The notes beneath the pieces were generated by a model. The model searched no databases. It was not told the DNA's origin and saw nothing but the letters and a program-made list of their open reading frames with translations. From positions 1-54,558 of the forward strand of contig CAZUYA010000005.1 of assembly GCA_964624685.1 (NCBI GenBank): 54,558 bases of DNA. The letters run 5' to 3'. The position numbers were made by a program, and so were the translations under genes. Source of the stretch: an uncultured Ruminococcus sp. GTDB taxonomy: Bacteria; Bacillota; Clostridia; Oscillospirales; CAG-272. Positions 1 to 54,558 of this stretch are shown here, piece after piece. Positions within the stretch are counted from its first letter, which is position 1. The number at the start of each line of letters is the position of its first letter.

Positions 1-518
1 CCAGCAATTCCATTCTTGCTCAAAAGCAACAACTCGTCGCAGACTTGGCAGAGCAGATCAAGAATTCAGCCGCCGGTGTAGTCGTCAATTATCAGGGAAT
101 TACCGTGGATAAGGACACTGCCATGCGGAAAGCACTTCGTGAAGCAGGCGTGAAGTATGTTGTCATGAAGAATACCATGACCGGCAGAGCATGCGATATG
201 GTCGGTTACGGTGAAATGAAGCAATATCTGAACGGAATGACCGCAATCGCAATCAGCGAAAAGGATCCTGTCATTGCCGCAAAGGTTTTGAAAGAGTATG
301 CCGATAAGGTTGAGTCTTTCGAGATTCTTGCAGGTTATGTGGACGGTGCGGTCATCGACGCAAAAGTTGTGAATGAATTGGCGGAGATTCCGAACAAGGA
401 AACTCTGATTGCCAAATTCCTCGGTTCCATCCAGTCTCCTCTGTACAAGTTCGCTTATGCGATCAAAGCAGTGTGCGACAAGGACGGCAATGCGGAGGAA
501 GCACCTGCAGAAGCATAA
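1..518 (+). CDS. rplJ: 50S ribosomal protein L10; the 5' end runs off the window
   Basis: The frame is open from base 3 (SNSILAQKQQLVADLAEQIK...), so the TTG at 45 is internal. The sequence is L10-like and rplL follows 116 nt later, the canonical order. Confidence 0.9.
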   Translation, partial: SNSILAQKQQLVADLAEQIKNSAAGVVVNYQGITVDKDTAMRKALREAGVKYVVMKNTMTGRACDMVGYGEMKQYLNGMTAIAISEKDPVIAAKVLKEYADKVESFEILAGYVDGAVIDAKVVNELAEIPNKETLIAKFLGSIQSPLYKFAYAIKAVCDKDGNAEEAPAEA

Positions 519-634
519 TTTTGTTCTGCATCCGCTCTTCTTTTTATCAACGGTACCGATGACCGTTCCCAATCGGAAAATCATCGGATATAAAAATTAA
601 AATATTCATATTATTTTATTGGAGGGAAATGAAA

Positions 635-1012
635 ATGGCATCCGAAAAGATTACCAATATTCTCGAAGAGATTAAGTCTCTGACCATTCTGGAACTCAAC
701 GATCTGGTAAAGGCAGTTGAGGAAGAGTTCGGCGTATCCGCAGCAGCACCGGTTGGTGTAGCGGCAGTTGCAGGCGCAGCAGCACCCGCTGCAGAAGAAA
801 AGACCGAGTTCGACGTTATCCTTGCAAGCTTCGGCGCGAAGAAGCTGGACGTTATCAAGGTTGTACGTGAGCTGACCGGTCTCGGCTTGAAGGACGCAAA
901 AGACCTGGTTGAGGGCGCACCGAAGGCTGTTAAGGAAGGCGTTTCCAAGGATGAAGCAGAGAAGATTAAGGCTGCTTTGACCGAAGCAGGCGCAACCGTT
1001 GAAGTGAAATAA
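635..1012 (+). CDS. rplL: 50S ribosomal protein L7/L12
   Basis: [39 protein letters not shown]...[26 protein letters not shown] is typical L7/L12. GGAGGG at 621-626 lies 8 nt before ATG 635 but only 2 nt before the ORF-track ATG at 629. Confidence 0.95.
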
Positions 1013-1062
1013 TTCATCCGAAACGGGTTGATTTTCCAATCTGTCAAACGATAACCGAAAAA

Positions 1063-1094
1063 GGTCTGCCGTAAACATACGGCAGACCTTTTTT
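1063..1094. terminator. Rho-independent terminator between convergent rplL and the beta-helix gene
   Basis: GGTCTGCCGT (1063-1072), loop AAACAT, ACGGCAGACC (1079-1088), then TTTTTT. An A-run precedes it, so it could act on both strands. Confidence 0.85.
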
Positions 1095-1114
1095 CGATTC
1101 CGATATTCCGGTTG

Positions 1115-3151
1115 TTAGGGAAGTAACGTGACTTCGCGTTTTTCGGCGTTGATTAAAAGCGTATTCGGTTGACCGATTGTTGTGCCTTCATCTTTTCCGG
1201 TCAGTTTTTGCCATTCTTCCAGTGAAAGGTTGACGGTTTTTCCGTCTTGCGCAAAGGAACACAGGATCGGATCCTGTCCGCTGACATCCCAAATTTGATT
1301 TTGCGATGTTTGCAGGGAAAGGACAGAAGGATACGCACCGTTGCAAATGCAATGATAGATCGGCTTTCCGTCTGTGATGAGAACGTTGTTCTCCAATAAA
1401 ATGCCTGCATGTGCGTCTGTTCGTGTCAAGCAGATCAAATGTGTTCCGCCGAATGCGAATACATTATCTCGCACGGTGTTGTAAGCACCGTAATGTTGAT
1501 GGTAGCATTGGCTCTTGCAACGATACACGATGTTCTTTTCCACGGTGATAAAAGAGGAACCCTCGTCGGTATAAATGCCCCAACCGCCGTAGTGTGCGCT
1601 GTTTACATCGTGAATGAGGTTTCCTTCCACCACGGTTCCGTTTTGTTCGCCCAGCAGATAGATGGCACCCATATCGGACAGTTTTCCCATGCCGATGTGA
1701 TGGATGTGGTTGTTGCGAATGAGGTTGCCGTAGGTCGAAGATGGGAAATAGCCCCACACCCAACCGACGGAAATGCCCGTATAATCGGTGTAGCAGATTT
1801 CATTGTCACAAATTTCGTTATGGGAAGAATGGCAGAGCAGGATTCCGCAACCGGCGGCAAACCGTTTGCCGATATTACAAATGAGGTTCCCGTTGATTGT
1901 ACAATGTGCGGTTTCGGCTTCCTTCGGTTCTTCAACGGTGCGACCGAAAATCTTGATGCCGCCCCCGCCGAGGTTTTCCATTTTGCAGTGTTCAATGTGA
2001 ATATCCGAGCATCCGTGGTGAAGTTCCACGGCGTGTAATCCGACACAGGAGATGTTGCAATCGCTCAGCAAACAATCTTCGGCGTATTCAAATCGAACGG
2101 CACCGTAAGCGTCAAAAACCGATTGCGCATCTGCGGCATATCCGATTTCTCCCTCCTGCAAGGGAGAACCTGCCAAAAGGCTGGTACTGACGTAATCGCC
2201 TTTGGTACACAGAAAATCCAAATTGCGGAAACGAATGCCGGAAACTTTGTTGTCCGGTGTTCCTTTGATAATTGCCAATTGCGCTTGCGTCGGTGCATAA
2301 ATCTCCAAGTCGTCAATCGGAATCGACCAATCGGTGGGAATATAGTACAGCATTCCGTTTTTTACGTCCAAAAACCACTCGTTGGGGGAAGAGAAGGATT
2401 GAGAAATATTTTCCAGATAGTAGCACAGGTCAGCTGTGGAGTTGTGCTCGTAATTGGCTGACATTTGAAAACGGGAACGTAATTTCATGGTTAATTTTCC
2501 GGTCGTGCGGTCATAGCTTTCCACCGGAGAATGTTCGTCGATCCAGTAATGGTAAAAGGAAACGATGGCATGTTCCACCCCTTCGATGTCAGCCAAGTCT
2601 TCTTTTTCGGCAATGAACCAACGGGAACCGGTGCGAAAATCGGTCGGATTGGGGGTTTCGGTCGTGACTGCATGCAAGGTACCTTCCTTGGGGTAGCGGG
2701 AAAGTTCCGCGCGTGTTCCGTTGACGTAAAGGTCGCTGAACATCCAATTGCCGGATTGTACTTCCGGAATATGCAAGGAAATGCAAGGGGTTCCGTTGAA
2801 GGTATCTTTTCGGAATCCCGTTAAACGTTTTCCGCCGATAATTTTGGAACGTGTTGATCCATAGGATTCAAATGTGACATTGCGCATGGGATAACTTTTT
2901 GAAAAATGATCGTTGGCAAATTCAAAGCCGACACCGATCGGCGATTCCAAAAAATAGTCCCCCATAATTTTGACGGTGATGGGTTGCGTGACGCCGCAGG
3001 CGCGCATATTCCAAAGTAAGGTCAGTACGCGGTTCATGGTTTTGACGGGACCTGTGCCGCCGAATCCGACAGTGGAAGAAAATCCGCTGTAGTTGTCGTT
3101 GCCATCCGTTTGGGAAAGATAGATGGTAGAAGTATTGGTATAATCCAGCAT
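1115..3151 (-). CDS. Right-handed parallel beta-helix repeat protein (putative glycan hydrolase or lyase), no signal peptide
   Basis: Repeated beta-helix turns are visible: NHIHHIGMG, GNLIHDVNSAHYGGWGIYTDEGSS, KNIVYRC, DNVFAFGG, NNVLITDG. The start is re-called to MLDYTN (ATG 3151) because AAGGAG lies 8 nt upstream. Confidence 0.65.
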   Translation of the reverse strand: MLDYTNTSTIYLSQTDGNDNYSGFSSTVGFGGTGPVKTMNRVLTLLWNMRACGVTQPITVKIMGDYFLESPIGVGFEFANDHFSKSYPMRNVTFESYGSTRSKIIGGKRLTGFRKDTFNGTPCISLHIPEVQSGNWMFSDLYVNGTRAELSRYPKEGTLHAVTTETPNPTDFRTGSRWFIAEKEDLADIEGVEHAIVSFYHYWIDEHSPVESYDRTTGKLTMKLRSRFQMSANYEHNSTADLCYYLENISQSFSSPNEWFLDVKNGMLYYIPTDWSIPIDDLEIYAPTQAQLAIIKGTPDNKVSGIRFRNLDFLCTKGDYVSTSLLAGSPLQEGEIGYAADAQSVFDAYGAVRFEYAEDCLLSDCNISCVGLHAVELHHGCSDIHIEHCKMENLGGGGIKIFGRTVEEPKEAETAHCTINGNLICNIGKRFAAGCGILLCHSSHNEICDNEICYTDYTGISVGWVWGYFPSSTYGNLIRNNHIHHIGMGKLSDMGAIYLLGEQNGTVVEGNLIHDVNSAHYGGWGIYTDEGSSFITVEKNIVYRCKSQCYHQHYGAYNTVRDNVFAFGGTHLICLTRTDAHAGILLENNVLITDGKPIYHCICNGAYPSVLSLQTSQNQIWDVSGQDPILCSFAQDGKTVNLSLEEWQKLTGKDEGTTIGQPNTLLINAEKREVTLLP

Positions 3152-3206
3152 GATTGTATCTCCTTTTTTGATAGTTGTTTGAATTGATGGATGTACTTGT
3201 TCGCGG

Positions 3207-4109
3207 TTATCCGAAGAAGCCGAGCAACAGCGAGGCACTTGCAAGAAGCGCGGGCAAGAGTTTCGGACGTTCGCGAAGAGCAAACAGGACGATTGCTTCG
3301 GCGGACAGCAATTTCAGTGCGTTGGAGAGCGGTACGTACAACGTCAAATTCCCGTTTGCCAAAATCAAAACGCCCAGCAAAGAGGAAATGTTGGAGGCAA
3401 CGGTATTGCCCAGAATCATCAGATATTGGAGTGGCGAAACCGCGCGAATATTCGAAATGCATCCTTTGAAACGTCCGCGGTTTTTGACGAATAAACACAG
3501 AATCGCAAATGCGGTCACCAAGACGTTGGTGAAGAAGAACAGGGAGTTTTCGTTTGTTACCAAAGGGTCGATGGCGATGTACTTGGTGGCGACGGTGTTG
3601 AGTGTGCCGATGAGAATGATCCCGATGCAAAAGAGCAATCCGATGAGCGACAATCTTTTTTGCGTCTTTCCGTTGGAAGACGGGGTGTCATGCCCGGATT
3701 CAAAGAACAGCACCAGGATGGCGGCAAGCATCAGCAGGATGCGCAAGACCGAAAGAACCGTGAGTTTCTCATGAAACAGGAGTACGCCGGAGAGCGAGGA
3801 GAAGATTAGCGTTCCTCCGGTGGTTATGACGGCAACTTCCGCCACCCCCATGAATCGGTAGACGGGCAGTTCGGTAAAGTAAGAAGCAATTGCCAAAACG
3901 GCGATGAAGGCGGCGTATAAGATCGTTCGTTGATTGAGCGTGACGGAAAAGCCGGCGGTTGTCCAAAAGACCCCCATGGCAATTGCGCCGGTGACCAACG
4001 CATAGATCCAAATTCCGCTTCGTGTTTGCTCGGATCTGCCGTATTTTTGCATGGAAAAGGTGGACACGGCGCCGCAGAGAAAGATTCCCAGATAACAGAG
4101 AATTGTCAT
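3207..4109 (-). CDS. DMT-superfamily (EamA/RhaT-like) 10-TM permease
   Basis: A 300-aa protein with about 10 hydrophobic spans in a 5+5 layout. It lies directly upstream of the beta-helix gene and is divergent from an AraC regulator. Confidence 0.55.
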   Translation of the reverse strand: MTILCYLGIFLCGAVSTFSMQKYGRSEQTRSGIWIYALVTGAIAMGVFWTTAGFSVTLNQRTILYAAFIAVLAIASYFTELPVYRFMGVAEVAVITTGGTLIFSSLSGVLLFHEKLTVLSVLRILLMLAAILVLFFESGHDTPSSNGKTQKRLSLIGLLFCIGIILIGTLNTVATKYIAIDPLVTNENSLFFFTNVLVTAFAILCLFVKNRGRFKGCISNIRAVSPLQYLMILGNTVASNISSLLGVLILANGNLTLYVPLSNALKLLSAEAIVLFALRERPKLLPALLASASLLLGFFG

Positions 4110-4156
4110 ATATATTTGTCTTCGCCTCTTTTTTTATTTATTTTAGCATATTCCGC

Positions 4157-4185
4157 TTGATTTTGCAAGACAAAAGTGTTAAAAT
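4157..4185 (+). promoter_or_regulatory. Sigma-A type promoter for the AraC-family gene
   Basis: TTGATT (4157-4162), 17-nt spacer, TAAAAT (4180-4185), with a TGn extended -10. Confidence 0.6.
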
Positions 4186-4218
4186 ATATAGACAATATGA
4201 AACCTTGCGGAGAAGTTT

Positions 4219-5016
4219 ATGTATTTGTTCAATATCGACCATGCCAATTTTGAAACAAACTATTTTGAAGCGGCGCGTCACATTGATGTGAACTATCCGT
4301 TGCATTTGCACTATGCGATGGAGGTGGTTTGTGTCAAGCGCGGAACCGTTTTGATGCAGGTGGGGGAAGACGTTCGTTCGTTACATGCGGGGGAATGCAC
4401 GTTGATCTTGCCGTTGGAGGCGCATTCGTTTGAGACAGCGGAGTCGTCGGAGTGCTTTGTCATCGTTTTTTCCCCGGAGTGGGTTCCGGATGTGTACGAG
4501 CAGATCGGCAATTGTGTGCCGACCGTTCCGGTCTGCCGTTTGCCGGAGGAGATCTTTTTGTTGTGCGACAAAAGTTTACCGACCGAACCGCTTCGATTCG
4601 GCGATCTTCGCGCACGTGCATTGCTGTACCCGCTCACGGTGTCCCTTTTGGAGCGGTGCGCTTTTGTGCCGACCAAAAAATCTTGCACGGGAAAGGTCTT
4701 TTTGGAGGCTGTGCGCTATGTCGGTCGATATTTTCGCACGGAGGATATTTCATTGAATGTAACGGCAAAAAAGTTGGGAGTTCATCCCGTTTATTTAAGT
4801 CGGACGTTTCGAGAAAACGGCGGATTTTCCTATACGGGATATGTGAATGCCGTTCGCGTTTCCCATGCGGCGCGGCTGTTGGTGGAAACACCGGACAAGA
4901 CCGTTTCCGAGGCGGCGTATGAATCCGGATTCGGCAGCATTCGTCATTTTAATCGTGCATTCAAAGCATTGTACGGTACAACACCGACACAATTTTTGGA
5001 GAGGGAACGCTCTTGA
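4219..5016 (+). CDS. AraC family transcriptional regulator (cupin N-domain plus HTH)
   Basis: The C-terminal dual HTH reads ...VSEAAYESGFGSIRHFNRAFKALYGTTPTQF. The N-terminal half is cupin-like. Confidence 0.85.
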   Translation: MYLFNIDHANFETNYFEAARHIDVNYPLHLHYAMEVVCVKRGTVLMQVGEDVRSLHAGECTLILPLEAHSFETAESSECFVIVFSPEWVPDVYEQIGNCVPTVPVCRLPEEIFLLCDKSLPTEPLRFGDLRARALLYPLTVSLLERCAFVPTKKSCTGKVFLEAVRYVGRYFRTEDISLNVTAKKLGVHPVYLSRTFRENGGFSYTGYVNAVRVSHAARLLVETPDKTVSEAAYESGFGSIRHFNRAFKALYGTTPTQFLERERS

Positions 5017-5081
5017 AGCGTGGTGGATCGAAAAAACACAGCGCACTTGCCGTCAGGACAAGTGCGCTGTTTGCTGTGCTG

Positions 5082-6524
5082 TTATAGTTGCAGAAGGTCG
5101 CGGAACGGAGTGATGTAAGCTTGCGCTCGTTCGGCATCGGATGCTTCCGCAAAGATGCGCAATAACGGTTCCGTGCCGGAGAAGCGACAAATCACGAATG
5201 AATTGTCGGCAAAATAGACTTTACAGCCGTCCTCATAGTTGACGCGGACGATTTCGGCGGGGAAGTTCGGCAGACGCTTGTCCATCATTAACGTTTTTTG
5301 AATCTCCGACTTGCGTTCTGCGGGGAACGCGAGGTTGGCTTCCACCATTTCAAACCGTCCGAATCGTTTTTCCAATTCGGACAACAGCGCGGACGGAGAT
5401 CCCATGGCACATACCATTTCGATAAAGAGGGAAGCGGCATAGATGGAATCCTTCCCGTGAATGTGTCCACGCACGGTCAGTCCTCCGGAGGATTCCCCAC
5501 CGAGGATCGCATCGTAGCGGTCGATGCCGGCGGAAATATATTTGAATCCGATCGGAACTTCATAGCATCGTTCCCCGAACGATTCGGCAATGCGATCCAA
5601 CATGTGCGTTGTGGCAAGATTCCGAACCACGGGACCGTTCCATCCTTTGTGTGCGTGGAGGTAGTAGTACAAAAGGCAAAGAATTTCGTTGGCGTTGATG
5701 TATCGCCCGTTTTCATCTACCACACCCAATCGGTCACCATCACCGTCAAAGGCGATGCCGAGGTCGTAGTGACCGTCTACCACGCGGTTGCGTAAATCTT
5801 TCAGTCGGCTTTCCGTGGGGGCGGGAATCCCACCTCCGAAATAGGCGTCTTTGTTATCATTGATGAGATCGACGGTACAGCGTAATGATTGCAGGATCAC
5901 CACGAGCGGATAGGTACCGGAGCCGTGCATGGGATCAAACAGAATGCGGAGGGCGCGGCGTTTGATGACGTCTCGATTCAGTTTTTCCAAAATGTGATCG
6001 ATAAAATCGTTAAAAGGAGCATGGAGATAAGTGATCGCTCCTGTTTCTTCCCCGTGTTGGATCTCCATTGTGGGGATGGGTGAGGTGTCTTCGGCAATCA
6101 GTTGTTCCAAACGCGCGGTCGTTTCCACCGGCGCATCTCTTCCCTCATCCACGATCAATTTAATGCCGTTGTAGGAGGACGGATTGTGGCTGGCGGTGAT
6201 TTCCAATCCGTAATGCAACCCCAAATGTTGCACCAAAAACATAATGAGCGGTGTCGGTGTGCTGCGCTCGATCAAAATGACGTGAAATTGCAATGCGGTC
6301 ATGACTTCTGCAATCCAACGGGAGGCAACTTCGGACAAAAAGCGTCGATCGTATCCGATGACGATCGGACGTTCGGTTTTATGCTCTTCCTGCGCCAAAC
6401 GGCAAACGCCGCGCGCAACTTTTTGAATGTTGGATTTGATAAAATCATCGCCGATGATGCCTCGCCAGCCTCCTGTTCCGAAACAGATTGCAGACTCACT
6501 TTTTTGCAATTGTTTTGTATTCAT
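5082..6524 (-). CDS. Phosphoglucomutase/phosphomannomutase family protein (alpha-D-phosphohexomutase)
   Basis: Active-site loop TASHNPSSYNGIKL and metal loop FDGDGDRLG are both present. Confidence 0.9.
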   Translation of the reverse strand: MNTKQLQKSESAICFGTGGWRGIIGDDFIKSNIQKVARGVCRLAQEEHKTERPIVIGYDRRFLSEVASRWIAEVMTALQFHVILIERSTPTPLIMFLVQHLGLHYGLEITASHNPSSYNGIKLIVDEGRDAPVETTARLEQLIAEDTSPIPTMEIQHGEETGAITYLHAPFNDFIDHILEKLNRDVIKRRALRILFDPMHGSGTYPLVVILQSLRCTVDLINDNKDAYFGGGIPAPTESRLKDLRNRVVDGHYDLGIAFDGDGDRLGVVDENGRYINANEILCLLYYYLHAHKGWNGPVVRNLATTHMLDRIAESFGERCYEVPIGFKYISAGIDRYDAILGGESSGGLTVRGHIHGKDSIYAASLFIEMVCAMGSPSALLSELEKRFGRFEMVEANLAFPAERKSEIQKTLMMDKRLPNFPAEIVRVNYEDGCKVYFADNSFVICRFSGTEPLLRIFAEASDAERAQAYITPFRDLLQL

Positions 6525-6560
6525 GTTGAATGGTTCCTTTCTTGGATCAGATTCGTTTTC

Positions 6561-6589
6561 ATTATACCGAGTTTATCTTTGAATTTCAA
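6561..6589 (-). promoter_or_regulatory. Sigma-A type promoter for the phosphohexomutase gene
   Basis: On the minus strand: TTGAAA (6589-6584), 17 nt, TATAAT (6566-6561). Confidence 0.65.
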
Positions 6590-6652
6590 GACCGGAACCG
6601 AAAAAATGGCGAAATTGAAATAGGAAAGAGCGAAAATAAAAGATGTTTCGGT

Positions 6653-6701
6653 CAAAAAGAGCAAGCGGTTGCTCTTCCCATACGGGACAGAACAACCGCT
6701 T
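6653..6701 (-). terminator. Terminator region downstream of the tiny ORF
   Basis: Two alternative minus-strand hairpins are possible. One is AGAGCAA-CCGC-TTGCTCT followed by TTTT. The other pairs AAGCGGTTG with CAACCGCTT (9 bp). Confidence 0.55.
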
Positions 6702-6775
6702 TTTGATTGATTGTTTACGGCAAAGGTCGTTTTGCGGCAGAACATTCCGCGCAACGGCGGAACGGTATGCGTCGA

Positions 6776-6868
6776 TCAGCGACCGCAGCAACAGGTGAGC
6801 AGGATAACAGCGATGATAATGATCCAAACGATGTTATTATCAAACAGATTGCACAAACAGTTGTTCAT
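6776..6868 (-). CDS. Tiny Cys-rich single-TM protein (30 aa), absent from the ORF track
   Basis: MNNCLCNLFDNNIVWIIIIAVILLTCCCGR. GGAGG lies 7 nt upstream of the ATG and a terminator hairpin follows. I translated it by hand. Confidence 0.5.
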   Translation of the reverse strand: MNNCLCNLFDNNIVWIIIIAVILLTCCCGR

Positions 6869-6987
6869 AATAGTTCCTCCTGAAAGATGTGAAGGAGCCG
6901 ATAACTTTGCCCTTCTGCTATCATTTTATGACGGGAAAGGAAAAACGTGCATGAATCCTGTCGGATTGTGCCGAGCGATCGGATGTG

Positions 6988-7479
6988 TCACAGATAGGAA
7001 AATAACATTCGTTTGCTGTGCATATCCAAAGCCGTATAATCCGGAATTTCATATCGGTTGTCATTGCTGTCTCGAATGATCACACGCCCGGAAGCGCGCA
7101 TGTGTTTGATGTCACTGTGGCGATTTCGGATGCGAAACGTGACACATCCGCGATCGGTTTCCACCGTCCATTTCAGAGTTCCGAATTTTTCTTCGCTTTT
7201 GAGTAATGCCGTAATGCGCGGGATCATGTAATATTGAGCAAAACAGTCCTCCAAAGCCTGAACGGATTCCTCGTCCAACTCTTTGTAATCGCGGATCAAA
7301 GCAATCTCGCGTTCATTTTCATCCATCAATGTAATATACATGGTGGTATTGGAAAACGGGAAAAGACGGCGCGGTTCCAAATTTTCAATGCAAGATCCGT
7401 CTTTGAGTGTTAAGGAAACGCGATAAACATCGGTCTTTTTCAACCGTCCCGTATATCGATCTACGTAAATTCTACTCAT
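6988..7479 (-). CDS. DUF1854-like protein associated with an ABC transporter
   Basis: A 163-aa soluble protein 10 nt downstream of the ABC gene stop. GAGG lies 8 nt before ATG 7479. The family call comes from memory of the context and needs an HMM check. Confidence 0.5.
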   Translation of the reverse strand: MSRIYVDRYTGRLKKTDVYRVSLTLKDGSCIENLEPRRLFPFSNTTMYITLMDENEREIALIRDYKELDEESVQALEDCFAQYYMIPRITALLKSEEKFGTLKWTVETDRGCVTFRIRNRHSDIKHMRASGRVIIRDSNDNRYEIPDYTALDMHSKRMLFSYL

Positions 7480-7489
7480 TTTGGATACC

Positions 7490-9763
7490 TCACTCAAAAT
7501 TTTCCTCACGGCGGGATTGCGCCACTTTGTCGGACATGGATTGAATTTCGACCAATCGGTAATATTTTCCTTTTTTCTCCATCAGTTCCTGCGGCGTGCC
7601 GTATTCCAGAATCTGACCGTTATCGACCACAATGATCTTGTTTGCTTTTGAGAGTGTAGAGAGACGGTGTGCAATCATCAATGTGGTGCGTCCGCTGATC
7701 ATGTGCTCGATGGCATCTTGGATCAAGTGTTCGGTTTCGGAGTCCACCGAGGCGGTTGCCTCGTCAAAGACCAACATTTTCGGATTGCGGAGCATGGCGC
7801 GGGCAATGGAGATCCGTTGGCGTTCTCCGCCGGACAGACCGACACCGCGTTCTCCCAAAACGGAATCATACCCGTCCGGTTGTCGGATGATAAATTCATG
7901 TGCGTTTGCAATATCGGCGGCATTGATGACCTCATCCGTGGAAATGCTGTCGTCGCCGTAAGCGATATTATTGTAAATGGTGTCATGGAACATCATCGGT
8001 TCTTGCTGAACATATCCGATGTGTGAACGGTAATAGTGCATATCAATATCCCGAATATCCACACCGTCCACCGTAATTTGTCCTTCATAGTGGTCGTAGT
8101 AGCGAAGCAACAGATTGATGAGTGTGGATTTTCCAGACCCGGTGGTTCCGACGATGCCGACAATGTCGCCCGGCTCGATGACCAAATTGATGTCTTTGAG
8201 TACTTTTTTCGTGCGGTCAAAGGAAAAATTGACGTGCTTGAATTCGATTCGTCCGCCCATGTTGACATCGGTATTTCCTTGACCGAAGTCGTGTTCCGGT
8301 TCGGCATCCAAAATATCCATAATCCGTTCAGTGGATGCCAGCGCGTTTTGCGTGGAATCCGAAAGATTTGCAAAGAATTCCACCGGACCGTAAAACATGG
8401 TTGCATAGGAGATGAAAGAGACTAAGAGACCGACCGAAATGGTGCCGACGGTATTGGTCTCGATGGCATCAATGACCAAGTTCCCTCCCAATCCCCAAAT
8501 GACCACACTGCCGCAAGCGATCAAGGCATTGACGACCGCGGGATATGTGTGCAGAATTTTGCCGGCTTTGGAATCGGTGACGCGCCAATCGTCCACACAG
8601 GCTTCAAATCGTTTGACCGCATTCTTTTCATTGGTAAAGGATTTGATGACTCGGATTCCCGGAATGGTATCGGTCAAGGTGGAGGTGACAGCCGCCGAAC
8701 GACGCCAAATGCGGCGATAGAACGGAGCGATCTTTTTGCGGAAGATGCGCGCGCCGATGACGACCAGTGGAACGGGGATGAGCGAGTAGAGCGTCAATTT
8801 CCAGTTGATACACAACATTACGATGATGATGCCGACCATTTTGAAAAATTGAACGACAACTTCTTGTGTGATGCGAAGCATGAAGGATTGCAGTGTGGCA
8901 GTATCGCTGCTGATGCGGTTGATGACGGAACCGGTGGAGGTTTTGTCGTAGAATCGCATGGGGAGGTGTTGTGCTTTTTCATAGACTTCGCAACGAATAC
9001 GCGCAACGATCTTGTTGCCGGAGCAACGTAAGAGGTAGCCGCGGACACCGCCCAAAGCATGTTGCAACAAGTACAGGATCACAAGAGCAATTGAGACGTA
9101 GGCAAGCATGTCCCGTTTCATGTTGGGTAGAATGTCATCGACCAATGTGCTGGTCAGCATGGGCGGCAATAATGCCATAAACGTTGTCAAAATGGAAATT
9201 ATGACGGAGACTGCCAAGATTGGCATTTCCGGTTTGATGTAGACGGACAGCTTTTTGAACAGTTTTCCTTTGTTCATGCAATTGATGCAGGCGACACCGG
9301 GGGAGGAGAGCGTCCGTCCGCATTTCGGGCAAACGGAAAGCAGTTTGGTATATGCCGCGTCCACGGCTTCAAAAGCTTCCTGCGGTCGGAGACCGTTCAA
9401 AATATCGGTGACGTAGTTGACTGCCGCATCACATAGAGAGGCGATGGTGAAATTGAATCGAAAGAGGTCGATCAGAGAACCGTCTTTCTTTTGAATTCGC
9501 ATCAGTCCGTTTCCGTACATTCGCTTGTTATAAATTTTTTCGATTTCGCCGAATGCGATCTTTTCGGAAACAGTTCCCGTATCAGACGCATAGGTAAACA
9601 GATGTGCGTGTGTGGCTAACAGGATCAATGTCCCGTAGGATGCCGCTTTGGTGATTTCGCCCGCGATTGCAAAGAGAATCGGTTCCGAAGGGTCGGTCAG
9701 AGCAGTGAGCTGTCGGATGTCTTTGTCGTCCAGTTGCAAATTGGTTAGAAACGGAAGAGCCAT
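7490..9763 (-). CDS. ABC exporter (fused TMD-NBD) with a ~200-aa N-terminal cytoplasmic module that includes a Zn-ribbon
   Basis: Walker A GTTGSGKST, signature LSGGERQRI, six TM helices. The N-terminal extension contains CPKCGRTLSSPGVACINC. The start is re-called to MALPFL (ATG 9763) because the promoter at 9815-9843 lies inside the longer ORF. Confidence 0.8.
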   Translation of the reverse strand: MALPFLTNLQLDDKDIRQLTALTDPSEPILFAIAGEITKAASYGTLILLATHAHLFTYASDTGTVSEKIAFGEIEKIYNKRMYGNGLMRIQKKDGSLIDLFRFNFTIASLCDAAVNYVTDILNGLRPQEAFEAVDAAYTKLLSVCPKCGRTLSSPGVACINCMNKGKLFKKLSVYIKPEMPILAVSVIISILTTFMALLPPMLTSTLVDDILPNMKRDMLAYVSIALVILYLLQHALGGVRGYLLRCSGNKIVARIRCEVYEKAQHLPMRFYDKTSTGSVINRISSDTATLQSFMLRITQEVVVQFFKMVGIIIVMLCINWKLTLYSLIPVPLVVIGARIFRKKIAPFYRRIWRRSAAVTSTLTDTIPGIRVIKSFTNEKNAVKRFEACVDDWRVTDSKAGKILHTYPAVVNALIACGSVVIWGLGGNLVIDAIETNTVGTISVGLLVSFISYATMFYGPVEFFANLSDSTQNALASTERIMDILDAEPEHDFGQGNTDVNMGGRIEFKHVNFSFDRTKKVLKDINLVIEPGDIVGIVGTTGSGKSTLINLLLRYYDHYEGQITVDGVDIRDIDMHYYRSHIGYVQQEPMMFHDTIYNNIAYGDDSISTDEVINAADIANAHEFIIRQPDGYDSVLGERGVGLSGGERQRISIARAMLRNPKMLVFDEATASVDSETEHLIQDAIEHMISGRTTLMIAHRLSTLSKANKIIVVDNGQILEYGTPQELMEKKGKYYRLVEIQSMSDKVAQSRREENFE

Positions 9764-9814
9764 GATCGTATTTGACTGCCGAGGCAGTTCTCCTTTTCGC
9801 GTATGGTTTGCACC

Positions 9815-9843
9815 ATTATAGCATATTTTAACGAGATTGGCAA
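9815..9843 (-). promoter_or_regulatory. Sigma-A type promoter for the ABC/DUF1854 operon
   Basis: On the minus strand: TTGCCA (9843-9838), 17 nt, TGC-TATAAT (-10 at 9820-9815). Confidence 0.6.
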
Positions 9844-10282
9844 GTGATTTTTCGGATTTTTTCGATATAATTTTTTTGTGCAATCTCACGGACGGATATG
9901 CAGGATTTTTTGCATATATGCAGATCGATGCGCGGCAAATGGGATTCCGAGACCGGTTGACGGATCAAACATGGGACTTGTCGTTGGCAATGCGTCAAAT
10001 TTTTTTCGGCAAAATGCCGATTCCCCAATTGCACGGTTGCAAAAGAAGGTTGAATCTTTTTTTGATCGGTCAATATGAAAATTTTCCTTCAAATTAAGAA
10101 ACTGTGAGGATGAAAAAGGAAAGGAACAAAACCAAAGATGTAAGTAGCGAAAATTAAAGAAAAAAAACCAAAATCCTATAGAAAACAAAATACAGATGTG
10201 ATATAATACAATCATACGGGCGCACTGTATTTCGTGCGTCGAAAAAATCAAAAACAATGAAAATGAAAAGGAGAGCGATCAA

Positions 10283-11137
10283 ATGTATCATTTTCCAATT
10301 GGTGTTGTGGTGGAATCCTTCCGTAAGGAGATCCACGATGCCATTCGTGAGGCTGCTCGTTTGGAGTTGGACGGAATCCAGATGTACGGTACAAGAACCG
10401 GATTTACGCCTGAAGATTTGACGACGGAGGCACGCCGCGAGTTGTTGCAATTTGCAAAGGACAACGGGGTACGTTTTTCGGCAATTTGTGGTGATTTTGG
10501 TCACGGTTTTATGAACCGGGAATCCAATCGGATCTATGTGGAACGTTCCAAACGTGTGGTGGATCTGGCGTTGGATTTGGAGACTAATATTGTCACAACG
10601 CATATCGGCGTTGTTCCGGAAGATAAAAATACCGAACGCTATCAGATCATGCAGGAAGCATGCTATGAGTTGGCACAGTATGCTGACAGCGTTCATGCGC
10701 ATTTTGCCGTGGAGACCGGTCCGGAGACTTCTGCCGTGTTGGGAGATTTTTTGGATTCGCTCGGCTCTTGCGGTGTCGGTGTCAACCTGGATCCCGCCAA
10801 TCTGAAAATGGTTACGGGAGATGATCCGGTCAAGGCGGTGCATCGTTTGAAAAAATACATTGTGCATACTCATGCCAAGGACGGCGTGATGCTGTATCGT
10901 ACCAATCCGGACTATATTTACGGTGTTATTCCGAAACCGGAGGATATTCAGAATATCGACGCATTCCGTGAAGAACCTTTGGGAGAGGGCAGTGTTGATT
11001 TCCCTGCATACCTCAAGGCGTTGGAAGAGATCGGATACAAGGGATTTTTAACAATCGAGCGCGAGGCAGGTGCCGATCCCGCAAAGGATATTGTCACCGC
11101 TGCAAACTATTTGAGAAAAATTATCAAGGAGAATTAA
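10283..11137 (+). CDS. Sugar phosphate isomerase/epimerase (xylose-isomerase-like TIM barrel)
   Basis: 284 aa with the typical AP_endonuc_2/TIM-barrel layout (HTHAKD..., LTIEREAG). GGAGAG lies 7 nt upstream of the start. Confidence 0.75.
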   Translation: MYHFPIGVVVESFRKEIHDAIREAARLELDGIQMYGTRTGFTPEDLTTEARRELLQFAKDNGVRFSAICGDFGHGFMNRESNRIYVERSKRVVDLALDLETNIVTTHIGVVPEDKNTERYQIMQEACYELAQYADSVHAHFAVETGPETSAVLGDFLDSLGSCGVGVNLDPANLKMVTGDDPVKAVHRLKKYIVHTHAKDGVMLYRTNPDYIYGVIPKPEDIQNIDAFREEPLGEGSVDFPAYLKALEEIGYKGFLTIEREAGADPAKDIVTAANYLRKIIKEN

Positions 11138-11141
11138 GAAA

Positions 11142-12194
11142 ATGGAAAAGATTATTGCTGTGATCGGTTGCGGACGGATCGCCAACGCCGCACATTTTCC
11201 GGCACTGTCCCAAATGGAAGATGTCAGAATCAAATATGCGTGTGATTTGATCGAGGAAAAAGCCAAGAGTGCGGCTGAAAAATGGGGTGCCGAGCAGGTC
11301 ATCACCGACTATCATGTTGCACTGTCCGATCCGGAAGTGCAAACGGTTTATGTATTGACGCCGAACTATGCGCATTATGTCATCAGCATGGATGCGTTGA
11401 AAGCCGGGAAAAATGTATTTTGTGAAAAACCCATCACCATCAATTATGCACTTTCCAAAGAGATGGCAGACGAGGCGGCAAAGCAGGGCAAATTGCTCAA
11501 CATCGGCGTTTGCAACCGCTTCCACGAATCGGTTTGCCGCATTGCGAAAATGGTTGAGGAAGGCAAGCTTGGTGATGTCTATCATATTTATTGCTCTTTC
11601 CGCGCACATCGTTGCATTCCGGGACTGGGTGGTTCCTTTACCAACAAGAAAGAATCCGGCGGTGGCGTTTTGATCGACTGGGGCATCCACTATTTGGATT
11701 TGATTCTTTATATTTTGGGCGGTGCAAAGCTCAAGACTGTCAGTGCGGACACTTACAGCGAAATGGCAAAAGATATGAAGGCTTATCGTTGCAAGAGTAT
11801 GTGGGCGGAAGATACCAGAAATGTAGAAAACGGAATCAACGACGTGGAGGATTTTGTGACGGGTTATGTTCGTACCGACAAGGCATCCATTTCCTTTAAC
11901 GGCGCATGGGCGCAGAATATCGGCATCGGAGACACCTACATTGACTTTTTGGGTGACAAAGGCGGTGTCCGATTGGATTATTGCGGTCATTTCACTTTCT
12001 TCGGTTCCGATTTGTCCGAAGATCGTCCCGATTTTGAAATTCCGGATATGTACTATGCAGAGGATGCCGATTTTCTGGATGCATGCGAAACCGGACGCAA
12101 AAACAGAAGCTACATTGACAATATTTTGGAGAGTGCCAAGCTGTTGGATGCAATCTATCAATCGGCAGAGAAACATTGTGAGATCAATTTTTAA
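11142..12194 (+). CDS. Gfo/Idh/MocA family oxidoreductase
   Basis: N-terminal Rossmann motif IAVIGCGRIANAAHFPAL, 350 aa, 4 nt after the isomerase gene. Confidence 0.85.
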   Translation: MEKIIAVIGCGRIANAAHFPALSQMEDVRIKYACDLIEEKAKSAAEKWGAEQVITDYHVALSDPEVQTVYVLTPNYAHYVISMDALKAGKNVFCEKPITINYALSKEMADEAAKQGKLLNIGVCNRFHESVCRIAKMVEEGKLGDVYHIYCSFRAHRCIPGLGGSFTNKKESGGGVLIDWGIHYLDLILYILGGAKLKTVSADTYSEMAKDMKAYRCKSMWAEDTRNVENGINDVEDFVTGYVRTDKASISFNGAWAQNIGIGDTYIDFLGDKGGVRLDYCGHFTFFGSDLSEDRPDFEIPDMYYAEDADFLDACETGRKNRSYIDNILESAKLLDAIYQSAEKHCEINF

Positions 12195-12222
12195 GCCACA
12201 CCGGTCGGTGGGTTGATGAAAA

Positions 12223-12262
12223 AGAGGGAGTACCGAATAAAATCGGTATTCCCTCTTTTTTT
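12223..12262 (+). terminator. Rho-independent terminator
   Basis: AGAGGGAGTACCGA, loop, TCGGTATTCCCTCT, then TTTTTT. Confidence 0.85.
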
Positions 12263-12286
12263 CGATATTTGGCATTTGATTTGCTT

Positions 12287-12658
12287 TTACATTCGCTTTA
12301 ACAAGTGTGCCGCCTTCAACAGTCCGCGTTGATGTAATCGGTAACCCGTGCGGCGCGAAACGCCCAACAAAGCAGCTGTCCGTTCGATGCTTTCTCCTTT
12401 GACATAGTGATAATATAAGAGCAATTTTTCGCGGCTTGCTTTCATTTTTCCAAGGAGCATTCCGACCTCATACATTCGTGCGTGCCAATAAGCTTCATCA
12501 CCGGCAAGGACATCCTCACAGATTCCGGACGGATCGAATCGCTCTTTCCGTTTTCTTTCATATTTCTGTAATCCAAGCATATCGGCACACAATCGGTATC
12601 CGCATAAAAAATCTCTTGCGCGTTCCAGTTCGGCTTGTTCTGTTTCTGTCAATATCAT
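12287..12658 (-). CDS. Small sigma-70 region-4-like HTH protein (phage late-activator-like, 123 aa)
   Basis: The C-terminus LLLYYHYVKGESIERTAALLGVSRRTGYRLHQRGLLKAAHLL looks like a region-4 HTH. The start is re-called to MILTETEQ (ATG 12658) because the promoter pair at 12783-12856 sits inside the longer ORF. Confidence 0.55.
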   Translation of the reverse strand: MILTETEQAELERARDFLCGYRLCADMLGLQKYERKRKERFDPSGICEDVLAGDEAYWHARMYEVGMLLGKMKASREKLLLYYHYVKGESIERTAALLGVSRRTGYRLHQRGLLKAAHLLKRM

Positions 12659-12685
12659 TTGATTTACCGTCCTTTTCTGTTGATG

Positions 12686-12846
12686 TTCGCAAATCCGTAG
12701 TATCCGATGTTCAAGCTTTTTACAAAATTCCCCTTTTTTTGTAAAAAAATCAGGGTTTTTGTAGAAAAATGCAGAGTTGCTCTTGACATTCGTTCGGAAA
12801 TCCGTTATACTATTGATGTGCATTATCATTATATCGCATTTCCGAA
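12686..12846. repeat. Three copies of an operator-like 12-mer, TTCG(G/C)AAAT(C/G)CG
   Basis: TTCGCAAATCCG at 12686-12697, TTCGGAAATCCG at 12793-12804, and an inverted copy CGCATTTCCGAA at 12835-12846. The core CGGA-AA-TCCG is a short palindrome. Confidence 0.6.
12783..12811 (+). promoter_or_regulatory. Near-consensus promoter aimed at the XRE/S24 repressor operon
   Basis: TTGACA (12783-12788), 17 nt, TATACT (12806-12811). Confidence 0.7.
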
Positions 12847-12856
12847 AATATGTCAA
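12828..12856 (-). promoter_or_regulatory. Consensus promoter aimed at the small sigma-r4-like gene
   Basis: On the minus strand: TTGACA (12856-12851), 17 nt, TATAAT (12833-12828). Confidence 0.7.
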
Positions 12857-12949
12857 TAGATATTTCGGTTTTCATAAATATTTGGCACTTTCAACAAATT
12901 CATAAACTGATTTTGTGAAAGTTGCCGCATTCGATATGGAGGAACGCTT

Positions 12950-13576
12950 ATGGACTATTCCTTATTTGAGCGGTTATTGCACAGCCATGCTGTGACTGTC
13001 TATCAAGTTGCCAAAGCAACGCACATTTCCGCGTCTACGTTTACCGATTGGAAGAATGGAAGATCGGTTCCCAAGGCTGATAAACTTGCGCGGATCGCCG
13101 ACTATTTTTCCATTAGTTTGGACGAATTGCTCGGTACGGAAAACGGTCAACGTGCCGCAGAGCAATCCTATAAAAGTTTGCGTGCCAAAAAAATGGTTCC
13201 CGTCATCGGAATCATTCGTGCCGGTTCGCCCATCGTCACAGATGAAACATTGCTCGGACGTGAATTTGCCGATGTGGACGATGTGGAGGATTATTTCTAT
13301 TTGGAAGTTTGCGGGGACAGCATGAAAAATTGCGGCATTATAGAAGGATCGCTGGTTCTATTCCGTAAGCAGCAATATGCTGAAAACGGCGATATTGTCG
13401 CTTGTTTGGTGGACGGAGACAGTGCGACGGTCAAGCGATTTTCCAAACAGAACCATCGCATTGTGCTGTCACCGGAAAACGAGGACTACAAACCGATTGT
13501 CCTTACACCGGAGGATTTTGAAATCGGTCGCGCTCGTATTCTCGGTGTGGCATTGGAAGTCAAAACAAAATTTTGA
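12950..13576 (+). CDS. XRE-family HTH repressor with an S24 (LexA/CI-type) self-cleaving peptidase domain
   Basis: N-terminal HTH_3-like segment VYQVAKATHISASTFTDWKNGRSVP. Cleavage-site-like IRAGSP, Ser motif GDSM, Lys in TVKRF. GGAGG lies 7 nt upstream. Confidence 0.85.
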   Translation: MDYSLFERLLHSHAVTVYQVAKATHISASTFTDWKNGRSVPKADKLARIADYFSISLDELLGTENGQRAAEQSYKSLRAKKMVPVIGIIRAGSPIVTDETLLGREFADVDDVEDYFYLEVCGDSMKNCGIIEGSLVLFRKQQYAENGDIVACLVDGDSATVKRFSKQNHRIVLSPENEDYKPIVLTPEDFEIGRARILGVALEVKTKF

Positions 13577-13600
13577 GCTTTTTGTAAGGAAAGGAAGTAT

Positions 13601-15541
13601 ATGATAGCAATCAGTGTAAACGATTTATCCTTGAGTTTTGGGACCGTACCGATATTGGAACGAATTTCATTCTCCTTGGAAGAAGGCGATAAACTCGGTA
13701 TCATCGGTGTCAACGGGTGCGGAAAGTCTTCACTTTTTCGATTGATTATGGGAACATTGGAACCGACGGAAGGAGAAATTTACATTTCCAAAGGAAAATC
13801 CGTCGGGATTTTGACGCAGGACGGTGCGTTCGATTGCAACGATGCCGAGCAAACCGTATTGCACAGAATGTATTCCGCATTTCCGAAATTGTTGCAAATG
13901 GAACGGCAATTGAGCGAGTTGGAAGCGGCTTTGAAAGATGCCGATGCGCGTACCATCTCCATGTACACCGATTTGCACGAACGGTTTGTACGGGATGGAG
14001 GATTGGAATTTCGCGGACGGTGTGTCGCTATCCTGCAACGGCTCGGATTTGACAGTGTGATGCAAGCGCAAACGGTTGCCACGCTGTCGGGCGGTCAACG
14101 CACTCGTCTTGCGCTTGCGATCGAGCTGTGTCGTGAGCCGGATATTCTTTTGTTGGATGAGCCGACCAATCATCTTGACATTGAAACTTTGAGCTGGCTG
14201 GAAAGCTTTTTGAAGACGTATCCAAAGTGCGTGATGATCGTTTCCCATGACCGCTATTTTTTGGATCAGGTCACGAATAAAACATTATCCATTGAACATC
14301 ATCGGGCAAAACTGTATCATGGCGGTTATACACAAAGCATGGAACAACGTCGGTTGGATCGCGAAGCGGCTGAACATCGTTGGAAAAGTCAACAAAAGGA
14401 GATTGCGCGTCAGGAAGCGTACATTGCACAACAGCGCGCATGGAATCGGGAACGCAACATCATTGCCGCTGAAAGTCGTCAAAAACGATTGGATAAAATG
14501 GAACGCTTGGAACGTCCGCAAAACGATCCCCGCGCCATTCGAATGCGATTTTGGGAAGCGATTGCTTCCGGCAACGATGTTTTGGATGTGCGTGACTTGA
14601 GTATGGGATTTTCCGGAAGACTGTTATTTGAAAATCTTTCTTTTTCGGTCAAACGGCGGGAACACATCATGATCATCGGTCCCAACGGATGCGGAAAATC
14701 AACGTTGGTCAAACTTTTGTTGCACCGTATGGCACCGCTTTCCGGTACCGTTACGGAAGGGGATCATGTTTGTGTCGGATACTATGATCAGGAAAATCAA
14801 AATCTTTCCCCCGATCAAACGGTTTTGGATGAGCTGTGGAATGCTTATCCGACACGCACCGAAACCGAGATTCGCAATACGCTGGGGTTGTTTCGGTTTA
14901 CGGGCGACGATGTGTTCAAACTTGTGTCCGTACTCAGCGGTGGCGAACGTGCACGGCTGACACTCTCCAAACTGATGTTATCTAAAATGAATCTGTTGAT
15001 TTTGGATGAGCCGACCAATCACTTGGATGTCGATTCCCGTGAAGCCTTGGAGAGTGCATTGGAACAATTTGAAGGTACCGTGATTACCGTTTCGCATGAC
15101 CGTTATCTCATCGAAAAATTGGCAACGCGCATTTTGGAGTTGCACCCGGGAGCTGAATTTGGTGGAAATTTATTGGATTATTCCATCGACCATCCCGGAA
15201 ACGCATATACTGAGTTTCAGCAGTACAAAACGTTGCGGCGAGAACAGATCGGCTCTTCCGCTGTCGGAACCACTGTACCGAAAGCGGTTGGGAGCAATAA
15301 AGAACAGTATTTGAAAAATAAGCAAGCTGTTGCCGAAGCGCGTAAGCGAAAAGCGCAAGTGGAACGTATGAAAAAGGAATGTGATACGCTGGAATCGGAA
15401 CTGACGAAGATCGAATCGGAATTGTTCGGATCAGCCGCCTCCGACTATTTGCGTGCTGCCGAGTTGGATGAACGAAAAACGGAAATCGAAACAAGACTGA
15501 TGGATCTTTATGAGGCATTGGAAGCCGAAGAAACGGAGTAA
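13601..15541 (+). CDS. ABC-F family ATPase (Uup/YfmR-like, no TMD)
   Basis: Two NBDs: GVNGCGKSS with LSGGQRTRL, and GPNGCGKST with LSGGERARL. There is an inter-domain linker, a charged coiled-coil C-terminus and no TM segments. Confidence 0.85.
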   Translation: MIAISVNDLSLSFGTVPILERISFSLEEGDKLGIIGVNGCGKSSLFRLIMGTLEPTEGEIYISKGKSVGILTQDGAFDCNDAEQTVLHRMYSAFPKLLQMERQLSELEAALKDADARTISMYTDLHERFVRDGGLEFRGRCVAILQRLGFDSVMQAQTVATLSGGQRTRLALAIELCREPDILLLDEPTNHLDIETLSWLESFLKTYPKCVMIVSHDRYFLDQVTNKTLSIEHHRAKLYHGGYTQSMEQRRLDREAAEHRWKSQQKEIARQEAYIAQQRAWNRERNIIAAESRQKRLDKMERLERPQNDPRAIRMRFWEAIASGNDVLDVRDLSMGFSGRLLFENLSFSVKRREHIMIIGPNGCGKSTLVKLLLHRMAPLSGTVTEGDHVCVGYYDQENQNLSPDQTVLDELWNAYPTRTETEIRNTLGLFRFTGDDVFKLVSVLSGGERARLTLSKLMLSKMNLLILDEPTNHLDVDSREALESALEQFEGTVITVSHDRYLIEKLATRILELHPGAEFGGNLLDYSIDHPGNAYTEFQQYKTLRREQIGSSAVGTTVPKAVGSNKEQYLKNKQAVAEARKRKAQVERMKKECDTLESELTKIESELFGSAASDYLRAAELDERKTEIETRLMDLYEALEAEETE

Positions 15542-15546
15542 CTGTT

Positions 15547-17325
15547 ATGCAAACACAAAAAAACAATCGTTCAAACGGTTTGATCCGGCGTTTTTTGCCG
15601 TACTATCGAAAGTATCGCGGGGTACTGATCTTTGATCTGTTTTGTGCCGCGCTGACGACTGTATGTGAATTGGTTTTGCCGATGATTGTCCGAAGAATCA
15701 CCGGTGCCGCCTCCTCCGAAGGATTGCAAGATTTGACGTGGCGGTTGATTTTGGTCAGTGGCGGGGTTTATATTTTATTGCGGATTGTCGATACCGCCGC
15801 CAACTATTACATGACTTCGATCGGTCATATTATGGGAACAAAGATCGAGACCGATATGCGGCACGATCTGTTTGAGCATTTGCAAAAGCTGTCTTTTTCA
15901 TATTATGACAACACAAAAGTCGGTACGTTGATGTCTCGCATGACAAACGATTTATTCGATGTGACCGAATTTGCGCATCATTGTCCGGAAGAATTTTTGA
16001 TTGCCGGTATCAAGATTATCGGCGCATTTATTCTGCTTTGTACCATCAACATTCCGCTGACGCTGATCATTTTTTCCGTAATTCCCGTGATTCTCGTTGC
16101 GTCTGTTATTTTTCGCCGAAAAATGCGGGATAATTTTCGAGCCTCCCGCCAACAGATCGGTGAATTGAATGCTCGTATCGAGGATAGTCTCCTCGGTATT
16201 CGTGTTACAAAATCCTTTGCACGGGAGGATGTGGAGCAAGACAAATTTTCCAAAGGAAACCGCGAGTATCTTGATATTAAATCGGCACGGTATCGCATTA
16301 TGGGTGCTTTTCAATCCTCCACGCGCTTGTTTGACGGCATTATGTATATTGTGGTCGTTATCGTCGGCGCAATTTTCATGCTGGGGATTGACGGACTGCC
16401 GACCATCACACCTGCCGATTATGTGGCATATTTGATGTTTGTTTCCACATTGTTGACATCGATCCGACGCATCGTTGAATTTTCCGAGCAGTTTCAACAG
16501 GGGATTTCCGGGATCGAACGGTTTACGGAAATCATGGATACGGAACCGGAATTGACCGATGCTCCCGATGCCGAAGACTTGAAAAATGTTTGTGGAAAAG
16601 TGGAGTTTTGTGATGTTTCGTTCCGTTACGAGACCGAAACCAAAAATGTTTTAACGCATTTGAATCTGACTGTTCGTCCGGGAGAAAGTATTGCATTGGT
16701 CGGACCGTCCGGCGGCGGAAAATCCACACTTTGTTCTTTGATTCCGCGGTTTTATGAAGTCACGTCCGGAAAGATTCAAATTGACGGTCATGATATTCGC
16801 CATGTGACGTTGCATTCTTTGCGCAGTTGCATCGGTGTGGTGGCGCAGGATGTTTATCTTTTTTCCGGCAGTATTAAGGAAAATATCGCTTACGGAAAAA
16901 GTAATGCAACCGACGAAGAAATTGAAACCGCCGCAAAGCTGGCAGGGGCGCATGAATTCATTTGTGCACTTCCGAATGGTTATGAGACGGATGTCGGAGA
17001 ACGCGGTGTGAAACTCTCCGGCGGACAAAAGCAACGGATCTCCATTGCGCGGCTGTTCTTAAAAGATCCCCCCATTCTGATTTTGGACGAAGCGACCAGT
17101 GCTTTGGATAATGAAAGCGAGCGTTTGGTGCAACATTCGTTGGAAACGTTGGCAAAAGGACGGACAACATTTACCATTGCACATCGGTTGACGACCGTGC
17201 GTAATGCCGATCGCATTTTGGTATTGACCGAAAACGGCATCGAAGAAACGGGAACCCACGACGAATTGATGGTACGAGGCGGGATCTATGCCGATCTGTA
17301 TCATCTGTATTCCAATATTGGATAA
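15547..17325 (+). CDS. ABC exporter, fused permease/ATPase (MsbA-like)
   Basis: Six-TM N-terminal half, Walker A GPSGGGKST, signature LSGGQKQRI. It starts 5 nt after the ABC-F stop. Confidence 0.85.
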   Translation: MQTQKNNRSNGLIRRFLPYYRKYRGVLIFDLFCAALTTVCELVLPMIVRRITGAASSEGLQDLTWRLILVSGGVYILLRIVDTAANYYMTSIGHIMGTKIETDMRHDLFEHLQKLSFSYYDNTKVGTLMSRMTNDLFDVTEFAHHCPEEFLIAGIKIIGAFILLCTINIPLTLIIFSVIPVILVASVIFRRKMRDNFRASRQQIGELNARIEDSLLGIRVTKSFAREDVEQDKFSKGNREYLDIKSARYRIMGAFQSSTRLFDGIMYIVVVIVGAIFMLGIDGLPTITPADYVAYLMFVSTLLTSIRRIVEFSEQFQQGISGIERFTEIMDTEPELTDAPDAEDLKNVCGKVEFCDVSFRYETETKNVLTHLNLTVRPGESIALVGPSGGGKSTLCSLIPRFYEVTSGKIQIDGHDIRHVTLHSLRSCIGVVAQDVYLFSGSIKENIAYGKSNATDEEIETAAKLAGAHEFICALPNGYETDVGERGVKLSGGQKQRISIARLFLKDPPILILDEATSALDNESERLVQHSLETLAKGRTTFTIAHRLTTVRNADRILVLTENGIEETGTHDELMVRGGIYADLYHLYSNIG

Positions 17326-17340
17326 TTTCTCAAGATTCAA

Positions 17341-17379
17341 GCAGGACTTCGGTGCATCCGATGTCCTGCCGTTTTGTTT
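17341..17379 (+). terminator. Rho-independent terminator
   Basis: GCAGGAC, 15-nt loop, GTCCTGC, then CGTTTTGTTT. Confidence 0.6.
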
Positions 17380-17504
17380 ATCGCCGGCGAAATCGTCTCG
17401 TTTCCTTTGTGCTGACGGAGTGTTTTGGAGGATATTTGCTATGGTAATCAGAGGAATCGCATTAACCTTCGACGTGCCGACCTTGGAAAAATCCAAGCGA
17501 ACGG

Positions 17505-17533
17505 TTGACAAATTCATTTGTATATGATATAAT
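17505..17533 (+). promoter_or_regulatory. Perfect-consensus sigma-A promoter for the glycosyltransferase gene
   Basis: TTGACA (17505-17510), 17 nt, TATAAT (17528-17533). Confidence 0.75.
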
Positions 17534-17641
17534 ATCGCTGTACGAATGCGCCGAACCTCAAGATCGCTTACCGGGAGATGACGAGGACAGGCGAACGCTT
17601 TTTACTTTGCAAATTTGCAAGGAAGGAGAGATCCGATAGCG

Positions 17642-18796
17642 ATGAAGGTTTTAATTTTATCTTTTAAGGCGGGCGAGGGACACAATTCTGCTGCAAAAGC
17701 GATTCTTGAGCGTGTGGAACAGGAAGGACACCAAGGCGAAATTGTCGATTTTTTAGGCTTATTCAGCGATAAGATCAGCAACGCGGTCAATACGACTTAT
17801 GTGGGAATCGTGAAGCATGTTCCGGCTTTGTTCGGTTCTTTTTACAAGTTATCTTTGGGATTTAGCCATTGTTTTCCGCATTGGCTCAAATCGCCGTTGT
17901 ATTTGGATAGTGCGATCGTTTCCAAACGATTATATGCGTATATGCAAGAACACGGTCCTTATGACGGTATCGTGGCAACGCACTTGATGCCGGCTCAGGC
18001 ATTGGCGTATATGAAAAAACACGGTTGTCAGTTGCCTGTGACGATCGCGGTTGCAACCGATTATACCTATTACCCGTTTTGGCAAGAGGTTGCCGGTTGC
18101 GATTATTATGTGATCCCGAACGAAGATTTGATACCGACTTATGTCAAGCGCGGTATGCCGCGTGAGAAATTGTGTCCTTACGGAATTCCCATTCGGATGT
18201 CCTTTGTTGATCTTCCCACCAGGGAAGAAGCACGTCTTGCATTGGGATTTGATGCCGATACGATGCTCTATTTGGTTATGGGAGGCAGTATGGGTGCCGG
18301 GAGTATGCAAAAATTCGCAAAAAGATTTCATGAGAATCTTCCGGAAAATGCGCACATGGTGATTGTTTGCGGTCGAAACGAGACGTTGCTTGCTTCCTTG
18401 GAAAAGCGATTTTCCGGTGTTCCGAATGTGCACTTGATCGGCTATACGAACGACATTCCGAACTATATGATGGCATGTGATGTGCTTTATACCAAACCGG
18501 GCGGATTGTCTTCCAGTGAGGCATTGGCTTGTCAGATTCCAATGGTTCATACTGCACCGATTCCGGGGTGTGAGAGCGATAACTTCCGCTTTTTTACGCA
18601 ACATGGTTGCTCACTCGGTGCCAAGCGGATCGGGAAGCAGATTCAATGCGGATTGGAACTGATGAAATCTCCCGAATTACGGACGCAAATGCGGGCGGCG
18701 CAGTCCCGGTGTGCCAAAGCCGACGCTTCCCTGAATATTTTTCGTCTGATCGAACAATCTCGAACCGAAGATTGTGAGCATGAAAATGCAGAATGA
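17642..18796 (+). CDS. GT28/MGDG-synthase-family glycosyltransferase (UgtP-like diacylglycerol glycosyltransferase)
   Basis: MKVLILSFKAGEGHNSAAKAI... is a typical MGDG_synth N-terminus with a GT-B C-terminal half. The start is re-called to ATG 17642. Confidence 0.7.
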   Translation: MKVLILSFKAGEGHNSAAKAILERVEQEGHQGEIVDFLGLFSDKISNAVNTTYVGIVKHVPALFGSFYKLSLGFSHCFPHWLKSPLYLDSAIVSKRLYAYMQEHGPYDGIVATHLMPAQALAYMKKHGCQLPVTIAVATDYTYYPFWQEVAGCDYYVIPNEDLIPTYVKRGMPREKLCPYGIPIRMSFVDLPTREEARLALGFDADTMLYLVMGGSMGAGSMQKFAKRFHENLPENAHMVIVCGRNETLLASLEKRFSGVPNVHLIGYTNDIPNYMMACDVLYTKPGGLSSSEALACQIPMVHTAPIPGCESDNFRFFTQHGCSLGAKRIGKQIQCGLELMKSPELRTQMRAAQSRCAKADASLNIFRLIEQSRTEDCEHENAE

Positions 18797-18809
18797 TAAA
18801 CTCTACCGA

Positions 18810-18846
18810 AAGCCTCCGCAAACGGATCATCCGTTTGCGGAGGCTT
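18810..18846 (+). terminator. Long near-perfect hairpin (terminator-like)
   Basis: AAGCCTCCGCAAACGGAT pairs with ATCCGTTTGCGGAGGCTT (18-nt arms). The U-tail is weak (CTTCTATT). Confidence 0.6.
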
Positions 18847-18985
18847 CTTCTATTCCATTCCCCGTTGGATTCCGGTTGATTGTCTTTTACTTTGACATTT
18901 GAAAAAACAATTTGAATTTTTTGTTCCGTTCATAAAAAGATGGGGACGGACGTATAGTGAAGTAAAAAGGAAGACGGAGGGAACC

Positions 18986-21664
18986 ATGTTAAGGACGCAG
19001 GAACGCGGAACTGCAGCCGGCGGATTGAGTGAGACGGAAGCTGAGCTTTCCAGACGGAAATACGGCGCAAACATTTTGACGAAAAAAAAGAGCAAAAGTT
19101 TTATGCGGAGATTCGTATCGAATCTGAACGATCCGGTCATTCGGATTTTGCTCGGGGCATTGGCATTGAATCTGCTGTTGGTCTTTCGGAATGCCGATTG
19201 GTTGGAGACGGTTGGAATTGCCGTAGCGGTTTTTCTTGCCACTTTGATCTCGACGTTATCGGAACACGGATCAGCCAAAGCTTTTTCAAGACTTTCCGAA
19301 CAAAATGAGAACGGGACATGCCGCGTGCGTCGGAACGGGACAGTGCGGGTAATCCCGTTTTCGGAGGTTGTTGTCGGAGATGTTTTGCTGTTGTCGGCGG
19401 GGGAACAGATTCCTGCCGACGGACGGTTGCTTGCGGGAGAGATCCGCACGGATCAATCGGCGATGACGGGAGAGAGCAAAGAAATTCGCAAATATCCGTC
19501 CTCCGACAGCTGTATGGATCCGACTTCTCCGTCGTCGTTGTTTCGCGGATGTAACATCACGGCTGGCAATTGCGAAATGGAAGTGACGGCGGTTGGTGAC
19601 CAAACTTTTTTGGGCGAAATTTCCAAGGAGATTCAATTGGAACAAAGAGACAGTCCTTTGAAACGTCGCTTGGCAAAGCTTGCCAAGCAGATCAGTGTTT
19701 TGGGGTATATCGCAGCCGTTTTGGTGGCTCTGGCATATTTGTTTCACACCATTGTCCTGGACAGTGGGATGCAGCGGGAATTGATTCTGTTAAAGCTGAC
19801 CAATATCGGGTATCTGTGTGATCGGTTATTGCATGCGTTTACATTGGGGTTAACGGTCATCGTCGTAGCTGTTCCGGAAGGCTTACCGATGATGATCGCC
19901 GTGGTTCTATCGGCAAATATCCGGCGAATGGTCAAAGATCAGGTTTTGGTTCGCAAGCCGGTCGGCGTGGAAGCTGCCGGAAGTATGGATCTGCTGTTTA
20001 CCGACAAAACGGGAACTCTGACGGAAGGAAAAATGCGTGTGGACAAAATCCTGCTGTCGGATCGTCGGCAAGTGACAATGAAGACATTGAATCGAGAAGG
20101 CGGTGCCGTGACGGAGTTGATCCGCCTTTGCTTTCGATATTGCAGTGAAGCGACGGTCGGAACGGATGCGTCCGGAAAGGCGATCGCCATCGGAGGAAAT
20201 GCAACGGCACGAGCGTTGTTGGAAAGTGTGATGCAGGATCCGCTACCGTTGCAATATCGTGTGACATCTCGGCTACCGTTTGACAGTGCGCGTAAATATT
20301 CGGCGGTGAGTTTACATGGGAAACGGAATTTGACGTTTGTGATGGGAGCACCGGAAGTCTTGTTGCCACACGTCCATCAAGCGTTCGGACAGTCCGGTGA
20401 AATTGGCGGATTTTCCAAGGCAGAAACGGAAAAGCAAATTTCGGAACAGACGGCGCATGGTGGCAGAGTGTTGGCGATTGCCGTTTCCGGAGAACAGATC
20501 CCCGCTACACGATATGCAAACGGGATTTACGGAACGTTGATCTATATCGGTGCTGTTTGTCTGTCCGATCCGTTGCGAGCGGAGGCATGTGATTCTGTTG
20601 CAAAACTTTTAGATGCCGGTATTCAAGTGGTTATGATGACGGGAGACAGCCCGCAAACTGCCGATTTCATTGCACGTCGTTGCGGATTGTTTCATGAATC
20701 GACAAATCTGATTTTGACGGGGCAAGAGCTGTCAAAACTATCCGATGCCCGTCTGCGGGAGTTGCTTCCGCGCCTTTCGGTCGTCGCCCGCGCGCTGCCG
20801 ACCGATAAGAGTCGCTTGGTGCGGATTGCACAGGAAGCGGGGCGAGTTGTCGGAATGACGGGCGACGGGATCAACGATGCCCCGGCGTTACGTCGAGCCG
20901 ATGTCGGTTTTGCGATGGGTGGGGGAACCCAGGTTGCAAAGGATGCCGGTGATATTATTATATTGGATAATCATTTGGCATCGATCGTTCGTGCGGTTCT
21001 GTACGGACGCGGAATTTTCAAAAGCATTCGTAAATTTATTACATTGCAATTGACTATGAATTTTTGTGCGGTTGGGGTGACCATGATCTGTCCTTTTTTA
21101 GGGGTGGACTCTCCGGTGACCGTAGTACAGATGTTGTGGATCAATATGATCATGGATACGTTGGGCGGTTTGGCATTTGCGGGCGAACCGGCACTGCCGG
21201 ATTATATGAAGGAACCACCCAAACGACGGGATGAACCGATTTTGAATCGTTACATGGTGAATCAAATCGCATTGCTCGGTTCGTTTACGGTCTTTCTCTG
21301 CTTGTTTTTCCTCAAGTCGCCGACCGTGACGGCAGTCTATCGAAATGCGCCCGATCAAATTTATTTGCTGACCGCATTTTTTGCCTTGTTCATCTTTTCA
21401 TCGGTTTTCAATTGCTTTAATGCAAGAACGGATCGACTGAATTTGGTTGCCGGATTGCGCAAAAATCCTATATTTCTGATGATTATGGCGGCGATTCTGG
21501 TGATTCAACTCGTCTTTGTATATGTCGGCGGTAGTGTCTTGCGCACGGCACCTCTGACTTTTCGGGAACTGCTTGTGACGATGGCACTTTCATTATCCGT
21601 CTTTCCTGCCGAGCTGTTGCGGAAAGCCTTGTGGCGATTGCGCGGACGAAAAAACGGGTTTTAG
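18986..21664 (+). CDS. Cation-transporting P-type ATPase (Ca2+-type, IIA-like)
   Basis: Motifs DKTGTLT, VPEGLPMM, MTGDGINDAPAL. The start is re-called to MLRTQERG (ATG 18986) with GGAGG 5 nt upstream. Confidence 0.85.
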   Translation: MLRTQERGTAAGGLSETEAELSRRKYGANILTKKKSKSFMRRFVSNLNDPVIRILLGALALNLLLVFRNADWLETVGIAVAVFLATLISTLSEHGSAKAFSRLSEQNENGTCRVRRNGTVRVIPFSEVVVGDVLLLSAGEQIPADGRLLAGEIRTDQSAMTGESKEIRKYPSSDSCMDPTSPSSLFRGCNITAGNCEMEVTAVGDQTFLGEISKEIQLEQRDSPLKRRLAKLAKQISVLGYIAAVLVALAYLFHTIVLDSGMQRELILLKLTNIGYLCDRLLHAFTLGLTVIVVAVPEGLPMMIAVVLSANIRRMVKDQVLVRKPVGVEAAGSMDLLFTDKTGTLTEGKMRVDKILLSDRRQVTMKTLNREGGAVTELIRLCFRYCSEATVGTDASGKAIAIGGNATARALLESVMQDPLPLQYRVTSRLPFDSARKYSAVSLHGKRNLTFVMGAPEVLLPHVHQAFGQSGEIGGFSKAETEKQISEQTAHGGRVLAIAVSGEQIPATRYANGIYGTLIYIGAVCLSDPLRAEACDSVAKLLDAGIQVVMMTGDSPQTADFIARRCGLFHESTNLILTGQELSKLSDARLRELLPRLSVVARALPTDKSRLVRIAQEAGRVVGMTGDGINDAPALRRADVGFAMGGGTQVAKDAGDIIILDNHLASIVRAVLYGRGIFKSIRKFITLQLTMNFCAVGVTMICPFLGVDSPVTVVQMLWINMIMDTLGGLAFAGEPALPDYMKEPPKRRDEPILNRYMVNQIALLGSFTVFLCLFFLKSPTVTAVYRNAPDQIYLLTAFFALFIFSSVFNCFNARTDRLNLVAGLRKNPIFLMIMAAILVIQLVFVYVGGSVLRTAPLTFRELLVTMALSLSVFPAELLRKALWRLRGRKNGF

Positions 21665-21682
21665 ATCAATTGCAGTTGGGAT

Positions 21683-21733
21683 AACGGGCATGTGTGAATC
21701 GTTCGGCTGATGCTGAATGTGCACATGCCCGTT
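21683..21733. terminator. Possible hairpin terminator between convergent genes
   Basis: AACGGGCATGTG, 27-nt loop, CACATGCCCGTT, then TGTTGTG. The loop is long and the tail is weak. Confidence 0.35.
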
Positions 21734-21751
21734 TGTTGTGACGGGTATGCT

Positions 21752-23233
21752 TCATAGGGGATTTTGGATACACTGTGCCGTTTGCCTGTATTCTTTTGCG
21801 CGGCGCAGTTCGGCTGTCGCATATTCGGCGGCACGCTTTCCGGCAAGAGCGGCATTCGGAAGACCGCCTGGCGAGGAGAGCCATTGTGTTGCCAGAGAGA
21901 ATCGTTTCAAACCGGGGATGCGGGAGGGAAGTTGTCGCAACGGGGTTTGCGGTGTAAAAGCATAGGAAAGAAATGCACCGGAGCGTGCGCCGAAATATCG
22001 GTGATAGGTCGCCGGTGTCCATACGTCCAGACAGTGTAAACTGTCCTTCAACTCCGGCATTGCTTTGGCAATTGCTTCTTGTGTTTGTGCGGCAACGATT
22101 CCTTTTTGCTTGCGATATTCTTGGGGGCGTTTTGCCAAAGAGATCCACGCGTCGGCTTCTTCTTTTGTCAAAAAGACAAGTGTTTGAAGAACGGTTTTTC
22201 CGTTCGGTGCAAATTGCGGTTCATGAGAAAATTCTCGAATCGGAAGTCGTCCGTTGCTTCTGGATGAAAAGGACGGTGCGTCGATGATGCGCGTGCCAAA
22301 GGGGCGGAATGCTTGCAAATCGCAAAGGAATGCGGTATGCAATGCCGAAAATATAGGCGTTTTCGGATCTTTCAACCGCTGTTCCATCTGTTTTGGCATT
22401 CGATCGGCGGGTAACAGTTGACCGAATGTGACGGCAGGATCGCATGCCGCAATGACGTAATCTGCCGGATGATGAGTGCCGTCGGCGAGGAGAATTCCGG
22501 TTGCCCGTCCGCACTCTTGCGTAATTTCGGAAACGAATGCACCGGTGTGGACGGAACAGCCGGTTTGCTCGCATACGGCGCGAATTCGTTTGGCGGCGGC
22601 AAGCGAACCGCCGCGCGGAAGGGACGCGTTGCCTCCGATAAAAGCCGCATAGACCGACAGAAGTGCCAGTGAACAAAATTCACCGCCGATATAGTCGGTC
22701 ATCAGCAGACGTAAAAGGGGATGGCGGAATCGTTTTGCCAGTGCGTACAGATTCAAATGACGATAAAGCAAAAGGTCGGGAAGATGTGGAAGCATACCGA
22801 TTCGAGGCAAGAATTTTTTCTCTCCCGCGGCGATGGGGGACAAGGTGAGAACGGTGTTGATCAAACGGTTGATCTCTTGTTTGTCTTTCGGTGATACATT
22901 GATCAGTATTCGACGTGTTTCTTCCGGATCTGCAAACAGACCGACGCGTTCCCCGTTCCGTTCACTTTCATAAAGTGCGTTATGTCGGAGGGGGATTTGA
23001 TCGTCCAGCAAGCCGATCTCGTGCCACATCCGGTTCCATTCATTGCCGGGGGCTGTTCCGTTCAGCCAGTGCATGCAGTTATCAATGGTGCAACCGTTTC
23101 GTTGCCACGCGGTCAAATTTCCGCCAACCTCACTGTTTCTTTCAAAAATTTCACAATCCAGACCGTTTTTTCTTGCATAAATTCCGGCGGTCATTCCGGC
23201 AACGCCACCGCCGACAATGATGACTTTTGACAT
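21752..23233 (-). CDS. FAD/NAD(P)-dependent oxidoreductase, phytoene-desaturase (CrtI)-like family
   Basis: KVIIVGGGVAGMTAGIYARKNGLDCEIFERNSEVGGN dinucleotide fold. The start is re-called to MSKVII (ATG 23233) with AAGGAGAG 6 nt upstream. Confidence 0.75.
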   Translation of the reverse strand: MSKVIIVGGGVAGMTAGIYARKNGLDCEIFERNSEVGGNLTAWQRNGCTIDNCMHWLNGTAPGNEWNRMWHEIGLLDDQIPLRHNALYESERNGERVGLFADPEETRRILINVSPKDKQEINRLINTVLTLSPIAAGEKKFLPRIGMLPHLPDLLLYRHLNLYALAKRFRHPLLRLLMTDYIGGEFCSLALLSVYAAFIGGNASLPRGGSLAAAKRIRAVCEQTGCSVHTGAFVSEITQECGRATGILLADGTHHPADYVIAACDPAVTFGQLLPADRMPKQMEQRLKDPKTPIFSALHTAFLCDLQAFRPFGTRIIDAPSFSSRSNGRLPIREFSHEPQFAPNGKTVLQTLVFLTKEEADAWISLAKRPQEYRKQKGIVAAQTQEAIAKAMPELKDSLHCLDVWTPATYHRYFGARSGAFLSYAFTPQTPLRQLPSRIPGLKRFSLATQWLSSPGGLPNAALAGKRAAEYATAELRRAKEYRQTAQCIQNPL

Positions 23234-23333
23234 GTGATTCTCTCCTTTTCGGTTGTTCTTTATCGGAGGATTGACACTTTTACATGCCATGATTCGGGGG
23301 GAGCGATCAAACGGCATATTTTTTTCATTTCTC

Positions 23334-23362
23334 TTGAAAACTTCGGTCGATTATGATATAAT
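23334..23362 (+). promoter_or_regulatory. Sigma-A type promoter
   Basis: TTGAAA (23334-23339), 17 nt, TATAAT (23357-23362). Confidence 0.65.
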
Positions 23363-23406
23363 TATAATCGTGATAATTTGAATCCTTAGTGTGGAGGGAA
23401 ATGAAT

Positions 23407-25026
23407 ATGAAAATCAGAATCATACAACCGTCTTATACGACCGTGGCAGACGACCTGCAAAAAAATTATGAAGCGATGATCGCATTGATGGAATCGTGCG
23501 ACGAGCCGTTGGACATCATTGTGATGCCGGAATATTGCGATATTCCGGCGGCACAAAAGGGAAAAGCGGCATATTGTGCGGCGATTGCCAAATACAATGC
23601 ACCGTTTTTGCAAAAGGCAAAAGAAATGGCAATCCGGTGTCACGCCATAACATTTGTCAATTGCGCCCATCTGACGGAAGACGGCAAATTCCGCAATACG
23701 ACACATGCGATTGACCGCAACGGCACGGTGGTCGGCAGATACTACAAGAGCCATCCGGCACCTTCCGAGGATCGACCGGAGGCAGTCGGCGGATTGGAAA
23801 TGGACAGCTCGTACACCATGAACGGAAAAAATCCTTACATTTTGGAGATGGAAGGACTTCGGTTCGGATTTTTGACCTGTTACGATTTCTATATGTATGA
23901 GGCATTCCCGCAGATCGCACGTCAAAATGTGGATATCATCATCGGCTGTTCCCATCAACGGACGGATACGCATCGTGCTTTGTCCATCATCAATCAATTT
24001 GCGGCATACCATACCAACGCGTACCTTGTTCGTGCGTCGGTCTCCATGGGGGAAGCGTCGGTGGTGGGCGGATGCTCTTGCGTGATCGCGCCGGACGGCG
24101 AGGTGTTGGCGGATATGAAGAGTCGCGTCGGATACGAGACGGTGGAGATCGATCCAAAGGCAAAATATTTTAAGGCGGCAGGGTTTGGCGGCGCGCCGAA
24201 AGCGCACTATGAATATATCGAGGACGGCAGAAGACCGTGGCTGTATCGGAACGGCGGAGCCGGTATCGTTCCGTTTGATCGAACCATGCCGTATCCGCGT
24301 TTGTGTGCGCACAGAGGATTCAATACCGTTGCACCGGAAAATTCCTTGCCCGCATACGGCGCGGCGGTTGCACTCGGTGCACAGGAGATCGAATTTGATG
24401 TATGGGCAACCAAAGACGGCGTATTGGTCTCTTCCCATGACGATTCGTTGGAACGAGTCTCGACCGGGGTGGGCAAGATTCCCGATTTGACCTATGAAGA
24501 GCTTTTGCAATTTGATTTCGGCGTGAAATACAACGAGAAGTTCAAGGGGTTAAAAATTCCAACTTTTGAAGAAATCTTAAAACAGTTTGCCGGACGTGCC
24601 ATTATGAATATCCATGTCAAAATTTGGGACAGCCGTCCTGCCAAAGACTACTTGGAGGACATTGTTGCACTGATCCGAAAATACGATTGCGAGCGGCACT
24701 GTTATTTTATGTCAAACCATGATGCGATGCTGAAAAGAGTCAAGGAACAGTACCCTTTGATCGGAACTTGTGTCGGTGCCGGAAAAACGCCGTGGGAAAT
24801 TGTGGATCGTGCGATTGCAGTCGGTGCCGATAAAGTACAGCTTTACAAACCGTATTTTAACCAGGAGATGATCGACAAAGCACATGCACACGGGATTCTT
24901 TGCAATGTGTTCTGGTCGGACGAGCCGGAGGAAGCGCGTCGGTTTTTGGATATGGGCGTAGACTGTATTTTGACGAACGATTTTATGAATTTGCACACGG
25001 CACTGAAGGACAAGATCTGCCGTTGA
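23407..25026 (+). CDS. Fusion protein: carbon-nitrogen hydrolase (nitrilase superfamily) plus glycerophosphodiester phosphodiesterase (GDPD)
   Basis: N-terminal half has E in IVMPEY, K in YYKSHP and C in FLTCYDF. C-terminal half has CAHRGFNTVAPENSLPAY, EIEFDVW and SSHDDSL. GGAGGG lies 8 nt before ATG 23407. Confidence 0.75.
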   Translation: MKIRIIQPSYTTVADDLQKNYEAMIALMESCDEPLDIIVMPEYCDIPAAQKGKAAYCAAIAKYNAPFLQKAKEMAIRCHAITFVNCAHLTEDGKFRNTTHAIDRNGTVVGRYYKSHPAPSEDRPEAVGGLEMDSSYTMNGKNPYILEMEGLRFGFLTCYDFYMYEAFPQIARQNVDIIIGCSHQRTDTHRALSIINQFAAYHTNAYLVRASVSMGEASVVGGCSCVIAPDGEVLADMKSRVGYETVEIDPKAKYFKAAGFGGAPKAHYEYIEDGRRPWLYRNGGAGIVPFDRTMPYPRLCAHRGFNTVAPENSLPAYGAAVALGAQEIEFDVWATKDGVLVSSHDDSLERVSTGVGKIPDLTYEELLQFDFGVKYNEKFKGLKIPTFEEILKQFAGRAIMNIHVKIWDSRPAKDYLEDIVALIRKYDCERHCYFMSNHDAMLKRVKEQYPLIGTCVGAGKTPWEIVDRAIAVGADKVQLYKPYFNQEMIDKAHAHGILCNVFWSDEPEEARRFLDMGVDCILTNDFMNLHTALKDKICR

Positions 25027-25042
25027 AGGACGGAGAAATTGC

Positions 25043-26461
25043 ATGCAACTGTTACAGACCGAGTGGAAACGAAAATTTTCCATGTCGTTTTATAAAAATC
25101 TCAAACTGAAATTGTTTGACATGTCATTTGATAAAGATTTTGTTACCGGAACAGGCGGGGATTTGTACCCTGTAACGAGCAGATCGGAGGATTGTTCGGA
25201 AAGCGTAAAAAACGGAGTTTACCGATTGTCGGGTGGGCATGTCCAAAGAATGATAGGTCAATTTTTTCCGTATGCGACTTATGAATTGAAAGCCGATGTA
25301 ACGGACGGAATGGCAGGATTTTGTTTCTGCTTACCGTCTTGCACAGCGGTTTTACAAATGCAAAACGATCTGCTTTGTTATGCTTGCGGTGATTTGCATC
25401 AAACGATTGCTTTGCCTGCCGATTCGACATCCGAGCGAACATTGATCGTCAGTTGCCGTCCGGGTGCATTTGATGTGTATATCGGATGTGAGGGTCGGAC
25501 GAGCTTTTTTCGTACTTTTGAGGAAGCGGAGTTTCAAAATTCTAATGAATATTATACTTTTATCAACGGCAAAGTCTTGTTGTCAGCTTCCGGTAACGTA
25601 ACGGTCAAACAGGTTTTGTCCTATATGGATAACGGAATTTCCGTGGCTGATCTGCGCTCGATTCGGTATGAAAACGGTGATGTCATGTTTGAAAACGGGT
25701 GCGTCTATTTAACCGCCTCCGTTCGTATGCAGCAAAACGCGTTTCAAGGTGTGTTTTCATGGATTCTGGGAACTGCCGAGTTTACGTTGAGCGGTGCTTT
25801 GTTTTATGACAGCGGAGACGGAAGATGGTGCGGAGATGTTGCCGCCTCGATTTTGTACCACAGGACACAACGGCAGTGGTATCTTTGGGTATGTTCCTTT
25901 TCACACGGTCATATTTTGGGACATTCCGTGTTTGACGGGGATCCGCGATTCGGTGTCAATGTGATCGACATCGAATTGATGAAACCGTCGGGATCAACAT
26001 CGATCACATCCTTCTCCGCTTTGGAAGGGGATGAGGATCCGGATTTCTTTTACGATGAGGAAAATGACCGTTGGTTAATGGCGATTTGCAGAGTGGATCC
26101 CCTTATAAAGGATTATCGGTATGTATTTTTTGAATCGAAACATCCGTTTGACGGCTATCGTTGTATCGGACAAGGAGAGGATGGTGCCGAGACGGGAGGT
26201 TCGTTTGTGCGGATAGACGGTAAATTGTTCTTTCTATGCGGAAACGATTATCATGCTGTTTCCGATTACCGCATCTATCACAAGGACGGCATGACATCGG
26301 CTCTTTTTGATTATCCGGACGGCGGATTCAGAGGATGGGGAACGTTGTTGCCGATCAAAATGGGAAGCCGTATTCGATATTTTTGGTTGACTTTTGATCG
26401 TCATAACGGCAGTGATTATCGTTGGAGTTACGGAAATCTGTATTGTTTTGAAGCACCGTAA
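25043..26461 (+). CDS. Hypothetical protein (472 aa), possibly a beta-propeller/glycosidase-like fold
   Basis: Cytoplasmic and W/Y/G/D-rich in its C-terminal half, with no motif I can name. It starts 16 nt after the fusion gene and GGAG lies 7 nt upstream. Confidence 0.4.
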   Translation: MQLLQTEWKRKFSMSFYKNLKLKLFDMSFDKDFVTGTGGDLYPVTSRSEDCSESVKNGVYRLSGGHVQRMIGQFFPYATYELKADVTDGMAGFCFCLPSCTAVLQMQNDLLCYACGDLHQTIALPADSTSERTLIVSCRPGAFDVYIGCEGRTSFFRTFEEAEFQNSNEYYTFINGKVLLSASGNVTVKQVLSYMDNGISVADLRSIRYENGDVMFENGCVYLTASVRMQQNAFQGVFSWILGTAEFTLSGALFYDSGDGRWCGDVAASILYHRTQRQWYLWVCSFSHGHILGHSVFDGDPRFGVNVIDIELMKPSGSTSITSFSALEGDEDPDFFYDEENDRWLMAICRVDPLIKDYRYVFFESKHPFDGYRCIGQGEDGAETGGSFVRIDGKLFFLCGNDYHAVSDYRIYHKDGMTSALFDYPDGGFRGWGTLLPIKMGSRIRYFWLTFDRHNGSDYRWSYGNLYCFEAP

Positions 26462-26465
26462 ATGT

Positions 26466-26513
26466 AAAAAACCGGTGGGCGATTCATCGCAAGATGAATC
26501 GCCCACCGGTTTT
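26466..26513. terminator. Bidirectional rho-independent terminator
   Basis: AAAAACCGGTGGGCGATTCATC, loop GCAA, GATGAATCGCCCACCGGTTTT. Confidence 0.9.
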
Positions 26514-26537
26514 GTATCGTTTTTTACAAAGATCGGT

Positions 26538-27278
26538 TTATTCGGCAGTCTGTGTCTCATCGGAATCGTCGTCAAACCGACCGATACCGATCAGAGAATC
26601 AACGGGGAGAGAGAATAGTACGGCACTGCCGTCTGTTTTCAAACCGGCACAATCACGGATGGCTTCCATAATTTTTTGTTTGTACTCATGCGATGTCAAA
26701 AAAGCAATGGTATCGGTCTCTTGCTTTAATGTCGTTCCGAGTTTTTGCTCTGCCTGTTTGTTGTTGAGGCTACGGGTATGTAGGATGGTTGCACCTGTGG
26801 CACCTGCCGCACGGCTGCAATCCAATACGGCATCGGTGAATTTTTGATTGACCACCGCAACAATGAGTTCGTGCATTTGACGGTTCTCCTTATCTTTACT
26901 GTTTTTTTGTGCGTCGGCAACATCCTCGCGACGCGGAGTGGAAAGAACGGCACTGGAAATGATGCTGGAAATACCGGATAGCGGGACAGTGAATGCAATC
27001 CCGTTCCCCATCAGATAGAGTTTCAGTTTTTTGTTGATCGCACGCAGTACGCGAGTTTCGCAATCGCTCGGAACTAGGGAGTAGACGATCCGTTTTTCAA
27101 TCTCGTCCAAACCGAGATAACTCATGTAGTGTGATTTTGCGGTACCGTAACCGATTCCCGTAAAGCTCAATGCCGTGCAACATTCGTTGCATGCATCGGT
27201 CAAGGCGATCTCATCTCCTTTTTTGATGATGCAGAACAAGAGCTTTACACGTCTGTCAGCGGAAGGTTTTTTTGCCAT
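26538..27278 (-). CDS. Tandem P-II-like (GlnB-fold) protein
   Basis: Two ~100-aa halves each follow the PII pattern. The second reads ELIVAVVNQKFTDAVLDCSRAAGATGATIL...GSAVLFSLPVDSLIGI. The start lies 1 nt after the DUF1538 stop. Confidence 0.6.
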   Translation of the reverse strand: MAKKPSADRRVKLLFCIIKKGDEIALTDACNECCTALSFTGIGYGTAKSHYMSYLGLDEIEKRIVYSLVPSDCETRVLRAINKKLKLYLMGNGIAFTVPLSGISSIISSAVLSTPRREDVADAQKNSKDKENRQMHELIVAVVNQKFTDAVLDCSRAAGATGATILHTRSLNNKQAEQKLGTTLKQETDTIAFLTSHEYKQKIMEAIRDCAGLKTDGSAVLFSLPVDSLIGIGRFDDDSDETQTAE

Positions 27279-27279
27279 A

Positions 27280-28803
27280 TCAAGTTACCTCAGCGTATTG
27301 CTCGGTATAGTCGATGAATGTTTCCTGTTCGGAGATAAACCGACTGACCGCTTTTTTAGATTTGAGATTATAGATCAATCCGCAGATTTGAATGGAGATG
27401 ATCGGCGTCAAGGCGACGAACGCCACACAACCGAATGCCTGTGTCATGACATTGCTTCCCAACGTGGTACAAGCACCGCAAGCGAGGGGAAGGACAAACG
27501 CACTCATCATGGCACCGCTGGCAACGCCGCCGGAGTCAAACGCGATGCCGATGAAAAATTTTGGTACAAAGAAGGTCAGTCCCAATGCAATGATGTATCC
27601 GGGAATCAAGATCCACAGAACGGAAATCCCGGTAATGACGCGCAACATGGAAAGTCCCAGTGCCGCCGAAACACCGATGGAAAGTGCCAAGCGCATGGTG
27701 CCGGCTGAAATGGCTCCGGCGGTGATCTGCTCGACTTGCTTGTTCAGGACGTAAACGGCTGGCTCGGCATTGACGATAAAATATCCCATCAACATGCCGA
27801 TCGGAATCAAGAGCCAACCGCCGGCAATGCCTGCCAAAGATTCGCCAAGCTCCCGTCCTGCCGGTAAAAATCCCTCATTGGCACCGGTCAAAAAGACGAC
27901 CAATCCGACAAATGTGTAAAGGAGACCGATTCCGACGCGCAAGAGTTTGCGTGCGGTAAAGGCGCGGGTGAACAGTTGAAAGAGCAGCGCAAAGGCAATG
28001 ATGGGCAACAAGGCAACGGCAATCTCTTTTGCATGATCGGCAAATCCGATCAAATAGTGTTCGCTCAAGTTGCGCGTGGTTTCAACTGCGATGGTTTGAT
28101 CCGGGATGTATTCCAGATTTTTGATAGAGAAGCAGATTCCGAGGATCATGACGGAAAGGATCGGTCCGACACTGCAAAGAGAAACCAGACCGAAGGCATC
28201 GTCGTGTCCGTCTTCTCCGGATCGAATGCTGGAAACGCCGGTACCGATTGCCATGATGAACGGAACCGTCATCGGTCCTGTCGTGACTCCGCCGGAATCG
28301 AATGCCAATGCCCAAAAATCGGGTGAAACGAAGAAGCATAACCCGAAGGCAAGCACATAGAAGCCGATCAGAAGCCAGGAAAGACTGATCCCAAAAACGA
28401 TTCTCAACATTGCAATGACGAGAAACAGTCCGACACCGACCGAAATGATCAGAATCAACAATGTATTCGGAACCGAGGAAACTTGTTCGGCAAGAATCTG
28501 AAGGTCGGGTTCCGATATGGTCACCAAAACGCCGATGATAAAGCTGATAAACGCAATCAGCCAGATTTTACCGGATTTTGCAAGATAGGTTCCGATCTTT
28601 GCACCGATGGTTTGCATAGACATTTCCGCGCCCATGGTGAACATGGAGAGTCCGAATACCAGACAGACGACACCGAAGAGGAAGAGTAAAAAGGTACCGG
28701 GTTCCATGGGTGTCAGTGTGACTGCCAGAACAGCAACGATGAGTGCGATCGGAAGGATCGAATGAAGCGATTCCGACAGTTTGGATTTGATTAAATTTCC
28801 CAA
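27280..28803 (-). CDS. DUF1538-family integral membrane protein (duplicated, 507 aa)
   Basis: A polytopic protein with two homologous halves (…FDSGGVTTGPMTVPF… and …FDSGGVASGAMMSAF…). It has a TTG start with AAAGGA upstream. Confidence 0.65.
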   Translation of the reverse strand: MGNLIKSKLSESLHSILPIALIVAVLAVTLTPMEPGTFLLFLFGVVCLVFGLSMFTMGAEMSMQTIGAKIGTYLAKSGKIWLIAFISFIIGVLVTISEPDLQILAEQVSSVPNTLLILIISVGVGLFLVIAMLRIVFGISLSWLLIGFYVLAFGLCFFVSPDFWALAFDSGGVTTGPMTVPFIMAIGTGVSSIRSGEDGHDDAFGLVSLCSVGPILSVMILGICFSIKNLEYIPDQTIAVETTRNLSEHYLIGFADHAKEIAVALLPIIAFALLFQLFTRAFTARKLLRVGIGLLYTFVGLVVFLTGANEGFLPAGRELGESLAGIAGGWLLIPIGMLMGYFIVNAEPAVYVLNKQVEQITAGAISAGTMRLALSIGVSAALGLSMLRVITGISVLWILIPGYIIALGLTFFVPKFFIGIAFDSGGVASGAMMSAFVLPLACGACTTLGSNVMTQAFGCVAFVALTPIISIQICGLIYNLKSKKAVSRFISEQETFIDYTEQYAEVT

Positions 28804-28852
28804 TAGAGTGTTGTTCCTTTCTTTGATTTTTGAAAAAATAATTCCACCTATT

Positions 28853-28881
28853 ATTATAGCAAAAGCTTTTTTGAATTACAA
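28853..28881 (-). promoter_or_regulatory. Candidate promoter for the DUF1538/PII operon
   Basis: On the minus strand: TTGTAA, 17 nt, TGC-TATAAT. Confidence 0.5.
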
Positions 28882-29054
28882 GAGCTTTTTTGATTTTTTT
28901 ACAAATTTAATTTTCACGGCGCGGTTGCAATACAAAAGTGTAATTGTTCATAATTTTCATATAAGTTTAATATTTTGTTTATAGACTTTGAGTTTGTTTT
29001 GCGGTATAATGATGGCGTAATCAAATCGAATAAACAAAAAGGAAAGGACAGAAC

Positions 29055-30173
29055 ATGGAGTTTATCGAATTTTTGTATCAGAACATCCTGTATTTGTTTC
29101 AGGAAGACAACTGGAAACTGATGGTGATGTGGCTCATCGGAGGCGTCTTGATCTATCTTGCCATCAAAAAAGGAATGGAGCCGACGTTGCTGTTACCCAT
29201 GGGGTTTGGCGCGATTTTGGTTAATCTTCCGTTTGCCGATGCAGCTGCCGAAGAAGGAGCGTTGACAACTTTGTACAATGCGGGAATTGCCAATGAGTTG
29301 TTTCCGCTGTTGCTGTTTATCGGAATCGGTGCGATGATTGATTTCGGACCGGTGCTTTCCAATCCCAAATTGATGTTGTTCGGCGCGGCAGCGCAATTCG
29401 GTATTTTCATCACACTGTGCATTGCTTCCGTGTTTTTTGATATTCATGATGCGGCATCCATAGCCATTATCGGAGCGGCTGACGGACCTACCGCCATTTC
29501 GGTTGCGCAAAAGTTGCACTCAAATTATGAGGGGGCAATCATGGTAGCGGCATATTCTTACATGGCATTGGTTCCCATCATTCAGCCGCCGGTCATCAAA
29601 CTTTTAACAACCAAAAAGGAACGTCTGATTCGGATGCCTTACGAGCCGCGGGAAGTTTCCAAAACAACTCGGATCCTGTTTCCCATCATCATTACCGTAA
29701 TTGCCGGATTGGTGGCACCCTCGGCAGTGTCCTTGGTCGGATTTTTGATGTTCGGCAATTTGATCCGTGAGTGCGGCGTGTTGAATTCCTTGTCCGATAC
29801 CGCGCAAAATGTATTGGCAAATCTCATTACCATCTTCCTCGGCATTTCCATTGCAACACGAATGACTGCCGATCAGTTCTTAAAAAAGGAAACTTTGTTG
29901 ATTTTGGGATTGGGGTTGTTTGCGTTTGTTTTCGATACGGCTGGCGGTGTCTTGTTTGCCAAGTTGTTAAATTTGTTTTCCAAAAAGAAAGTCAATCCCA
30001 TGATTGGCGCGGCGGGAATCTCAGCCTTTCCCATGTCGGGGCGTATTGTTCATAAGATGGGGTTGCAAGAAGATCCGCAAAACTTTCTTTTGATGCATTC
30101 GATCGGCGTCAATGTGTCCGGGCAGATTGCATCGGTCATTGCCGGCGGATTGATTTTGGAAATGTTTTTATAA
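29055..30173 (+). CDS. oadB: Na+-translocating decarboxylase beta subunit (OadB/GcdB/MmdB family)
   Basis: A 372-aa polytopic protein with typical OadB segments: EPTLLLPMGFGAILVN, LFIGIGAMIDFGP, GAADGPT. Confidence 0.8.
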   Translation: MEFIEFLYQNILYLFQEDNWKLMVMWLIGGVLIYLAIKKGMEPTLLLPMGFGAILVNLPFADAAAEEGALTTLYNAGIANELFPLLLFIGIGAMIDFGPVLSNPKLMLFGAAAQFGIFITLCIASVFFDIHDAASIAIIGAADGPTAISVAQKLHSNYEGAIMVAAYSYMALVPIIQPPVIKLLTTKKERLIRMPYEPREVSKTTRILFPIIITVIAGLVAPSAVSLVGFLMFGNLIRECGVLNSLSDTAQNVLANLITIFLGISIATRMTADQFLKKETLLILGLGLFAFVFDTAGGVLFAKLLNLFSKKKVNPMIGAAGISAFPMSGRIVHKMGLQEDPQNFLLMHSIGVNVSGQIASVIAGGLILEMFL

Positions 30174-30174
30174 G

Positions 30175-30444
30175 ATGGGAGGAAATGCGGGAATGCCGAA
30201 TACTGATTTTGAAGTTGCTTTGATGGCTGTACAGGAAGCGGATACGGAAACGAGTGCCGAGATTGAAGAAAGTTCCGGCTTGAAGTTTGAACCGAATGAA
30301 TTTATCAACAGTTTGCAATATATGGGAAAAGGTATGTTGGGGATTTTGATCGTTATGAGTGCGATCATTCTTGTAACAATGCTTCTCAATCGTTTGACTT
30401 CATCCAAAAAAGAGTCCGAACAGGACGATGCTCCAAAAAATTGA
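30175..30444 (+). CDS. OadG-like small membrane subunit (start may be ATG 30193)
   Basis: A single TM segment, GKGMLGILIVMSAIILVTMLLNRL, resembles the OAD_gamma family. It lies immediately after oadB. GGAGG lies 10 nt before ATG 30193. Confidence 0.5.
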   Translation: MGGNAGMPNTDFEVALMAVQEADTETSAEIEESSGLKFEPNEFINSLQYMGKGMLGILIVMSAIILVTMLLNRLTSSKKESEQDDAPKN

Positions 30445-30452
30445 ATGGATCG

Positions 30453-30502
30453 ATTCGCTTGTGTATGGGTGGCTTTTAACCTTTGCACAAGCGAATATTT
30501 TT
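30453..30502 (+). terminator. Rho-independent terminator
   Basis: ATTCGCTTGTG, 22-nt loop, CACAAGCGAAT, then ATTTTT. Confidence 0.6.
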
Positions 30503-30596
30503 GATATTCATATGAAAAATTTACAGAATATTGAAGATGTTTCAAACGGGATATGATAAAATAAGACGAATGACTGAAGAAAAGGATGGTTGTACT

Positions 30597-31691
30597 ATGA
30601 AAAAGAAATTTTTTCGTGGTTTGATAGTACTCTTGTGTTGCTGTATGTTGCCGATTCTTTCCGCTTGTTCCGATTCGTCCAACGGAGAATCCGCACCTTC
30701 CGGAATGCAGTTGGCGGTTTGTCAGGGGGCTGATTTTCGGTTGTATATTCCGACGCACTGGAGTGTCAATACGGGGTATGGCGTTTCCGGAGGGTACTAC
30801 AGCTTGGGACGGCAGTCAACGGTCAGTGTGGCAAAATATGAGGTGACCGATGAGATGGAATCCTCTTTGCCGTCGACTGATTCCGATGATGCGGTTCAAG
30901 CACGTGCCGATTGGTTCTATGACCAAAAACTGGAACCGCAAACCGAATTGCTTGCAACAGGTGGTGTGACGACTTATTCGGAAAATCAAATTGCGGTGCT
31001 GTTGGATGGTGTCAATGCACGGCAATATCACGTTTCAGCCACGGTGGATGGAGAAAAGATTCATTTTGTTTATGTGGTGGGAGAACGGGATCGGGCGTTC
31101 TATGTCCTTTCCTTTCTTGTTACGAACGATTTGTATGAGGCTTTGTTGGACGATTATTTGAACATGTTATCGGCTTTTCGCTTTGCAACGCCATACGAGG
31201 CAATGGGAGAAGAGAAACAATTGGAGGATGCCGCCGGCGGTGCGCCGGACGGAATGAAGATCGCATCCAACAGCGATGTGGCGTATCTGTTTTATGTACC
31301 GGAGGATTGGCAGGTGAATGTACGGGAAGAAATTTTTGCGGCATATACTGCCGATCGTTCTGTTGTCAGTATTGTGCCTTATATGCCCGGTAGCGGTGAG
31401 GCGATGAATATTCCGGAATATTTTGAATGGAATGCCGATCAGATGCGGAAAACATCACCCGACGGATTTGAATTGCTGAATGAAGACGGGGAGCTCGGAA
31501 TGCTGGGCGGATCGGCTGCCATGCGATATGAATATCTTTATACCGTTGGCGGTGTGCAATACCGTTATCTGCAAGTGATTACTGCCTATCGCGGCATGTT
31601 TTATAATTTGACTTATGCGGCGTTGCCGCAAAATTATCAGGCGCATCTCGATGACGTGAATGCAATCATTGAGGCATTTTCGTTTCGATGA
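30597..31691 (+). CDS. Lipoprotein with two tandem homologous domains
   Basis: Signal peptide and lipobox MKKKFFRGLIVLLCCCMLPILSAC. The internal duplication shows as FRLYIPTHWSVN against YLFYVPEDWQVN. The start is re-called to ATG 30597. Confidence 0.65.
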   Translation: MKKKFFRGLIVLLCCCMLPILSACSDSSNGESAPSGMQLAVCQGADFRLYIPTHWSVNTGYGVSGGYYSLGRQSTVSVAKYEVTDEMESSLPSTDSDDAVQARADWFYDQKLEPQTELLATGGVTTYSENQIAVLLDGVNARQYHVSATVDGEKIHFVYVVGERDRAFYVLSFLVTNDLYEALLDDYLNMLSAFRFATPYEAMGEEKQLEDAAGGAPDGMKIASNSDVAYLFYVPEDWQVNVREEIFAAYTADRSVVSIVPYMPGSGEAMNIPEYFEWNADQMRKTSPDGFELLNEDGELGMLGGSAAMRYEYLYTVGGVQYRYLQVITAYRGMFYNLTYAALPQNYQAHLDDVNAIIEAFSFR

Positions 31692-31703
31692 ATCGGAGGT
31701 CGC

Positions 31704-32873
31704 ATGAGAGAAATTTATCTGGACAACAGTGCAACGACCGCACTTTGCGATTCAGCGAAAGAACAGATTCGGTTGGCGATGGAATTGTACGGTAACCCGT
31801 CCTCCCTGCATCCGGCAGGGCAAGCGGCACGTGCCGCCGTGGAGGAGGCAAGGCGGAAGATTGCCACGACGCTCGGTGTTCGTTTCACACCGACAGCCGG
31901 GCGGTTGATCTTTACTTCCTGCGGCAGTGAGGCAGATAATCTTGCCGTGTTGGGGACGGCGTTTGCAAAGGAACGGCGAAGAGGCGGAAGGATCATTACA
32001 ACGGATTCCGAACATCCGGGCGTTGAAAACGCCATGCGCCTGTTGGAGCAAAACGGATTTGAAGTGATCCGGATTTCCACACGCAACGGGATATTGGATT
32101 GGGACCAATATCAAACCGCGTTGAATAACAAACCTTTTTTGGTTTCCATCATGATGGTCAACAATGAGACAGGCGCACTGTATGATGTCAAACGTGCTTT
32201 TGCCATGGCGAAAGCCGAAAACCCGGATATTGTAACACATACGGATGCGGTACAGGGGTATCTCAAATGTCGGTTTTCTCCGATGGCTTTGCAAGCCGAT
32301 TTGGTCAGTATCAGCGGACATAAGATTCACGCGCCGAAAGGAGTCGGTGCGTTGTATGTGTCTCCCGATGCGATCCGCCGTCGGGACATCGTTCCCACTG
32401 TTTTCGGGGGCGGTCAGGAAGGCGGACTCCGTTCCGGAACCGAAAATGTAATCGGAATTCTTGCTTTTGCGGCGGCGGCAGAGGAAGGATTTACACATCT
32501 GTCGGACGATTTGGCGCAAATGTGTGCATTACGCGAATATGCCGAGGCGCGTCTGTCCGAGCTTCCCGTTCGGTTGCATTTGCCGTCGGGAGAACGTGCC
32601 CCGCATATTCTGAATTTTGCGTTACCCGATATTAAAAGTGAGACGATGTTGCATGCACTGTCACAAAGCGGTATTTGCACGTCGGCGGGATCGGCATGCT
32701 CGACGCATTCCAAGGCGGTTAGCCGTGCATTGCTCGCGTTCGGTGTTTCGGAACGGGAGGCAGAATGTTCCCTGCGGATCAGTTTGAGCCGCTATAATAC
32801 CCGTGAGGACATCGATGCTTTGTCCGAGGCACTGCGTTCGGCGTGTGAACGGTTGGTTAAAATTCATCGTTAA
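31704..32873 (+). CDS. Cysteine desulfurase (NifS/IscS class V aminotransferase)
   Basis: PLP lysine in ISGHKIHAPKGVGALYV and catalytic Cys in TSAGSACS. Confidence 0.9.
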   Translation: MREIYLDNSATTALCDSAKEQIRLAMELYGNPSSLHPAGQAARAAVEEARRKIATTLGVRFTPTAGRLIFTSCGSEADNLAVLGTAFAKERRRGGRIITTDSEHPGVENAMRLLEQNGFEVIRISTRNGILDWDQYQTALNNKPFLVSIMMVNNETGALYDVKRAFAMAKAENPDIVTHTDAVQGYLKCRFSPMALQADLVSISGHKIHAPKGVGALYVSPDAIRRRDIVPTVFGGGQEGGLRSGTENVIGILAFAAAAEEGFTHLSDDLAQMCALREYAEARLSELPVRLHLPSGERAPHILNFALPDIKSETMLHALSQSGICTSAGSACSTHSKAVSRALLAFGVSEREAECSLRISLSRYNTREDIDALSEALRSACERLVKIHR

Positions 32874-32877
32874 AATG

Positions 32878-32925
32878 AAAAAACGAAGAAACAGATCCGT
32901 AAAAGGGGACATTTCTTCGTTTTTT
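32878..32925 (+). terminator. Rho-independent terminator
   Basis: AAAAAACGAAGAAA, 20-nt loop, TTTCTTCGTTTTTT. Confidence 0.7.
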
Positions 32926-32995
32926 CATTATAATCGTTCAGCTTTTTCGGATGGTTTGAAGTTACGGAAAAGACAAAGGCTGTGACCGTCCCACA

Positions 32996-33478
32996 TTATC
33001 TTTTTTCAAAACCGTGTACAAATCCGGTCACATCGGCTGAACAGATGTCTCCGCCGATGACACGGTTGCGGTAGACCAACACATTTGCATAGACCGTTCC
33101 GTCATAGCCCGGATAATCGGTGATTCCGAATGTATAGCGTGTCACGTCTTTGTTTTTGTATTTGGTCAAATTCAATCCTTGCTCTTTTTGAATTTCATTA
33201 TATGCTGAAAATACTTTGTCGAATTCCGACGGGATGGTGACGGTTTTGACCTCTATGGGGGTGGTGTTGACGTTCCAACCGAATTGTGTCAAAAAATTTG
33301 CCGCATCTTCGGCACTCTTGATTTTGTCGTAAGAATACCGAACGTCGGCATCGGCATCTGTGGCTCCGGAAACGGCATAGGTGGGGACAAATGCGATGAG
33401 TGTGATGAGAACTGTGAGCGCGACGCAAATAACGCCCACCAATTTAATGGTACTTGCACGCATGGAATAAATAAACAT
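32996..33478 (-). CDS. DUF4830-like membrane-anchored protein
   Basis: N-terminal TM followed by FLTQFGWNV...IPSEFDKVFSAYNEIQKEQGLNL...IGGDICS. GGGAGG lies 7 nt upstream. The family call is from memory. Confidence 0.55.
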   Translation of the reverse strand: MFIYSMRASTIKLVGVICVALTVLITLIAFVPTYAVSGATDADADVRYSYDKIKSAEDAANFLTQFGWNVNTTPIEVKTVTIPSEFDKVFSAYNEIQKEQGLNLTKYKNKDVTRYTFGITDYPGYDGTVYANVLVYRNRVIGGDICSADVTGFVHGFEKR

Positions 33479-33536
33479 AAATGTGCCTCCCGATGTTCAA
33501 ATGGTTTTGTTAAAACATATGAACGGGAGGCACTTT

Positions 33537-34712
33537 TTATGAATCGAAAAGGGAAATATCCATATCAAAGGAGTCGCTTTTTTCAAAATCGCGAACCGCA
33601 TTGGAGTGGCTGTAAACGCTGTGCAACAATCCCAACATCAAAAATGTGGCAAGCATGGAAGAACCGCCGCAGGATAGCAAGGGGAGCGTGATGCCGATGA
33701 CGGGGAGCATGGCAAAACACATTCCGATGTTCAAAAGGATTTGTACGATGAGCATGGCACCGACACCGACGCAAATGAATCCGCCGTAGTCCGAGTGCCC
33801 GGCGGTGTGTGCAATCATAAAGACGCGAACGACCATGACGATGAAGATGATGATGACGACCGCACCGCCGAAAAAACCGAACTTTTCACAAATGGTGGCA
33901 TAGATAAAGTCGGTATGGGAGGCGGCAAGAATTTCATAATATTCTCCGCCGAAGATGCCGTTTCCGAACAGACCGCCGGCAGCAATTGCTTTTTTGCTTA
34001 ACAGAGGTTGCCAACTGTATCGGGAATCCGGAAAGTCCTCCGGATGAAATCCTACAATAATGCGTTGCTGTTGATAGTTCGAAAGCATATCCCAAAGGTA
34101 GGGAGACAGCAAAACGGCAATGACGGCGATGCCGATAAAATAGGCGGGGTGCAGTCCTGCGCAAAACAGCATGATGGCAACAATGGCGATGTAAACCAAT
34201 GCGACACCGAGATCACCGGATGCCAAGATCAATCCGACAATCAAAAGCGCATGAACGGCAAGTCCCAACACGGTCAGAGGTCGATTGATGTGATCCTGTA
34301 CGGTGAATAAATGCTTGGAGAAGGTACAGATGAAAGTGAATTTGACAAATTCCGAAGGTTGGATCATCATTCCGATCAGAGGGATTTTTAACCAACTTTT
34401 ATTGGATGTCTCCATATTTTCGCCGGAACTTCCAATCAGAAGTGTCAGCGCCAAAAGGATGATTGAGCCGACCAACATGTAAATCCAAAGTTTGTCTACC
34501 AATACCCGAAAATCAATGTTTGCCACCGCAACGGTTACAACAATGCCGACAATGAAGATAAAGATTTGCATTCGCAATTTGGATGCACCGAAGTTATCCA
34601 CCGCACCGTAGATGGTGGTGATGCTGATGATGGAAAGGAGCGTTGCGCAACCAAACAGAACGGGATCTACGCTGTGGATGGCGTCTGTGAGGATCTTCTT
34701 CAGTTTTTCCAT
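33537..34712 (-). CDS. SEDS-family peptidoglycan polymerase (RodA/FtsW/SpoVE)
   Basis: A ~10-TM protein with the typical SEDS C-terminus (LPLLSCGGSSMLATF). The start is re-called to MEKLKKIL (ATG 34712) with AAAGGAG 7 nt upstream. Confidence 0.85.
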   Translation of the reverse strand: MEKLKKILTDAIHSVDPVLFGCATLLSIISITTIYGAVDNFGASKLRMQIFIFIVGIVVTVAVANIDFRVLVDKLWIYMLVGSIILLALTLLIGSSGENMETSNKSWLKIPLIGMMIQPSEFVKFTFICTFSKHLFTVQDHINRPLTVLGLAVHALLIVGLILASGDLGVALVYIAIVAIMLFCAGLHPAYFIGIAVIAVLLSPYLWDMLSNYQQQRIIVGFHPEDFPDSRYSWQPLLSKKAIAAGGLFGNGIFGGEYYEILAASHTDFIYATICEKFGFFGGAVVIIIFIVMVVRVFMIAHTAGHSDYGGFICVGVGAMLIVQILLNIGMCFAMLPVIGITLPLLSCGGSSMLATFLMLGLLHSVYSHSNAVRDFEKSDSFDMDISLFDS

Positions 34713-34787
34713 GTATGCGCTCCTTTCTTCATTCAAAAGCAGAGTGGGGAAGAAGCTCTTGTCAACAGCTTCTTCCCACATTGTGAA

Positions 34788-36230
34788 TCAGTACTGTCTG
34801 CCCCAGATGACCATGTGGCGAGCAGGCTTTCCGCAACAAACGCAGGTGTCGCTCAAATGTTCTTCATGGAAGGGGATGCAACGGGATTTGACACCGCCTG
34901 TCACGTCTTTCAACTTCTCTTCGCATTCCGTCTCTCCGCACCACATCGCTTTAATGTAGCCGGATTTGTTGGCGGCAATTTCCAAAAATTCATCATAGGA
35001 ACGTGCTTCAAAGGTTCTTGCGGTACGGTTTTCCAATGCACGTTGGTACAGCTCATTGTGTATCGATTGCAACGCCTTTTCGACTTCCGCAACCAAATTG
35101 TCTAACGAAACAATTGTTTTTTCACGTGTGACACGGCTGACCAGAACACACGAATGGTTTTCAATGTCGCGCGGACCGATCTCCAAGCGGAGCGGAACCC
35201 CTTTCATTTCGTACTGTGCATATTTCCAACCGGTGGAGTTGTCGCTGTCGTCCAATTTAACGCGCAGCGTTTTGGAAAGTTGTGCTTTGATCTCGTTGGC
35301 TTTCTCCAATACGCCCTCTTTGTGCTGTGCAACCGGAATGATGACGACTTGGATGGGGGCGACACGCGGCGGCAAGATCAATCCGTTATCATCGCCGTGC
35401 GTCATGATGATGGCACCGATGGATCGTGTCGATAGTCCCCACGAGGTTTGGTGCGGGTATTTGAGCGTATTGTCGCGACCGGTAAATTGAATGTCGAATG
35501 CTTTGGAAAATCCGGTTCCGAAATAGTGCGAGGTACCGCCTTGCAATGCCACGCCGTTGTGCATCATCGGTTCGATGGTATAGGTTTCTTCCGCACCGGC
35601 AAATTTTTCTTTTTCGGTTTTGCGTCCCGTGTAGGCGGGAATTGCAAGTGCTTCAGCGTAAAAATCCTCATAAACTTTCAGCATCTGCTGTGTTTCGGCT
35701 CTTGCTTCTTCCTCTGTTTCGTGCATGGTGTGTCCTTCTTGCCAAAGGAACTCTGCCGTGCGCAGAAAGGGACGAGTGGTTTTTTCCCAACGGACAACGT
35801 TGCACCATTGATTATACAATTTGGGCAGGTCACGATAGGAGTGAATGACGTTCCGGAAATGTTCGCAGAAGAGCGTTTCCGAAGTTGGGCGGACGATCAA
35901 ACGTTCTTGCAGAGGATTTTGACCGCCGATGGTGACGATGGCGCATTCCGGTGCAAATCCTTCCACGTGATCTTTCTCTTTTTGCAAAAGAGATTCCGGA
36001 ATGAACATGGGCATGTAAACGTTTTCATGTCCCAGTGCCTTAAAACGCGCGTCCAGATCTTTCTGAATATTTTCCCAGATGGCGTAACCGTAGGGGCGGA
36101 AGATCATACATCCTTTTACGCCGGAGTAGTCTGCCAATTCGGCTTTTTTTACCACATCGGTGTACCATTGTGCAAAATCCACATCCATGGAAGTAATTTG
36201 GTCTACCATTTTCTCATTGTTCTTTGCCAT
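34788..36230 (-). CDS. proS: Proline--tRNA ligase (archaeal/eukaryote-like short form)
   Basis: MAKNNEKMV...[35 protein letters not shown]. 480 aa with a C-terminal Zn-like CGETECE...CVCCG. Confidence 0.9.
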
Positions 36231-36295
36231 AACATCCTCGTCTTTCTGTGATACGGAACATGAGAGCCCGTATCCTTTTTATCACTGTTATCATT

Positions 36296-36324
36296 ATTAT
36301 AACGCACGGGACGAAAAATGTCAA
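36296..36324 (-). promoter_or_regulatory. Perfect-consensus promoter for proS
   Basis: On the minus strand: TTGACA (36324-36319), 17 nt, TATAAT (36301-36296). Confidence 0.75.
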
Positions 36325-36431
36325 GTGCTTTTTGTTATTTTGAGACGGCAAACTCACGGTGCTGCAAAGGATGGATGTAAACCGATAGTACAGTTTTGCT
36401 CTTCTTTTATAACTTGTTCTCTTCTATGCAG

Positions 36432-36477
36432 AAAAAACGTTCACTCCTTGGCTTTTGCCTTGGTGTGAACGTTTTTT
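36432..36477 (-). terminator. Rho-independent terminator after ftsK
   Basis: On the minus strand: AAAAAACGTTCACACCAAGGC, loop AAAA, GCCAAGGAGTGAACGTTTTTT. Confidence 0.85.
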
Positions 36478-36550
36478 GTCTACAGTCTGAGGTTTCCCTT
36501 AAGCTACTTCAACAGCTTGGGGAAACTTGTTTGTTCGTTAGATGCGGCAA

Positions 36551-39500
36551 TTAAGTTTCACCGGCATCGGTATGATCGACAAATTTTGCCATGTATTCTT
36601 CCGGTGTAATGAGAATGGTACGCGGCTTTGAACCGTCGGGGGGGGAGACCAAGCCATCGGACTGCATGCGGTCGATCAGTTTTGCGGCACGGCTGTACCC
36701 AATTTCCAATTTTCGTTGGAGCAGCGACGTTGAGATCCGTTTTTCTTCAACGGCAATGCGCACGGCATCGGCATATTTGCTGTCGGATTTGTCGCCGCCG
36801 GCGTCTTCTCCTCCGGATGACGGTACAAACTCTCCGCCGCCTCTTCCTTTGTTACCGCATTGCGCGGCAAGTTCCTTGAGTTTGGAAATAAACTTTTCGT
36901 CGTATTCGGCGTTTCCGTTGGTTACTCGGATAAATTCACAGATTTTTTCCACTTCCTTATCATCGACAAAAGCCCCCTGAACACGTGTATCACGCATGGA
37001 TCCGATGGGAACAAAGAGCATGTCGCCCCGTCCCGTCAAAGCTTCCGCTCCGATGTGGTCGAGAATGACGCGGGAATCCACTTGTGATTTGACGGCAAAT
37101 GCAATGCGAGACGGAACGTTGGATTTGATCAAGCCCGTCACGACATCGGCAGAAGGACGCTGGGTACCGATGATGAGGTGCATTCCGGCGGCACGTGCCT
37201 TTTGGGCAATGCGGCAGATGGCGGTTTCCACTTCATCGCGCGCGGTCATCATCAAATCGGCAAGCTCGTCGATGATAATGACGATGTGCGGCAGTGTCGG
37301 CATATCGGGGTCATCGGCGGTGGCGGCATTATAGCCTTTCAGATCGCGCACGCCGACCGTTTCAAAAAGCTCAAACCGACGTTCCATTTCTTCCACGGAC
37401 GCTTGAAGTGCGCCGGCGGCATCTTTTGGCGTCGTGACGACGGGAGCCATCAGGTGCGGAATATTTTTGTAGATGCTGAATTCCACTTTTTTGGGATCGA
37501 TCATGACCAATTTGACTTCGTCGGGTGTTGCCTTGTAAAGCAAGCTCATAACGATGCAGTTGATGCAAACGGATTTACCGCTTCCCGTGGTACCGGCAAT
37601 CAAAAGGTGAGGCATTTTTGCAATATCAAAGATCAACGGTTCTCCGGCAATTCCGGCACCCAAACAAGCGGTCAACTTGTTTTTGGATTCGGTGAACGCT
37701 TTGGATTCGATCAATTCGCGGAGATAGATGGTACTGCGCGTTTTATTGGGCACCTCGATGCCGACCGAGTTTGTTCCGGGAATCGGTGCCTCGATGCGGA
37801 TTCCACCGGATGCACGCAAAGCCAAAGCGATGTCATCGGATAGATTCGTAATGGTACGCACTCGAACTCCCGCGGCGGGGGTGATCTCATATCGTGTGAC
37901 GGTGGGACCGCAAGAATAACGGATGTTGTCTTCGATTCCGACATGGAAGCTTTTCAGTGTGGCTGCCAGTGCTTCCATGTTTGCCTGAAGTTCGGCGATA
38001 TTTTCCTCCGTCATCGGTTCGCCGGGATGCAGATAGGAAATGGGCGGGAATACATACCTCTTGGATGTGTGTTTGGAAACATTGTTCGGCACCGGAGAAG
38101 CGGTTTTGGTTGCGTTGGCGGTGCCGTCGACTGCCTTTTTCTCCGATTCGGAAGGTTTGGCGGCTTTTGTCCGCTGAATTGGAACTTGCTGTGCTTCCAA
38201 TTTTTCAAATTCCTCGTTGCTCAATCCAAAATCGTGATTCTGTGGTTTTGCTTGACGGAACGTCGGTTTTTCGGCGGTATGCGGCAATTTCGGTAACGGC
38301 TTGCCGTTTTGCGCGTCGGAGGGGGCGGCAGAAGGAGATGGCGTCGGTTTGGCGACTTCCGGTTGCCGACGAACCGTTCCGGATGCCGAGCGCACCGCAC
38401 CGTCTGGAACGGCAGGTTTGCCGTTGCTTGCCGTGGGTGACGGCTGTTTGTCGATTGCCGGCGGAACTTCCGGAGGAACGGGAGCATGATGTTGCGGAGC
38501 CGGAGTATCGGTATCATCCAAATCAATAAAAACGGATTTCAAATCGAAGTTACGATCAGTGCGGGGAATTCGACGCATTTGACGGTTCTCACCGGTACGC
38601 GGAAAGATCGGTTCCACTGCCGCGTCGCGATTTTCAGCCGGGTTGATCGGAGTTTCTTCGGAATGATTTTTTGAATTGACGGTTGCGGCTTGCTTTTTTG
38701 CATGCAATTCTGCTCGGAATGCCTCGTACTCGGCAGCAGTCTGTTCGCGTTCTGCATTTGCCATGCGTTCGTTGACAACGGATGGAACAAAGACTTCTTC
38801 TCCGTCATTGGGATCTAAGTGCGGTTGCGGCATGGGAGCAATTTTATCGGAAGATTTTTTGGCGGGTGCGGGATGCACAATACGCACGGCACCAAGCGGT
38901 GCTTCCGTTTCAAAATCGGATTCTCCTCCTCCTTCTTCCACGGTGATTTGTTTGGCTGTTGTACGGCGAATTTTTTCTTCCATCTTTGCGCGATTTTCAG
39001 CTTCTTCGGCACTTTGCTCGGAATAAGAAGGATTCCGTTTGGCACGGAGTTGACGACGATTCCGTATATGGTTCCACAGGTGTTGCGGTGTCATTCCGAG
39101 AAAATAGAACAGGGACGCACCAAGCAACAGAAATCCGATGATAAAGGCACCGGTGTAGTGACACAGACTGAACAGCAGGTATCCGATGGTGCCGCCAACG
39201 ACGCCACCGCCGGTCATTTTGGTACCGTGTTCCATCAATTCTCCGATTGTAAATTCATGCCCGTTCAAAGGAATCAGGCAAAAAACATGAATGACGGATG
39301 CGAGCGTAACGAGAAAGAGAAGGGAGGCAATCGTTTTGGCGATGACAAGCTTGTTATCAATGTAACGTTTCCAAAAGACCGCCATGTTTAGCAGGAGCAG
39401 GGGGAGTGTAAAGACTGCCGGTCCGAATGTGCCGAACAAAACATAACAGATAGAATATCCGACAACGCCCATCCAGTGTGCTGACGGGTTGGAGGCGAGT

Positions 39501-40018
39501 TTGTTTTCGGCATTGCAAAACAAATTGAGTAGCAAAGATACACCGATAAAGAGAGCCAATGCAAACAAAACAAACGGAATGATCTTATGCGCCGGACGTG
39601 CCGAACGAGGCAAATCCAACTCGATTTGCGTCTCTTCTTTTTTCTTGGCGTTCGGTGTACTTTTTCTCGGTGCGGCAGTCGATGCATGAATCCGTTCTCC
39701 GCCGACATCCGACTTTTTCCCGGTTCCGGCGGTTGCGGGATCGGTTTTCTTTTTTTCGGTGTTCGGTTCCGTTGCTTTCGATGCGGTTGAAGCAGTTGCA
39801 GCTGTTTTTTGAGTACGCCGGCTCGGTTCGGCGTTTGGAATATCTTCGTGAGTTGAGGTCGGCTTTGTTTCGGAAAGCTTTGGAGCATCCGATGAATTGA
39901 CGTAGGATGCGTTTTTTTCGTTACCGAACGGCTGGTCATAGGCATTGCTTCTTTTTTTCTTTTGGGAAGGAGGCGATTCCTGTTTGTTCTGATTCGGCGT
40001 TGGTTTTTGGTCTGCCAT
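36551..40018 (-). CDS. ftsK: DNA translocase FtsK/SpoIIIE with a long P/A/K-rich N-terminus and linker
   Basis: Walker A GTTGSGKS and a C-terminal gamma wHTH (LLQRKLEIGYSRAAKLIDRMQSDGLV). The start is re-called to MADQKPT (ATG 40018), since the promoter at 40087-40115 excludes the ORF-track start. Confidence 0.85.
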   Translation of the reverse strand: MADQKPTPNQNKQESPPSQKKKRSNAYDQPFGNEKNASYVNSSDAPKLSETKPTSTHEDIPNAEPSRRTQKTAATASTASKATEPNTEKKKTDPATAGTGKKSDVGGERIHASTAAPRKSTPNAKKKEETQIELDLPRSARPAHKIIPFVLFALALFIGVSLLLNLFCNAENKLASNPSAHWMGVVGYSICYVLFGTFGPAVFTLPLLLLNMAVFWKRYIDNKLVIAKTIASLLFLVTLASVIHVFCLIPLNGHEFTIGELMEHGTKMTGGGVVGGTIGYLLFSLCHYTGAFIIGFLLLGASLFYFLGMTPQHLWNHIRNRRQLRAKRNPSYSEQSAEEAENRAKMEEKIRRTTAKQITVEEGGGESDFETEAPLGAVRIVHPAPAKKSSDKIAPMPQPHLDPNDGEEVFVPSVVNERMANAEREQTAAEYEAFRAELHAKKQAATVNSKNHSEETPINPAENRDAAVEPIFPRTGENRQMRRIPRTDRNFDLKSVFIDLDDTDTPAPQHHAPVPPEVPPAIDKQPSPTASNGKPAVPDGAVRSASGTVRRQPEVAKPTPSPSAAPSDAQNGKPLPKLPHTAEKPTFRQAKPQNHDFGLSNEEFEKLEAQQVPIQRTKAAKPSESEKKAVDGTANATKTASPVPNNVSKHTSKRYVFPPISYLHPGEPMTEENIAELQANMEALAATLKSFHVGIEDNIRYSCGPTVTRYEITPAAGVRVRTITNLSDDIALALRASGGIRIEAPIPGTNSVGIEVPNKTRSTIYLRELIESKAFTESKNKLTACLGAGIAGEPLIFDIAKMPHLLIAGTTGSGKSVCINCIVMSLLYKATPDEVKLVMIDPKKVEFSIYKNIPHLMAPVVTTPKDAAGALQASVEEMERRFELFETVGVRDLKGYNAATADDPDMPTLPHIVIIIDELADLMMTARDEVETAICRIAQKARAAGMHLIIGTQRPSADVVTGLIKSNVPSRIAFAVKSQVDSRVILDHIGAEALTGRGDMLFVPIGSMRDTRVQGAFVDDKEVEKICEFIRVTNGNAEYDEKFISKLKELAAQCGNKGRGGGEFVPSSGGEDAGGDKSDSKYADAVRIAVEEKRISTSLLQRKLEIGYSRAAKLIDRMQSDGLVSPPDGSKPRTILITPEEYMAKFVDHTDAGET

Positions 40019-40086
40019 TTTATGATTGATCCTTTCTTTGGATGGATTGTAGACTTCGGATGGAAATTGAAACTCTTCCATTCTAT

Positions 40087-40115
40087 AGTATATCATTTTC
40101 GCACGCAAATTTCAA
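40087..40115 (-). promoter_or_regulatory. Sigma-A type promoter for ftsK
   Basis: On the minus strand: TTGAAA (40115-40110), 17 nt, TATACT (40092-40087). Confidence 0.6.
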
Positions 40116-40231
40116 GAGTTGCAGAAAAGTTTTCTGAAGTTTTTTATAAAGCATTGTCGAAAACTGAATGAAAAAACGCAACGGTCGATTCAATTTGCGC
40201 ATATATTCTACTTTTTTGAAACTATTTTATA

Positions 40232-40260
40232 TTGTATTTTCGTTTATGATGTGCTATAAT
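40232..40260 (+). promoter_or_regulatory. Sigma-A type promoter for the GH2 gene
   Basis: TTGTAT, 17 nt, TGC-TATAAT (40255-40260). Confidence 0.6.
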
Positions 40261-40312
40261 GAAGATGTGAGTTTACGCGCCGAGCGTTGAAAAAATGAAA
40301 GGAAGTATGGCG

Positions 40313-42067
40313 ATGATGAATCTTCAAAACAATATCGGATGTCCTCGTGCCGAGCATCCGAATCCTCAATGGGAAAGAACAAACTGGAAAAACCTCAACG
40401 GTGAATGGATGTTTGAAATTGACCGTGCAAAGAGCGGAGAAGCACGCGGTTTGCAAAAGAGCAACACGTTGTCCGGCAAAATCATTGTCCCGTTTTGCCC
40501 GGAATCCGAGCTTTCCGGCGTCCATGATCGGGATTTTATGGAATGTGTCTGGTACAAGCGGAAATTGGAATTTTCAACGGAGGAACTGGAGGAACGCCGT
40601 GTATTGTTACACATCGGTGCGGCAGACTTTGAGACACACCTTTGGGTGAACGGTCAAAAGATCGGGATGCCTCATTTCGGCGGCTTTACGCCGATGGAAT
40701 ACGATGTGACCGATGCATTGACTGTGGGAGAAAACATTGTCACGATTGCATGTTACGATGATACCCGTGCACCCTATCAGGCAGGGGGAAAACAAAGTGA
40801 TCGTTATGCTTCTTACGGTTGCTATTATACCCGCACGACCGGAATTTGGCAGACCGTATGGATTGAGTCCGTACCTACTGACTACATTCGATATGCGCGC
40901 CTGTTGCCGGATGCGGCAAATGCTTCCGTAACCGTATTGACCGAATTGTGCGGAGAAGGTACGCTGTCGGCAGAGATCTATTATGACGGAAAAAAGGTGG
41001 GGGAAGCCTCCAAACAAAATGTGAGCGTAACGGGAAGTTTGGAAATCCGACTTTCCGAAACCCATTTGTGGGAGTTGGGATGCGGTCGGCTGTATGACGT
41101 TTATTTGCACTATGGCGAGGATACGGTCAAAACTTATTTTGGTTTGCGGACGGTCGAATTGAAGGACGGCAAATTCCTTCTCAACGGAAAGAGCGTCTTC
41201 CAGCGGTTGATCTTGGATCAAGGGTTCTATGCGGACGGTATTTGGACAGCACCCGATGAAGCGGCGTTGATTCGCGATATTGAATGCAGTCTGTCGGCAG
41301 GCTTTAACGGTGCGCGCTTGCATCAAAAAGTGTTTGAACCGCGGTTTCTCTATCACTGTGACCGCTTGGGCTATATGGTTTGGGGCGAATACGGCAGCTG
41401 GGGCATCGACCATTCCGACATTGCCAATCTGCCCGTCTTTTTGAGCGATTGGTTGGCTGAAGTTCGTCGCGATTGCAATCATCCGGCTATCATCGGTTGG
41501 TGTCCGCTGAATGAGACATGGGATCACGGTCTGCAATGCAAGCGGCAGGATCCCGCGTTTTTACGGATGTTGTACGAGCAGACCAAACTTGCCGATCCGA
41601 CTCGTCCGTGCATTGATACCAGCGGAAACTATCATGTTGTGACGGATATTTTTGATGTTCATGATTATGACCAAAATCCGGAGAGTTTCAAGGAACATTA
41701 CGATCGGCTGTTCACGGAAAATCAACTCTACGATCGGCTTTCGGAACGTCAAACGTGGAAGGGTGAACCGATCTTTGTTTCTGAATACGGAGGCATCGGT
41801 TTCCGCCTTCCGGAAACGGATGATGCACGGCATGTTGCATGGAGCTATGGAAATGCTACCACCAGTTATGAAGAATTTTATGCCCGTTACAAAGGATTGA
41901 CCGATGCGCTGTTGGATAATCCCCGTATGCTCGGATTTTGCTATACACAGCTGACCGATGTGGAGCAGGAGCAAAACGGATTGTTTACTTATCGGGACAG
42001 AAAACCAAAATTTGATTTGCGCATCCTGTCAGAGATCAATCGACGCAAAGCGGCAATCGAGGATTGA
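40313..42067 (+). CDS. Glycoside hydrolase family 2 protein
   Basis: Acid/base region NHPAIIGWCPLNE, nucleophile region IFVSEYGG, C-terminus GLFTYRDRKPKF. The start is ambiguous among ATG 40295, 40307 and 40313; 40313 has the best spacing to AAAGGAAG. Confidence 0.8.
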   Translation: MMNLQNNIGCPRAEHPNPQWERTNWKNLNGEWMFEIDRAKSGEARGLQKSNTLSGKIIVPFCPESELSGVHDRDFMECVWYKRKLEFSTEELEERRVLLHIGAADFETHLWVNGQKIGMPHFGGFTPMEYDVTDALTVGENIVTIACYDDTRAPYQAGGKQSDRYASYGCYYTRTTGIWQTVWIESVPTDYIRYARLLPDAANASVTVLTELCGEGTLSAEIYYDGKKVGEASKQNVSVTGSLEIRLSETHLWELGCGRLYDVYLHYGEDTVKTYFGLRTVELKDGKFLLNGKSVFQRLILDQGFYADGIWTAPDEAALIRDIECSLSAGFNGARLHQKVFEPRFLYHCDRLGYMVWGEYGSWGIDHSDIANLPVFLSDWLAEVRRDCNHPAIIGWCPLNETWDHGLQCKRQDPAFLRMLYEQTKLADPTRPCIDTSGNYHVVTDIFDVHDYDQNPESFKEHYDRLFTENQLYDRLSERQTWKGEPIFVSEYGGIGFRLPETDDARHVAWSYGNATTSYEEFYARYKGLTDALLDNPRMLGFCYTQLTDVEQEQNGLFTYRDRKPKFDLRILSEINRRKAAIED

Positions 42068-42083
42068 CCGCGCGGATAACATT

Positions 42084-42125
42084 GGCGAGCCGACCGCAAC
42101 CGTCGTCGGCTCGCCGTTTTCGTTT
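42084..42125 (+). terminator. Rho-independent terminator
   Basis: GGCGAGCCGAC, 10-nt loop, GTCGGCTCGCC, then GTTTTCGTTT. Confidence 0.8.
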
Positions 42126-42213
42126 GCGGATGACTGTTCAAGCAAGTTTTGCGGTGAGGTACGGGCGGCGGTTTGCGGTGTGAAAAAAAGTCGATGAAAA
42201 AGCGAAAAACACC

Positions 42214-42242
42214 TTGACAGAATGCCCAAATTGGTGTAAAAT
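42214..42242 (+). promoter_or_regulatory. Sigma-A type promoter for eda-kdgK
   Basis: TTGACA (42214-42219), 17 nt, TAAAAT (42237-42242). Confidence 0.7.
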
Positions 42243-42279
42243 TGTATATGTAGAAAAATTTGCTTTGGAGGATACAAAA

Positions 42280-43236
42280 GTGAACGAAGTAATCAAGCAA
42301 CTTTCTTTGATCGGAATTGTTCCGGTGATTAAAATCGACGATGCCAAAGATGCGGCACCGTTGGCAAAAGCTTTGATCGACGGTGGTTTGCCGTGCGCCG
42401 AGGTTACCTTCCGCACAGCTGCCGCAAAAGAAGCGATCTCCGTGATTTCCAAGGAATATCCGGATATGATCGTCGGTGCCGGTACGGTTTTGACAACGGC
42501 ACAGGTAGATGATGCCATCGAGGCGGGGGCAAAATTTATCGTCAGTCCCGGTTTGAATCCGGAGATCGTAAAATATTGCATTTCCAAAGGATGTCCCATT
42601 GTCCCCGGAATCAATAATCCCAGCGGAATCGAACAGGCTTTGACATTGGGGCTGGATGTTGTCAAGTTTTTCCCGGCTGAGCAGTCCGGCGGTTTGAATA
42701 TGATCAAGGCGATGTCGGCACCTTATGGCGGCGTCAAATTTATGCCGACAGGCGGCGTAAATCCCGCCAATGTTTGTGACTATTTGGCAAACCCGAAGAT
42801 CGTTTGTTGCGGCGGTAGCTGGATGGTTAAGCCGGAGATGATTGCGGCAGGTGATTTTGCGGGAATCGAAAAATTGGTTCGTGAAGCGGTGGATACCATG
42901 TTAGGATTGCAATTCCGTCATGTCGGCATCAATCCGTGCGGCAGTACTTCCGGAGAGGCGGCAAATGCGTTGGCATCCGCATTCTCTTTCCAACCGCGTG
43001 AAACTTCAAAGTCCGTTTTCTCCGGCTCTGCACTGGAGTTGATGAACGAAAAAGGTCCGGGTACACACGGACACATTGCAATTGCAACCAATAACGTTGA
43101 TCGTGCGGTTTATCATCTTTCCCGCCGCGGTGTTCGCTTTGACCTTTCCACCGCAACGTATGATGCAACCGGTGCGATGAAGTTTGTTTATTTGGCAGAT
43201 GAAATCAACGGTTTTGCATACCATTTGGTAAAATAA
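42280..43236 (+). CDS. eda: KDPG/KHG aldolase (Eda) fused to a C-terminal VOC/glyoxalase-like domain
   Basis: The Eda part includes the VKFFPAE Schiff-base Lys region. About 120 extra C-terminal residues (LQFRHVGINP...GHIAIATNNVDRAVYHL...FAYHLV) look VOC-like. GTG start with GGAGG 8 nt upstream. Confidence 0.75.
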   Translation: MNEVIKQLSLIGIVPVIKIDDAKDAAPLAKALIDGGLPCAEVTFRTAAAKEAISVISKEYPDMIVGAGTVLTTAQVDDAIEAGAKFIVSPGLNPEIVKYCISKGCPIVPGINNPSGIEQALTLGLDVVKFFPAEQSGGLNMIKAMSAPYGGVKFMPTGGVNPANVCDYLANPKIVCCGGSWMVKPEMIAAGDFAGIEKLVREAVDTMLGLQFRHVGINPCGSTSGEAANALASAFSFQPRETSKSVFSGSALELMNEKGPGTHGHIAIATNNVDRAVYHLSRRGVRFDLSTATYDATGAMKFVYLADEINGFAYHLVK

Positions 43237-43260
43237 AAAATTACAGGAGAAAAACAGATC

Positions 43261-44283
43261 ATGAAAAGAATCGTTACATTCGGTGAGTTGATGTTGCGCT
43301 TAGCTCCCAACGGCTACTATCGTTTCTTCCAAAACGATCAAATGCAGGCAACTTTCGGTGGCGGTGAAGCAAATGTTGCCGTTTCGCTTGCCAATTACGG
43401 AATGGACAGTGTTTATGTAACCAAACTTCCCAAGCATGCCATCGGTCAGGCTGCGGTCGATTCCTTGCGTTACTTTGGTGTGGATACTTCCAAGATCGTT
43501 CGCGGAGGGGATCGAGTCGGTATTTATTTCTTGGAAAAAGGTGCGTCGCAAAGAGGCTCCGTTTGTATTTACGACCGTGCGCATTCCGCTATTGCCGAAG
43601 CGTCCCCGGAAGATTTTGATTGGGATGCGATTTTCGACGGAGCAGATTGGTTCCATTTCACCGGAATCACGCCCGCACTGGGAAAGAACGTGACCGCAAT
43701 CTGCTTGGCGGCATGCAAGGCGGCAAAGGCAAAAGGCGTTAAAATTTCTTGCGACTTGAATTATCGCGGAAAACTTTGGACAAGAGCCGAAGCGCGTGAG
43801 GCGATGACCGAGCTGTGCAAATATGTAGATGTTTGCATTTCCAACGAGGAAGATGCAAAGGATGTTTTCGGCATTGAGGCGGAGGGCACCGATATTTACG
43901 GCGGTAAATTGAATCACGAAGGATATAAGTCGGTTGCAAAACAATTGGCTGACAAATTCGGCTTTGAAAAAGTGGCGATCACGTTGCGGACTTCGATTTC
44001 TGCCAATGACAACGATTGGGCGGGAATGCTCTATGACGGCGAGAATTACTGTTTCTCCAAGTCTTACCATTTGCACATTGTGGATCGTGTCGGTGGCGGC
44101 GATTCTTTCGGCGGCGGCTTGATCTATTCGTTGCTGAACGGTAAAACAACACAGGAGGCGATCGAATTTGCGGTTGCGGCTTCCGCATTGAAGCATTCCG
44201 TGGAGGGTGACTACAATCGTGTTTCCGTGTCCGAAGTCGAAAAATTGGCAGGCGGCGACGGTTCCGGTCGTGTACAAAGATAA
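43261..44283 (+). CDS. kdgK: 2-dehydro-3-deoxygluconokinase (PfkB family)
   Basis: PfkB signature VGGGDSFGGGLIYSL, adjacent to eda. Confidence 0.8.
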   Translation: MKRIVTFGELMLRLAPNGYYRFFQNDQMQATFGGGEANVAVSLANYGMDSVYVTKLPKHAIGQAAVDSLRYFGVDTSKIVRGGDRVGIYFLEKGASQRGSVCIYDRAHSAIAEASPEDFDWDAIFDGADWFHFTGITPALGKNVTAICLAACKAAKAKGVKISCDLNYRGKLWTRAEAREAMTELCKYVDVCISNEEDAKDVFGIEAEGTDIYGGKLNHEGYKSVAKQLADKFGFEKVAITLRTSISANDNDWAGMLYDGENYCFSKSYHLHIVDRVGGGDSFGGGLIYSLLNGKTTQEAIEFAVAASALKHSVEGDYNRVSVSEVEKLAGGDGSGRVQR

Positions 44284-44490
44284 TTTTCCTTTGCAAAAAG
44301 TTGGAAAAAGGTTATCTTGATGGCATAACCGGTTTGTACACTCCACCCGAATGCTATTCGGTGGACGAAAACGAAGCCGAATGGTTTGACAGATCTTTTC
44401 CGACCAAGAAAAAATTGAAATCGGACAGTCAAATTTTTTAACAAATGAATCAAAGACTGCAAACGACTCCCAAAGGTGGTTGCAGATAAA

Positions 44491-44537
44491 GATCGTCCGT
44501 ATCGCGTTTTTACAGCGGTACGGACGATCGTTTTTTT
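44491..44537 (+). terminator. Rho-independent terminator
   Basis: GATCGTCCGTA, loop, TACGGACGATC, then GTTTTTTT. Confidence 0.75.
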
Positions 44538-44548
44538 CAATTTGAGGA

Positions 44549-45325
44549 TTATTTGAAGAAGTTGACGCTCAAAATAACAATTCCCAGGGCAATCAAAATG
44601 ATTCCGGTGACTCGATTGAGAGTTTTTGTATCCGAACGGTTGGCGATATGAGCGGCAACTTGCGCCCAACCCAAGGTGAAAAGAATACACAAAATCAAAA
44701 TTGTCAGATCCGGCAGACCTCCGATGGAAAAATGACTGATTGCACCGGTCAGTGCGGTAAACGTCATAATAAAAACGCTTGTCCCGACAGCGCATTTTAA
44801 CTCGTATCCGAGAACGGATGTCAAAATCAACAGCATCATCATGCCGCCGCCCGCGCCGATGAATCCGCAAATAAAGCCGATGAAGATTCCGCATAAGATA
44901 GATTGAACGATTCGTTTCTTTTTGGAAACGCTTTGCATGGCTTCTTTGGTCGTCATAACCGGTTTTACAACAAATTTAATTCCGAGGATCATGGTCATGA
45001 ATACGGAAAAATTGCCCATGGTACTGTTCGGAACAAAACTTGCAACAAAACTGCCGACTGCGGTGAGCAGGAGTACAAATATCATCATCACGATGCCGTT
45101 CTTTATATCGACATTTCCGTTTTTGCGATAGGTGCGACAACTGAAGGCACTTGCCAGAACATCGCTTGCCAATGCAATGCCGACTGCTTCATAAGCGGGA
45201 ACTCCCAGCAGGGTGATTAGCATCGGACTGATGACTGCGGCGGCACTCATTCCGGCAAAGCCGGTTCCGATCCCCGCGCCGGCACCGGCAATGAAACAAA
45301 CCAATAGTTTCCAAATAAAATCCAT
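44549..45325 (-). CDS. TauE/SafE-family (DUF81) anion exporter
   Basis: A 258-aa protein with 7-8 TM segments and Gly-rich helices (GAGAGIGTGFAGMSAA, GFIGAGGGMMM). GAGGAG SD. Confidence 0.65.
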   Translation of the reverse strand: MDFIWKLLVCFIAGAGAGIGTGFAGMSAAAVISPMLITLLGVPAYEAVGIALASDVLASAFSCRTYRKNGNVDIKNGIVMMIFVLLLTAVGSFVASFVPNSTMGNFSVFMTMILGIKFVVKPVMTTKEAMQSVSKKKRIVQSILCGIFIGFICGFIGAGGGMMMLLILTSVLGYELKCAVGTSVFIMTFTALTGAISHFSIGGLPDLTILILCILFTLGWAQVAAHIANRSDTKTLNRVTGIILIALGIVILSVNFFK

Positions 45326-45354
45326 ACGTTTTGCTCCTCATGTTTTTGAGACGG

Positions 45355-45461
45355 TTCGATTCCGTTTTATACGACATTTATTCATTATATCATTTGAATG
45401 TGAAGCTCGTATGAACCGAATTGGTATTTTTCAAATGAAAAATCAATAAAACGGAATCGAA
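45355..45461. repeat. Perfect 16-bp inverted repeat with a nested 9-bp inverted repeat
   Basis: TTCGATTCCGTTTTAT (45355-45370) pairs with ATAAAACGGAATCGAA (45446-45461). The inner pair is TCATTTGAA (45390-45398) with TTCAAATGA (45430-45438). Confidence 0.8.
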
Positions 45462-45576
45462 GTCAAAACAATCATTCTGTTTTTTGGTGAATCATGGATT
45501 CTTTGAATAATGCGCACGGAAACAGGAAAAATAATATCAACGGGAATTTTCAGATCGGACAGAAGGGAGAAAACGG

Positions 45577-45846
45577 ATGAAAAAATTTAGCTATCGGATT
45601 GAGGACATCAACGGGATGCATGCGCGTCCTGCCGGAAAACTGGCAACCTATGCCAAACAATTTGATTCCGATATTCGTGTCAACTATGCCGATAAGGAAG
45701 CAGACGGGAAGCGGTTGCTTGCTTTGATGAGCTTGGGGGCAACGCACGGATCGGAGTTGCATTTTACGATTATCGGTGCCGATGAAGAACGTGCTTGTTT
45801 GGAGTTGGAACGGTTTTGCAAAGAGATTTGGCAATGCGGAGTGTGA
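45577..45846 (+). CDS. ptsH: HPr-family phosphocarrier protein (His15 present, Ser46 replaced by Arg)
   Basis: GMHARPAG has the His15 motif. The position equivalent to Ser46 reads GKRLLALMSLG. Confidence 0.85.
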   Translation: MKKFSYRIEDINGMHARPAGKLATYAKQFDSDIRVNYADKEADGKRLLALMSLGATHGSELHFTIIGADEERACLELERFCKEIWQCGV

Positions 45847-45852
45847 AATCGA

Positions 45853-47520
45853 ATGAATGAACAGGTAGAACAAATGAAGCGGAAAACAGCGGTCTATCAC
45901 GGTGTTGGAATCGGTTGCCGATGTGTATGCGGAACGTTGCGCTTTCTTCACAGAACGGATCGAGCCGCGAGCCAAACTGTGTCCGTATCTTCTCCGAGTG
46001 AGGAATTGCGGCGATTGCATGCGGCATTGAAGCAAGTGCGCGAGCATGTCCTGGAATTGCGACAGCGATTGGAGGGCATGCTGGGGGGAGGTGAATCCGA
46101 AATCTTTGAAGTTCACGGAATGCTGTTGGAAGATGAAGATTTTGTGCAGGAGATGGAGGCTGAGATTGCAAACGGCGCATGTGCCGAAAATGCCGTGGAG
46201 ACGGCACGAAAACGATATGCCGAACTGTTAGGCGATCTGGAAGATCCTTATCTTGCCGAACGTTCGGATGATATTTCCGACATCGCGGGACAGATTTTGA
46301 CCTGTTTGCAAGGAAAGACAGAAAGGAAGGAACCGGAGCCGACGCAACCGTATATTTTGGTTGCCGACGATCTATCTCCGTCGGAGACTGTCGGTATGAA
46401 TCGGGAGAATTTGCTTGGATTTGTGACTTTTGGAGGAACCGGTCACTCTCATACAGCCATTTTGGCACGTGCCATGGGGATTCCCGCACTGGTCGGGGTG
46501 GGAGAAATTCCGCAATCGTACAACGGTTGCATAGGGTTGCTGGATGCCGATTGCGGGAGTTTGACGGTGTCACCGAACGCGGAACAACAGCGACTTTTTC
46601 AAAAAAGAGTCGAAGATGCCGAACGTTTGGCACACGAGGAAGAACAGGCATTGCGTGAATGGATCCATCGTCCTGCCGTTACAAAGAGCGGACGTCGGAT
46701 TTTGATTTATGCGAATATCGGAAACGAAACGGAACTTTCCGAAGCAATTGCAAACGGTGCTGACGGAATCGGACTTTTGAGAAGTGAGTTTTTGTATTTC
46801 TCCTTTGAACGGGAACCTACGGAAGATACATTGACGGAATGCTATATCCGGATGATTCGACAGATGAACGGTCAACGTGTGGTGATTCGCACATTGGATG
46901 TCGGTGCCGATAAACAAATTCCGTATTTGAATCTACCGGATGAAGAGAATCCTGCGTTAGGCTTTCGCGGGATACGTGTTTGTTTGGCACGAGAGCAATT
47001 GTTCAAAACACAATTACGAGCCGTGTTACGCGCATCTGCATATGGGAAGGTTGCTTTGATGCTTCCGATGGTCGTTTCCGTGGAAGAAGTGCGACGGAGT
47101 CGCCGTATTTTGGAGGATTGTAAGCAAGAGCTGAAACGGGACGGCATGGCGTTTGATCCGAATCCGGAATTCGGTATTATGATCGAAACGCCTGCAGCCG
47201 CAATCATGAGTGTCGAACTGTCGGAGACTGTCGATTTCTTTTCGGTCGGAACCAATGATTTATTGCAATATACGCTTGCCGCCGATCGGCAAAATCCCAT
47301 GGTGGAGTCGCTTTGCAACGAAAATCGAGACCCCGTGCTTCGATTGATTGCGTCATCCGCCGAAGCCATTCACCATCGCGGTGGATGGATCGGCGTTTGC
47401 GGGGAATTGGCGGCAGAAACGGAGTTGACGCAACGATGGATGGAAATGGGGATCGATGAGTTATCCGTTTCCCCGCCGCAATTACTCACCATCAAAAAAC
47501 AGGTGACGGAATGTCGATAA
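45853..47520 (+). CDS. ptsI: Phosphoenolpyruvate-protein phosphotransferase (PTS Enzyme I)
   Basis: The active-site His segment GGTGHSHTAILARAMGIPALVG is present and the PEP-utilising C-terminal domain follows. Confidence 0.9.
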   Translation: MNEQVEQMKRKTAVYHGVGIGCRCVCGTLRFLHRTDRAASQTVSVSSPSEELRRLHAALKQVREHVLELRQRLEGMLGGGESEIFEVHGMLLEDEDFVQEMEAEIANGACAENAVETARKRYAELLGDLEDPYLAERSDDISDIAGQILTCLQGKTERKEPEPTQPYILVADDLSPSETVGMNRENLLGFVTFGGTGHSHTAILARAMGIPALVGVGEIPQSYNGCIGLLDADCGSLTVSPNAEQQRLFQKRVEDAERLAHEEEQALREWIHRPAVTKSGRRILIYANIGNETELSEAIANGADGIGLLRSEFLYFSFEREPTEDTLTECYIRMIRQMNGQRVVIRTLDVGADKQIPYLNLPDEENPALGFRGIRVCLAREQLFKTQLRAVLRASAYGKVALMLPMVVSVEEVRRSRRILEDCKQELKRDGMAFDPNPEFGIMIETPAAAIMSVELSETVDFFSVGTNDLLQYTLAADRQNPMVESLCNENRDPVLRLIASSAEAIHHRGGWIGVCGELAAETELTQRWMEMGIDELSVSPPQLLTIKKQVTECR

Positions 47521-47545
47521 AACAGATCAAGAAAGGAACCGCTGA

Positions 47546-48034
47546 ATGTTTTTTTCAAAAAGGAAAGAAGGACAGTTGTTTGCACCCTGTACGGGGAAGT
47601 GTATCCCGATGGAAGAAATTCCGGATGAAGCCTTTTCGGGAGGATTATTGGGAAAGGGCTTTGGGATTGTTCCGACCGAAGGACGGATTTGTTCTCCGGT
47701 CAACGGGACATTGGAAACGATTGCCGAGACCAAACACGCATATACCGTTCTGACCGAGGACGGATTGGATGTACTGATCCATATCGGCGTGGATACTGTT
47801 CGTTTGAAGGGGGAAGGGTTTCGATCGACTGTTTCCGCGGGACAACGGATTCGTGTCGGTGAAGTGCTGGCAGAGGTGGAATTGGATCGGATTCGACGGA
47901 TGCAACTTTCGGATGTGGTATCGGTATTGGTCACCGATCCGGAACACTTGACAACGGTCGATTTTCAATACGGCAACTGTGTTGCCGGTCAGGATGTTGT
48001 GATGCGTTATCAAACCGCTCGGAAAGGATCGTAA
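47546..48034 (+). CDS. crr: PTS EIIA component, glucose subfamily
   Basis: DEAFSGGLLGKGFGI...HAYTVLTEDGLDVLIHIGVDTVRLKGEGF. Confidence 0.85.
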   Translation: MFFSKRKEGQLFAPCTGKCIPMEEIPDEAFSGGLLGKGFGIVPTEGRICSPVNGTLETIAETKHAYTVLTEDGLDVLIHIGVDTVRLKGEGFRSTVSAGQRIRVGEVLAEVELDRIRRMQLSDVVSVLVTDPEHLTTVDFQYGNCVAGQDVVMRYQTARKGS

Positions 48035-48037
48035 ACC

Positions 48038-49666
48038 ATGTCGGATACGATGATGAAAGAAAGAAAGCAAAGCGGATTTTTCAATGTATTGCAACGTGTC
48101 GGACGTGCTTTTATGTTGCCGATTGCATTGCTGCCGATTGCCGGATTGCTGTTGGGGATCGGTGCTTCTTTGACCAATACGGCGATGTTGGAGACATACG
48201 GATTGACGAAAATTATGGGAGAAGGGACGATATGGTATTCCGTATTCACTTTGCTTTCGTCTGTCGGAACGGTCATTTTCGATAATCTTCCGATTCTGTT
48301 TGCCATGGGGGTTGCGTTGGGGATGGCTGAACAGGAAAAAGCAACGGCAACTTTATCGGCTGCGATTGCATTTTTTGTGATGCACCAAACCATTCATGCT
48401 TTGCTCTCCATCAGTGGGAAATTGGAACCCGGTGTGATGCAGGAAGGAACCGTCGCCAATGTTGTCGGGATCGAATCTCTGCAAATGGGTGTTTTCGGCG
48501 GTATTCTCGTGGGGCTTGGAGTGGCGTGGCTCAATCAGCGGTTTTATAAGATCCGATTGCCCAATGTGATTTCCTTTTTCGGAGGAACTCGCTTTGTTCC
48601 GATTATTTCAACGGCTGTCTATCTGTTGGTTGGCGTATTGATGTTTTTTATATGGCCGTATCTTCAAACCGGGATTTATGCGTTGGGAGATTTGGTCTTG
48701 CAGTCCGGATATGCGGGAACTTTTATTTACGGATTGATTGAACGGCTTTTGATTCCGTTTGGTCTGCATCACGTTTTTTATTTGCCGTTTTGGCAAACCG
48801 GAGTCGGCGGTTCTGCTCTCATTGACGGTGTGATGGTTTACGGCGCGCAAAATATCTTTTTCGCTGAATTGGCTTCATCGGATGTTACCAAATTTTCGGT
48901 AGAAGCTTGTCGGTTTATGAGCGGAAAGTTTCCGTTGATGATTTTCGGATTGCCGGGTGCGGCATTTGCCATGTATCGTTGTGCCGATCCGTCCAAGAAA
49001 AAAGCTGCGGGGGGATTATTCCTGTCGGCGGCGTTAACATCCATGTTGACGGGAATTACCGAGCCGTTGGAGTTTACTTTTCTGTTTGTGGCACCCGCGC
49101 TGTATGTGATTCATTCCGTATTCGCAGGACTTGCCTATCTGTTGATGCACTTGTTCCAAGTGAGTGTCGGTATGACGTTTTCCGGTGGATTGATCGATTT
49201 GACTTTGTTTGGAATTTTACAGGGGGATGCAAAGACCAATTGGGTGATGATTTTACCAGTCGGCATTGTGTATTTTATTGTTTACTTTTTGTTGTTCGTT
49301 TTTTTGATTCGCAAGCGTAATTATCTTACACCCGGACGTGAAACGGGAGAATCCGATGTCAAACTATATACGCGGTCTGATTATAATCGAAAAAAAGAAA
49401 ATCGGAAGTCTCAAGATGCACATGCGGTTTCAAAAATGATTTTGGAAGGATTGGGCGGCAAGGACAATCTTTCGGGATTGGATTGTTGTGCAACACGGTT
49501 GCGTGTCAGTGTCAAGGATCCCAGTTTGGTGTCTGATGAACGACTCAAGGCAAGCGGTGCCGGCGGCGTGATCCGAAAAGGGATCGGCGTGCAGATCGTT
49601 TACGGACCGCAAGTTTCCGTGATCAAAAGTGAGCTGGAGGAGTATATCCGATCGTTGGATGAATAA
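48038..49666 (+). CDS. PTS EIICB component (glucose/GlcNAc family)
   Basis: A polytopic EIIC followed by an EIIB domain with LDCCATRLRVSVKD. Confidence 0.85.
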   Translation: MSDTMMKERKQSGFFNVLQRVGRAFMLPIALLPIAGLLLGIGASLTNTAMLETYGLTKIMGEGTIWYSVFTLLSSVGTVIFDNLPILFAMGVALGMAEQEKATATLSAAIAFFVMHQTIHALLSISGKLEPGVMQEGTVANVVGIESLQMGVFGGILVGLGVAWLNQRFYKIRLPNVISFFGGTRFVPIISTAVYLLVGVLMFFIWPYLQTGIYALGDLVLQSGYAGTFIYGLIERLLIPFGLHHVFYLPFWQTGVGGSALIDGVMVYGAQNIFFAELASSDVTKFSVEACRFMSGKFPLMIFGLPGAAFAMYRCADPSKKKAAGGLFLSAALTSMLTGITEPLEFTFLFVAPALYVIHSVFAGLAYLLMHLFQVSVGMTFSGGLIDLTLFGILQGDAKTNWVMILPVGIVYFIVYFLLFVFLIRKRNYLTPGRETGESDVKLYTRSDYNRKKENRKSQDAHAVSKMILEGLGGKDNLSGLDCCATRLRVSVKDPSLVSDERLKASGAGGVIRKGIGVQIVYGPQVSVIKSELEEYIRSLDE

Positions 49667-49685
49667 CCGATCAGATCAAAATAAC

Positions 49686-49719
49686 GCGGAGACCGATAAC
49701 GGACGGTCTCCGCGGTTTT
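49686..49719. terminator. Bidirectional rho-independent terminator
   Basis: CGCGGAGACCG, loop ATAACGGA, CGGTCTCCGCG, then TTTT. An A-run lies upstream. Confidence 0.85.
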
Positions 49720-49723
49720 GTTG

Positions 49724-50416
49724 TTAGACGGTTATAAGCGAGATGTTTGTTCCAGCATGAGAAGAACGGACAGCCTTTCCGTGTTTGCAAAATTCGATCA
49801 ACGGACATTCCGTGCAGCGGGGTGTCCGCGCGGTACAGGTATCCCGCCCGAGCTGAACGATTCGATGACAAAAATCGGAAATTTCGGCTTGCGGAAGGAG
49901 GGGCGTTAATTGCCGTTCGACTTGCAGAGGATCTTTTAAGGTTTCCGGATACAGACCGAATCGCCCGCAGATGCGAATGCAGTGTGTATCGGCAACGATT
50001 CCGCCTTTTTGATAAACATCGCCCAGTAGCAGATTGGCGACTTTTCTTCCGACACCGGGAATTTTCAATAGGTCTTCCATGGTATCCGGCAAAATACCGT
50101 GGAAGTCGTGCAATAACATCAGGCAGGCGTCTTTTGTGTTTTGTGCTTTGACATGGTATAAGCCGCACGGACGGATGATTCGTTCCAAATCTTCGATGGA
50201 GGCTTCCGCAATCGCTTGCGGTGTCGGGTATGTATCAAATAATTCACGGCAGACCAAATTGACACGTGCGTCGGTACATTGTGCCGATAACCGTCCCATG
50301 ATCAAGAGTTTCCATGGTTCACCGTTCCATTCCAAAGCGCAAACGGCAGATGGATAAACGGTTTTCAATCGTTGGGCGATTTGAAAAAGTTGTTCCGATT
50401 TTTGTTGGTGCGTCAT
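49724..50416 (-). CDS. nth: Endonuclease III (HhH-GPD, Fe-S)
   Basis: HhH motif LLKIPGVGRKVANLLL and Fe-S cluster CTARTPRCTECPLIEFC. The start is re-called to MTHQQK (ATG 50416) with AAAGGAG 6 nt upstream. Confidence 0.9.
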   Translation of the reverse strand: MTHQQKSEQLFQIAQRLKTVYPSAVCALEWNGEPWKLLIMGRLSAQCTDARVNLVCRELFDTYPTPQAIAEASIEDLERIIRPCGLYHVKAQNTKDACLMLLHDFHGILPDTMEDLLKIPGVGRKVANLLLGDVYQKGGIVADTHCIRICGRFGLYPETLKDPLQVERQLTPLLPQAEISDFCHRIVQLGRDTCTARTPRCTECPLIEFCKHGKAVRSSHAGTNISLITV

Positions 50417-50613
50417 AAATGACTCCTTTTTTGTTGACCTTGTGTGGTGGTGCAAGAGTAACCCCTGTCTATATTATAATATAAAAATCGAATTCTGTAA
50501 AGTAAAAATCGAAAAAACGAAGATTTTTTTGATTTGTTTACAGATTTCTATGGATTTTCGCCGTTGGATATGTTACAATGAAGAAAAGGCTGAGAAAGGA
50601 AGTGGATGTGACT

Positions 50614-51288
50614 ATGAAGTTGCTGTTTTTTGATTTGGAGTTTGCGAACAGTCAAATACCGGGTTCTGTTTATTCTTTGGGCTATTTGATTACGGATGAA
50701 TCCTTTCAAATTTTGATGCCTCCGACCGATCTGTGCATTGCACCGGAGTGTATATGGAACGAATATGTGGAAAAAAATATTTTGGCTTATCCGAAGCAGG
50801 AAGTGGAATCGTCGCCGCCTTTCCCGGAACAGTTTGATTTTATTCAGAAATTATTCGGCTATGCGGATCTTGCCATTGGATTTGCGGTCGGGAACGATGT
50901 CAAAGCCTTGCTCCGGGATTGTGAACGGTATGGGTTGCCACCGCTTTCCTATCGTTGGTTTGATGTGGAGAGGTTGTGCGCCAAACAGGAAGAACATCAG
51001 GATGCTCACGGACTGGGTGGTTGTTATTCGGCATGGTGCGGTGAGGAAGCAGATCACCGACATCGAAGCGACGGTGATGCTTATGCGACCATGCGTCTGA
51101 TGGAGGCGATCTGTAAGGCAAAACATGTAACGGCTGACATGATGATACAGGCATATCCTGAATGCGGGGGAGAGACTTCGAGTGGCAATGGCGGGCAGAG
51201 CAGAACGGATACAACGACAAAACAGCAACAAAAGAAACGTCGTTGGTATCATAGAAAGAACAAACAAGAAAAGGAACAAAGAACATGA
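50614..51288 (+). CDS. DEDDh 3'-5' exonuclease (DnaQ/RNase T-like) with a basic C-terminal tail
   Basis: Exo I FFDLEF, Exo II AVGNDVKAL, Exo III HRSDGDAYAT. The tail reads KQQQKKRRWYHRKNKQEKEQRT. Confidence 0.7.
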   Translation: MKLLFFDLEFANSQIPGSVYSLGYLITDESFQILMPPTDLCIAPECIWNEYVEKNILAYPKQEVESSPPFPEQFDFIQKLFGYADLAIGFAVGNDVKALLRDCERYGLPPLSYRWFDVERLCAKQEEHQDAHGLGGCYSAWCGEEADHRHRSDGDAYATMRLMEAICKAKHVTADMMIQAYPECGGETSSGNGGQSRTDTTTKQQQKKRRWYHRKNKQEKEQRT

Positions 51289-51689
51289 AACGAATGATAC
51301 GCGGTATTTGCATCATTGTAACGGCTTTTGGCTTAATGTTATGTTGTTGCGGATGTTCTTCTTCGTTGGAAGGCACCTATCAGCCGGAGGACGAGGATGA
51401 TAAACTGTATATTTTTACAGCGGAAAAAGTCATTTTTGTGAATTTTATCGGAGACGAGTCATATGAATTGCATTTTACATATGAGATCGAAGAAGTCGGT
51501 ACAGATCAAGAAGAGGAAAAAATGATTCTGCATTTCCTTGGGTTATATTATGACGGAAGCGATACGGATATTGCATATTATTTGGACGGATTGTTGTACG
51601 GGTATCGACAAGAGCCGTCCAGCAGCGCAACATTGGTACGCGGCAATGGATATTTGGTGATCAACGGAATCAAATTTATCAAACAGTGA
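51285..51689 (+). CDS. Small putative lipoprotein
   Basis: MKRMIRGICIIVTAFGLMLCCCGCSSS is a signal peptide with a Cys cluster. The start overlaps the exonuclease stop (ATGA). Confidence 0.55.
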   Translation: MKRMIRGICIIVTAFGLMLCCCGCSSSLEGTYQPEDEDDKLYIFTAEKVIFVNFIGDESYELHFTYEIEEVGTDQEEEKMILHFLGLYYDGSDTDIAYYLDGLLYGYRQEPSSSATLVRGNGYLVINGIKFIKQ

Positions 51690-51885
51690 AGCCCTGTTTT
51701 GAAGAAAAGGTAACCGTTCGGGATATTCCAAAGGAAAATCTGCTTTGGAGGAACTTTTGAAAAAAGAATTTTATAAAATTTTCAACAAAATAATAGAATA
51801 TAAAATTGAAAAAGCCGTTAAAAGCAGATTAAATCACCATTTACGGTTTTTGATATAATTGTTAAGCAATAAAAATGCTTGTTTT

Positions 51886-51916
51886 GGTGACAAAATGGTG
51901 ACAGAATTTACTAAAA
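51886..51916 (+). repeat. Left copy of the flanking direct repeat (GGTGACA-N4-GGTGACA...)
   Basis: GGTGACAAAATGGTGACAGAATTTACTAAAA is identical at 27 of 31 positions to 54154-54184. Confidence 0.8.
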
Positions 51917-51940
51917 GTTATAGCACAATAAATAAAAAAA

Positions 51941-51969
51941 TTGATTTTTACATAACTATATGCTATAAT
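51941..51969 (+). promoter_or_regulatory. Sigma-A type promoter proximal to the methyltransferase gene
   Basis: TTGATT (51941-51946), 17 nt, TGC-TATAAT (51964-51969). Confidence 0.6.
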
Positions 51970-52008
51970 ATGATTAGAGAAAATTTTATAAATAGAAATG
52001 AGAGTTTT

Positions 52009-52830
52009 ATGAATACGGAAATTTGTATATTTAATAGCAAAATCAAGTCTTTAAGTATTGAAGACGTGAAGAATAAAATTATAAACGGAGATTGTCTTGA
52101 GGTAATGAAAACTTTACCGGATAAATCTATTGATATTATTATTACATCACCACCATACAATTTGCTCAATTCAACAGGAAATGGCTTAAAGAAAAATACA
52201 AATTGTGGTAAATGGAAAAATGCTGCCATTAAAGATGGTTACAAAGATTATAATGATAATATGCCGTATCCCGAATATATTGAATGGCAAAAAGCTTGTG
52301 TTGCTGAAATGTATAGGCTTATCAAAGATGATGGTGCTATATTTTACAACAATAAAAATAGAGTTCAAGCGGGATTATTACAAGACAGAAGAGAAATCGT
52401 AAAAGATTTTCCTTTAAGACAAATTATAACGTGGAAAAGAAGCGGTGCAATTAATTTTAATGCAGGATATTTCCTGCCCACAACAGAACAAATATACATA
52501 ATCTGTAATAAGGATTTCAAATTAAGAAAAGGTGCTAACAAGTTTACAGATGTTTGGGAAATTAAGCAGGAAATGAATAATCCGCATCCTGCTCCATTCC
52601 CCGAAGAATTGATTGACAGAATTGTAAATAGCACAGAGGGTTCTGTAGTTTTAGATCCTTTTGGTGGCTCTGGAACAACGGCGGTTTCAAGTATAAAAGA
52701 TAATAAGAATTTTATATTGATTGAAAAGTCAATGACATATTGTAAAATGGCAAAAGCGAGAATAGAAGGGAAAGGAGATTGGAGAAATGGCACAGACAAT
52801 ACATCAGAAAATAGAAAGAACTCCGTTTAA
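52009..52830 (+). CDS. Beta-class N4/N6 DNA methyltransferase (SPPY motif, likely m4C)
   Basis: Motif IV IIITSPPYN precedes motif I LDPFGGSGTT, the PF01555-type order. The start is re-called to MNTEICIF because the -10 box at 51964-51969 lies inside the longer ORF. Confidence 0.8.
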   Translation: MNTEICIFNSKIKSLSIEDVKNKIINGDCLEVMKTLPDKSIDIIITSPPYNLLNSTGNGLKKNTNCGKWKNAAIKDGYKDYNDNMPYPEYIEWQKACVAEMYRLIKDDGAIFYNNKNRVQAGLLQDRREIVKDFPLRQIITWKRSGAINFNAGYFLPTTEQIYIICNKDFKLRKGANKFTDVWEIKQEMNNPHPAPFPEELIDRIVNSTEGSVVLDPFGGSGTTAVSSIKDNKNFILIEKSMTYCKMAKARIEGKGDWRNGTDNTSENRKNSV

Positions 52831-53860
52831 GAATATTTATTGGTTTGCTAGACACTTATTAAACACAGATCAATATGGTGCTTTGGGAAAAGCAAAGGAG
52901 ACACAATTACTTGGAGCAATTTCTGTATTAGAGAACATTATGGCACAAACAGAGATAACAGAATGTGAAAAACTTCTTGTTTGTAAAAATACACTATCTA
53001 CAGAAATTAAAGGAATGGTAAAACAAGGTACAAAAAATGCTAACCTTGCCCTTAATTTAATTGATACTCTTGATAAAGAAATAAAAACATTAGAGGATGT
53101 TGTAGTTTTCTGTATTACAATGAAATATATAGTAGCACCTATAAACCAAGCGATTGCCACTGTTCCTTCTGATGATGCAGAATTTTGCAAAAAAGCAGCA
53201 ACAAATATTTTAAGTACATTGGGCGAAGAAAAAGCAGGGCTTGTTATTGAAACATGGGACAATTTGGGGGTTAAGGGTTGTTTAGATGCTGAAAGAACTG
53301 CTGTCGTAGAAGCCTTTACGCATCTCATTGATAATTTATTATCATTAGATATTATAAAACACGATAGTATGGACGATAACCTGATTTTAACTGCATTCGT
53401 ACAAGAGTTTGAAAGAAGATTAGGACAGAAAAGAAAATCAAGGGGAGGTAATTCATTAGAAACAGTTGTTTCATTCCTTTTTGACTACTATAAATTCCCA
53501 TCAACAGAAGCACCAAGTCATTTTGACCAAGATTTAGAAGTTGATAAATGGTTCAAGTGTAAAGATGGATGGAGTGTTGGTATAAGCTGCAAAAGAACAT
53601 TAAGAGAAAGATGGAAGCAGGTAAGTCAGGCAGATAGAGGTACATTATCACATTTTAAAATAAAAGAACTATGGCATATAATAACTTATGATAAGGACTT
53701 GTCTGATGATAAAATTGTACGTTTGGGAGAGCAAGGTCAAATCTTTTATTTAATGGATAGTAGCAACACATATCAAAAGTGTTCTGAACATATTGGAATG
53801 AAAAACTATGTAAGACCTTTATCAAATTTTATTTCGGATATAAGAAGCAATATAAAATAA
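52787..53860 (+). CDS. Putative Type II restriction endonuclease partner (357 aa)
   Basis: It overlaps the methyltransferase 3' end by 44 nt, with GGAGA 8 nt before the ATG. The C-terminal region RKSRGGNSLE...DQDLEVDKWF...VGISCKRTLRERWKQ resembles PD-(D/E)xK REase cores. The N-terminal ~200 aa are unassigned. Confidence 0.55.
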   Translation: MAQTIHQKIERTPFKNIYWFARHLLNTDQYGALGKAKETQLLGAISVLENIMAQTEITECEKLLVCKNTLSTEIKGMVKQGTKNANLALNLIDTLDKEIKTLEDVVVFCITMKYIVAPINQAIATVPSDDAEFCKKAATNILSTLGEEKAGLVIETWDNLGVKGCLDAERTAVVEAFTHLIDNLLSLDIIKHDSMDDNLILTAFVQEFERRLGQKRKSRGGNSLETVVSFLFDYYKFPSTEAPSHFDQDLEVDKWFKCKDGWSVGISCKRTLRERWKQVSQADRGTLSHFKIKELWHIITYDKDLSDDKIVRLGEQGQIFYLMDSSNTYQKCSEHIGMKNYVRPLSNFISDIRSNIK

Positions 53861-53934
53861 GATATTTAATAGCAAGCACAGCAAATGAGTACCCATTTGC
53901 GAAAAATATAATTTGAAATAGCATTTAAGTTAAG

Positions 53935-53972
53935 GGAATTTAAGCCAAAGAACGAGCTTAAATTCCTTTTTT
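53935..53972 (+). terminator. Rho-independent terminator after the R gene
   Basis: GGAATTTAAGC, 10-nt loop, GCTTAAATTCC, then TTTTTTC. Confidence 0.8.
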
Positions 53973-54090
53973 CAAAATTGTATTTAAAGTGGTTTGTTTT
54001 TGTTAATGGTATTATGTTTTCTTTGCCTTAAAAATGAAAAAAGCGTCAAAAATAAACACTAAAACAGCTTGTTTTTTGCGATATACAGTT

Positions 54091-54120
54091 TTATTATTTT
54101 AGTAATTATTATTTTAGTAA
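54091..54120 (+). repeat. Exact tandem duplication of a 15-mer
   Basis: TTATTATTTTAGTAA occurs twice in a row (54091-54105 and 54106-54120). Confidence 0.85.
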
Positions 54121-54153
54121 TAATTTAATAACGTGAAAAAAGGCTTTTGCTGT

Positions 54154-54184
54154 GGTGACAAATTGGTGACAGAGCTTACAAAAA
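54154..54184 (+). repeat. Right copy of the flanking direct repeat
   Basis: GGTGACAAATTGGTGACAGAGCTTACAAAAA has the same two GGTGACA heptamers 11 bp apart. Confidence 0.8.
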
Positions 54185-54348
54185 TAAATTATAAAGGATT
54201 ATATTAAGAAATCAGCCCTATTTCTCAAAACTATGATTTTAGGCTCTTTGCACAAGATAAGATATAAGTTGCCTATATAAAGTTATACTAAATTATTTTC
54301 CAATAAAAAATATTATAAAAATTGTTTGTAAAAAAGTGAAAAAAGGAC

Positions 54349-54377
54349 TTGACAAAGCCCCGAAAACAGTGTATAAT
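54349..54377 (+). promoter_or_regulatory. Perfect-consensus promoter for tRNA-Ser
   Basis: TTGACA (54349-54354), 17 nt, TATAAT (54372-54377). Confidence 0.75.
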
Positions 54378-54421
54378 ATTGATTGTCGTAATCTTGAAAT
54401 TCGGCGATTGCGGCAGTACAC

Positions 54422-54513
54422 GGAGAAGTACTCAAGAGGCCGAAGAGGCGCCCCTGCTAAGGGTGTAGGTCGGTTATCCCGGCGCGAGAGTTCAAATCTC
54501 TCCTTCTCCGCCA
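54422..54513 (+). tRNA. tRNA-Ser (anticodon GCU), class II with a long variable arm, CCA encoded
   Basis: Acceptor GGAGAAG pairs with CTTCTCC. Anticodon stem CGCCC/GGGTG with loop CTGCTAA. T-arm GAGAG-TTCAAAT-CTCTC. Discriminator G followed by CCA. Confidence 0.9.
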
Positions 54514-54558
54514 AAAGCGAATAATACGAACACCGAGCAAAATTCGGGGTTCGTATTA

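Follow-up and report, generated by a model that had tools for sequence, protein, structure and literature searches.

How two genes can be transcribed from promoters facing each other at almost the same spot is the question raised by a 291-nt intergenic region in the DNA of an uncultured Ruminococcus sp. The region belongs to a stretch of 54,558 nucleotides (the window) and separates a small gene on the minus strand from a plus-strand gene for a repressor predicted to cleave itself. A preliminary description of this DNA, in which all coordinates are correct, had likened it to a compact phage-type switch, possibly bistable or SOS-inducible. Sequence comparison leads us to conclude that the locus is a real genetic switch, chromosomal and broadly familiar in type, with a layout kept near base-for-base in about 70 uncultured gut Clostridia species. 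For this comparison 68 orthologous loci were aligned with the window, which makes 69, all of them from metagenome-assembled genomes (MAGs) of uncultured organisms. The promoter pair was followed in loci carrying both the small gene and the S24 gene within reach, the set of S24 orthologues numbered 73, and the searches for repressor boxes covered 650 kb (the window and the loci). The features of the window are the following:

12287..12658, minus strand: small basic regulator gene, sigma-4-like, 123 aa, pI 9.3 (Pfam, PHROG, AF2)
12686..12699: O4, candidate box TTCGCAAATCCGTA, preceding the Shine-Dalgarno of the small gene by 12 nt on the mRNA
12780..12859: imperfect palindrome holding both promoters, arms 12780-12818 and 12821-12859 (repeat search)
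12783..12788, plus strand: P(+) -35 hexamer TTGACA, promoter of the presumed S24/ABC-F operon (promoter scan; TTGACA or TTGACT in 69/69 loci)
12793..12806: O3, candidate box TTCGGAAATCCGTT in the 17-nt P(+) spacer, 22.7 bits
12806..12811, plus strand: P(+) -10 hexamer TATACT, predicted start about 12816-12820 (promoter scan, conservation)
12828..12833, minus strand: P(-) -10 hexamer TATAAT, predicted start about 12819-12824 (promoter scan; 12/12 promoter in 63/69 loci)
12833..12846: O1, candidate box in the 17-nt P(-) spacer, TTCGGAAATGCGAT when read on the minus strand, 25.0 bits, the PWM maximum
12851..12856, minus strand: P(-) -35 hexamer TTGACA, promoter of the sigma-4-like gene (promoter scan, conservation)
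12864..12877: O2, auxiliary candidate box TTCGGTTTTCATAA, just upstream of the P(-) -35 hexamer, 31 bp from O1
12938-12942: ribosome-binding site GGAGG of the S24 gene
12950..13576, plus strand: gene for an XRE-type HTH and Peptidase S24 repressor, predicted to be autocleaving, 208 aa (Pfam)
13220-13225: predicted cleavage site Ala91-Gly92 of the S24 protein
13319-13321 and 13433-13435: predicted catalytic residues Ser124 and Lys162 of the S24 protein
13601..15541, plus strand: ABC-F ATPase gene, 646 aa (NCBIfam NF000355, ABC_tran twice, ABC_tran_Xtn)

The genes form, by comparison of the loci, a conserved three-gene cassette made of the sigma-region-4-like gene and, divergently from it, the XRE-S24 repressor gene and then the ABC-F gene. 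In 69 of the 73 related species the small gene lies upstream of the S24 gene and diverges from it, and in 66 of 73 loci the ABC-F gene (444 bits with NF000355, for a cutoff of 380) lies immediately 3' of the S24 gene; in the window the latter starts 24 nt past the S24 stop codon and both genes presumably share one transcript from P(+), an association absent from the preliminary description. Beyond the cassette, the flanking genes vary from species to species and no conserved neighbour was found in the flanks of the loci. Since the flanks vary, the cassette does not belong to any larger element. The preliminary description had seen no phage genes nearby and indeed none was found within ±25 kb of the locus, the setting being that of a housekeeping chromosome.

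The right-hand gene encodes, as had been proposed, an intact XRE protein with an S24 autoprotease domain. Peptidase_S24 (PF00717) matches residues 84-192 with 84.3 bits (cutoff 23.3), and the N-terminus (residues 8-64) matches HTH_26 and HTH_3 with 38.5 and 27.8 bits, both above cutoff. The motifs IRA91-G92SP, GDS124M and VK162RF, that is, the Ala-Gly site and the Ser/Lys dyad, are invariant in the 73 orthologues, and the protein keeps about 80% identity and a constant length of 208 aa across species, as compared with about 72% identity for the adjacent ABC-F protein. This is not a canonical LexA: its N-terminus is XRE-type, and TIGR00498 reaches 100.2 bits, below the cutoff of 110.95, over residues 73-193 only. 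The Firmicutes SOS box CGAAC-N4-GTTCG was found neither in the intergenic region nor in the 650 kb, but the sampled DNA holds no repair genes and this absence therefore says nothing on a genome-wide SOS response. RecA dependence cannot be assumed, as the LexA-like IrvR autocleaves independently of RecA (PMC7101444).

The product of the left-hand gene combines a helical N-terminal part carrying conserved FLCGYxLCxDML / CxCEDIL motifs with a C-terminal HTH resembling sigma-70 region 4. Its earlier assignment as sigma-region-4-like agrees with weak Pfam matches (HTH_23, and Sigma70_r4_2 at 21.6 bits, below its cutoff of 25.7), with a PHROG match to a 'transcriptional activator' and with an AF2 model (pLDDT 91) whose C-terminal 60-70 aa can be overlaid on sigma region 4 with a fit of 1.3-2 Å. 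The structural matches extend over 57-75 aligned columns, in region 4 only, and TIGR02937 gives 17.6 bits, below its cutoff of 42.9, at profile positions 107-161; with region 4 matched without region 2, these comparisons indicate that the protein is not a full sigma-70 factor. Its recognition helix SRRTGYR (S101, R102, R103, T104) is invariant across a family which is narrow, with 304 cluster representatives matching among 1.84 billion. No relatives were found in IMG/VR or among GenBank phages, and the matches to phage families are weak (PHROG E of 1e-5 to 3e-7, Foldseek E of about 1e-3, weak similarity in BFVD); the label 'phage-type' thus holds only as a remote analogy, the small protein being without relatives in these viral collections. 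A search for its targets within ±5 kb found none. We also considered a longer product, as the frame runs on without a stop for 66 codons ahead of the ATG at 12658, yet the lone later in-frame start is an ATG at the predicted transcription start which is not conserved in relatives, and this candidate was rejected.

When positions 11000-16000 are scanned for promoters, P(-) (12856..12828) ranks first with a 12/12 match to the consensus and P(+) (12783..12811) second with 11/12, both with 17-nt spacers (TTGACA-17-TATAAT and TTGACA-17-TATACT, respectively). Near-consensus promoters (at least 11/12) are common in the window, where 10 occur versus 0.9 expected; two of them within one 291-nt intergenic region were obtained in 0 of 3000 composition-matched resamples. 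It is conservation which establishes that the two face-to-face promoters of the preliminary description are real: the pair is found in 69/69 loci, with a gap between the -10 hexamers of 16 bp in the window and always of 13-17 bp, and it persists even where the flanking proteins have fallen to 30-60% identity (one further locus, L035, likewise has it). The arrangement is thus kept in related genomes carrying the same gene pair. The match of P(+) to the consensus is 12/12 in 45 loci, 11/12 in 17 and 10/12 in 7. In two loci without the small gene, L051 and L058, P(-) has decayed and P(+) is still 12/12, which ties P(-) to the small gene. Lying on opposite strands and pointing at each other, P(+) and P(-) are convergent at the level of sequence, and the palindrome that holds them has arms of 39 nt which are 74% complementary. 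An invertible promoter was considered for this palindrome and ruled out, as its arms are 2 nt apart and leave no segment to invert.

The predicted starts of the two promoters would fall within a few nucleotides of each other. As already argued in the preliminary description, and in agreement with the 16 bp between the -10 hexamers, a polymerase at either promoter is predicted to cover the other, simultaneous occupancy being excluded by the geometry, and each predicted transcript runs through the opposing promoter. The alignments indicate strong purifying selection on both promoters and on O1.

The next question is what reads this region. The preliminary description had reported a 12-mer shared by both spacers, of which the window has copies at 12793 (0 mismatches), 12835 on the minus strand (1 mismatch) and 12686 (1 mismatch). 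It had given the palindromic core as CGGA-AA-TCCG; the conserved dyad, and our candidate operator, is instead the 14-bp TTCGG-W4-CCGAA, in which the arms are conserved and the central four nucleotides vary (AAAT, ATTT, TTTT, AAAA). A dyad whose half-sites are 10 bp apart fits a dimeric XRE/434-type HTH, and the conserved dyads, overlapping promoter spacers, are predicted operators of the S24 protein. O1 scores at least 15 bits in 65/69 loci and is near-invariant in the conservation profile, while the intergenic DNA around it carries about 0 bits; on the P(+) transcript it would lie at about +15 to +28. O3 scores at least 15 bits in 22/69 loci and the P(+) spacer holds little information across the whole set. 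The shared 12-mer is therefore a conserved operator-like element as regards O1; O3 is specific to the window's subclade, and the mirror symmetry of the boxes is, on this comparison, a derived feature. O2, which the preliminary description did not include, has in those relatives where it is intact the form of a 20-bp palindrome, TATTTCGG-ATTT-CCGAAATA. It is degenerate in many loci, including the window (where one arm has degenerated), and scores at least 9 bits in only 15/69, but in all of these 15 its distance from O1 is 31-32 bp, about three helical turns.

These boxes are almost confined to the locus. Of those scoring at least 17 bits in the 650 kb, 96/98 fall in this one intergenic region, and a regulon search found no second strong box in the locus flanks. 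Further 12-mers with 1 mismatch occur in the window at 13876 and 41038. The copy at 13876 was set aside as chance, since it is part of the ABC-F coding sequence (codons for YSAFPKL) and none of the six orthologues checked (L001-L006) has it, and a copy at 5583 (19.8 bits), within a phosphoglucomutase gene, was likewise treated as chance. In L051 and L058, where the small gene is absent from the fetched locus, perfect TTCGGTTTTCCGAA boxes still lie beside the S24 promoter, and their retention without the sigma-4-like gene favours the S24 protein as their reader.

The third copy of the 12-mer, O4, has another history. It is present and conserved, as described, but the degenerate promoter copy in which it had been placed does not hold, as neither TTGATG nor TATCCG is conserved in relatives and the box derives from coding sequence: the alignments identify O4 as what remains of the ...LRICE codons of a Cys-rich ORF, which was present ancestrally and has disappeared from this clade. 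In about 22 species without this ORF, O4 is the sole conserved leader element besides the ribosome-binding site, and in L029 and L033 both boxes were kept after its loss. Conserved codons (GFPYC, RICE) run through O4 and through the paired boxes of longer loci, and part of the conservation of these boxes is therefore due to coding constraint. The Cys-rich partner has a weak LIM-like Pfam match and received no name from any source. As regards the leader of the S24 gene, it contains in the window a hairpin stable on its own (-20 kcal/mol); RNAalifold over 41 S24 leaders gave no consensus fold, and Rfam gave no credible match in 12100-13800, the best one (E 0.23) falling far short of the gathering scores.

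Together these observations are best explained by a mechanism which we consider probable as a whole, comprising a repressor on the boxes, its release by cleavage and promoter competition. A dimer of the S24 repressor would bind the TTCGG-W4-CCGAA boxes and, through O1 and O2 jointly, block P(-), so that the sigma-4-like gene is off. On the transcript that encodes the repressor itself, the same bound molecules would sit at about +15 and +46 and, helped by O3 in the window's clade, would exert negative autoregulation on the S24/ABC-F operon. The repressor would be removed by cutting itself at Ala91-Gly92 with its Ser124/Lys162 dyad; DNA damage, through RecA filaments, may be the trigger, or else another stress. 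Once freed, P(-) with its perfect consensus would fire and compete with the slightly weaker P(+) (TATACT), and this competition would lower re-synthesis of the repressor and give a switch-like transition, after which the small basic sigma-4-like protein would act on targets in other parts of the genome. Competition between promoters that face each other has been documented for Ecl18kI (PMC2760811) and phage 186 (PMC3675496). In distant species the P(+) spacer is without a box, and autoregulation there would rest on downstream roadblock sites, a weaker mechanism.

The invariant recognition helix of the small protein raises the possibility that it reads the boxes, alone or beside the repressor. 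The arrangement would then be CI/Cro-like: the sigma-4-like protein would shut P(+), autoregulate P(-) or do both, and the S24 protein would share the operators with other site preferences or recognise something else. Such a helix implies a conserved DNA target, O2 lies directly upstream of the P(-) -35 hexamer, the classical position of an activator, and in modules of the lambda type and the IrvR/IrvA type the divergent partner is a DNA-binding regulator (PMC7101444). However, sigma region 4 binds asymmetric sites of about 6 bp as a monomer within RNA polymerase, while the boxes are 14-bp dyads; P(-), already at 12/12, needs no activator; and the perfect boxes beside the S24 promoter in L051 and L058 have outlived the small gene in the fetched locus. 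We regard this arrangement as unlikely. A scheme of promoter competition alone, in which the boxes are read by an unlinked host factor or are promoter-context elements (UP-like or acting through spacer shape) and the S24 protein regulates other genes, its adjacency being incidental, would suit the frequency of near-consensus promoters in this genome (10 in 54 kb), the A/T-rich O2 region at the position of an UP element and the P(+) of distant species without any box. It seems to us improbable, as the conserved positions are the CG-containing arms and not A/T tracts, as the box is essentially unique to the locus in 650 kb, which is expected for a locally encoded autoregulator, and as box, S24 gene and promoters co-occur in every species examined while the flanks vary.

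One might also see here the decaying remnant of a prophage immunity region (cI and an early or late activator) that no longer works as a switch. The nearest annotated phage relatives of the S24 protein are CI-like repressors, with 31-35% identity, and the small protein has a whole-length fold like that of phage sigma70_r4, DUF1492 and 'transcriptional activator' proteins. Decay is nevertheless hard to reconcile with a repressor of constant length which is better conserved than the ABC-F protein and invariant in its catalytic residues, or with promoters and an O1 box under strong purifying selection; and the lack of phage genes around the locus, the lack of viral relatives of the small protein and the species-specific flanks, which show that the cassette belongs to no larger element, leave this origin story very little probability. 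We thus retain the S24 repressor acting on the boxes, with release by cleavage and promoter competition, as the working scheme.

Each part of this scheme has known counterparts. The closest is IrvR/IrvA of Streptococcus mutans, a domesticated CI/Cro-like pair in the core genome (PMC7101444). IrvR is likewise a chromosomal, non-prophage LexA-like protein with an XRE HTH, an S24 domain, an Ala-Gly site and a Ser/Lys dyad, and it silences a small neighbouring gene for a regulator that controls genes elsewhere, the same logic as proposed here. IrvA is, however, a Cro-like HTH protein whereas the partner here is sigma-region-4-like, and for IrvR/IrvA, where cleavage is RecA-independent, neither a face-to-face pair of consensus promoters nor co-transcription with an ABC-F gene is described. 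A CI-type N-terminal HTH joined to an S24 domain, as here, is also found in HdiR of Lactococcus/Streptococcus and in the non-canonical LexA of Bacteroidetes, which are chromosomal, autoregulated and DNA-damage-responsive, replacing canonical LexA or standing beside it (PMC8565304). These directly control DNA-repair or mutagenesis genes, whereas the targets visible here, at the locus only, are the repressor's own ABC-F operon and the sigma-4-like gene.

The two-tier logic of a chromosomal repressor placed over a small regulator gene is shared with PrtR/PrtN, which controls pyocins in Pseudomonas aeruginosa (Matsui et al. 1993, cited in PMC4542187). In that system a CI-like autocleavable repressor reportedly silences a small positive regulator, and its cleavage frees this activator of distant genes. 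PrtR/PrtN differs by an unrelated partner protein, a Gram-negative host, known targets (the pyocin genes) and another promoter layout. For the small protein, the likeness is to the Ltr superfamily of phage late activators, which comprises RinA, ArpU, LtrA (the sigma70_r4 family) and LtrB (DUF1492): these too are small and basic, with a sigma-region-4-like C-terminal DNA-binding part, and stand under a cI-type repressor (PMC3753634). They are phage proteins, however, and the protein described here is chromosomal, with weak family matches and no relative detected on viral contigs. As for the promoters, divergent genes are served by promoters facing each other in coliphage 186 (pR/pL, PMC3675496) and in the Ecl18kI restriction-modification system (PMC2760811), where a protein bound at an operator controls one promoter, which in turn competes or interferes with the other. 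Unlike in phage 186, the predicted starts here all but coincide, and the two promoters, each matching the consensus fully or nearly so, form an almost symmetric palindrome in the window's clade. The start sites of phage 186 are 62 bp apart, so that its transcripts overlap substantially.

LexA-like repressors which silence a neighbouring regulator and promoters which face each other were already known. What is new is a switch of two full-consensus promoters with nearly coincident predicted starts, whose geometry varies by no more than 4 bp among about 70 species; a partner from a narrow, uncharacterised family of region-4-only sigma-like proteins; and a repressor gene whose presumed operon with an ABC-F ATPase gene has become fixed. 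The whole module, including the two regulator genes, spans a compact 1.3 kb or so and its cis elements are clearly defined, which makes it directly testable in a heterologous host; it could be reused as a synthetic toggle. Its hosts are abundant uncultured gut and rumen Clostridia, for which very few regulators have been characterised. In the most extended reading, which we offer as unlikely, the XRE-S24 protein would be the principal stress or DNA-damage sensor of this large lineage and would head a two-tier cascade in which its cleavage flips a promoter-competition toggle of two consensus promoters; the toggle would release a minimal sigma-region-4-only protein that reprograms RNA polymerase at a dispersed regulon; the ancestral LIM-like zinc-ribbon protein would have been a partner of the sigma-4-like protein, and may be its antagonist; and the co-transcribed ABC-F would tie the response to translation or DNA repair.

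Two near-consensus promoters face each other between the small gene, which encodes a sigma-region-4-like regulator, and the XRE-S24 repressor gene: P(-), reading leftward into the former, and P(+), reading rightward into the operon of the latter. All coordinates of the preliminary description proved correct on re-check, and to its S24 repressor gene we had to add an ABC-F gene in the same operon.

12950-13576, plus strand: S24 gene, 208 aa, XRE-type HTH (HTH_26, HTH_3) and Peptidase S24 (84 bits)
From 24 nt past the S24 stop codon: ABC-F ATPase gene, 646 aa
12658-12287, minus strand: small gene, 123 aa, basic, pI 9.3
12783-12788 (-35, TTGACA), 17-nt spacer, 12806-12811 (-10, TATACT), plus strand: P(+), pointing at the S24 gene (ATG 12950)
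12856-12851 (-35, TTGACA), 17-nt spacer, 12833-12828 (-10, TATAAT), minus strand: P(-), pointing at the small gene (ATG 12658)

Scanning positions 11000-16000 for sigma-70-type promoters returned P(-) (12/12) and P(+) (11/12) as the top two matches, and a repeat finder described the pair as a single imperfect palindrome with 39-nt arms (12780-12818 and 12821-12859), 74% complementary and separated by 2 nt. Since the -10 hexamers are 16 bp apart, transcription predicted to begin 5-9 nt past either hexamer would start at positions a few nucleotides from each other. A lone near-consensus promoter is unremarkable in this genome; the window holds 10 promoters of at least 11/12 for 0.9 expected. Three additional 12/12 sigma-A promoters (TTGACA-17-TATAAT), at 17505(+), 36324(-) and 54349(+), indicate that full-consensus promoters are unusually frequent here. 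Two promoters of at least 11/12 inside the 291-nt intergenic region occurred in 0/3000 composition-matched resamples.

Scanning one genome per species, we found 73 orthologous loci with S24 protein identities of 58-85%, all belonging to uncultured Clostridia of the gut or rumen (Oscillospiraceae, "Eubacterium sp. CAG:180" and comparable MAGs). At 69 of the 73 loci the small gene sits upstream of the S24 gene in divergent orientation; of the other four, two are truncated by contig ends and two (L051 and L058) have no small gene. The ABC-F gene directly follows the S24 gene in 66 of the 73. No other window gene is syntenic, so that the three genes constitute a self-contained cassette in variable surroundings. 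Elsewhere the window carries ordinary chromosomal genes (phosphoglucomutase, ABC exporters, P-type ATPase, ProRS, FtsW, FtsK) and no phage-like ones, as had been noted before.

The promoter arrangement, whose lack of conservation would by the preliminary description's own standard have refuted its reading, is clearly conserved: the face-to-face pair is present in 69/69 cases (68 loci having both genes within 1.2 kb, plus the window). P(-) matches the consensus at 12/12 in 63 of them and at 11/12 in six, and P(+) at 12/12 in 45, at 11/12 in 17 and at 10/12 in seven; spacers are invariably 17 nt, the -10 hexamers lie 13-17 bp apart, and the geometry is retained even at 30-40% small-protein identity. 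In L051 and L058, where a HAD-like gene is divergent in place of the small gene, P(+) is still 12/12 and P(-) has decayed, linking the function of P(-) to the small gene. In one species (L052:87-225), the -10 boxes are pushed apart by a 65-bp GC-rich insertion, giving a predicted transcript overlap of ~65 nt versus ~0-8 nt elsewhere.

Within this region the 12-mer TTCGGAAATCCG occurs exactly at 12793 and with one mismatch at 12835 (minus strand) and 12686. In promoter-anchored conservation profiles the P(-) spacer is almost invariant, reading TTGACAAtanTTCGGAAATGCGATATAAT on its own strand, and the P(+) spacer carries little information over the whole set. Variants of the P(-) box (TTCGG-AAAT-GCGAT, TTCGG-TTTT-CCGAT, TTCGG-ATTT-CCGAT, TTCGG-AAAA-CCGAT) keep the arms and differ at the four central A/T positions, so that a 14-bp dyad, TTCGG-W4-CCGAA, describes the element best. 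This dyad replaces the palindromic core CGGA-AA-TCCG proposed earlier and, judged from the sequence, would suit a dimeric XRE-type HTH better. Four such operator-like sites were located:

12833-12846: O1, in the P(-) spacer; at least 15 bits in 65/69 loci
12864-12877: O2, at 31-32 bp from O1 and a short way upstream of the P(-) -35; in the window one of its arms is degenerate
12793-12806: O3, in the P(+) spacer; 22/69 loci, all of the window's subclade
12686-12699: O4, in the small-gene leader; close relatives

Thus three copies had been placed correctly and O2, which where intact in relatives is a 20-bp palindrome (TATTTCGG-ATTT-CCGAAATA), had been missed; the sharing of the 12-mer by both spacers holds in the window, whereas only the P(-) copy is universal. 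Among 98 box matches of at least 17 bits in 650 kb (window plus loci), 96 fall in this intergenic region, and the box is thus specific to this locus. Box-like sequences in coding regions, at 13876-13887 (ABC-F codons YSAFPKL; not conserved in orthologues) and 5583-5596 (phosphoglucomutase gene, 19.8 bits), are probably due to chance.

The third copy had been read as part of a degenerate duplicate promoter, an idea that finds no support, since relatives do not keep the hexamers on either side of it; the copy originates from coding sequence. Distant and many intermediate species (L008, L011, L017, L020, L021, L024-L027, L038-L040, L045, L048 and L059-L073) carry a Cys-rich ORF of 60-100 aa that separates P(-) from the sigma-4-like gene and shares the strand of the latter; its pattern is CxxC...CP..CP...CxxCG...YGKPYCxxC, often ending in ...LIRICE. 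Pfam gave a weak LIM-like match and no source searched provided a name for this family, whose sequence suggests an ancestral LIM-like zinc-ribbon protein co-transcribed with the sigma-4-like gene, whose product it may assist as a partner or oppose as an antagonist. The ORF was lost in the window's clade, and O4 corresponds to its ...L-R-I-C-E codons, still in frame with the small gene in the window. In ~22 species without the ORF, O4, which abuts the ribosome-binding site of the small gene, is besides that site the sole conserved leader element; L029 and L033 have lost the ORF and retained both of its internal boxes, 54 bp apart. By this comparison O4 is not simply decaying. The stretch replacing the ORF is occupied by an AT-rich inverted repeat (12717-12767, 24-nt arms, 75% complementary). 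On the minus strand (12659-12856) the small-gene frame has no stop codon in the 66 codons preceding its ATG, across the AT-rich leader and both promoters, partly because of the relic LRICE codons; an ATG at 12823, not conserved in relatives, falls on the predicted P(-) start site and would make the mRNA leaderless.

The identification of a self-cleaving repressor is supported by the sequence: the cleavage site Ala91-Gly92, Ser124 (GDSM) and Lys162 (VKRF) are intact and unchanged throughout the 73 orthologues. Its match to the NCBIfam LexA model is slightly under cutoff and limited to residues 73-193, which rules out a canonical LexA and makes the protein CI/HdiR-type. The operon leader contains a hairpin or palindrome (12887-12922, GGCACTTTCAACAAAT...ATTTTGTGAAAGTTGCC, -20 kcal/mol as RNA), which may act as an attenuator or as another site for protein binding. 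Its element ACACAAA...TTGTRTAA is kept in close and intermediate species and missing in distant ones, whose leaders measure 55-60 nt, and no consensus fold was found across the leaders of relatives. In Pfam the small protein matched HTH_23 and sigma-70 region 4 weakly, as anticipated. Its AlphaFold model is confident (pLDDT 91), and in several sigma factors region 4, which binds the -35, superposes at 1.3-2 Å on the C-terminal 60-70 residues of this model; a profile search of solved structures placed SigF region 4 best (E 0.012). Lacking region 2, the protein does not qualify as a sigma factor. The family is narrow, matching 304 of 1.84 billion cluster representatives (E <= 0.001).

We favour the S24 protein as the reader of the boxes, because of the dyad symmetry, because of the locus specificity expected of an autoregulator and because perfect TTCGGTTTTCCGAA boxes persist upstream of P(+) in the two loci without the small gene (L051 and L058, 330 nt 5' of the S24 gene). 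The main rival is a CI/Cro-like shared operator also read by the small protein, a model kept alive by the invariant recognition helix of the latter. With the S24 repressor as reader, its dimers on O1 and O2, three helical turns apart, would occlude P(-); positioned at ~+15 and ~+46 of the transcript that encodes the repressor, these complexes, together with O3 in the window's clade, would also exert negative autoregulation on the S24/ABC-F operon. Self-cleavage would remove the repressor, and for the IrvR system cleavage of a LexA-like protein is possible without RecA (PMC7101444). The perfect P(-) would then compete with P(+), which is slightly weaker (TATACT in the window), on a DNA stretch fitting one polymerase, a competition that may lower repressor re-synthesis and sharpen the transition, and finally the sigma-4-like protein would act on targets elsewhere.

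Ecl18kI (PMC2760811) and phage 186 (PMC3675496) provide documented cases of competing face-to-face promoters, but their starts are further apart and the promoters not both consensus, whereas here the predicted starts nearly coincide. In function, domesticated CI-type pairs such as IrvR/IrvA (PMC7101444) come nearest to the module, which is also comparable to HdiR-type chromosomal S24 regulators (PMC8565304) and shares the two-tier logic of PrtR/PrtN. Its proposed phage-type character holds as a remote analogy, with no direct phage link: the closest phage relatives of the S24 protein are CI-like repressors (31-35% identity), and 2.9 million viral contigs and 50,697 phage records contained no relative of the small protein. 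The full-length model of the small protein shows weak likeness to small phage "sigma70_r4 / DUF1492 / transcriptional activator" proteins, and among the phage Ltr activators, whose expression is under the control of cI (PMC3753634), it is the sigma70_r4 family that the protein resembles; it cannot be counted among the Ltr proteins because their defining context is missing, there being no phage here. Together, these comparisons of sequences argue that the arrangement is real and conserved, as the preliminary description had outlined it, and that it represents a known type of switch in a new form, in a poorly studied lineage.

Follow-up and report, generated by a model that had tools for sequence, protein, structure and literature searches.

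Close to the right end of the window, by which we mean the whole 54,558-nt stretch of DNA that was analysed, a 2.55-kb insert lies between a lipoprotein gene, whose ORF ends at 51689, and the promoter of a host tRNA-Ser(GCT) gene, with the same A/T-rich 8-mer at both of its ends. The insert, hereafter the island, carries two overlapping genes, M and R, together with a promoter-like site, an intrinsic terminator, a tandem repeat and a direct repeat (Table 1). Outside M and R every ORF is shorter than 50 aa, these being short A/T-rich spacer ORFs, and there is no C-box. An initial annotation of this DNA had reported an exact 15-mer tandem duplication at 54091-54120, and this is indeed present.

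Table 1. Features of the island and of its right flank, with positions in the window
Feature	Position	Strand	Basis
Island left edge, 8-mer TTATAAAA, second copy at right edge	51771..51778	+	Metagenome contig breakpoint
Direct repeat D1 copy 1, doublet TGGTGACAAAA-TGGTGACAGAA	51871..51916	+	Repeat search, local alignment
Promoter-like site TTGATT-17-TATAAT with TG extension, ~40 nt upstream of M start	51941..51969	+	Promoter scan
M, beta-class SPPY DNA methyltransferase, 273 aa, predicted N4-methylcytosine	52009..52830	+	PF01555, homologue alignment
R, 357 aa, predicted CCGG-family PD-(D/E)XK restriction endonuclease	52787..53860	+	AF2 model, structure and profile matches
Intrinsic terminator of M-R operon, 15-bp stem then U6	53932..53972	+	Folding
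15-mer tandem repeat, 2.3 copies	54091..54125	+	TRF; 100% repeat identity (D10)
Direct repeat D1 copy 2, GGTGACA doublet	54137..54184	+	Repeat search, local alignment
Island right edge, 8-mer TTATAAAA	54313..54320	+	Metagenome contig breaks, congener alignment
Host tRNA-Ser(GCT) gene with consensus promoter, outside island	54349..54513	+	Rfam, promoter scan, congener alignment

Base composition changes sharply at this locus. GC falls from ~47-52% to 23-35% across ~51,770-54,330, from the lipoprotein gene to the tRNA-Ser(GCT) promoter, and 300-nt windows within 51700-54400 range from 0.23 to 0.35, compared with 0.45-0.53 in the exonuclease, nth and PTS genes, 0.468 for the contig and 0.463 for the genome. 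The sharp low-GC island between core genes and a tRNA-Ser gene that had been described from the sequence is thus borne out, while its limits, which had been set directly after the lipoprotein gene stop and at the tRNA promoter, are better placed at ~51770-51778 and 54313-54330. On the left, a metagenome contig near-identical to the island parts from the window at 51769-51778; on the right, metagenome contigs break at 54314 and 54318, and homology with the orthologous tRNA-Ser locus of a congener restarts at 54331. The 8-mer TTATAAAA found at both edges is the core of direct repeat D2. Beyond the island stand a perfect TTGACA-17-TATAAT promoter and the tRNA itself (54422-54513), the sole Rfam match. 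The gene order in congeners is exo, nth, tRNA-Ser; here it is nth, exo, lipoprotein gene, island, tRNA-Ser. The search brought up no empty-site allele from this species, the nearest genomes being only ~60% identical in their flanking proteins, and the low-depth fragments of public sequencing runs yielded neither a contig spanning the island nor an empty site. One metagenome (X2) contig links 49291 to 54325 through 39 other letters.

Low-GC DNA near a contig end could also be foreign sequence joined to the host by an assembly or binning error. The source genome is a metagenome-assembled genome of 81 contigs and 87% completeness, only ~230 nt of host-like sequence separate the island from the contig end, and the joins are A/T-rich. 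However, host-type sequence lies on both sides of the island, and from 54331 the tRNA-Ser gene and its promoter align to a congener tRNA-Ser that adjoins the same exonuclease and nth genes. We therefore consider an artefact highly improbable.

M matches PF01555 at 1.9e-38 and places its motifs in the beta-class order, with TSPPY (catalytic motif IV, residues 46-50) ahead of FGGSG (residues 227-231), which lies within the AdoMet-binding motif I (DPFGGSGTT), as expected of the beta-class SPPY methyltransferase that the initial annotation had recognised. The ORF is open from 51859 (51859-52830). M is most likely a protein of 273 aa starting at the ATG at 52009, because its homologues align from residues 1-3 of this form. 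Among solved structures its closest relative is N4CMT, a rotifer N4-cytosine methyltransferase (8S9N, E 1.8e-31, full length), followed by the adenine enzyme CcrM (7e-21), and the predicted product of M is N4-methylcytosine. M shares the order of SPPY motif IV before FxGxG motif I with the beta-class N4-cytosine enzymes N4CMT and M.PvuII (1BOO); it differs in being a bacterial restriction-modification methylase that has no chromodomain.

The partner of M had been taken for the restriction enzyme of the pair, and fold and motifs both point the same way. In the AF2 model of R (pLDDT 89), an extra helical domain takes up residues 1 to ~110, and the part from ~110 to 357 is Ecl18kI-like. VIA ranks eight members of the CCGG family above unrelated folds, with Z scores of 11.4 for Ecl18kI, 11.2 for PspGI, 9.4 for EcoRII, 8.8 for Kpn2I and 8.6 for PfoI, and then down to 6.7, 6.6 and 6.5; BsaWI, AgeI and NgoMIV were also matched. 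The top nine Foldseek hits all belong to this family. At the level of sequence, a profile of R finds a single match in the PDB, Ecl18kI (E 0.0026), and the Atlas neighbours of R are EcoRII-C domain proteins. Identity to solved enzymes is just 12-17%, and R falls below the gathering score of the Pfam EcoRII-C model PF09019 (17.7 against 25 bits, E 0.0041), its family being too diverged for this curated model.

E207/E209, D253, S267-C-K269 and R273-E-R275 are invariant in 31 R sequences, and the acidic residue in QEFERR, D253 and S267-C268-K269 together present the active-site arrangement of the CCGG family. K269 aligns to the catalytic-lysine stretch SAKTTL of Ecl18kI, and R273-E274-R275, four residues past the catalytic lysine, align to the RER of Ecl18kI. 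In solved CCGG-family enzymes an R-E-R triplet reads the CC:GG pairs. These observations argue that R is a CCGG-family PD-(D/E)XK endonuclease, nearest to Ecl18kI, PspGI and EcoRII-C, and the structural model would place it in the base-flipping subgroup of the family together with PspGI and EcoRII-C.

Comparison with the known members defines what is shared and what is not. Ecl18kI/SsoII (CCNGG; PDB 2FQZ, 2GB7) and R align over the K-x3-R-E-R-W recognition stretch and an upstream QxRxxRAG helix, but at ~16% identity, and the extra helical N-terminal domain of ~110 aa belongs to R. The Ecl18kI/SsoII genes are divergent and controlled by the HTH of the methylase, whereas M and R are co-directional and overlapping, and R is partnered by an SPPY methylase of the beta class (m4C-type) that lacks an HTH. 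PspGI and the EcoRII catalytic domain (CCWGG; PDB 3BM3, 1NA6, 3HQG; PF09019) have the fold and active-site layout of R in common; EcoRII also has an N-terminal effector domain, and R has none of the EcoRII type. The family of R comprises more than 1,200 proteins, which are named only ‘hypothetical’ in every source and are captured by no Pfam model. The island is an ordinary kind of restriction-modification system, with R in a large branch, still without a name, of an established enzyme family.

The sequence that R cleaves can be approached through a relative in Selenomonas caprae. This protein, 50% identical to R, is encoded divergently from an HTH-plus-C5 methylase, with a Vsr gene adjoining, and the methylase shares 65% identity along its entire length with that of a 4.2-kb Shigella sonnei plasmid, whose endonuclease is Ecl18kI/SsoII (E 3.6e-203 to 2FQZ). 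Since a 50%-identical R thus stands beside an SsoII/Ecl18kI-type m5C methylase and Vsr, CCNGG or a subset of it is a likely target. The argument draws on one locus only, in which the partner is an m5C enzyme. On balance we lean towards CCNGG or part of that set, for example CCWGG, as the likeliest target, with cleavage on the 5’ side of the first C.

A different CCGG-family target, whether CCWGG alone or a hexamer with a CCGG core (TCCGGA or RCCGGY, for instance), is somewhat less likely. Kpn2I (Z 8.8), BsaWI, AgeI and NgoMIV also match the R model, an SsoII-type methylase would protect every subset of CCNGG too, and depletion in the host genome is somewhat stronger for CCWGG (observed/expected 0.64) and CCGG (0.62) than for CCSGG (0.83). 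On the other hand, the three best structural matches of R, namely Ecl18kI, PspGI and EcoRII-C, are all 5-bp base-flipping enzymes, Ecl18kI is the only match in the PDB at the sequence level, and CCGG-core hexamers show no depletion in the host (1.0-1.2). Oligonucleotide avoidance in the host genome points to no single target, and the mild deficit of CCNGG (0.78) counts neither for nor against it.

In Type II systems controlled by a C protein, such as PvuII, BamHI and Esp1396I, methylation is needed before restriction starts; M.PvuII and M.BamHI are m4C enzymes, as is predicted for M. The island would face the same methylate-first problem and differs in having neither a C gene nor a C-box. No C-protein-, integrase- or transposase-like ORF was found among the ORFs of at least 20 aa in the non-coding parts of the island, in agreement with the initial annotation, and the window has no integrase. 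The start of R falls within the 3’ end of M, so that the two genes share 44 nt, as had also been noted. R has an AAGGAG Shine-Dalgarno sequence of its own, and the identical 41+3-nt overlap recurs in at least eight of the closer loci. The terminator has a folding energy of -18.5 kcal/mol (z -3.9), and no shuffled sequence folds equally well. The region 51930-52078, which includes the promoter-like site, is retained in a decayed copy of the unit (L049). We hypothesize that this single promoter drives M and then R in a transcript ending at the terminator, and that M would lead R by being translated first, with R translated from the embedded start by means of its own Shine-Dalgarno sequence. The delay of R relative to M, one of two matters that the initial annotation had left open, is probably a product of gene order and the embedded start codon; the other was the route by which the cassette arrived.

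The distribution of the M-R unit is patchy. R is absent from all 77 other species of the genus, and of 400 genomes sampled across the order only 3 have it. The unit is also found in distant phyla, its hosts including Selenomonadaceae, Oscillospiraceae, Treponema and Synergistaceae, and in nearly every host the GC of the cassette is lower than that of its flanks. The closest homologues are 83-87% identical, and R is without a match in plasmid and phage collections. M is kept upstream of R as a pair at 30 of the 36 loci in the genome contig collection and at all three in the order sample. The R lineage is partnered by a predicted m4C beta-class methylase at 33 loci and by an SsoII-type m5C methylase with Vsr at one. 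Sparse presence (0/77, 3/400) and GC below that of the host are the opposite of host-like composition without presence/absence polymorphism, and they sustain the earlier reading of a foreign cassette. Judged by its sequence and the model of R, the island is very likely a self-contained Type IIP restriction-modification operon, M then R, of predicted activity, which reached this genome by horizontal transfer. Its donors would be other gut bacteria.

The cassette contains no integrase, transposase or other mobility gene, and the assembled genome encodes just two tyrosine recombinases (PF00589), both on other contigs (C16 and C57). The hallmarks of a transposon are lacking: there is no transposase ORF, and the sole terminal inverted repeat (I1) is 28 nt long, 79% matched and A/T-only. 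The cassette was probably moved by machinery encoded elsewhere.

Outside the genes lies D1, a 46-nt direct repeat that brackets M-R just within the ends of the island; the initial annotation of the island had mentioned neither D1 nor the terminator. Its copies are 84% identical (local alignment score 50, against 26 ± 3.5 in shuffled sequence), and the genome holds just these two. Measured inwards from the edge 8-mers, its doublets lie at 107 nt on the left and 142 nt on the right. A 26-nt form of D1 has no match in the genome contig collection or the 77 congeners, and none of the 33 other M-R loci examined has D1. Both copies could be read as the peptide GDK-M/L-VTE-F/L-TK. We did not adopt a reading of D1 as a peptide-coding segment or N-terminal extension of M, given that the homologues of M begin where the 273-aa form does and that in other places the doublet lies mostly in non-coding DNA. 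An operator role of the doublet for M or R was rejected because the other M-R loci examined all lack it.

The GGTGACA doublet pattern itself recurs more widely, with 20 exact matches in the genome contig collection compared with 2 for a reversed control (tenfold) and 36 matches in metagenome contigs. In one locus (L098) a tRNA 3’ end is followed by 38 nt, the doublet, 96 nt and an integrase; in another (L099) the doublet lies 67 nt from the integrase start; in one family (L062) it lies 159 nt past the integrase gene, and it also occurs downstream of VapE primase genes. It is seen across bacterial and archaeal phyla, beside integrases, primases and tRNA ends, while most of the metagenome loci have no adjoining tRNA. 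A literature search for GGTGACA in connection with integrases found nothing relevant.

One route that these doublets suggest is site-specific recombination, in which an integrase-less cassette has kept both lambda-type att halves, the TTATAAAA 8-mers being the crossover cores and the GGTGACA doublets the arm-type sites of an integrase supplied in trans. The tenfold excess of the doublet over its control, its position next to tyrosine integrases in independent families and the contig breakpoints within the common 8-mer at both island ends are consistent with such a mechanism. Against it, the window has no integrase and the two tyrosine recombinases of the genome lie on other contigs, the island sits upstream of the tRNA-Ser promoter and not at the tRNA 3’ end, several doublet matches fall inside ordinary genes (a rhamnosidase, an AlbA_2 ATPase), and D1 is missing from the 33 other M-R loci. 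Moreover, we estimate a chance probability of roughly 0.01-0.04 that two edges of 25% GC would share an A/T-only 8-mer. We regard this route as rather unlikely.

We assign a similarly low likelihood to homologous or illegitimate recombination, whereby D1, along with the patchy resemblance between the whole right spacer and the left leader, would represent a duplicated leader or target segment, with M-R lost or swapped by recombination between the copies. This would be akin to the ‘insertion with long target duplication’ that Furuta and Kobayashi reportedly described for restriction-modification units in Helicobacter. The D1 copies are direct and the only two in the genome, 51775-51993 and 53974-54320 reach a score of 136 when aligned with gaps (shuffled sequences, 89 ± 7), the decayed L049 copy, in which 52078-53426 is deleted, indicates that internal deletions occur, and the locus is rearranged relative to congeners. 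Yet the D1 copies are only 84% identical, and a single-copy ‘empty’ D1 was not found in the genus or the genome contig collection. In addition, ~100-150 nt of low-GC DNA extend beyond each D1 copy, and in a metagenome contig the left part travels with the island; D1 is therefore not the host target itself.

A more far-reaching proposal is that the restriction-modification operon is a passenger in an integrase-less cassette whose doublets are arm-type docking sites, and that a widespread integrase family sharing one arm-site word moves such defence cassettes in trans. We consider this conceivable and distinctly improbable.

Whatever the route, the placement of R in the CCGG family, its predicted CCNGG-type target and its putative m4C partner would allow concrete annotation in many genomes from gut and rumen. 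For enzymologists R is a candidate too, perhaps a new isoschizomer that carries an additional domain at its N terminus. The swap of methylases within one endonuclease lineage offers a natural example of modular restriction-modification evolution, and for the host the island would represent a recent strain- or species-specific gain of defence beside a tRNA gene.

We conclude that the island between the lipoprotein gene and tRNA-Ser(GCT) is a horizontally acquired Type IIP restriction-modification (R-M) cassette, an ordinary kind of element. The initial annotation had proposed a foreign M/R cassette marked by a sharp fall in GC content, and this reading holds. In 300-nt windows, GC is 0.45-0.53 over the PTS, nth and exonuclease genes, drops to 0.23-0.35 across 51700-54400 and comes back up at the tRNA gene (mean GC is 0.468 for the contig and 0.463 for the genome); the coordinates first assigned to the lipoprotein stop and the tRNA promoter both check out. 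Searches for R came up empty in 77 other species of the genus (24 of them with genomes at least 90% complete); of 400 other genomes drawn from the order, 3 carry it. The M-R unit reappears in MAGs and isolates with the labels Christensenellaceae, Selenomonadaceae, Oscillospiraceae, Treponema, Synergistaceae and Deltaproteobacteria, and in nearly all of these hosts the cassette is lower in GC than its flanks (0.33 against 0.57-0.61 at one locus, L043). Nucleotide similarity among the M-R loci is limited to coding positions 52072-53860, with the exception of L049 (5872-6424), a decayed cassette copy in a Clostridia MAG in which window segment 51930-52078, carrying the M promoter and initial codons, adjoins segment 53426-53860, the final third of R. 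Searches of plasmid and phage collections gave no match to R.

The window is an entire contig of a MAG with 81 contigs. In the congener G076 the orthologous tRNA-Ser(GCT) has the same promoter, and its alignment to the window starts at 54331. Low-depth contigs from animal faecal metagenomes contain island fragments, 98-100% identical, and their matches to the window end or begin at 51769-51778 and 54314-54318. Both breakpoint zones fall within one 8-mer, TTATAAAA (51771-51778 and 54313-54320), the core of a direct repeat (D2) at the two island edges. The estimated chance of such sharing in 25%-GC DNA is about 0.01-0.04, and the shared 8-mer is therefore only suggestive. Congeners (loci L139-L144) have the order exonuclease, (lipoprotein), nth (minus strand), tRNA-Ser, whereas the window has nth on the minus strand, exonuclease, lipoprotein, island, tRNA-Ser (compared region 49724-51689). 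The neighbourhood is thus conserved but rearranged, with the island at the rearrangement junction, and its conservation argues against a chimeric contig. In one contig from a public faecal metagenome run (X2), a stretch that matches the window up to 49291, in the PTS EIICB gene, is followed after 39 unrelated letters by one that matches from 54325, the right island edge; the contig may come from a relative with another arrangement, or be a chance match.

The endonuclease falls in a large branch of the CCGG family that lacks annotation. In Pfam it has only a sub-threshold match to EcoRII-C (17.7 bits, cut-off 25), and of its 1,214 homologues in a database search those that are named are all called 'hypothetical protein'. 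Across 31 aligned sequences (49-87% identity), the invariant residues include E207/E209 (QEFERR), D253 (VDKW), S267-C-K269 and R273-E274-R275. As a profile, this alignment matched a single family in the PDB, Ecl18kI (E 0.0026), pairing a QKRKxRAG helix with QSRRSRAG and ISCKRTLRERW with ISAKTTLRERW. Members of this family recognise the CC:GG pairs through the R-(D/E)-R triplet that follows the catalytic Lys, and cleave on the 5' side of the first C. The AlphaFold model of R (pLDDT 89) was compared with the PDB by Foldseek, which ranked Ecl18kI, PspGI and EcoRII at the top, and, independently, by an all-against-all VIA search, which gave Z scores of 11.4 for Ecl18kI, 11.2 for PspGI, 9.4/9.1 for EcoRII, 8.8 for Kpn2I and 8.6 for PfoI, followed by BsaWI, AgeI and NgoMIV. 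All of these are CCGG-family enzymes, and ESM-Atlas neighbours of R are EcoRII-C domain clusters. All VIA matches cover residues ~110-357; residues 1 to ~110 form an extra helical domain in the model, for which there was no convincing match.

An indication of the target comes from Selenomonas caprae (L042), where an R homologue 50% identical to ours has no preceding m4C methylase and is instead divergent from a 390-aa HTH_3 plus C5-methylase protein, with a Vsr gene adjoining. This methylase is 65% identical, ungapped and over its whole length, to that of a 4.2-kb Shigella sonnei plasmid whose endonuclease is Ecl18kI/SsoII itself (E 3.6e-203 to 2FQZ). Judged by these similarities, a CCNGG-type methylase probably protects against one member of the R family. 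Because it is paired there with a relative of R, we consider CCNGG, or one of its subsets, the likeliest site for the window enzyme, at slightly better than even chances; CCWGG or a CCGG-core hexamer would be the alternatives. Oligonucleotide frequencies in the host genome do not settle the choice (O/E 0.78 for CCNGG, 0.64 for CCWGG and 0.62 for CCGG), and the island itself contains 0 CCNGG and 1 CCGG. Some palindromes are depleted to an extreme degree in this genome (O/E 0.02 for GTATAC, 0.04 for TTTAAA, 0.04 for GGCC, 0.05 for CTAG and 0.11 for CTCGAG), which suggests long exposure to other restriction systems. The neighbours of the S. caprae genes include an NB-ARC/NACHT-like ATPase and a macro-domain protein, surroundings that look like a defence island.

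M matches PF01555 (1.9e-38), and SPPY precedes FGGSG, the beta-class order. The solved structure nearest to M is the N4-cytosine methyltransferase of Adineta vaga (8S9N, E 1.8e-31, full-length; PMC10406627), with the adenine enzyme CcrM next and weaker (7e-21), which leads us to predict m4C as the product of M. Homologue alignments of M begin at ATG 52009, giving a 273-aa protein. As initially annotated, M and R overlap; an overlap of 41 nt plus the stop codon recurs in at least 8 of the closer M-R loci, and more distant relatives have a short gap in its place. An AAGGAG lies 9 nt ahead of the R ATG, within the 3' end of M. The lack of an integrase, transposase or C protein was also borne out, as the spacers contain no plausible ORF for any of them, and tRNA was the sole match in Rfam. 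In the SsoII-type variant of S. caprae the methylase is HTH-bearing, C5 and divergent, whereas M has no HTH domain and lies promoter-proximal, upstream of R. We propose that R would be held back by gene order and by its embedded, possibly coupled, start codon.

Features of the island, its flanks and the S. caprae comparison locus
Feature	Position	Remark
Lipoprotein ORF	stop at 51689	
M ORF	51859-52830	
D1 direct repeat, 46-48 nt	51871-51916 and 54137-54184	
Doublet pattern GGTGACAAANTGGTGACAGA, 20 nt	51886-51905 and 54154-54173	
Promoter-like TTGATT-17-TATAAT	51941-51969	TG extension
R ORF	52787-53860	44-nt overlap with M
15-bp hairpin then U6	53932-53972	-18.5 kcal/mol, z -3.9
15-mer tandem repeat	54091-54120	exact
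Consensus promoter	from 54349	12/12 match
tRNA-Ser(GCT)	54422-54513	contig end 45 nt further on
R homologue / SsoII/Ecl18kI-type methylase / Vsr	L042:4276-7101	Selenomonas caprae

The promoter, M, R and terminator are bracketed by the direct repeat D1, whose copies are 84% identical (alignment score 50 against 26 +/- 3.5 in shuffles), lie 107 and 142 nt in from the island edges and each contain two GGTGACA heptamers spaced 11 nt. These are the only copies in the genome, and D1 was found neither in congeners nor in other M-R loci. D1 could have arisen by duplication of a leader or target segment: over its full extent the right spacer (53974-54320, 350 nt) aligns patchily, with many indels, to the M leader (51775-51993, 220 nt), scoring 136 against 89 +/- 7 in shuffles (z ~6.6), and may be a degenerate second copy of it. 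The 15-mer tandem duplication noted initially, which is exact, falls in an insertion of this alignment. The M frame is open for 150 nt upstream of its likely start (51859-52008), and translation of the two D1 copies can give peptides that resemble each other, ..CFGDKMVTEFTK.. and ..CCGDKLVTELTK.. (51859-52008, 54133-54207); this may reflect chance, a gene-start relic or a leader peptide.

The doublet also occurs elsewhere: a genome-contig collection gave 20 exact matches, against 2 for the pattern read backwards, and the doublet was matched 36 times among metagenome contigs and twice among viral ones. Among loci L055-L112, the genome-contig matches are from Bacteroidia, Planctomycetes, Verrucomicrobia, Bifidobacteriaceae, Bathyarchaeota and other groups. 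The GC content of the DNA around the matches ranges over 20-69%, and a third or fourth in-phase GGTGACA is frequent. Some matches lie within ordinary genes, and several independent ones lie beside mobile-element genes: a tRNA 3' end, 38 nt, the doublet, 96 nt and an integrase follow one another in L098, an integrase gene begins 67 nt downstream in L099, and in a four-locus family the doublet is 159 nt past the integrase gene. Others come after VapE-type primase genes or adjoin an AAA_25 gene. Besides the duplicated-segment reading of D1, the doublets may serve as arm-type sites through which a cassette is mobilised in trans, or may be bound by some protein. Two tyrosine recombinases are all that the assembled genome encodes, both off the window's contig.

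What is worth recording is the unannotated CCGG branch to which R belongs, with its added N-terminal domain, the predicted CCNGG-type target with m4C protection, and the doublets that bracket the cassette.
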